64,000 nucleotides of DNA, taken from assembly GCA_033442325.1 (NCBI GenBank), contig JAWQFM010000006.1:685523-749522 (forward strand), given 5' to 3'. This DNA is from Salpingoeca rosetta (taxonomy: Eukaryota; Protista; Choanoflagellata). The position numbers and the translations under genes are program-made. Below the pieces are notes generated by a model, which saw nothing but the letters and a program-made list of their open reading frames with translations, did not search any database and had not been told where the DNA came from. Of this stretch, positions 1 to 64,000 are shown in pieces (within the stretch, counting starts at the first letter, position 1; each line of letters opens with the position of its first letter).

Positions 1-54
<54 letters not shown>

Positions 55-451
55 GCGTGAGTGTGTGCGTGTGTGCAGAGCGGGAGCGGAGGCGGATGGC
101 AAAACCATGTGATGGCGAGCAAAACACAACCACACACAAACACAAACACAAACACACACGCAGGCCCAAACACAGACGCGCACACGCATGCATACGCACT
201 TTGAGGTATTGTTTGCTTCCGTGGTGCTTTGGCTTGATGCGCACGTTCTCAAGCCATTGGAGGGTGAACGACTTCCATGTTTTCTTGGCGGGGTTGAAGA
301 GGTCGTTGTCGTAGTCGCACTTGTCGGGCAAGGGTTTAAACAGCTCTGCCATGCCTTCAAAAGGCTCCGGTTGCTTCTTCCACTTGCCATAGCTGAAATG
401 ACTCAGCACCACCTGTCACGAGCACAACAGCAAGGCGAAAGCACGCACGCT
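1..451. repeat. near-identical copy of ~2917-3368 (one exon plus flanking intron sequence), probably an assembly duplication
   Basis: Same sequence (gttgcgtgagtgtgtgcgtgtgtgcagagcgggagcgg...gcgaaagcacgcacgct) with a few substitutions and indels. Both copies end at an N gap. Confidence 0.9.
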
Positions 452-941
452 NNNNNNNNNNNNNNNNNNNNNNNNNNNNNNNNNNNNNNNNNNNNNNNNN
501 NNNNNNNNNNNNNNNNNNNNNNNNNNNNNNNNNNNNNNNNNNNNNNNNNNNNNNNNNNNNNNNNNNNNNNNNNNNNNNNNNNNNNNNNNNNNNNNNNNNN
601 NNNNNNNNNNNNNNNNNNNNNNNNNNNNNNNNNNNNNNNNNNNNNNNNNNNNNNNNNNNNNNNNNNNNNNNNNNNNNNNNNNNNNNNNNNNNNNNNNNNN
701 NNNNNNNNNNNNNNNNNNNNNNNNNNNNNNNNNNNNNNNNNNNNNNNNNNNNNNNNNNNNNNNNNNNNNNNNNNNNNNNNNNNNNNNNNNNNNNNNNNNN
801 NNNNNNNNNNNNNNNNNNNNNNNNNNNNNNNNNNNNNNNNNNNNNNNNNNNNNNNNNNNNNNNNNNNNNNNNNNNNNNNNNNNNNNNNNNNNNNNNNNNN
901 NNNNNNNNNNNNNNNNNNNNNNNNNNNNNNNNNNNNNNNNN
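452..941. other. assembly gap (N run)
   Basis: Continuous N run. Confidence 0.99.
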
Positions 942-2564
942 TGGTCTTGCCCTGCTGCTTCTTCTTCTTCTGCATTGCTTTCTTTCCCGCCTTTTGCCGC
1001 TCAGCTCTGATTTCGTCAATCGGGTCTGCGCCGGTGCTCCTGCGAGGAAGGGGAGGGAAGGCGTGGTTTTGGTGTGTGAGCGCGTATGCGTGGTAAGACC
1101 AACTGGACACTATAGTTGGCTTGTGTCAGCGACTAGCGCAAGACAACGAAAACAACAAGAAACAAACAAACGAATCAAACATTTCACCAACGCAGCACAT
1201 CTTAACACGACAAAATCACGACACAGCGCAACAGGCGGACAAGCAACCGTGCACTCACTTGAGTGAGGACGACTTGCTCTTCAGTGAACGGGCAACACTC
1301 GCTGCCGTCTGTGTGTTGTTGAAACGACGCAGCAGTAGCATGAGAACACACGCGAGTAAGCGAGAAACAATGAAAGCTCCCTTGCCTTGTATCACAAAGC
1401 ACGCTGGAAACGACACGGGCAGACGATACGAGCACCCATTGCGCCTGCACACAAGCAAACAAGTGCGCGCAAGACACGCAGACGACACGGTTGACAGACC
1501 TGCTTGTCCACTTCCTTGTCAGCAGCGCGCCGCTGGGGTAGCACACGAAACAACAGGGCAACAAGGAAAAGCAGGAATGCGACCATTAGCCCGTGCCACT
1601 TTGGCGCATCAGCGTGCTGCACAAACCCACATCAATGCGGAAGCTATTGCAGTTGGCGAAAGAACAGACTATGGGTACCTTTGAAGCACGTTTCGGCAGC
1701 GCGTCCTCCTCCGCCTCCTCCTCTTCATCTTCTTCTTCTTCATCTTCATCATCATCTTCCTCTGCCCCTCCTTCATCTTCCTCTTCGTCGTCGTCGTCGT
1801 CATCGCCACTCTCGCTCTCTTCACTGTCACTGCTTTCGCTTGCGCTCTCCTCCGCTTCGTCCTCGTCCTCTTCTTCCTCATCTTGCTCCACGTCTTCAAC
1901 CTCAGCCGCTGCAATCAACACGTGCGGGGTGCGGTGTGTGGCCATGCATTCGACGTGTTAGCGTGTGTCATCTGCCATCTGCCATGTTTGTGTGTGTGCG
2001 TGTGACACAGAAAACACCGTACAAACAATCATCACAATACAAGCGCTCATGACGTACAAGTTGAAGACACACGCTTGTACACGTGCTCACACGCGCAAAC
2101 ACCAGCTCACCGGCTTCGAGTTGCGCATCAAGATCATCGCCTGGCTTCTGCTGCTCTGGCTCCTGCGTAGGTGGCATTGAAACAACGCCCTTGGACACTT
2201 TTTCAGCACTAGCAACCCGCAAACAAGAGCAAAGGCATCCTAGAATGAGGTGCTGGAGGAGAAAATGCAGAAGGCAAATGGTCGACAATTCACACACGCA
2301 CACACATACACACGCTCAGGGATTTGCACAAATTGAAGTCGAATGAGCAGGTGTACTGTTCACTTGCACCAGTGACTCACAACTTGGACATGGCTTCTTC
2401 CTTGTCCAGAACTTGGCATGCTTGCATCAGGTCACGCCGCCCACTGCAGTTCACAGGTGAGTGAGGGTAAGCAACGGGCGCACGCTTTGGAGGGCGAAGG
2501 CACCTCATCAGCCGCGGCACATTCGCGTGCACTCATGTACCTTGAACTGACAAACATGAGAGAG

Positions 2565-2598
<34 letters not shown>

Positions 2599-2887
2599 GC
2601 AGCAGCAGCAGCAGTAGCAGCAGCAGAAGCAGCAGAAGCAAGTAGTGTGACGTACGGTGTTGGCTGGGCCACGCGAGCAGCAGCTGCTGGTGTGGATGGC
2701 TGTGAGGGGGCCGGGCTCATGCCCTTGGACATGAGGTTGTACAGCATGGGTTGGGAGAGCTGGTAGAACACCTCCGCGTTCAGGAACGTCATGATGCGCT
2801 CAAAAAACGATTCCTTGTCGTGGTACTGCGAGCGCCGAGCAGTGGGGTTACAGAGTATGCGTGAGTGTGCGTGTTGCGTGTTGCATT

Positions 2888-2969
<82 letters not shown>

Positions 2970-3330
2970 GCGTGAGTGTGTGCGTGTGTGCAGAGCGGGA
3001 GCGGAGGCGGATGGCAAAACCATGTGATGGCGAGCAAAACACAACCACACACAAACACAAACACAAACACACACGCAGGCCCAAACACAGACGCGCACAC
3101 GCATGCATACGCACTTTGAGGTCTTGTTTGCTTCCGTGGTGCTTTGGCTTGATGCGCACGTTCTCAAGCCATTGGAGGGTGAACGACTTCCATGTTTTCT
3201 TGGCGGGGTTGAAAGAGGTCGTTGTCGTAGTCGCACTTGTCGGGCGAGGGTTTAAACAGCTCTGCCATGCCTTCAAAAGGCTCCGGGTGCTTCTTCCACT
3301 TGCTCATAGCTGAAATGACTCAGCACCACC
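942..3330 (-). CDS. hypothetical multi-exon protein with an acidic D/E tract and Lys-rich segment; partial, bounded by gaps
   Basis: GT-AG bounded coding-like exons: VVLSHFSYGKWKKQPEPFEGMAELFKPLPDKCDYDNDLFNPAKKTWKSFTLQWLENVRIKPK (frame intact in the 1-451 copy), YHDKESFFERIMTFLNAEVFYQLSQPMLYNLMSKG, DLMQACQVLDKEEAMSK, MPPTQEPEQQKPGDDLDAQLEA, an acidic exon at ~1680-1910, and DPIDEIRAERQKAGKKAMQKKKKQQGK. No family recognised. Confidence 0.6.
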
Positions 3331-3375
3331 TGGTCACGAGCACAACAGCAGGCGAAAGCACGCACGCTGTGAATC

Positions 3376-4145
3376 NNNNNNNNNNNNNNNNNNNNNNNNN
3401 NNNNNNNNNNNNNNNNNNNNNNNNNNNNNNNNNNNNNNNNNNNNNNNNNNNNNNNNNNNNNNNNNNNNNNNNNNNNNNNNNNNNNNNNNNNNNNNNNNNN
3501 NNNNNNNNNNNNNNNNNNNNNNNNNNNNNNNNNNNNNNNNNNNNNNNNNNNNNNNNNNNNNNNNNNNNNNNNNNNNNNNNNNNNNNNNNNNNNNNNNNNN
3601 NNNNNNNNNNNNNNNNNNNNNNNNNNNNNNNNNNNNNNNNNNNNNNNNNNNNNNNNNNNNNNNNNNNNNNNNNNNNNNNNNNNNNNNNNNNNNNNNNNNN
3701 NNNNNNNNNNNNNNNNNNNNNNNNNNNNNNNNNNNNNNNNNNNNNNNNNNNNNNNNNNNNNNNNNNNNNNNNNNNNNNNNNNNNNNNNNNNNNNNNNNNN
3801 NNNNNNNNNNNNNNNNNNNNNNNNNNNNNNNNNNNNNNNNNNNNNNNNNNNNNNNNNNNNNNNNNNNNNNNNNNNNNNNNNNNNNNNNNNNNNNNNNNNN
3901 NNNNNNNNNNNNNNNNNNNNNNNNNNNNNNNNNNNNNNNNNNNNNNNNNNNNNNNNNNNNNNNNNNNNNNNNNNNNNNNNNNNNNNNNNNNNNNNNNNNN
4001 NNNNNNNNNNNNNNNNNNNNNNNNNNNNNNNNNNNNNNNNNNNNNNNNNNNNNNNNNNNNNNNNNNNNNNNNNNNNNNNNNNNNNNNNNNNNNNNNNNNN
4101 NNNNNNNNNNNNNNNNNNNNNNNNNNNNNNNNNNNNNNNNNNNNN
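3376..4145. other. assembly gap (N run)
   Basis: Continuous N run. Confidence 0.99.
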
Positions 4146-4164
4146 CAACCCCACTCCAGCAACC

Positions 4165-5343
4165 ATGAGCACCCCAAGCGCTCGGTTTGAGACCGTGGTG
4201 TGCGAGGGGCCACTCATGAAGCGTGGCGGAAACGTGCGTGAAAACCGATGCGGCTTGGATCCAAGTGGGAGAGGAGGAGGAGAGGAAGAGAGGAAGAGGA
4301 AGTGACAGGGTCGTTGGCTGTTGTTGTTGGAGTGAATCGATGAGTGTGTGGTCCAGTGTCCGTGTTTGTGGTTGTTGTCCACTGTTGCTGGTTGTGCGCG
4401 CTCACGACGATACGCGGTGGCCGTCGATTGCCTGGCTTGCAGGTGAAGACGTGGAAGAACAGATGGTTTGTGCTGGACGCCAGAGGCTTGCTCCAGTACT
4501 ACAAAGGCAACCCTCCTTCGCGCACGCTTCTGGACGTCATTGACCTGACGGAAGTCACCAACATCCGTGAGAGCAAACTGGAGGAATGGGCTGCCAAGAG
4601 CGTCATCCCACCGCAGTCCGTTGACCCAATGATGGCAAGGTAGCATTGGTGTTGCTGCGTGGAAGCTTTGTGCGTGTGCTGCGTGTCCGTGTGTCAATGA
4701 AGGTGTGCGTTTGGTGTATTGTGTATTTCGGTTGATGTATTGTGTGCCCCGTGTGTGTGTGTGTGTCCGTGTGTGTCCGTGTGTGTGTGTTGTGTAGTGT
4801 GTGTGTGTTGTGTAGTGTGTGTGTGTGTAGTGTGTAGTGTGTAGTTTGTGTGTCGTGTGTAGTGTGCACATGCGTGTTCGTGTCCGTGTGCGTGTGTTGC
4901 GCGCGGGTGGACCCGTGTCCGTGTTTGCATGACGTGGTTATCGTGTGCGCACGATTGCCATGGTTGTTGCATAACGAGACAAGAACGTCCGGTCACCTTG
5001 ACTCTGTGTCGCTGTTATCGCCAGGTGTATTGAACTTGAGACGCCGAAGCGAACGTACTACCTGGTGGCAAAGGGCGACGACATCCCATGGCTGGAGCAG
5101 GTGTGTTACCCACACACCACTGCCCGCTTTGCCCCCGTCGGTCTTGTTGTGTTCTTGTTTGTTCACAACAGCAGTGGCAGTAACACGTGCATGGAACGGC
5201 CCACGGCCCACCACACTGTGCTCACCGCGATGCTGTGTGGCTTGGTGCGCTGCGATGATTCAGCTCATGAGGGTGCGGAAGCATGCACGGCAACAACGAC
5301 GAACGACCATCGATGGCTCCGAGGCCCACTGTGCGTGCATGCA

Positions 5344-5389
<46 letters not shown>

Positions 5390-5601
5390 CTAATTGCGTC
5401 ATCGCCCACTCACCGATTCACACGTGTTGTCACTCTCTGTAACGTGTACCCTTTCCACCCTGGCTGCACATGTGGAATCTTACGCGCGCATCTTTAGCGG
5501 CGGGCAAGGACCTGCTTGACGCAGCGCTGCACTTTGGATGGATCACCAAGATGGGCGGCAGGGTAAGCCGAAACCCCACGTGTGTGCGTGTGCGTGTGTG
5601 C

Positions 5602-5672
<71 letters not shown>

Positions 5673-5948
5673 TTTTTTTTTGATGTAGTTGAAGTAGTTC
5701 ATAGAGTTGAAGTCGTGAACTCCACACAGCTTGTCTTCCATCAGTCACTCGCTCATGGCACGCAACACCGTGCGTGCGTACGCGATTGCAGATCCGCAAC
5801 TGGCGGCGGCGGTTCTTCATTCTGACGGCGCAGGGCATGTTGCTGTACGCAAAGGACCAGTCCTCGCTCGACCAGCCGCTCGGCAGCTTGCACGTGCGCC
5901 ACATTCAGGAGATTAAGCCCCCAGAGGAGGTTCGGACACACTTGCTCG

Positions 5949-5997
<49 letters not shown>

Positions 5998-6618
5998 GCA
6001 CAAGCACGTATATACGCACAAGCAAGTCGCCACCTACATACACACTGCACCTCTGTTGCTCCCAATCACACACACACACACGCACGCACGCACGCTGTGC
6101 AGTGTGCGTGGGCGAGCAGCAGCAGCCGGCCTAAATCCGCCCAGCCGGACGCGTGCTTTGAGATTGTCACGGCAAAGCGAAAGTTCTGGCTCGTCTGTGA
6201 TACGCCGCAGGAGGCCCAGACCTGGGTCAACCAGGTGCTGCTGCTCGCTTGGAGGGGGGGTGTTAAGTGTCTGCTTATTCTTGTGTGTGCATGCGTGTGT
6301 GATTTGATGTGTATGTGTGCACTGCCTGAGCAGCGCGACGTTTTGTCTTTCCATCTGCCGCTGATGCCGCTGTCCTGACTGCGGACCAACATCTCTCTGG
6401 TTTGTGTGCGCAGCTTGAGGGCGCCTGCCTCTTCTACAGCCTTGCCTTCAGCTCCATGCCACAGGTAAACGCTCGCATAAGCCAACAGCAGGCACTGCTG
6501 ACTGTGTCTACATGGCCAACGACGTGCATGTGCGTACGTGCGTGCGCGCGTGCGTGTGTGTGTGTGTGTGCGTGCATGTGTGTCAAACTCACACGTCAAC
6601 CACCATTGCCACCATTGC

Positions 6619-6682
<64 letters not shown>

Positions 6683-7030
6683 CGCACACACACACACAAC
6701 ACCCCTACTGGGCAGGCTGGGGAGGACGGCGACGACGCTGACGAGCGCATGAGCGTCATCTCTGTTTCGCCGTCGCCAAGTCGTGCCCGCACCCCGTCCA
6801 CCGCCACCACCACATCCGCCACCACCAGCGACGAGGGCGGTAGCGCACAGGACGGCCTCACTGACGAGATTCAGCACATGGTACGTGTGTGCGTGTGTGC
6901 GTGTGTGCGTGTGTGCGTGTGTGTGTGTGTGTGGCGTGTATGTGTGCGTGCGTATGTGTGGCGTGTGTATTGTGAGTGAGGTTGCTGCCCCGGCCGCAAC
7001 GCACACACACGCACACACACACACACACAC

Positions 7031-7102
<72 letters not shown>

Positions 7103-7267
7103 TACACACACCTTTGCCTCTCTTACTGCCGTGGCCACGCTGCAGGTGGACGACGAGTTTAAACAGCACGAGGAGGCAGGTGTGCTTCTCCGCGCAAAGA
7201 AGAGCACCCTGAGACAGGCAGCTGTACGTCACCTTGCACCACGCATCACGACACCTGGCGTGTTGAC

Positions 7268-7305
<38 letters not shown>

Positions 7306-8668
7306 GTGTGATGGTGTGTGTACCCATGTCTTTGAGCTTGCATGAGCCACCCTCATGCCATCCCTTCCCCCCCCCCATACACCACCACCACTGCAGCGGC
7401 TTGCGATGCGGGAGTCGCGCCTGTCGTCAACAGCAACGACGGCCGCCCACCGCCGCATTCTCGTCCTCTACAACCCAGTCTCTGGCGCAGGGTATGCATA
7501 CTGGAGAGGGGGGGGCATATCAAGCGTTTGGGTGGAGAGGGCGAGCGTGGCATGCGCACGGTGTTTGGGTGTGCGTGTGTGTATGACCTCCTGTTTCTCT
7601 GTGTGCATCTTTTCCTGTTTCCATGGGTGCATATTTTACGTCAGCGCTCCCTAACGCACTCGCCATTTGCACACGACTCACGTGACACACTCGCATGCGC
7701 ATGTGTTCACAGCCAAGGTCGCATCATCGCGGAGCATCACGTCGGCCCCATTCTCCGTCTCGCAAAGGTGCATGCAAGCACACGCACATACGCACACATG
7801 CACACACGCATGCAAGCACGCACGCACACGCACACGCACGCGCACACACACACGCACACACACACGCACACACACATGACAACCCGCTGTGTGTATACTA
7901 ATTGCGCGTATCGCGCTTCTCACGCTGCCTCGTCTCTGCTGCGTTGTGCTGCATTGACAGATTGACTTTGACATTATTCCAACAGAATACGCAGGCCACG
8001 CCACCCACTTTGTCTCCAACCTTGGTGTGTCGCATGCCAGCGCTTGCGTGCGTGCGTGCATGTGTGCGAGAGTACATGCGTGCGTGCATGCGTGTTTGTT
8101 TGTCACTTTGAGTGCTTGCTGGCGTGCGCCGTCCCCCCCCCTCCAAAAAAAAAAACACAATATTTTGTTTTGGAAGCTCATTCCACCCATTGCCATCATT
8201 GCTCCTCCACGCGTTGCAGATCTGGAATCCTTGGACGGGCTCGCTGTGTGTGGCGGCGACGGGCTGGTGTCGGAGGTGCGGCAACGTGCCATGTTGGGTG
8301 TGGCGCGAGTCAACCGTTGCTGTGGCTGTCATTCTGGTTTCCTCGGCCGCAAAAGAAGAAGGATGTGTCCTCCTTGATGATAAAACGCACACTCACACAC
8401 ACACATATGCGCGCGCACAGCCACACTCATTCACACACACACACACACACACTCACGCACACACGTACACACTTACACATACACGCTCACACCCTCTGAC
8501 ATTCACGAACACAACAGGTGATGACGGGCCTGATGAACCGCGCTGACGAGCGGGCAAAAACGTTTCCAATTGGAATTGTTCCTGTTGGAACAGCGAATGC
8601 AATGGCGCACGCACTTGACAACAACGTTGCTCCCTCCGAAAACGAGTACGCGCCTTCCTTCCGACCGG

Positions 8669-8711
<43 letters not shown>

Positions 8712-8746
8712 CGTGTGTCTGTGTATGTGTGTGTGTGTGTGTGTCT

Positions 8747-8777
<31 letters not shown>

Positions 8778-9918
8778 TGCGTGTGCTGGCATCGGGACTT
8801 TCCCGGCTGACACGTCGTGTCATATCTCCGTTCAACATCTTTTATTTCTGGGTCATGCCTCACCACACACTTCCTCCACACCTCCACACCTTTACATTTC
8901 CACCCACCACCACGTTCCACCACCACGGCTGCGTTCTACGGCGCAGCCTGATCAGCCGCGCTGCTCTGGCCATTGCAAAGGGGGCCACGAGGCGTGTGGA
9001 CGTGCTTGACATTCACATGCAGCGCAAACCAAGCATGGTTACGCACCTCTCAAAGAGCACAGTGAAGCCACCCAGTGTGGGCAACAGCAACGATAACCAA
9101 GATGGTGGCGGCGACGATGATGGCGACGATGATGACAGCTCAGATGACATTGACGTGGTGACACTTGCGGCTGATGGTGTGGTGCTCTCGCGCGGAAGCA
9201 ATGCCAATAACGATAGCGGCAGCAACAGCACTGCTGCTCCTGAGGATGATATGTACGGAAGTCCATCCCACCCCGCCACCAACGAGCACATCTACGGCCT
9301 GGTGAGTGCTACAACAGAGCAAGACACTGCACAACACACGCACGCACGCATGCACGCTGTGATGCAGCTGTGCTGATGTACGAAGCACTCACGCGGGCGA
9401 TGACACGCGCGTGCATGTCTCCACCCACTCACCGACGTTTTGCTGTGTGTGCTTGCTTTGCCTGGTCACAGAGCTGTATTGGGTGGGGTTTGACTGGTGC
9501 GTGCACAGCCCGGGCGCAACACCTGCGCTGGATGCCTGGGCAGAAGAAAATCCGATACGATGTCGCAGGCTTCCTCACGCTGCTCAAGGTGGCCTTTCTG
9601 CCGCCCCTCTCGCTCTGTTCGCTGGCTTGTTTGTGTGTTTGTTTGCTTTGTTGCTGCTCTCTCGTCCGTGTTGCGTTTGCGTTTGCGCTTGCTCGTTTTG
9701 TGTGTTTGTTTCACTTGTTCTTGCATGCGTGTACACTCCTGCGCGCGTAAGACCAGCGCAGCCGCTGCCTCGTGTCTCCGCTTCTCACCACGGTCGTAAC
9801 GATGCTACGTGGTGTCAGGACTGGCCGATTGTGTGCAAGTGCAAGTTTGAATGGCTCGACTCCAAGACCAATGAATGGATCGCAGAAGACGTGAGCGTCT
9901 GCTTGCTTGTTTGTTTGT

Positions 9919-9961
<43 letters not shown>

Positions 9962-10816
9962 ATGGCGATCGTTGGCTCAAACCGTCGTGCTCCAACGATC
10001 CTGCCGAACTACGACGATACCCCTTTGCTCCCAAAAACGAAGCTTGTCTCACCGCAATCACAAATGCCACCGCCTTCTCCTCATCCCCACCCCTCTTCCC
10101 CTCTCCCATCGCCGCCTTGCCTCCCCGCGCTTCAGATTGGGATTGTGAACATGATTGCGGCAAACATGGACAAGCTCGGTGTTGCGCACGCCATCTGCCG
10201 CGGTATCAAACCAGACGATGGCATGATTGGGCTCACCCTCATCGACGACACGCACTCGCGCACGGGCACGGTTGCCGCGGCCATGAGCTTGAAGAAGGGC
10301 AAGTACCTGGGCGACCACAAGAACGTGCGCACCGTGATCACGTCTGAATTTCGGATGACGCCGGCTGAAGGCAGCAAAGCAGAGAGGATCCCATTCAACA
10401 TTGATGGCGATCCTGTCGACCCGGCCGCCGTTCATGTCAAGGTGACGCGGTCGTGCGTGTGTTTGTCTGTCTGTTTTGTGTCTGTGAGTGTGCGTGTGTG
10501 CCTGTGAATGTGCGTATGTCTGTGCTGTGTCTGTGTCTCTGTGTGTGTGTGTGTGTGTTGTGCGTGTGTCTGTGAGTGTGTGTGCGTGTGCTTCTCTGTC
10601 TTGTGTCTGTCTGTGCTGTGCCTGTGTCCGTGTGTGTCTGCATACCACAGTCTGCAGCTGTGCGTGTGCGTGGTGATGTGCTCCCGATAACAATCAATGT
10701 CTTTGATTGCTGTTGTGGCGCGTGTTGAATTGATCATCTCACACACAAGGCAAACAAACCGCACGTATGCGCAGGTGCTGCCGCAACGCATGAGCGTGTT
10801 TGCACACCCGGCTTGA
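4165..10816 (+). CDS. tandem PH-domain lipid kinase of the DAGKc fold (sphingosine/ceramide kinase-like), ~20 exons
   Basis: PH1: [10 protein letters not shown]|[12 protein letters not shown]...[14 protein letters not shown]2: GWITKMGGR|[11 protein letters not shown]...[12 protein letters not shown]...W. Kinase motifs: [27 protein letters not shown]|[28 protein letters not shown]|[12 protein letters not shown] 4165, TGA 10814-10816. Confidence 0.9.
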
Positions 10817-11125
10817 TGATAATGCATCCAAGCAACCGACTCTGTTGACCGTGTTCTCAAAACACAACGTATTGAACTTGATGCTGACCCCTTGCTTGCT
10901 CGCTCCCTCTCTGCTGCTGGCTTGCTTTGCTGCTTTGACTGCCTTGCTTGCTTTGTTTTGCTTTGTTCTGCTTTCCTCCTTCATTGATTGTTCTTCTCCT
11001 CCTTCTCCTTCTGTCCTCCTCCTCCTCCTCCTCCTCCTCCTCTGCCTCTTGTTTGTGCGCACTGCTGCTACTGCGTTACTGCCCCAACCACACAACCACC
11101 ACGGCCATGATTGCTTTCGCGTGAT

Positions 11126-11170
<45 letters not shown>

Positions 11171-11769
11171 AATTTCCTTTCCTCGCCCTGTGCCTTATGC
11201 AAAGTCGCCACAAGCCAGTGTGTTCATCATTGGCTTCTTGTTGTGGTTTGATTTTCTCTATCTAGTGCTGGCTCTTGTGGTCACCACACATGTGTACAAA
11301 GCCGACGACTAAACGCCCAGCACTCTGCGCATCCAACAGTCAAACCACTTGCATGTACACACACACGCACGCACGCACACAAACGAAACACAGAATGAAC
11401 CTAAAAGTCGAAATGAAAGCATATGGTAGTACAACGAGCCAAAACAACGAGCCAAGCAGAACGCCACGTGGTTGAAAAGAAAAGCGACCACAACAACCTA
11501 CACAACACACACACACACACACATGTGCTGCGTGTCACTTCACTTCACTTCACTCTCACTTATTCTTCTTCTAAAACAAGTGAACAAACAAACAAAATGG
11601 CAAACGAAATTCGTCTTATCACCACCACCCGCTATCGACAAGTAACGCTCACGCACGCACACTTGTTACCGTTCACGCACTGCTTCACATCGCGAACAGT
11701 ATGGTAACAACGGACACGACACCACCCCTGCGAAGCACCATCCATCACGCCAGATTGCCATCAGTGTCG

Positions 11770-16829
<5,060 letters not shown>

Positions 16830-17868
16830 CAAAGCAGAGGGTTCAATGGCCGCGTACTCCGGCTCACAGAGGAAGGAACCACTGACGCAGTTGCAATTGG
16901 GTGTCTGGATCACTCAAGATCCAGCGCCGATGCACCACTTGCGCAACTTGCGATTCTGGACGGTGAACTTTCGTTACGCGACGAGGAACGCTTCAGAGGC
17001 CCTTTGCTGTCGCGTACGTATGCACGTGTATGTATGCACACAGTTGCACGTACACGAAGGCTTGATGGTAGGCGGTAGTGGTGGTGGTGGTCGTCGTCGT
17101 GGGGGGTGCTGTGGTGTGGCGCTCGTGCTGTTTGCTTGCCTTGTCTTCTTCCTCTTCTTCTTCTTCTTCTGGTTCTTCTGGTTACACAAGCTTGTGGAAA
17201 AATAGTGAAGATTTCAAATAAACATCGCAGCCGGGCGACGCGCACAAAACAACAGCGGCTTTTGTTTTGTGGAGGAGGAAGAAGGACAATCAAGGTGTGT
17301 GTTGCATGCACATACCGCACGGCGCATGCATGTTGTGTTTGCCTTTGTTGGCGTGTGTTTGTGTGTCTGCTTGTGTGTCTGCTTGTGCGTCTCGTCAACT
17401 CCAACAACAACAACAAGGTCTCTTTCGTCACATCACATCACATCAATTTACACGTGTTTGCTTCATCCCACTGCCCGTCTCACCCCTCCCCCCCCACACA
17501 CACACGATCATCAACAACAAACAGGGCTGGCTGTGTGTCCCCCGCACATCGTACCCGCGCTCTCTGTTGTTGAAGCACGCACGCACGCACACATACATTG
17601 GGATTGTGGCTTTGGGCCGCATCGCTTGACCCCGCGTGCTTGCGCGTCAAATCGTGTCCATAGCAGTCGCCACGGCGTGAGCGTGCTTTTCCTTTGTGGG
17701 TCCCCTCCCTTGCCGTTACACCTTTTTTACCTCCCTTCCTTGCCGGCACAAGGCCCGACTGGTGCTCGCTTTTCTTCGTTCATAGCAACGGGCCCTTTTC
17801 GCGCCCAAAGGGCCGGCAGCTTGCGGCAGCGCCACTCGTAGACACGAACGGCAACCGTGCCCTCAGCC

Positions 17869-20473
17869 ATGTCTGAGCCCGCCACAACCACAACGGGCAG
17901 CGACCCGCTGCAGCTGCCATCGCCAGAGCAGCAAGATAATCAAATGGAGCAGCAACAGCAACAGCAGAAAAAAGAGGAACAGCTGCAGAACAGCACCAGC
18001 ACCGGGGCAGGAAGCGCCAAAGACCTTTCTCCGTGGAAGTCGTTTCTTGCACGGCTCGTGCGCATCCATCGTGAGGTGGTGCACCCGGACCATCTCAAGC
18101 ACTCCAAGCACAAAGAACACATTTTCCACGAGCACTCTGAAGTTTCCAGCGAGGAGCTCTTCTTCGACCTGGTGTGTGTGTGTCTGTGTTTCTGCGTGTC
18201 CGTATGTCTGTGCCTGTGTCCGTGTGTATGTCTGTGTGCGCGTGTCTGCCTGTGCGTGTGTGTGTGTGTGTGAACGAACAAATGGCGCTTGCATTCAACA
18301 GCATCCGACAGCATGCACCTGCATCCAGCTGCATCTTTGCGGTGCCTCATCTCCACCTTCACACAATAACCACCACCACAACAACAACAACAACATGTCA
18401 ACCACTGCCCACGACACCAGATTTTCGTTGCCATTGGCATTGACCTGGGGTACTTCCTCAAGGCCGACCTCACCGCACGCCGTCTCGGCGAAACCCTCGT
18501 CATCTTCGCCACAGCCTGGCTGACATGGTGAGCCATCAACACAAAGCACACACCCATCCACACCCACAAGTGATGCGCGCAACATGCACACCTGATGCAC
18601 AAAAGTGTGCGCGCAGGCATACGCACACACAAAAGCGCGCAGGCATACGCACACACGAAAGCGCGCAGGCATACGCACACACGAAAGCGCGCAGGCATAT
18701 ACACGCATACATATGCACGCGTGCACACATTCACGCACACACTCACACTCACACTCACTCACACTCACACGCACACTCACACCCTCAATCGCAACACTGC
18801 TGCAGGTTCCACACCAACATCCTCCTGACGCGCTTTCGTCTCGGACAGCCGCTGTCATCCCTGGTCTTCCTCATCATGGTGGGCACGCTTGGGCACGCCA
18901 TCCACGCGGTTGAACAGCCCAGCGTTGGCGTGGTCGAGAGCGGGTTTGGCAAGAACGACCCCATGATCTTTGGCTCCCTCTGCCTCACCCGCGTGGCCTT
19001 CCTCTGCGTGTACCTGGTGGTGGCCTGGCGCATACCGCTCGCACGCGCCATGGTGCGCAAGTACCTCATCATCTTCGCCATCAGCTCGTGCCTCTTCCTC
19101 GCCGCTGCCGCCGCCAACCACGCGACCGCAGCGATTGTGCTGTGGATCACCGCCTCCGTTGCCGAACTCATCATGTACCCGCTGGCACTGCTCACCCCGC
19201 ACGAGTACCAGCTCACCGTCAACACCGCGCACTTGCTCGAGCGCAACCAGCTCTGGGTTGTGCTCATCCTTGGCGAGTCCATCCTCTCCATTGCCTCGGC
19301 GCAGCACATGCGTGACGTTGAGTACTACGTTGTCGTCGTGTGTGCGTTTCTCCTCGTGTACTGGCTGATGAAGTTTCATCTCAAGTCCCAACACCTGCTG
19401 GACGAACGCGCGGAAGAGCATGCGCTCGACCACTCTCCGCTGCTCGCGTTTGTGTTTGACTCGCTGCATCTTGTCATCACCTCGGGCATGCTGGTGATGG
19501 CGGTTGGCATCAAGCTTGCCATCTCGTATGCGTCGCACCCGGAGGACTACAAGCGCGTGTACGCGTGGGCGCTGACGGGCCCGCTTGGCATCACCCTCTT
19601 CACCATGAACGTGTCTAGTCTGCTGCACAAGATGCGACCGCTGCAGTTGTGCGGGCGCAAGACAACGCGGGTCGACATTCTCCGAGTGGAGGCCGTGTTG
19701 AGTCTCCTCATTGTTCCGCTCGCTCTTCTCGTGGACGAGAACGACACCGCAAGCAAAGGCAAGCGCAGCCTTGCTGACGGTGGGGATGACGCTTCAATGC
19801 ACTTCGCCCCTGCCCCGGCCACCACCATGGACGCCGCCGCACTCGCTGCTGCGGCTGCTGTCGGTGACGGTGCTGGTGCTGGTGCCTACGGCGATGGTGG
19901 TGATGGTGACTATGGCTTGAACGCGGTGCCGTCCATGTTTATGAATGCCATTGCCGGTGGCGGCGGCGGTGTTGTGACGACAGTTGCCACGGCAGCCACC
20001 AACTCGACGGTAGATGGTGACACTGTGTCGCATCACCTCGACCCAGCTTCCCTCATGCCCATCCTCGCATGTAAGCACTTGCAGCGGCAACACTGGTCCT
20101 GGTGCTGGTGGTGGTGGTGCTGCTCTTCTTGACTTTCATATGCTGTTTTTTTTTCTTTTCTTTTTTCTCTGTGACACTCAACATTTCGTTTTGATGCTGC
20201 AATTTTGGTTATTGTTTGTGTGTGTGTACGTGTGTATGTGTGTGTATGTGTATGCGTGTGTGTGTGTGTACGTGTGTACGTGTGTATGTGTGTGTGCAGG
20301 TGTCCTTGGCTCGATGCTGCTGCTTGAATCGCTGCTGACGGTCGAAGAGGAGGAAGAGGAGGATTTCTTCGTCTCCCAAGGAACACAGACCGACCTCACC
20401 TCGTTCCAGTTCCAAGCGGACGAGGCAGACGGACACAGGTGATGATCGTGCCGCCTTGTGATGTGGATGCCAC

Positions 20474-20530
<57 letters not shown>

Positions 20531-23449
20531 CATCTCCCCGGTGTCCTGCCGCATGCGCTGCTACCAACGCACATACACGCGCACATTGGTTGTTGTCGAT
20601 TCTCACCGCGCTCTCTTCCCCGACCAAAACACCTCACACCCTCACAACCTTGGACAATATTGCCACCACCGACAGCCGCAGCCGCCTGCGTCATGCGCTG
20701 GATGTGCGGCGTCATCGTCCACACGACCAGCAGCAGCACCACCACCACCACGACCGCCACCACTACAGCTGGCTCCACTTCCTGCACCTCAGCCGCCACG
20801 ACTCGCGAAGCAACAGCCCAGCTGGCCACGACCACCCGCACCACCACCGCTCGAGCTGGCTCAGCTTCCTCCACCGTGGCGAGTCGCACGATGCCAGCAG
20901 CGATGGCGGTCACGACCACCATCATCACAGCTGGTGGCGGCGGCGCAGCAGGCACGCGAGCGTTGATGAAACATCAAGGCGTCATGACGCAACAACAGCC
21001 ACGTCGCAGCCAAACATCCCAGAATCCGTCAACACTTTTGGTACGTGTGTATGCTTGTGTGTGTGCATGTGTGTGTATGCATGTGTGAGTGTTGCCTTAC
21101 CTTGCACGTTGCTTCTTGCGTGCGCCAATGCCACACGATGCATCCCTCACCTAATCCTTCCCCCCCCCCCAAAAAAAATCTTTTCACCATGTCAGGAAAC
21201 GATCCCGCTGCACCAGTTGAGACACCGGGACTTCGCACCGTCACCTCCGTTCCATCCATGACCAAGGTCGGTGGCATACAGATGTCACGCCCCTCCTCAT
21301 ATTGCGGTGTGCTCCACTTTCACGGTCTTCTCTGTGGTGCTTGATTTTTCTCATGTGGTCCCAACTGGAATGCAAACGCACACATACCTTCACACAACAA
21401 CAACTTAAGCAACAACAACAACAACAACAACCAACAATCCTCCGCACATGTCCTCACTGACCATTGTGTCCCCCCCCCCCCCCCACACACACACCCCAAT
21501 TGCCCCGGCAGCTGAGCATGGAGGGCGCAACGCACACGAGCGGCAATCCGCGCCGCCGTCTCGCCCGCGCCCCGAATCTCGGCAGCGTTGCGGAGGACGT
21601 GGACAATGCGCACCTCGACACCGACGCTGCCGCTGCTGCTGTTGTAGGTGGTGGTGGTGCTCGGCGGCGTAAGCACAAGCAGCAGCAGCTTGAAGCGAGC
21701 GACGTTGTTGTTCCCCATGACGGCGACCACGGCCACGAGTATCCCCAGTATCACCCTCACCACCACCACCAGCAGGCTGCCCCTGCAGCACTTCCGCACC
21801 ACTTACGGCCGCGCCGTGGCCCGCGCCGAGCGGAGAGTGCGCCCGTGTCATCCCTGCACACGCCAACAGACGGATCGCGTACACCGCTGGCGCCGCTGCG
21901 CGAAGCAACGCCAGTCGACTTTGACTCGAGCGAACTTCGAAGCGGCCTCGTCCTCACCTTGGGCGGTGGTGACGATGATGATGATGATGATGATGGCCAG
22001 GATGGTCAGGATGGTCAGGACGGTCAGGGTGGTGGTGGTGGTGGTTATGATGGCAGCGCTACGGCAGCTGGTGCCGCAACAGATGACAACAAGGCATCTG
22101 AGGAGATGCTTGAAGTCGCCCCACACACACACGACCATGCACGCGCGCACGCCGACGCGGGAGCAAGCGGAGAGCTGACGCCGCTGCGCACAACATCACT
22201 GCTGGATATGCATGGCAGCATGCGAGCACAGCCCATGCAGTGGACAGTGCGGGAAGGGCAAGCAGGCACGCTCCGCACAGCAGGCGCTCATACGCACGCG
22301 CACGTGCGGGGGCGTGGGGGCGTTGACGGGGCTGGGGACAGCAGTGGCACGAGCCAGGAGCAGAGCATCACGCCCTCATACCGGCAGCACCAGCAGCACC
22401 AACATCATCAGCAGCAGCAGCATGTGCCAACGAGAGGGGCTGCCACCGTGGGGACAACGACACCCACGCACCCGTCGCCGCTGGCGGAGCGGTCGAGACG
22501 CGTGTACAAGAGCACGGAGGCGGTGGGCGGTGACGCACAGGGTGGCAGGGACATGCACCGCGGCCGCAAACACACGTCACACGTGCACGCTGGCGGGGGT
22601 GGTGATCTGCGCCACACGCTGAGTGCCGGTGATGTTGCACACATGCGCGGGGCACGGGCTGTCATCCTGCCCACGCCGCGGAAACACCACCATCACCACC
22701 ACCACTCGCGACGGCGCACGCAGCTGGAGCGCGAGTTTGGCGAGTCGTCGGAGGCAGTGGACTTCTTCGTTGTCGGGGACCACGAGATGCGCGTGTTGGA
22801 ATCTGCTTCCCCAACGGTGGCATCGTCCACCACCACGCTTGATGGCAACGGTGAAGGCGCTGGCAATGGCAACGGATACGCGCATGCAGTCAACGGCGGC
22901 AGCGACGCCGCTACGCTGTCGCACGTGCGGGTGGTGACACCGACAAATGGTCGGGCACCTGCACCAGCCGCGGACACTGGCGCCTTTGTGCCACTGCCCG
23001 CACCTCAGGCACAGGCACAGCAACACCCTGCGACTGTTGATCACAGCAACGGCCACGTGGGTGTGTTAACACAACCGCACAATGACGTGTCCGCGACAGC
23101 ACCACCTGAAGCGCCTGTGGCCTCGTTCCCCAGCACAGCGCCAACAGCGACACTGCCACATGTGGCAGCGGGTGACATTGCGTCGCCGCCTACTGGCGCG
23201 GTGGCAGCTGAAGGGTATGCGACAAGCACGCCCATGACTGGTGTTGGCCACTGGATGGCTGCTGATCATCACACAGCTGATGCGCACGGTGCACGTGATC
23301 ACCAACAGCAACAGCAGCAACCACACCAGCAGCAACCGCAACCACAGCAACAGCAGCAAGAGCAGCAGCAGGCTGTGCTTGTGTTGAGTGATCGCCAACA
23401 CAATACTGACAACGATGGTGGTGAAGGCGTGGACTTTGTTGTGGTGTAA
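17869..23449 (+). CDS. low temperature requirement protein A (LtrA)-family polytopic membrane protein with a long His-rich disordered C-terminal tail
   Basis: LtrA motifs EELFFDL|IFV and HLLERNQLWVVLILGESI, and roughly 10-12 hydrophobic segments. Exons at ~17869-18170, 18421-18527, 18806-20070 and 20300-20438, then low-complexity exons to TAA at 23449. The 3' exon structure is less certain. Confidence 0.8.
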
Positions 23450-23659
23450 GCACATAACTGGATTAAGAGTCGCGAGGGAGGCGGTGGGGCTGCGTTGAGT
23501 GGAGTTGCGTTGCGTGCGTGAATCAGTGAGTTAGGGTGGGGTGGGGGGAGAAGGAGGATAATAGCTGGTGGGCAGCCCACATGCCTTCAGCTTGATGTTG
23601 CTACTTTGCCTGTCTTGTTCTTGACGCAAGTTGACCTGTTTGCTAGTTCTTGCACTTGC

Positions 23660-23705
<46 letters not shown>

Positions 23706-23884
23706 CGTTCGTTCGTTGTAGCTGTTCTCGACTTGTGCTTGTGCTTGTGCTTGTTCTGAGTGCAAACCACACCATTTGCAATCGACTGTCAAGTAAGCAA
23801 GGCAGGAGCACCAACGCAAATACAACCACACAACACATATACACACACAACAAAAAAAAACAAGCAAGCACGCGCACGCACACA

Positions 23885-23974
<90 letters not shown>

Positions 23975-24086
23975 AAAAAAGCAAGCACACCCAAGCACAC
24001 GTATTGTTCGAGGCACTCCTCCCACAATCACACATTTTCTGCGCATTCATTTGCAAGACCACAACCACCAAAACAAAGCAAGGGAG

Positions 24087-26855
<2,769 letters not shown>

Positions 26856-26881
26856 TGCGGTTGCGGTTTGTGTGTGTGTGT

Positions 26882-26949
<68 letters not shown>

Positions 26950-27992
26950 ATTTGTGTGAAGCGATAATTAATCCCTGCGTCTGTGCCCCCCTCCCGCTGG
27001 TGCCTCTTCCCTGTACATGTTCGGGTATTGATGATTGAATCTGTTGCGTTGATTGCCCTCAATTGTGTGAATGACCAAACAGTGTGATCAGCTGTTTCGT
27101 GCTTGCCATCCTGTGCTTTCTGCCTCGCAACATCCTTTGTTCTGTGTTGGGTTTTAACTCTATGGCCCATTTCATGTGGCAATCCATTCATGCCATGTGT
27201 CACTTTGCTTTGTCCTCTTTCGCTTGAGTCGCATGCAAACACTAAACAACAACAACCAGCAACAACAACAACAGCAACAACAACAACCAGCAACAACAAC
27301 AACAACAACAACAACAAGAACAACAACAACAACAACTCGTACGCACGAAACGAACAAGCACACAAGTCACCACCACTGGTCTTGGTTCGTAGCACTCACG
27401 CACCTGTCAGTTGGCCGCACCAAGCAAATCCAACAGCACAACACCCAATCGTTTAATGACGAGCAGACAAGCTGCGTGCGTGATGCTATGACACGGCAAA
27501 TGGAAGTGTATGTGTGTGGAGCTACGTGTTGAGTTGTGTGCGTGTGTGCGTATCCGCGCGTGTCTGTGGGTTTCATGCATGCAGAAGAACCAGCACCAAC
27601 ATAGGGCATTCGCATCACACGCGTCACAGCAACAGCAACAGCAACAACAGATGCATGATGAAAAGGAGGAAGAGATGTGGGGAAGGACTTGCACGGCTTA
27701 CACAAGCCATGCGCGTGTGGGGCGGTGAGGAAGCGTGGAGGTCAGGAATGCATGGAAGAGGAAGAAGATGGAGGGAAGACGGGAGAAAGAAGAGAGGAAA
27801 GGAAAGGAAAGGAGGGCTTTAAGATGAAGCAACAGCAGCCAGCGCAAATAAGAGGAAAGTGGAAGAGCAAATCGATTCGAGGAATAAAGAGGTCGAGACA
27901 AGAGATCCACGCGCGCGAACACGTACACACTCGCACGGTGCGTTTTCGCGTGGGTGTGCGCTTGCATGTGCGCTTGCATGTGTACGGTTGCC

Positions 27993-28363
27993 TCAAATGG
28001 ACCTGTTCTCGATTGGTTGCACCACGTGGTTGGCGCCAAAGTTGTTGTCCCAAACCTCCTCGCCACCACTCTGTTTAACGGATGGCATGACAGCACGTAT
28101 GTGTGTGAAGGTGGGAGCCAAATCCCCGGGGGGGGGGGGGGCCGAGGTCAGCAAGCTTCAAGTACAAGCACACACACAGACACACACACAATAAGCACAA
28201 GCACACACACACACACAACACACACACACACACACACACGAACCCACACATCGAGTGTACTCACGCGCATGCAGATTGCAAACTCGAGTCGCCCGTGCTC
28301 GTTCTCGGGCAGAGGGATGCGCGTCTGATCATTTGTGCATATGTTGCGCGTGTGTGTGTGCGC

Positions 28364-28415
<52 letters not shown>

Positions 28416-29286
28416 GTGTCATGGGTATGTAAGCTGCACTAGCAAAAAGGGCCACGTTCGACTGCGTCGTTGCCACTTCTTGCAACCCTTCACGTCAAAC
28501 ATTGAACCAACGTCACGTGCACACAGACAGCAGCACTGACCCTGAAGAGCTGTGTGCTCGGCATCATGCCAAGGCAGTCGCTGCAGTGGCGGGCCTTTGC
28601 GTCGTTGTATGTTTGCCAGCTGGTGCGAGGAGGTTGGAGCCGCGGTTGATTACATGCATGCATGCATGCATGCACATGAACATAAATATGCAGGTGCAGA
28701 TGGATAACATGTGCGGGTGCACGGAAGCGCGTGGCACACACAGTAAAGAAGGGAGTTGGGTGAGATAGGTGAGTGGCGTTGTAATGCACAAGTGAGGACC
28801 AGTAAGATGCGGTTGCACGACTGACATTCACGCCATCACAACATCAACCGTTCTCCATCCAACACATGCGCTTCCTCTGCGCTCCACCGGAAGCACGCTG
28901 CACCTTTTGCTGTTGCTCACCCGTCGGTTGTGTATCGGACGAAGCAGTCAACGTCACCGCGGTCGTACACGGTGTTGGGAATGCGGATCAGCCTGCAGGC
29001 AGTCGTGATGTGAAATCGCACACGTAAAGAACACACACATACAACAAGCATGATGAGATGCAAAGGGGCTTGGTGGACATGAAAGCGGCGCAACAAAGCA
29101 AAGTGGGCGTGCATGCATGCACGCGTGCATAGCATGCGCAGAGTGCGACGCAATGTAAGAATAGTATCGCCGCGTGATGCGTCGCCTCAGGCAGCGAACA
29201 CACGCACAACACCCACGCACAACACCCACGCACAACACCCACGCACAACACCCACGCACAACACCCACGCACATCGATGCGCACAG

Positions 29287-29367
<81 letters not shown>

Positions 29368-30241
29368 CGCGAGTGCTTGCTTACACTTTGATGTCTGGGC
29401 GGCGAAAGTGAACAGTCTGGAGGGCAACGCCCTGCTTCTCTGCAGCCTGCATGAGCTCGTCGGGGGAGGCGGCAACCCTGGTCGCGAGCATCCAGTCCGG
29501 GTCCTCCCCAATCTCATCAATGTCTGCAACAGCAATGGAGGGAGTGTTAATGATGGTGTGCGTGTGTGATGAAACGGTGGAAAGGCTTGTGTGTGTATGC
29601 TCAATGAATGTGCCCACATCCATACAGCCGCGCACACACACCAACCAAGACAACACGACGAATGTTTGTGTGTGCGTGCGTGAGTTTGCGTGCATGCACG
29701 CATGGACACAACACGCATGCGTGTGTACGCGTACGTGGCTCTTCGTCGTCAGAGGTCTCGCCAATCTGCCAGTGGCGGTACTCGACGTGCTTGAAGGAGG
29801 ACGAGCGACGCTTCACAGGGATGGCCTGTGGATCCTCAGAGCCAGGATCCATCTGCACACACGAACACACACACGCACATGAACACAAGGACATGTTAGG
29901 GTATGAGGACAAACGAAACATGGTGGATGGTGGAAAGGCGTGCAAAGAAGAGAACCACGCGCACGCACACGCACGCACGCACACGCACGCACGCACAGGC
30001 ACGCAAGTACGCACACTCACAGAAACAAGACACAACAAACAAAACGTACCACCAAGTTCGTGGTCTGGTAATCCTCGGAGGTGCTCATGGTGCCTGGCTT
30101 CACGAACCGACGCGTGGGGTCTTCCGGTTCACCAGATGCAGTGGGGTCGTTTCGTTTGGAGACGTACATGCGCACGAGGACGGCAACCGCGGTGGGGATC
30201 AAGACAGCGAGCGCAGAGAGTTTCGTGAAGCGGTCCAGCAT
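27993..30241 (-). CDS. CBM21 glycogen/starch-binding protein, PP1 glycogen-targeting subunit (PPP1R3)-like, with N-terminal hydrophobic anchor; 7 exons
   Basis: Spliced CBM21 motifs: VALQTV..IK|.LIRIPN..YD..VDCFVRYTTDG|WQTYNDAKA, LEFAICM, EEVWDNNFGANHVV. RVxF-like KHVEY after KRRSSSF. N-terminus LSALAVLIPTAVAVLV. Confidence 0.75.
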
Positions 30242-31045
30242 GGAGATGTGCGCAGGGTACAGAGAGACAGAAATGAGTGGTCAAGGTCAGGAGAAAGAGG
30301 GAGATGCGCCAGACAAGTGGAGAGCGCACGCACACACCCAGCAGCTGTTTGTGGAAAAAGCACAGGTTGTGGGGGGAGGGTGGAATAGAAGTGTGAAGCA
30401 ATCGAGCTGAGAAATAGTGGAGCGAGAGCAAGTATGGGGAAAGAAGTGAAGCAATCGCCGAGATGGCCAGAGCAAGAGCAAGAGACAGTAAGTGTGTGTG
30501 CGTGCGTGAAACACCGACACAGCGGCGCAGAACGAAGTAACTGAGTGTGTGACGATGATGATGGTGATGCGAAGGGCGTAAGCAAGCAAGCAAGCGTAGG
30601 GGTGCGTGACGCAGGCGTGGCGATCAACAAGACGCAAAGGAAAGGAGAGGGAAAGGAGGGAGGGCAGGCAGACACACGCGAAATCGGGCTCGATGCGACT
30701 TGGACAACACAGGCGGCAGCGAGGGGGTGGATGTTTCACACTTACGTTGGCTGAGTGGAGACAGGTGGTGAGTGAGTGAGTGAGTGAGTGAACAATGCGT
30801 GTGTGTGGATGGAGAGTGAGAGATCGGAGGAGGCGTGCAAGCAACAAAGCGATTGCTTCTTTTCGTTCTCTTGCTTGCTTGCTTGCTTGCTCACTCTCTC
30901 ACAGTTCTGCTTTGCTGACTGAGCCTTTTCAGTTGCCGAAAAACATGTAAACTTTCATTCACATTTCCCAAAACGTGATGAAATGTGGTTGGGTGCGTTT
31001 GCGCTGTTGGTTGGTGTGTGTGTGTGTGGTGGGGGTGGGGGTGGT

Positions 31046-31140
<95 letters not shown>

Positions 31141-31453
31141 TTGGTGAGTGTGGCTGTGATATGGCACGGCTCGCCATCCCTTGGTTCACATCACTCGCTC
31201 GGCTGGTTATTGCTTGATTGTGGCGCAATGAGAGGCCATATATGATTTATGGAACAGCACGTACAACAAACACACAACGACTGCAACCAACGAAAGCAGT
31301 GATGTGATACGAAACAACACACTCATACACGCTGCTGCTGCTGCATGGCACAACCAGGCAGCCAATCGAGCAAAGCGAGCCAGTGTGCAACGTAACAACC
31401 GAGCACACTGCAAACCAAGGCAGCAAACAACAACAACAACAACAACAACAACT

Positions 31454-31493
<40 letters not shown>

Positions 31494-31525
31494 CTTAAAC
31501 AACAACAACAATCACACGAGGAGGG

Positions 31526-33958
31526 CTAGAGGAACGTCCTCTTCTTTGCCGTGTTCATGTATGGCCTATACACCCATTCTGTATCTGCATCGTCCTGATC
31601 CACCGTGCCTAGCTTGATGTGGTACACTGTCACGATGCAGCAGCGTAAGAAGGATGAGAAGGAGCAAGAGAAAAAAAAAGCAACACGGACCGCTCACACA
31701 TGCACCACGTGCACGCACATCTATCACTGCCCAACATACACACACGTACACACTTACGTTTCATCTCGAAGCGCGGCCCAATCTCTGCCAACTCAACCTC
31801 CTTGCCCTTCTTCGTGTACACGTGATGCCTGCAGGCAATCGTAAAAGAGAAGTTGGTTTGGTAAACTCGCACCAGTGAGCATCACGCGAGCGAGGACCAC
31901 TTGGCCTAACTTCACAGTGCCCGCCTTTTCAATACAGCACCACAACCTCACAGCCGCACAACACCACATTGTAGCGAAAGCATCCCACCACCGTCTCCCC
32001 ATCTCTTCTTGCGCACCTGAACGAGATGTAGTCGCTGTCGTTTGCAAATGTCATGACGCGCCGCGTGTCATCACGCGGGACCGGAAACAGAAACTTCAGG
32101 ATCGACGTCACCTGCCCACGAAATGCGCCAAATGTGTGTGCACGTGTGTGTGTGTGTGTGCACGTGTGTGTGTATGTGAGTGCACGTGTGTGCACGTGTG
32201 AGAGAGAGAGAGCTTGAGCGAGGACACGATCAACGAGGAACAAGTGCGGCAGCGTGAGAGAGTTCAACACACACACACACACACGTATAAAGGGGACAAC
32301 GCACCCGCTCGCCAAGCGGTGTGGAGAAGCCGTGGAAGATGAGGTGCGGGTTTGCCTCCGACATTTTGCCCGGGTCCTCAATATCGTGGCGCATCACCAC
32401 GTTGCTCAGCGTAAAGTATGCAGTGGGACCATATGGCATGTGCGACACAATCAGCCCATCTGTTGTGTGCGTGTGCGTGTGCGTGTGCGTGTGCGTGTGT
32501 GTGTGTGTGTGCGTGTGTGTGTGTGCGTGTGCGGGCACTCCGAGGTTCACAGCGCGCAAAGAGCCACGCCCCCCCCCACACACACACACACGCGTGCACA
32601 CGACAGTACAAGCGACATCAGCCGCAGCAGCAGCAGCACCTGGCTCGCCGCGACGCTCGTGCACGATGATGAGATCCGTCACTTCAATGTCCCGACACAC
32701 TTGCACCAGCTGTCAACATGGTGGTAGTGGTGGTGGTGAATCGGAGATGTAGATGAGAGGAGCAGGGTTTCTGATCGGCATCAAATGCTCATGCATGTGT
32801 GTGATGCAAGCGCAGGCAACGTTTCAGACACACACGCACACACGCACACACGCACGCACGCACACACACAAAAACAAACACACATATACACACGCACAAA
32901 CATGCACATATGGTGACACAAGAGCACAGAACGGACACAGTGTCCTCATGCACACGAACCTCTTTCAGGATGGTGCCACCACGGTTAAGACGCTGGGCTG
33001 TTGGAAACAGCAACTTCATCTCCTGTGTTCATTCATACAGTCGCATGTGTTTTGGTGAGTGATACAACAGCCGAGACTTGAGAGACCACAAGTACACAGC
33101 GATGGAGAATAGAGATCTGGTGATTGTTGGTGCTGCTGCTTACCTTTGTGAACTGCTTTAACCTTGCGCTGGGATCACGGGAGGTTGTGATCATGATGCG
33201 CGGATCCTCAACACCCGCCTTCCTGTACTCGTCATCGCGCACATCTGCGTAACAGCAACAAGTTCAACACAGTGAGTGAGAGTGTATGTGTGTTTGAGTG
33301 TGTGTGCGCGCGCGTGTGAGTGTGTGTGTGTGTGTGGGTGAGCGATCCTACACAACCAAATCGCAAATTGCACAGCATAACGAGCTCGAGCGTGACTGTG
33401 GACAGCAGCAACCAACCTGTCTTTTGTTGGTCATCCAAAGCAAGGAGGCGGCGAAGCTCGGGCTCCTCTCCCCGGAGTTCCGTTGGGATTGGCTTGCCAG
33501 CTACAATGCCGATTGTTGGGCAGGTGTGCACATGCATGTGTGTGGGGGGGGGGAGGTGTTTGAATGCGCGGTTTCAAACGTGGGTGAGCAAGATTGCGCG
33601 ACCACACCACAAGCATTCCACACACACAAACACACACAAAAGCACATCCACACACAGCCACACAGAGAGGCACGCATCGCACCTTCGAGGGCTGCCTTGA
33701 GCGCGCGCTTCTTCTGTTCAATCTCATGCTGCTTTGTTTGCTGAGCCCTCTTGAAGAGGTACTCTTGCCTCTCACGAATCTGTCGTCGCAGCTACAAGCA
33801 CGCACGTACACACACACACACACACAGTTGTTCACAAGCAGCAAGCAAGCAGCCACAGTATGTGAGGCGTTCAAGTGGGAGCAACACACCCACACAGACA
33901 CACACACACACACACCACGCACGAACAGCACACGCCGCAACACACACGTGCTCACCAT
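31526..33958 (-). CDS. IMP4: U3 snoRNP protein IMP4 (Brix domain)
   Basis: M|[55 protein letters not shown]|[46 protein letters not shown]. The first coding exon is only the ATG. Confidence 0.97.
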
Positions 33959-34055
33959 CTTGGCAGGGTGCAGTTGTGAAGATTTGCTGAAGATATGAAT
34001 GAATTTTCGGCAAACCTTGGCAAAGCGATACAAGCAGATCAGCAACAAGGGCAAG
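33959..34055. promoter_or_regulatory. putative bidirectional promoter between IMP4 and RRP42
   Basis: Divergent start codons only 97 bp apart, with no microsatellite in between. Confidence 0.7.
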
Positions 34056-34158
34056 ATGGCAAGCAAAGCAGAACGGCAGTTCATTGCCAATGGCATCGCA
34101 GCCAACATCCGCTGTGATGGCCGTGATCTCCTGGATCGAAGGTATGTTTGGGGTGTGT

Positions 34159-34222
<64 letters not shown>

Positions 34223-35780
34223 GAATGGTGCTGTATCAACAACAGCTGCTCTTCTCCTGCGCTGTGGCTGTCCAAGCTCCACCATGTCATCCTACACCCA
34301 CGTTCCACATCCACATCCTACACCCACGTCCCACACCCCACATCCCCATGCGTGTTCGTTCACACGCATCAGGCCACTCGAGTTGGAGACTGGAAACATC
34401 ACAAATGCAAACGGATCGTCACGAGTACAGCTGATGGGCACGGATGTGCTGGTTGGCGTGAAAGTGGAAGTGGCAACTCCAACAGACGACCGCCCCGACG
34501 AGGGCATGCTCGAGGTACGGTGTGACTCTGTGTGACAAAGAAAACGTGCATGTTGTCACGTGTGAAACGCCTGTCGCTGCGGAGTGATGCTCGAGATGTG
34601 GCTGACCATGCCGAATGCCGCCCAAATCTGCGCCACACCCACAATGCAACTCACATGATGCACCTGTTTGCACATATGTTGCAGTTCTCCATCAGTTCTT
34701 CAAGTGCAAACGCGACAGTCGCCGCATTGGATGCAAGAACAGCAGATAAGATGACGCGCTCCCTGGAGTTTCTGGCTGAGCAGCTGCAGAAGACATCACA
34801 CGCCCTCGACTTGAAGGTGCGTGTATGTGTTTATGCGTGTGCGTCAGTGAATGTGCATGCGTTTATGTGTGTGCGTCAGTGTATGTGGATGTGGATGTGT
34901 ATATGTGTGTGTCATTGTATGAGTGTGTGTCAGTGTGTACAAACGTTTTCACCACCACACGCGTTGCTTTGCCTGTGCCAATGCTGGTGTCGCAATCCCT
35001 GGCACCTCACCATGCCTCCATGTGCTGTTGTGTGTTGCTGTGCGCGCGAGCAGAAGTTGTGTATCCTGCCGGGCAAGGCCGTGTGGTGCGTGCGCGTGGA
35101 CGTGCTGGTGCTGCAGAGCCTGGGCGGAAACGTGGTGGAGTGTGTGTTCCTCGCCATCAAGGTCTGTGCTCAACCCCATGCCGTCCCACTGCTCGAACCC
35201 GATGAGAAGCAGCATCCGTGTGGGCTTCGCACGGGTTTGAAAGCAGCTTTATGCTGGTTTTAACCCCTTTGTTTCGCTTATGCGCCACCTCCAAACTCCA
35301 ACTCACAGCGACGTGTGTCTGTGTGTGTGTGTGTGCATGTGTGTGCGTGTGTGTGTGTGTCTTCTGTGTGTCTGTGTGTGTGTGTACGTGTGTGTGTCTT
35401 CTGTGTGTATGTGTGTGTTTGTGCGTGTGTGTGTCTTCTATGTGTGTCTTCTGTGTGTCTGTGTGTGTGTTTGTGTATCTGTGTCTGGTGCCTGTGTGTG
35501 TGTGTGTGTATCTGTGTGTGTGTGTGTGTGCGTGTGTGCAGGCTGCGCTGCACGACACGACCATCCCCAACTGCACCCTCATCAAGGACAGCAACGGTGA
35601 AGCCGTGGACTTTGACATCTCCAGCAACGCTTACGACGTGCGCCACGTGAATTGTTTGTTGTATTTGGTGTTTGCTTGTGTTTGTGTGTGCATGTGTATG
35701 TCAATGCATGCACATGTCAATGCATACACTTTCACTTTCTTTCTTCCCTTTCGTGACGTGTCATCCGCACACAACGCACG

Positions 35781-35854
<74 letters not shown>

Positions 35855-36478
35855 CACACACACACACATGTACACCCCCTCCCTCACGTGACAGGTGTCT
35901 CCGATTGAGGGTGTTGCTGAGTTTCCTGTCATCCTCTGCTTCGGCATCATCGGCGCCCGCGTTTTTGCTGATCCGCTCTTTGAGGAGGAGGTGACACATT
36001 TGCACTCCTGCCTGGTGTTGTTGCTGTGTCTGTGTGTCTGTGTGTGTGTGTGTGTGTGTCTGTGTCTGTGTCTGTCTGTCTGTGTTTGTGTGTCTGTCTG
36101 TGTTTGTGTCTGTCTGTGTCTGTCTGTGTTTGTCTGTCTGTCTGTGTCTGTCTGTGTTTGTCTGTCTGTCTGTGTCTGTCTGTGTTTGTCTATCTGCACT
36201 TGCGTCTGTATGCCACCCCCACCCCTCTTCCTCACCGCCCAGCGTTCCCCTTCCTCCCTTCTCTCCCTCAACTCCCACAGGAGTGCGCAGACGCGTTTGT
36301 GCTGGTAGGCGTGAGTGCGAGCGGGGCGGTGTGTCTGACGCAGCAGGTGTGTGCTGGGCGTGGCGTTGATCCCACGACCATCATCGAGGCAGTGGACACT
36401 GCGCGACAGGCTGTCAAGGGCGTGTTGGAGGACACGGGCTGTACACACACCAGCATCTGCAATGCCGATGGGCAGTAG
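34056..36478 (+). CDS. EXOSC7: exosome complex component RRP42 (EXOSC7), RNase PH fold; 7 exons
   Basis: [22 protein letters not shown]|[25 protein letters not shown]...[43 protein letters not shown]. Confidence 0.92.
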
Positions 36479-36969
36479 TCGCGGTGATGTGGGATTGAAT
36501 GGTGGTTATCGGTGTGCTCGTTGAGAGAGTCAGAGGATTGGCAACATGCATGTTTGCATGTGTGTCTGTGTCGTATGTGTGTCTGTGTCTGTCTGTCTGT
36601 CTGTCTGTGTATATCTTTGTGTGTGTCTGTGTCTGTGTGTGTGTGTGTGTGTGCATCTGTGTGGTTGCTGAGTGAAGCGAAGTTGTTTGACAATGAATAA
36701 ACGAGAGTCATTCGTGTATGCCATCTGTCACATCAGGAAGTGATGAATAACAACCGTGCAGCGAACAGTAAACTCAAGTGATCAAGCGATCAAGCAAGGA
36801 ATAAGGCATCTTCATGTGTGGGTTCACAATGTCATGTCATGTAACAAATCTACGCACGTGCATGCTCGCGTGCTCACAAACACACACACACACACAAGTA
36901 TGCTCACGTACACATTACACATACACACGTGCGCAGCACACCGTCAAATCACACAAGCCAGCAAAAGCA

Positions 36970-38705
<1,736 letters not shown>

Positions 38706-38782
38706 CAGCGTCATCAGCGTCCAACAACAACAGTGAAGCAAAACCAAGCAAGCAAAAAGTCAAACACACACACACACACACA

Positions 38783-38817
<35 letters not shown>

Positions 38818-39143
38818 CAGCAACGACTTTAAACGTGTGCATTCGCTCCACTTCGCTGCGTGCGTGTTTTGTCCCACCAGTAAGAGCAACACAGCCTACA
38901 AGCACCGCCCTGGTCCAGCCTGTCGTGTGTGTGTTGTTGTTGGGGAAAGAGAGACGCACTCGCTGTCTGTCTTCTTGACCGATCACGCACGCACGCTCGC
39001 TTGTTGTTGCCACTCACTCACACGTTCAACAGACTGCTGACTGAGGGAAAGCATCGTGTGCCTGGCCTCGTTGTTGTTGCTGTTGGTGTTTCCCCCCGTC
39101 CGCACCTTGCTGTCAACCAGGCTGAGAAAACCGAGGAGGAGCC

Positions 39144-39959
39144 ATGGTGCGCCGCGGCAACAGTGTCACGGACACGACAGAGGCCTTTGAGATGCAGCGT
39201 GAGTTGTGTTGTAGTGTTGTGTTGTGTGCTGTATTGTGTTGTGTTGTGTGTGCAGTGTAGTGTTGTGTGGTGTGTAGTGTTGTGTTGTGTATTCTCTCGA
39301 ACCATGATAAACCAATGTGCTGGCCACCACAACTTGCGTGCTCACGCACACACACATAACCACACACACAACCACACACACATAACCACACACGCACATA
39401 ACCACACACGCACACACGTCTGCTTCCCCTTTATTGCACAGACAACCCTGACCCTGTTCGTCAGCCGAGCATGCGGTCCCGCTCGGGGTCGAGCAACCTC
39501 CGCCGTCGATCGATGACGGAGCGCAAGGCATCCTCCAACGCCCAGTCGCGCCAGTTCGAGCGCCGCAGAGGTATGGTGGTGCCGCTGGCCGTGTCGGTGG
39601 TGCTGATGGTGGTGCTGGTGGTGGTCTGTGGTCACGCGTCTTTTGGATGTGATGCACACGCTCGCTGTGGGTTCTTCGCTTTTGCTTTGCACCCTTTGCA
39701 TTTCACACACGCATGCACACATCAACACGCTCACTGACAACCAACACACACACACACCAACCCACCTCTCACACCGACTGCAGCGGACCAGGTTCGCATC
39801 TGGAGTGAGAACCGGCCGTTCTTTGCGGCCAAGGCGGGCCTACTCAAGGTCCTGCAGAAGTTTGAGGAGTCCAGCTTCGCCTCCCATGAGGAGCGGGTAC
39901 GTGCAGTTGCACGTGCGTGCGTGTGTGCGTGTGTTTGTATCTGTGTGTTTGTTTGTGTC

Positions 39960-39992
<33 letters not shown>

Positions 39993-41005
39993 TGTCTGTC
40001 TGTCTGTCTGTCTGTGCCGGTATCTCTCTCCCTCTCTCTATGTGTGTGCCTGCATACGATTGAGTGTGGTTGGGTTGGTTGCCACCGTGAACCTTATTCC
40101 GCTGACGTTTCCCTCGCTCACGACACGCCACACACGTCTTCCCCTCCCCTCTCATTGCCGTCCCCCGGGGCAGGTTGACTTCTACGTGAACAACCGCGAC
40201 CCCGTTGGCGCGACGGTGCTGCACGTGACCATCCTCTGCGAATCCCTCGATGTCGCCAAGTACCTCATCAAGACGTGAGTCGACCCCACCAACAGCGGTG
40301 TCGGGTGTCGCGCTGTGTTGGATGGCGCATGTGCATTACATGCCGCCTTTAGCCTTCCTTGTTCACCTGTTCCCATCTCACAAAACACGCACACACAATA
40401 TGCACGACACGTGACGCACAACACACGCAACACACGCACACAACACAACATACAATTCACATGGTGTCTGTGCAGCTACGGCGCCAAGCTTGTGCGCCAG
40501 CCCTACGAGTCCACCCCACCCTCCCCCTACGAAGGAGAGACCGCCCTGCACCTGGCCATCGTCAAGCGCCAATATGAACTGGCCAAGATGCTCGTGCAGT
40601 ACGGCGCCGACATCAACGCCCACACCACAGGTGCACCCACTGCCCCGCGCTGTGGTTGTGCCTGTTTGTGTCTGTTTGTGCTTGTGTATATGTGTTTGTG
40701 TGTTTGTGTCTGTGTGTCTGGTTGTGCTTGTCTGTGTGTCTGGTTGTGCTTGTCTGTCATGTACGTCATCATCGTGGCGATGGTCGGGCATTGCGCGTGC
40801 TGTTTCTTCACTTACGACTCGTGTTCGCCGCCCCATACGTGCACGCATTTTCCTTTGCCTTGCCTGCAGGCACGTTCTTTGACCAAGAGATCTCTGTGGA
40901 CAAGGGCCTGTACTTTGGCAGCACGCCGCTGCACTTTGCCGTCTGCTCCGGCGATCTACGCATGGCCGAGTACCTCCTCAACCACAACGCAGACGCCTCC
41001 CTCCC

Positions 41006-41091
<86 letters not shown>

Positions 41092-42023
41092 CGCGCGCGC
41101 GTGTGTGTGTGTGTCGTACAATGCCATTCACAATACCCCTGCATTCGGCGTCTCAACACTTCAAACCCCCCCCCAATCACGACAGGATTCGTACGGCAAC
41201 ACGGCGCTGCACTTGTGCGTGGTGTATGAGGACCAGGCCATGTACGACCTTGTTGCCAGCCGCGACCAGGCCTTCGAGGGCAAGCTGAGGGTGCGCTGAC
41301 GCTGATGTTGATGTTGATGTCATCGCCATGGTGCCATTTCAGAATTCCCCTCGCCTGAAGAAACCTGTGCGCACAACAAACACCGCGAATATGTTCTCAC
41401 CCCCTCCCACACCCTGCGTACTCTCACCCTTTGCTTCATCCCCCTCTCCTATTATGACTTGCGCCAGGTTGCGCGCAACAACGACGGGCTGACGCCACTG
41501 AAGCTGGCTGCCAGTCTTGCCAGCGCCACCATGTTCAAGCACATCCTCCACCGCAACCGCGAACTCAACTGGGCTTTCGGACCCATCAAAGGTGCCGTAG
41601 TGTGTCTGTCTGTCTGTCTGTCTGCATGTGTGTGTGCGCGTGCATGCGTGCGTGTCTGTGTCTGTGTGTGTCTGTGCATGTATGCGTGTTTGTGTGTGTG
41701 TGTCTGCGCATGTATGCGTGTTTGTGTGTGTGTGTGTGTGTGCGTACGTGCGTGCGAGTTTGTGTGTGTGTGTGTGCGTACGTGCGTGCGAGTTTGTGTG
41801 TGTGTGTGTGTGTGCATCTCAGCGCTCTCTCAAGTGCACTTTGTTCCAACTCAACTTCATATCCCTCTCCCACCTCCGTTTGTTGGATGCGCAGAGTACC
41901 TGTACCCGCTGAAGGAGCTCGACAGTGTGGAGAAGGAAGGTGTTCTCGACATTCTCGTGCAGCATGGGTCTCTCGAGCACGCAACCCTTCTCAAGCTCCC
42001 GCCGCTCCAGTAAGCACCTCGTG

Positions 42024-42110
<87 letters not shown>

Positions 42111-43056
42111 CATTTCGTGACAAGCCGTGGACAACTCAAGGCAGCATGAAACATCTGCAAGCCCTCTACCCCTCGTATCTCACCCTTCAATCCATCAATC
42201 CCTCATCCAATACCCTGCGGTGTTGTTGTGTCCAGCGACATGCTGGCGGAGAAATGGTCCCGGTTTGCCAAGTTTGCCTTTGGCTGTTTCATCATGATCT
42301 ACATGGTCGTCATCGCCTGCCTCATTGCCGGTTCGTTCCACCGCCTGAAAGCACGCGCCCGCTGGCACTGCCCTCCTGTAATGAACGCCCTCTGCTGCCT
42401 TTGTGCGCTGCCAAGGCCGCCTTGTTCACGTCCCATCTCACCACCATCACCACCATCACCACCACAGCGCTGTACCTGACCCAGGAGCCCAACTCGTACT
42501 CGTCCACGCAGGATCTCGCCCGCCTCCTCCTCGAAATCATCGTCGTCTTCTGGGTCACCGTCGACACCGTCGCCTTCGAAATCCCAGGTGCATTTGCTTT
42601 GTGTGTGTCTGTGTGTCTGTGTGCCTGTGTGCCTGTGTCTGTGTCTGTGTGTCTGTGTCTGTGCCTGTGTCTGTGTGTGTCCCTGTCTGTCCCCTCCCCC
42701 AACGCACACACACACACACCATCCATCAACCTGCACTCTGCTGTCCCACATCCTTGTGCTGATCACCACGCCCTCCTCACCCCTCTCCCCTTTGTCTTTT
42801 CCTTTGTTGTGCACAGAGCTTGTGCGCTACGTGCGTCACGGCATACGCCCGAGCCAGCTGTATGCCGGGTCGTTTGTGTTTGTGATGAGCAACTGGCTGT
42901 TCCGCGCCATGCTGGTCATCTGCATTGTTCTCCGCGTCAGCGATGCCCAAGCGAACGTCCAGCGAACCTTCCTCAGCTTCCTCGCAGGTGCAGTCCCGTG
43001 TGTGTGCGTGTGCGTGTGTGTGTGTGTGCGTGCGTGTGTGTGTGTGTGCGTGTGTG

Positions 43057-43103
<47 letters not shown>

Positions 43104-45523
43104 ATCCGTCTCCCATGTTGCCACCCTGCCGCCCTGACGACATCGTTGCTGCACATGCGCCTTGCCCTCACCACCACCGCCGCCGCCACCACCACCATCA
43201 CATCGACCTGTCCACGGCCAGTGCTTGGCATGCTGTATCTGCTGCATTTCGCCCGTGGTGTGCGCGCATTCTCCAAGTTCATTCTCATGACCGAACGCAT
43301 GGTCATCGACATGCGGTTCTGGTGCGTACACGCAAGTGGTGATGACTGTCTATTTGTGACATCCATGTGTGTGCTGTCTGTCTGTGTGTGTGTGTGTGTG
43401 CGATGCTCCTCTGTGCTTGATGCACTCGCATCTCACATTCACTCCAACACCATGATCATCACCACCACGTCAGGACGATTGTGTTTGCGGTGGAGCTCGT
43501 TGGCTTCGCCCTCGGCTTCCAGCTCCTCTTCAACAACCACGACCCGCACACTGGTCGGCACGCATGTCGCTCTGTACTGTTCTGTGCGCTCGCGTTGCTG
43601 TTCTGTGTTGTTCTGTGCTCTCGCTTTGGTGTGTGTACTCGCGTCGTTGATGCTCTCACACACCCCCCCCCAACCACTTCCACCACCACACCTGACTCAA
43701 CCCCCACCTCTCCCTTTACATGTGTGCTGCTCGCACCAGGCCCGATTGACCTCGAGACGATGTGGATTGGCATGTTCACCCTTGTCAAGTGGACCATGGG
43801 CGAGGTGCGACCATTGTCGTCATGTTGCTGCTCTCACTCCTGCGACTGCTGTCGCGTCTCTTGCTGCTACATATTTCTCTTCCTTGTACTTCTTTCGTTA
43901 TATGCGTGATACCGTTTCCGCTCACACCCACCTTGCTGCTTTTCCACAAGACAATTTCACAACGCGCCTGCGTGTGATGTATTCATTGCTCCACACCTCA
44001 CTTTGTACACACACATTCGCATGCACGCACACATAACACCCTCACACACCCTCACACCCTTACCCACGCTGCTTGTCCTGCCTTGCTCGCGGCGCCAGTT
44101 CAACTTCACCTCCAATGAGGTTGAGGTCTCTATTTCGCAGCCCGCATCCTACATCCTCTTCATCGGATTCGTCATCCTCTCCGTATGTTTGCACCCACGA
44201 AAATGCACCCGTCTCTGTGTGTGTGTATGTGTCTGTCTGTGTGTGCGTGTGTGTGTTGGTTTGTTTGTGTGTGTGTGTGTGTCTGTGTCTGCGTCTGTGT
44301 GTTGGTGTGATCGTGTTCCCATCTGTGTGCATGTGTGTGCACTCGAGTACCATATCTGCTGCTTGTCTTCAGTCCCTCACCCCAGCTCTTCACACGACCC
44401 CGGCAACTGCTGCGTGCATTTCCCCCCTCAACCGCAACAGTCCACTGTCCTGTTCAACATCCTCATTGCTCTCATGACATCGACCTTCCAAACCTACGAC
44501 GCGGAAGCAACCACCCTTTCCACCATGCAGGTGCTGTGATTCGTCTCTGCCTCCATGTTTGCTTGTCTGTGTCTGTGTGCGTACGTGTGTGTCTCTGTGT
44601 GTGTCTGTGTATGTGTCTGTGTGTGTGTCTGTACATGTCAGTTCCGCGTCTCCGCGCTCAAAAACAAACCAACCCCCTTACCTGCTTCATCATCATCACC
44701 AACCACCACTGCAACAACAACAACAACAACAACAACAACTGCCACCACGCAGTGGGCGACGACGATTATCAGCATCGAGTACAAGCTGCGTCGCATTGGC
44801 GTCTACAGCAAGAAGTGGCGCACAGGAACACCTGGGGAGGACTGCGGTGGCCGTCCAAACGAATTCTACAAGGTGCGCGTGCACGTACTCGCGCGCGCGT
44901 GCGTGTGCGTGTGTCTGTAAGTGTGTGTCTATGTGTCTGTGTGTGTCTATGTGTCTGTGTGTGTGTCTAAGTCTGTGTGTGTGCGTGCAATCACAGCATG
45001 CCCTGCTTGCTTGCTCGTCCTCTTCGCCCACACTGCCGTGCTGGCCTCCATCGCCACTGCAGGTGACGCTGGTGTACGATGCGCCAGACAAGGCAAAGCG
45101 CGACAGCGAAGGCGGTGTCTCTCCCACAAAGCACGAAGCCAAGAAGCACGTTCCAGGGTACGCTCGTGGCATGCACATGTGTCTGTGCACGTGCATGTGT
45201 ACATGTGTGAATGCGTTACCTGTCAGCATGCATCCGCACATCTGCCCTGTATTCATTCGCCTTTTATCCCCACCAGATACCCGAGCACATACCACGACCG
45301 CAACGTGGACCGGTGGGACACCATCATGCGTCGGGTCAACAGCGACAGCCCGAGCGGAAACTACATTGAGGACTACTCTGAGATGGTGTCGATCTTTGAG
45401 CTGTATGAGGTGATGGAGCAGCGAAGCGTCAATCGTGAGACCGCCGCTTTTATTCTTCAGGACCTCGTCTTCAACAACGCCCTCAACCCAACAGAGGTGC
45501 GCAACAGCTGCCGGCAGTGTGTG

Positions 45524-45558
<35 letters not shown>

Positions 45559-46069
45559 GTTTTCGATGTTCAACCTTGACACCACTGTCCTTTGAACCCA
45601 CATGTGTGTGTGCGTGCATGTGTGTGTCTGTGTCTGTGCGTGCCAACAACAGGAGCTGAAGAACACGGTGCTGAAGGCGTCGCAGGTCGTGGCCGCGGAA
45701 CTCGACCCGGATGGCGTACGTGATGATGATGGTGGTGGCGGTGGTGGTGATGATACGCGACACCATTGGCTGCTCTGCTGCTGCTGCAATATTCACCCTT
45801 TTGTGTGTGTGCGTACACGATTGCCCATCACACCCTCAAGCACTCACACTCTCACACACACACACACATCCCTGTCGACGACAGGATGATGACATTCCGT
45901 ACGAGACGCTGGCGACATTCTGCCGGCTGAGCCGCATGTCGCTGATCCAGCGCAAGAACAGTTACGAGACGCGACGCCACGCCCTCATCGTGGTCGACTG
46001 CCAGAACGATTTCACCGCAAACGGCGCCGTCCCCGTCACGGTGCGCTGGCGGCGTTGTTGTTGTTTAAG

Positions 46070-46125
<56 letters not shown>

Positions 46126-46128
46126 CAG

Positions 46129-46216
<88 letters not shown>

Positions 46217-46218
46217 AG

Positions 46219-46261
<43 letters not shown>

Positions 46262-46763
46262 GTGCATTGTGTGCGTCTGCATGTTGTGTTGTCCCCCTGT
46301 TTCGCTGTTGCCTGCATGCTCCTTGATTGCTGTGTTCTCAACGTGTCCTTGGGCGCCTCTCTCCCTTCTTTCGCATCAGGGCTATCACAAGCGCAACGTC
46401 ATCAACCAAATCAACGCCCTTCGCGAGCAGTTCCCCTGGGACCTGGTGCGTTCACACACGCACGCACACACATACACACATATACATACATACACACACA
46501 TACATACATACACACACATACATACATACACACACATACACACAACACACAAATGCGCGCACGTACGCACAGCCATGCATCTTCAAACCGCTGTGCGCTT
46601 GGGTTGGTGCCGGTCTTGATGGTGTCCAATGCTGCTCCTGCTCACACGACCACACCATCAACTCCCTCGCATGTGTGCAGGTGGTCATGACCCAGGATTG
46701 GCATCCACGCAACCACATCTCCTTCAAGGGCTCAGAACTCGGCCGCGCAGGTGCAGAGCTCGT

Positions 46764-46848
<85 letters not shown>

Positions 46849-47915
46849 CTTCTGTTGCGTATCTGTCCGACAGATAACGTCCTCGACTCACCCCGTGTCC
46901 CCACACTAACCCCGCCCATCCCTCTCACCGCCACCATCACATCACCATCACCAGTGTACGACGACGATGAGGATGTTGTTGAGCGGCGGTGCCACAACGG
47001 CGATCTTGTGTATCTCCCCGATGACGTTGACGACATGATCTGGCCGCCCCACTGCATCCAGAACACAGACGGCGCGGACTTTGTGCCAGAGCTCATGGTC
47101 CGTCAGTGCAGGCGGTGTTGTTGCTTTTGTGTCTGCCTGTCTGTCTGTCTGTGTATCTGTGTGTCTTTGCCTGTGTTTGGGCGACACTGCGTGTCTCCCG
47201 TTCGCCAAAATGACTTTGAATCGCACCCTCTAACGTAGTTGTTCCGTTCATTCTTTTGTTTTTCGGATTTGATGCGGCGGCGCAGGTCAAGGACGACGAC
47301 ATCATCGTTCGCAAGGTATGCATGCAGACTGTTGCTGGCGTCAAGTATCTTTCTTCTTTGCCTTGTTGTGACCTCGTGTTTGCTCGTGACTGAGCACATT
47401 TTCTACGCTCACACACACACACGCACACGTGTGTCGTCTTCTCCGCAGGCGATGGACCCGGCTGTGGACAGCTACTCTGCATTCTGGGACAACGCGCGCA
47501 AGAGCCAGACGCGGTACGCGATGACAGTAGAGCGTTGTGTGTGTCTGTGTGTGTGTGTCTGTGTTTGTGTGTCTGTGTTTGTGTGTCTGTGTGTGTGTGT
47601 TCCTTTGTCTGTCCGTCTATCCATCTGGATGTGTGTACACACGTTCTTTCTCTCACACTCCCCTCCCTCACCCCACCACTACTGATCCCTCATCTCCCAT
47701 GATCGCTGCAGGCTGTTTGAGCACCTGTTCAACCACCAGATTGAGGATGTGTTCATCGTCGGCCTTGGCTTCGACTGCGCTGTCGGCCGCACCGCCCGCG
47801 ACGCCGCAACATACGGTCCGCTGCTCCTGTTCGCGCACGCATGGCCTTGGATTGGGAGGGGGATGAGCTGAACAACCAGGGGATGGAGTTGCGTGTGTGT
47901 AGGGGGGTGTGGGTT

Positions 47916-47966
<51 letters not shown>

Positions 47967-48748
47967 CGCAGAGGTTCACAGTGCGCGGCCAAGGCCATTG
48001 CCTACGCGCTCATTCTTTCCATCACTCACTCACGCGTTTGCTTGTTTCGCCATACGCTGCTGCGTGCTGTTAGGCTTCAACACGCACGTCATTGAGGACT
48101 GCACGTGCTGGTTTGATGACCGCTGGCGAAACGAAATGCATTTGGAGCTCTTTGATGCCCACGTGCAAGTCATCAAGACAACCGATATTATCGCGGTCAG
48201 TGTCACATACACGAGCACAAGATGCATGCGTTGGTTTTGGTTTGCCTGTCTGTGTGTGCACGTGTATGTGTGTGGTGGGGGGGCGCACGTGTGTGTGAGA
48301 ATGCAGCTCATATCGTTGCTGCTGGTTGTATGGTTGTTGTACTGACGCCTCCACTCACGCAACCATGATTATCCCTTCCTCCTCCTCCTCCTCCTCCTCC
48401 TCCTCCTCGTCGCCACCAATCACTATCAACAGCATCGCGAGCGCTCCTCCTTTGTTGTTCTCGACAGCAACACCATTTCCGAAATCTCCAGCCGCTCAAA
48501 GAAGGTGTGTGCGTGCGTGTGTGTGTCTGTGTGTGTCTGTGTGTGTGTGTGCCTGTGTGTGTCTGTGTGTGTCTTGCTACATGTTCTCACCACCACCGCC
48601 GCCACCACCACGACCACAACCACTACTCACAAACACACGCACGCACACACACGCACGCACACGCACGCACACGCACGCATGATAGGTTGTCCGCAAGCGC
48701 CCGACACAGAAGTTTGTTCGTCGCACTCGCATGATCAGCCACGCCTAA
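39144..48748 (+). CDS. TRPV-like cation channel (ankyrin repeats and 6 TM) fused to an EF-hand-like region and a C-terminal nicotinamidase/isochorismatase-fold domain; ~31 exons
   Basis: TRPV hallmarks: [21 protein letters not shown]|[62 protein letters not shown], pore KWTMGE, S6 [17 protein letters not shown]. Nicotinamidase motifs: [66 protein letters not shown]. Splice phases checked and consistent from S6 to the TAA at 48746-48748. Confidence 0.9.
46053..46260. repeat. intronic (GTT)n microsatellite with TTAA interruptions
   Basis: Seen directly. A similar interrupted tract (aacttaaac) lies at ~31427-31510. Confidence 0.9.
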
Positions 48749-49070
48749 TGACTCCCACCGACAGCGTTGATCCGGAACATACAATTGCTACAGTGCTTTA
48801 TCATCAACACGGTAGCCAATGAAATGGTTTTCGCTCTCGTCGGTTGCCTCTTCTTTGACCTTTCTCCCTCCCCGTCGCCCTCTCTTCCCGCTTTGCTCCT
48901 ATTCCATGTGGGTTTTTTGTTGTGTGTGTTTCTTCCTGTTGCTTGCTTCCCACATTCTCATCTGTTCATCTGTTTTCGCCCTGCCTGTTCGTTGTCCATG
49001 TGTGTGTGTGTGTGTGTGCGGGTTTGTCCGTCTGTCTGTGTGTGTGTGTGTGTGCGGGTTTGTCCGTCTG

Positions 49071-49108
<38 letters not shown>

Positions 49109-49364
49109 CTATGGTTGTTTTTGTGCGCTGTTTCTCCGTTGGCTCCCAGTTCAGTTCACATCATTACACACTCGTTTGCCAGTCCTTAGTTTATGTGGAA
49201 ATTCACAAGAGAACGTGTTCGCATAACGTGCTTGTGTGCTTTGTACATGCATGTGTGTGTGTGTGTGTGTGCTTTGTACATGCATATGTGTGTGTGTGTG
49301 CGTGTTGGGTTGGATGAAGGTGCACGCCCGGAACCCTGACGCGGGTGCCGCCGAAAACAAAGTC

Positions 49365-52266
49365 TCACGACTGCAATGCGTACACGAGAAAGTCTGGTGC
49401 GTCACACAAGCGGAGAACAACACGAAATGAGTGAGACCTGATTGAAGGAAGAACAGTTGGCCTCAACATGCACGCATGCACACACACACACACACGCATG
49501 CACACACACACACACACACACAACACGCGCACACAACACGAACACGCGCGTACACACCTTGTCGCTTGGTGTACTTGACAGCAAACCTGCGGCCGTCTGC
49601 TGTCGGGGAGGAGAAGGCGACTTCATCCACACGCGCGCGGTAGTGGAGGATGGTGGTGGCGCGCGCAATGTCAACCAGCCGGCGTGCAATGCCGCTGCGG
49701 CGGTGTGACGGGTGCACCCACATCTTGCGGATGCCAATGCACGCGCGCACCTTCTCCTGACTGCGGGTTAAATGGGCAAGGTGGGCCAGGGATTAATCAA
49801 AGAGATGCAAAGTGTGGGAAAGAGATTTTGCACCATCTGGGTCATGGACACACACACACACACACGCACGCACACACACGCACGCACACACACGCACACA
49901 CACACACGCACACACACGCACACACACACGCACACACACACACACACACGCACACACACACACACACACAAGCCCGCGTGGAGTGCAAGTGTGCGTGCAG
50001 CACATTGAGACACACAACACATCCAAGCATCACGCATATACTGACCTGCAGGTGAGAACGTCTGCATCTGGGGAAGTGGCGTCGTGTATGCCACTGTCCG
50101 TGGAATCGTTCATGCGCGACAAACTGGCGCCGGTAGTCGGAGGCGGTGACGTCGATAATGCTTTAGCTGCTGAGACTGGTGTTGATGCGGATGTTGTTGC
50201 TGCGGTTGTTGATGTTGTTGTTGATGTTGATGTTGTGGATACTGTTGTTGTTGTGGATGTTGTTGTTGTTGATGTTGTTGATGATTGGGACACGGAGCGT
50301 TTGTTTGGCGCGGACACACGCATGGCCGAGTCAATGTGCTCTGCGACGACGCAGCCGACGACACGTCGATCCATCACGTGCAGCAGCGTCTGTAGACAGG
50401 GCAGGAAGGCGCGAAGGATCAGTATCGTAACCACGGGCAACACGGCACAGCTCTGCGCTTGAGGTGAACAAAACTACGCACTCATGCTGTAGCTCGTGTG
50501 ATCAGTCACACAAACGAAAACACACGAGCACACACATTGCACACATGTACGCACACACATACAGACATTGCACACATGCACATGTACACACGCACCACTG
50601 CATTGTCGTCGCCGTGCTCTGTCTTGGCTGTGCGGTGACGGCCTTCACGTGTGTCTGTCTTGTCGGAATGCGCGCCGAGAAACCGATCAACCATCGTGTG
50701 CACCTCTTCAACCTGAACAGCGCATGGGGTGGTGATTGTGGTCACGGTGGTGGTGATTGTGGTCACGGCAATGGCCAACATGGGTGGAGCGATGTGGAAT
50801 ACGACGGAAAGTGGAGCAGGACAAGGCGTTGGCGGTGCGTGCAACGTTGTATGCACCTAACTCACTTTCTCGTACAGGCGGTTGCGTTTTGGGGTCGCTG
50901 CCGATGACAGCTTGCGCACGCGCACGACAAATGAGCGCGGGTTTGTGGGATCCTTCCACACAAGGGTGTCGCTCCCAACTTTCAGCTGAGAGTGGTATGC
51001 AGCACGGGCATGCAGAGGACGCGTGGACAGGAAGAGATGTGTCGGTGCAAGGGATAAATGGGAAGCGACGAAAACACAGCGTGAAAGAACAAAGCGCGAA
51101 CGAGCGTGCGCTCACATTGACGTACGCACACACACACACACACACTCACACTCACTCACTCACACTCACTCACTCACACTCACACTCACTCACTCACACT
51201 CACACTCACTCACTCACACTCACTCACACTCACATACTCACTCGCACACTCACTCACCCATTCACTCACACTCACACACTCATTCACTCGCACTCACTCA
51301 CTCACTCACTTGCACACTCACTCACTTGCACACTCACACACTCACACACTCAAAGCATAACATAACATTGCAACACAACAAGGCATGGTCATACCTGGAA
51401 CTTGACACCTTTCTGAAAGATGTCGTGAAAGGCACGATGTGCTTTGGTGTCTGCTTCCTCCCCTGCAAAGTACACCATGCCGCAAACCTTGCATTCCCGC
51501 TGTGTGCTCCGCTGCCCCAGATCCTGCAACACCAATGACAAGCCCAAACACCCATACACATCACATGAGCAATAGCGCGTGGTCGCAACCTCACAGCAGC
51601 AAAACAACAGAAAACAGTGAGTGCCGACCGCAGGAGCAACAGCAAACCAACCCACATCGCTCACAGCAAACGCCACTCGGAGCATGCGAAGACAACGCAA
51701 AGCCTCATAAACCCAAATGGCCCACGAACCATGTACATCTGGCGTGACTTGCGAGGGCCTTTGCTCTGCTTCTTGGATGCTGCTCCTGCGCGGGCCGCTG
51801 AACTCGTAGCAGCTGTTGTCGACAGCGGACTCGCTGGGGCACTGGGCGATGACGGAGATACAAGGCGCCGCTGCGTGCCCGCGCCATGCTTGACAAAGAA
51901 GAACTGGCTGATCTGAGACTGAACACGCTTTGCACGCTTGTGTGGCGGTGGCGTTTCATCCAACAAGGACGGTGGTGTCCCCTGTGACGACAGCGGTGAT
52001 GATGAGGTGGATTGGCGCGCAAGCGAGCTGCTGCGAGGATTGCTGCTGGTCGTGGCTTCTTCACTGCCTTCTTTGGCTTGTTGCTGTGTTGACGCCGCCT
52101 CTTCTTCTTCTTCTTCTTCTTCTTCTTCTTCTTCTTTTTCTTCTTCTTCTTCTTCTTCCATGAGCGGCTCTGCAAATATGTTCTCGTACTCGCCAACTTG
52201 CTCCACCGCACTCGCCCTGCCGCCCCGAGCACCTGCTTCCACCCCCGTCGTCTCCTGCTCATTCAT
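49365..52266 (-). CDS. ESCO2: cohesin acetyltransferase ESCO/Eco1 (PIP box, C2H2 zinc finger, acetyltransferase)
   Basis: PIP box [12 protein letters not shown]|[12 protein letters not shown]...[51 protein letters not shown]. The family is certain; assignment to the ESCO1 or ESCO2 paralogue is not. Confidence 0.9.
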
Positions 52267-52408
52267 CTTGGTCTGAGTTGTGCGCGCGTTGCTGTTTGAA
52301 GTTTTGGCGCTCCCTGTGATTGGCCTGTAAATAGGCCAATATCCGCAGCGTCCTTCATCCCACCGCAAACATAAATAAACAACAACACAGCAAAACAACA
52401 CCACGACA
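52267..52408. promoter_or_regulatory. putative bidirectional promoter with CHR-like, E2F-like and paired inverted CCAAT motifs
   Basis: 142 bp between divergent ATGs. TTTGAA at 52295-52300, TTTGGCGC at 52303-52310, and the inverted repeat ATTGGCCT-6nt-AGGCCAAT at 52319-52340. Confidence 0.55.
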
Positions 52409-56571
<4,163 letters not shown>

Positions 56572-57298
56572 TTCTGCGTCGCTTCACATGCCAGTGTAGT
56601 CAACCCATCTCGACGTCTCTTGGGCACACGCACACACATGTGCACACTCACACGCTCACCCACTTACTTGCACACGCACACACGCGCACGCACACGCACA
56701 CGCACACACACACGCACGCACGCACGCACGCACACGCTCACTCGCTCTCGCCCCACCTCGCATGGTGTCAGGTGCGATGGACTGTCTCCGGCTCAGCTGC
56801 TGGCGGAGCGCCGCCGCACTCCCATCACCATTCGCCGTGGCGTCGTGCACAAACACCACTAGATTGTGGGCGGGTTACGTGCGTGTGCGTGTGTGTTGGG
56901 TACACGATGACGTTCTCCTGCTTTTCAGCGTGTTACAATACACCATTTTCGAGCCCAGACGCAAGGTGACTGGGTTGTGTGTGTCTGTGTGAGGGGGGGG
57001 GGGCTTTCAGGGTCATATCATTTCAAAGCTCAAGAAGATGGTAAAGGATACGCGGTCTGGTGTCGTCCTGCTTTTGCACTTCACTGTCTGCGTATTATCG
57101 AAGGAACACAGAAGAAAACAAAAAATAAAAAAGGGGTTGCCCACAATCACACCTGCTTTCCTTTTATGGAACTGATGACAAACAGCTGTGTCGTACAACC
57201 CTCACGTCAAAAAAAAAAAAAAAAAACCTACCTTTAACGACAGCCTCGAGTTTCGCTGCAACTACAACTACAACCACCCGCCGCATGCCATCAAGTTC

Positions 57299-62821
<5,523 letters not shown>

Positions 62822-62935
62822 CGTTTCCGACTGCAACTACCGCTGCTGCTGATGTTGTTTTGTGGTTGAATGGGTTGTTGCTGCTGAAATCGCACTGGCT
62901 ATGGCATTAATTGCCGTTGCAGCCGCCGCTGTTGT

Positions 62936-62973
<38 letters not shown>

Positions 62974-64000
62974 GTACGCGTGCCAGCGTGTGTGTGCTCC
63001 AACTCAGCACACGGTGCAACTTGCAGTGGTGGTGAGGTCGTTATCCGCGAGTGTTGTGACCTGGGTTGATATTGAGCTGACTCTGGCAGGTTCGAAAACG
63101 GCGGCGGCGCGCGTGCGCTGCAGTTTGGTTGAATGGAAGAGGTGAGTGATGAAGAAAATGAAGGTAACAAGGATGATTGGTATGGATTGAAATTGGGAAG
63201 AGGGTGTGCGAAGGTGTGTGTGCGTGCAAGTGTGCAAGTGTGCGCTTGTGTGTGCTGTAAGGGAGATTGTGAAGACAAACAGGTGGGGAGCGGCGAGAGA
63301 GAAGGAGAGAGGAGAGAGAATGTGTGTGTGTGTGTGGGGGGGTAACGAACAGCAAGTGGTTGGTGTGGTGGTTGAGAAGGCAGCAGCAGCAGTGAATGCA
63401 AGATGCTGGATCAACAATGTTGGGGTGAGCAGAAGGCAGCACGCAAGAGCAAGCACTCACATTACATACACACAAACACACATACGCACATACACACAAA
63501 CACACAAACACACATACACACACACACACAACAACAACAACAACAACAACACACGATCGGCGAGCACTCGCCCCACCTCAACGTTGCAAGCAGCACTGGC
63601 CAGCGTGAGACGCAAGCAGGGTGCGCCCCGTCCCGTCTTGACGAGGAGCATGATGATCTTGACCGCGGGCGACACGCAGAACGAGGTTTGAACTGCGCAC
63701 GACCGCGGTCTGCGCACCCATCGAATCGCAAAAAGAAAACCCCCCTTTGTTGGGAATTACATCAATCACTGTTTGATGCATCTACCCTGTTTTTGAACTT
63801 GTTTAGGTGTCCGCCCAGCGTGCTGTCAAACACCAGCGCGAGCAAAAGAGCTCAATACAAACCCGAAAAAAAGTGTGTGTGTATGTTTGTGTGTGTGCCC
63901 GTGTGTCTCTAGGTGTAATATATAATGTGAGGTGGAACGCGGGAGATCTACAATTTGCCCGCGGCAAACTTTTGTCAGAACCTATTTCTGATTTATGTTA

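What the first reader, a model, noticed from the sequence alone, without database searches (positions are those of the whole stretch)
47712..47815. Catalytic Cys of the fused nicotinamidase aligns to Ala while the metal site is intact: probable pseudo-enzyme ligand sensor
Seen: codons 47761-47784 read G-L-G-F-D-C-A-V. Known: nicotinamidases have G-[LI]-A-x-D-[YHF]-C-V, for example M. tuberculosis PncA VGIATDHCVRQTAEDA, and this Cys is the nucleophile. An ungapped alignment with [16 protein letters not shown] puts Ala (GCT, 47779-47781) at the nucleophile and a Cys one residue earlier. The triad Asp (VVD) and Lys (IVRK) are present, as are the metal ligands (DWH, H of NHISF, H of WPPHC). Inference: the domain may bind nicotinamide through the metal without hydrolysing it, like the catalytically dead NUDT9-H domain of vertebrate TRPM2. 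Alternatively the shifted Cys may rescue catalysis.
Basis: partly seen in the sequence, partly recalled or inferred. Interest (0 to 1): 0.88.

Follow-up and report, generated by a model that had tools for sequence, protein, structure and literature searches.

The report
Nucleophile-less nicotinamidase domain on choanoflagellate TRPV
The nicotinamidase-like domain at the end of the Salpingoeca rosetta TRPV channel lacks the enzyme's essential cysteine but keeps its metal and ligand pocket, and its relatives in other choanoflagellates have each lost different catalytic residues, so it is most likely a dead enzyme reused as a sensor.

Summary
**Observation: confirmed.** Window 47761-47784 reads G-L-G-F-D-C-A-V inside exon 47712-47815 of srTRPV (PTSG_00895, Salpingoeca rosetta).

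- **Nucleophile.** Among 121 closest nicotinamidase-family sequences, the column of Ala979 is Cys in 120. The exception is a fragment of a TRPV orthologue.
- **Other catalytic residues.** Asp817, Lys934 and the metal ligands Asp859, His861, His865 and His909 are intact.
- **Register.** AlphaFold models of this domain and of a canonical enzyme show the same strand-coil-helix register. Ala979 sits where the nucleophile should be, and Cys978 lies one residue earlier.
- **Orthologues.** Seven TRPV-fused domains form one clade, and none keeps the full catalytic set.
  - Four keep the metal site and pocket but have D-C-A-V, D-C-Q-V or D-V-A-V.
  - Choanoeca perplexa has G-V-G-V.
  - Two keep the canonical Cys but have lost Lys, Asp or metal ligands.
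- **Shifted Cys.** It is absent from Craspedida sp. UC1, whose site is otherwise intact.
- **Paralogue.** S. rosetta has a separate canonical nicotinamidase gene (GLAYDVCV).

**Reading.** The domain is probably a pseudo-enzyme that senses a ligand, most likely nicotinamide. Binding and gating were not tested.

**Prior work.** The fusion was published in 2026, without mention of catalytic residues or nicotinamide.

The parts
39144..48748 (+). srTRPV gene (PTSG_00895, 1075 aa): ankyrin repeats, six-helix channel, EF-hand-like linker, C-terminal nicotinamidase-fold domain
   Evidence: P0004 maps exon by exon at 91-100% identity. Precomputed Pfam: ankyrin, PF00520, PF00857. Named srTRPV in bioRxiv 10.64898/2026.06.15.732245.
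47712..47815 (+). Exon holding the strand, cis-peptide position and nucleophile helix. Motif G973-L-G-F-D-C978-A979-V980 at 47761-47784.
47776..47781 (+). TGC GCT = Cys978 (one residue before the nucleophile position) and Ala979 (at the nucleophile position)
   Evidence: The Ala979 column is Cys in 120 of 121 relatives. It is the fourth helix residue in both models.
45885..46040 (+). First exon of the amidase core. Catalytic Asp817 (GAC, 45996-45998) in [11 protein letters not shown]; Phe822 of the pocket.
46380..46445 (+). Amidase exon ([22 protein letters not shown])
46681..46750 (+). Amidase exon with metal ligands Asp859 (46696-46698), His861 (46702-46704) and His865 (46714-46716)
46955..47097 (+). 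Amidase exon with Trp906 and metal ligand His909 (47050-47052) in WPPHC, after a lineage-specific acidic insertion
47286..47315 (+). Ten-codon exon ending in catalytic Lys934 (47313-47315)
47449..47513 (+). Amidase exon with the DSYSAF pocket motif (Tyr943)
48074..48195 (+). Last exon of the amidase core ([17 protein letters not shown]...)
45277..45496 (+). Linker exon, first half of the degenerate EF-hand-like pair
   Evidence: hhalign to the N-terminal EF-hand pair of long-form nicotinamidases: probability 92.8%, E 3.9e-7.
45653..45715 (+). Linker exon ([21 protein letters not shown]), start of the second EF-hand-like loop. Boundaries inferred from the translation.

Best explanation
The C-terminal domain of srTRPV descends from a complete eukaryotic nicotinamidase, EF-hand pair plus amidase, that was fused once to a TRPV channel in craspedid choanoflagellates.

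In S. rosetta it keeps the nicotinamidase fold, the metal site (Asp859, His861, His865, His909), the aromatic pocket (Phe822, Trp906, Tyr943) and the Asp/Lys of the triad. It has Ala where the thioester-forming Cys must be, and Gly where the oxyanion-hole Ala normally is.

It most likely cannot hydrolyse nicotinamide. It probably acts as a cytosolic ligand-binding module, with nicotinamide or a close pyridine analogue held by the metal, whose occupancy is passed to the channel.

Shown: loss of the nucleophile, retention of the pocket, mosaic decay in orthologues, a separate canonical enzyme in the genome.

Inferred: ligand identity, binding, coupling to gating.
For: - Motif and register.
- Family: 256 bits against a profile of canonical nicotinamidases. 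Closest relatives are named nicotinamidases at 35-41% identity, E about 1e-50.
- Fold: AlphaFold model pLDDT 88.8. Best PDB matches are Drosophila Naam, A. baumannii PncA, Pnc1, Leishmania PNC1 and M. tuberculosis PncA.
- Helix register: in srTRPV the strand ends at Leu974, Gly975 is coil, and the helix starts at Phe976. In the canonical control the strand ends at Leu152, Ala153 is coil, the helix starts at Leu154 and Cys157 is its fourth residue, as Ala979 is.
- Orthologue table:
  - S. infusionum 1: D-C-Q-V.
  - Logan fragment: D-C-A-V.
  - Craspedida sp. UC1: D-V-A-V. These three and S. rosetta keep the metal ligands, Lys and, where the sequence covers it, Asp.
  - C. perplexa: G-V-G-V.
  - S. 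infusionum 2: E-T-C-V, but Asp859Arg, His861Leu, Lys934Arg.
  - S. macrocollata: D-T-C-V, but Asp817Gly, His865Ser, His909Tyr.
- Tree: one clade, 100/99.
- Canonical paralogue on contig C3 with GLAYDVCV and all other motifs.
- Defining features of nicotinamidases (triad, cis-peptide, DxH...PxH, 'CV'): PMC3581539.
- Nicotinamide is an agonist of animal TRPV channels: PMC5064019, PMC12808645.
Against: - No binding or activity data exist.
- Cys978 is conserved in three of the five Cys979-less sequences. It lies one residue from the nucleophile position, so a local rearrangement could bring it into the site.
- The AlphaFold register is guided by the alignment, so it is not independent evidence.
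- Cys-independent chemistry exists elsewhere in the isochorismatase superfamily.
- In animals nicotinamide binds TRPV at the ankyrin-repeat interface, not at an added domain. The parallel is therefore only functional.
- S. rosetta has Ala935 where 121 of 121 relatives have Gly. The effect is unknown.
Confidence: 0.55

Rival explanations
1. The domain is still a working nicotinamidase. Cys978, shifted by one residue, serves as the nucleophile after a local rearrangement of the first helical turn, which makes srTRPV a true channel-enzyme.
For: - Cys978 is present in S. rosetta, S. infusionum 1 and the Logan fragment, all with intact Asp, Lys and metal site.
- Cys is otherwise almost never seen in that column (1 of 121, and that one is a TRPV fragment).
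- Gly975 could give the loop extra freedom.
Against: - UC1 has Val978 and Ala979 with an otherwise intact site, and is the well-supported sister (100/99) of the D-C-A-V fragment.
- The three Cys978 rows as one clade are marginally rejected (AU p 0.038).
- The column is normally V/Y/F/I, so Cys may be only a conservative core replacement.
- Models show an unchanged register.
- Other orthologues lost Lys, Asp or metal ligands, which indicates catalysis is not under selection in the clade.
Confidence: 0.15
2. The domain no longer binds nicotinamide. It serves as a structural or assembly module, a metal or redox sensor, or a binding site for another protein or for Ca2+ through the EF-hand-like linker.
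For: - Several orthologues have lost metal ligands and pocket residues yet keep the domain (S. infusionum 2, S. macrocollata).
- S. kvevrii keeps only a vestige.
- The fold and the helix after the motif ([12 protein letters not shown]) are more uniformly conserved than the catalytic residues.
Against: In S. rosetta, S. infusionum 1, UC1 and the Logan fragment every metal ligand and pocket aromatic is kept at only 47-49% overall identity. That pattern fits selection on the pocket itself.
Confidence: 0.2
3. The domain has a new catalytic activity that needs no cysteine, for example metal-activated water acting on another pyridine or amide substrate.
For: Cys-independent enzymes exist in the isochorismatase superfamily (established knowledge: isochorismatases such as EntB and PhzD). 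Asp, Lys and the metal are kept in four sequences.
Against: No precedent within the nicotinamidase branch, where the Cys column is 120 of 121. Mosaic loss of Asp, Lys and metal in other orthologues.
Confidence: 0.05
4. The TGC-GCT reading is an assembly or sequencing error, and the real gene has a canonical D-x-C-V.
Against: - No single-base change turns GAC TGC GCT GTC into D-x-C-V.
- Independent orthologues from a transcriptome, a Logan contig and a metagenome show the same arrangement.
- DNA runs from several studies hold 60-85% of the sampled words of the region.
Confidence: 0.02

Closest known systems
Canonical eukaryotic nicotinamidases (Drosophila Naam, PDB 9u8m; yeast Pnc1; the S. rosetta paralogue on contig C3)
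   Same: Same fold, 35-41% identity, same Asp, Lys, metal ligands and aromatic pocket. The linker is homologous to the N-terminal EF-hand pair of the long animal-type form.
   Different: Ala at the nucleophile position, Gly at the cis-peptide/oxyanion Ala, Ala935 for the invariant Gly. Fused to a channel. A long stem branch and long branches within the clade.
NUDT9-H domain of vertebrate TRPM2
   Same: An enzyme-derived domain at the C-terminus of a TRP channel that, in vertebrates, has lost catalysis (eLife 2019, PMC6461439, abstract).
   Different: Different fold (Nudix versus isochorismatase-like), different channel family and different ligand (ADP-ribose). Ligand gating is shown for TRPM2 and not for srTRPV.
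Nicotinamide-gated invertebrate TRPV channels (OSM-9/OCR-4, Nan-Iav)
   Same: TRPV family. Nicotinamide is an agonist, and nicotinamidase PNC-1 sets its level (PMC5064019).
   Different: In Nan-Iav nicotinamide binds a cavity between ankyrin-repeat domains (PMC12808645). The nicotinamidase is a separate protein, and there is no C-terminal amidase domain.
Choanoflagellate TRPM2 chanzyme (srTRPM2)
   Same: Same organism. A TRP channel with a C-terminal domain taken from NAD-metabolite enzymology (bioRxiv 10.1101/2023.03.16.533055).
   Different: The srTRPM2 Nudix domain is catalytically active according to that work. The srTRPV amidase domain lacks its nucleophile.

Membership tests
Nicotinamidase (EC 3.5.1.19, isochorismatase-like cysteine hydrolase, PF00857) | Isochorismatase-like fold and sequence homology to nicotinamidases | tested here: met
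   256 bits against a profile of 119 nicotinamidases. PF00857 precomputed. Foldseek top hits are all nicotinamidases, E 1e-22 to 1e-15.
Nicotinamidase (EC 3.5.1.19, isochorismatase-like cysteine hydrolase, PF00857) | Catalytic Cys in the 'CV' fingerprint, six residues after the conserved Gly (PMC3581539) | tested here: not met
   Ala979 occupies the column that is Cys in 120 of 121 relatives. Cys978 is at Gly+5. Same helix register in both models.
Nicotinamidase (EC 3.5.1.19, isochorismatase-like cysteine hydrolase, PF00857) | Catalytic Asp and Lys of the triad | tested here: met
   Asp817 and Lys934 lie in columns that are D in 120 of 121 and K in 121 of 121.
Nicotinamidase (EC 3.5.1.19, isochorismatase-like cysteine hydrolase, PF00857) | Metal-binding motif DxH ... 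H ... PxH | tested here: met
   Asp859, His861, His865 and His909 are present. Metal occupancy itself is not testable here.
Nicotinamidase (EC 3.5.1.19, isochorismatase-like cysteine hydrolase, PF00857) | Cis-peptide residue (usually Ala, Cys in Firmicutes) after the conserved Gly, forming the oxyanion hole | tested here: inconclusive
   Gly975 where 119 of 121 have Ala. One canonical Cys-bearing sequence (P0032) also has Gly. Peptide geometry cannot be read from the tools.
Nicotinamidase (EC 3.5.1.19, isochorismatase-like cysteine hydrolase, PF00857) | Hydrolysis of nicotinamide to nicotinate and ammonia | not testable with these tools
   Needs an enzyme assay.
TRPV channel | N-terminal ankyrin repeats, six-helix ion-transport domain, closest animal relatives in TRPV | tested here: met
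   Precomputed Pfam: ankyrin families and PF00520. The best non-choanoflagellate hits of the full-length profile include named TRPV5/6-like proteins. Placed in TRPV by the 2026 preprint.
Dead-enzyme ligand sensor on a TRP channel (the vertebrate TRPM2 NUDT9-H kind) | Enzyme-derived C-terminal domain with a catalytic residue lost but the binding site kept | tested here: met
Dead-enzyme ligand sensor on a TRP channel (the vertebrate TRPM2 NUDT9-H kind) | Ligand binding to the domain opens or modulates the channel | not testable with these tools
   Needs electrophysiology and binding assays.

The most novel reading that the evidence does not exclude
srTRPV is gated or tuned by cytosolic nicotinamide through a dead nicotinamidase that serves as its sensor. 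The link between nicotinamide and TRPV channels would then predate animals. With their TRPM2-type ADP-ribose sensors, choanoflagellates would read both products of NAD+ cleavage through enzyme-derived channel domains. Animals would later have dropped the domain and moved nicotinamide recognition to the ankyrin repeats.
Probability: 0.3. Interest if true: 0.85.

Novelty: new variant of a known kind. Interest (0 to 1): 0.62.

Why it matters
Enzyme-derived sensor domains on ion channels are rare, and TRPM2 is the textbook case. This looks like a second, independent example on a TRPV channel.

Nicotinamide is the ligand the domain's ancestry points to, and it is already a known agonist of nematode and insect TRPV channels. 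The 2026 papers that reported the fusion did not discuss catalytic residues or nicotinamide.

The residue-level picture gives a concrete hypothesis that can be tested in a tractable organism, with cheap assays on an isolated 240-residue domain:
- the nucleophile is missing;
- the pocket is kept;
- catalytic residues decay in a mosaic pattern across species;
- a separate working-type paralogue exists in the same genome.

Tried and rejected
- **Read laying.** There is therefore no read-level check and no splice evidence from RNA. The only later use of the whole window was as the subject of a local tblastn mapping inside a script.
- **Pfam on single exons.** Only a 12.7-bit hit for exon 47713-47814. 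Exons are too short on their own.
- **PF00857 search of the own genome.** It found only an ISOC2-like gene (L001), not the window gene and not the canonical paralogue. A protein query was needed.
- **Representative search with the 73-residue linker exon.** It did not return the S. rosetta protein itself, but it gave the S. infusionum orthologue, which opened the way to the rest.
- **AU test on the 68-row tree.** It did not finish, and was repeated on 22 rows with LG+G4.
- **Single-sequence HMM score of the S. rosetta linker against the EF-hand region of long-form nicotinamidases.** 6.1 bits, no better than shuffles. Only the profile-profile comparison is significant.
- **Model geometry.** The structure tools give no coordinates, so the distance of the Cys978 sulphur from the metal site could not be measured.

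Full report
**What is there**

The window is a eukaryotic sequence with short exons and introns rich in GT/CA repeats. It lies on contig C6 of a 55.4-Mb genome.

The finding's exon, 47712-47815, has AG and GT at its borders. Bases 47761-47784 read GGC CTT GGC TTC GAC TGC GCT GTC, which is G-L-G-F-D-C-A-V.

The exon belongs to a gene of about 25 exons spanning 39144-48748 on the + strand. That gene matches database protein P0004, 'hypothetical protein PTSG_00895 [Salpingoeca rosetta]', 1075 aa, exon by exon. In P0004 the motif is Gly973-Val980.

The protein has these parts in order:
- ankyrin repeats;
- an ion-transport domain;
- a linker;
- a C-terminal PF00857 domain (precomputed Pfam).

**What is already published**

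A 2026 preprint (10.64898/2026.06.15.732245) and its PNAS version (PMC13663828) name this protein srTRPV. They report the following:
- The domain is present in 14 of 18 craspedid TRPVs and absent from acanthoecid proteins.
- Tagged srTRPV localises to the base of the collar.

Neither text contains the words 'nicotinamid...' or 'catalytic'. The fusion is therefore known. The state of the active site and the link to nicotinamide are not discussed there.

**Is the domain a nicotinamidase?**

- A profile search with the three first-found TRPV domains returned 4306 proteins at E <= 1e-10. The top hits are proteins named nicotinamidase from animals and protists, at 35-41% identity and E about 1e-50.
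- An HMM built from 119 of them scores P0004 at 256 bits.
- An AlphaFold model of residues 800-1040 has mean pLDDT 88.8.
- Its best PDB matches are Drosophila nicotinamidase 9u8m, A. baumannii PncA, P. horikoshii PncA, yeast Pnc1, Leishmania PNC1 and M. tuberculosis PncA.

**The active site, column by column**

PMC3581539 lists the defining features of nicotinamidases:
- a Cys-Asp-Lys triad;
- a cis-peptide residue, usually Ala, after a conserved Gly, forming the oxyanion hole together with the Cys backbone;
- a DxH ... PxH metal motif;
- a 'CV' fingerprint.

The 121 relatives compare with srTRPV as follows:

| srTRPV residue | Role | Column in 121 relatives |
|---|---|---|
| Asp817 | triad | D in 120 |
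| Asp859 | metal | D in 120 |
| His861 | metal | H in 121 |
| His865 | metal | H in 121 |
| His909 | metal | H in 121 |
| Lys934 | triad | K in 121 |
| Tyr943 | pocket | Y in 121 |
| Ala979 | nucleophile position | C in 120 |
| Gly975 | cis-peptide position | A in 119 |
| Cys978 | one before the nucleophile | V 64, Y 31, F 15, I 8, C 1 |

srTRPV therefore matches its relatives at every position in the first seven rows and departs at the last three. The single relative without Cys at the nucleophile column, which is also the single one with Cys one residue earlier, is P0007, a fragment of a TRPV orthologue.

phmmer against the PDB and hmmalign give the same ungapped register. Asp977 and Val980 flank the pair on both sides, so a gapped alignment that would put Cys978 on the nucleophile is not favoured.

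A canonical control (P0006 residues 1-200) was modelled the same way:

| | Strand ends | Coil | Helix starts | Fourth helix residue |
|---|---|---|---|---|
| Canonical control | Leu152 | Ala153 | Leu154 | Cys157 |
| srTRPV | Leu974 | Gly975 | Phe976 | Ala979 |

The register is the same in both models. It is guided by the alignment, so it is supporting evidence and not independent.

**Orthologues**

One representative search and three homology searches gave six more TRPV-fused domains, identified.

| Sequence | Motif | State of the rest of the site |
|---|---|---|
| S. rosetta | D-C-A-V | intact |
| S. infusionum paralogue 1 (P0001) | D-C-Q-V | intact |
| Logan fragment (P0007) | D-C-A-V | metal Asp is Glu; otherwise intact where covered |
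| Craspedida sp. UC1 (P0005/P0245) | D-V-A-V | metal Asp is Glu; Asp817, three His and Lys kept |
| Choanoeca perplexa (P0127) | G-V-G-V | metal site kept (Asp859 is Glu); pocket partly changed |
| S. infusionum paralogue 2 (P0128) | E-T-C-V | Asp859Arg, His861Leu, Lys934Arg |
| S. macrocollata (P0129) | D-T-C-V | Asp817Gly, His865Ser, His909Tyr, Pro at the cis-peptide position |

S. kvevrii (P0246) keeps only a vestige of the domain (weak).

No member has the full canonical set. The seven domains form one clade (100/99), which fits a single fusion.

- A single loss of the canonical Cys is not rejected (AU p 0.4).
- The three sequences with the shifted Cys as one clade are marginally rejected (p 0.038). 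The reason is that UC1 (D-V-A-V) is the strongly supported sister of the D-C-A-V fragment.
- The deeper topology is unresolved, and the two Cys-bearing sequences sit on long branches.

**Meaning**

Different lineages lost different catalytic residues. This mosaic pattern is what is expected when the fold is under selection but catalysis is not.

Within the S. rosetta group, all metal ligands and pocket aromatics are retained at only 47-49% overall identity. That points to continued selection on the pocket.

The shifted Cys is dispensable in UC1, and it replaces a normally hydrophobic residue. It is more probably a conservative core substitution than a rescued nucleophile, although this is not excluded.

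S. rosetta also carries a separate multi-exon gene on contig C3 with every canonical motif, including GLAYDVCV. NAD salvage therefore does not depend on the channel's domain.

**Mechanism proposed**

This part is inferred. The domain is cytosolic, as C-termini of TRPV channels are. It probably binds nicotinamide or a close analogue through the metal and the aromatic pocket without turning it over. Binding would then act on the channel through the EF-hand-like linker.

Nicotinamide is an established agonist of C. elegans OSM-9/OCR-4 and insect Nan-Iav, where it binds between ankyrin-repeat domains. The choanoflagellate arrangement would be a different structural solution to the same coupling. 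It would also parallel the dead NUDT9-H domain of vertebrate TRPM2.

**Origin of the linker**

A profile-profile comparison aligns the linker of TRPV orthologues with the N-terminal EF-hand pair of long-form nicotinamidases. Probability is 92.8%, E is 3.9e-7, over 82 columns, with both loops in register. The first loop has lost its acidic ligands.

A whole EF-hand-plus-amidase gene therefore seems to have been fused. For S. rosetta alone the signal is not above shuffles.

**Limits**

I worked beside those places afterwards.
- No model coordinates were available.
- There are no binding or activity data.
- Only seven of the reported fourteen domain-bearing orthologues were reachable.

**Verdict**

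- The pseudo-enzyme reading is the best supported, at about 0.55.
- The shifted-nucleophile alternative is weakened, at about 0.15.
- It is a new variant of a known kind: a dead enzyme domain acting as a sensor on a TRP channel, sitting on a fusion that has already been published.

Noticed in passing
G000:C3:2092643-2095738 (loci L002, L004), minus strand: A separate multi-exon canonical nicotinamidase gene in the same genome. Its exons carry ALIVVDVQHDF, DWHPRDHISF, MWPAHCVQG, IDSYSAFFDN and CCGLAYDVCVGFTALD.
   Followed up: partly
window 45277-45496, 45653-45715 and the start of 45885-46040: The linker between channel and amidase is homologous to the N-terminal EF-hand pair of long-form (animal-type) nicotinamidases (hhalign probability 92.8%, E 3.9e-7). 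The first loop is degenerate. This bears on the scan's note s1-434562.
   Followed up: partly
L001 = G000:C2:2121072-2124200: An ISOC2-like isochorismatase-domain gene (..[29 protein letters not shown]..). It was the only hit of the PF00857 search of the genome, and it is not a nicotinamidase.
   Followed up: no
P0001 and P0128 (Salpingoeca infusionum): Two TRPV paralogues with the fused domain occur in one species, with opposite decay. One lacks the Cys but keeps the metal site and Lys. The other keeps the Cys but lacks two metal ligands and Lys.
   Followed up: partly
P0246 (Salpingoeca kvevrii TRPV, about residues 917-959): Only a vestige of the amidase domain remains (..VSGTSVETNVKTALDAARLGF.., 3.9 bits). 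It may be one of the TRPVs scored as lacking the domain.
   Followed up: no
P0006 (EukProt, 1138 aa): A canonical nicotinamidase (GLALDYCV) joined N-terminally to a PIN/RNB exoribonuclease-like protein. This is either a real fusion or a merged gene model.
   Followed up: no
window 46041-46379: The intron after the first amidase exon holds about 200 bases of near-perfect (GTT)n. Most other introns of the gene hold long (GT)n or (CA)n tracts.
   Followed up: no
window 48196-48748: The 3' end of the annotated model ([24 protein letters not shown]...RMISHA) uses splice choices different from the ones I first read from the sequence. The C-terminal tail after the amidase core is not confirmed by any transcript evidence here.
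   Followed up: no
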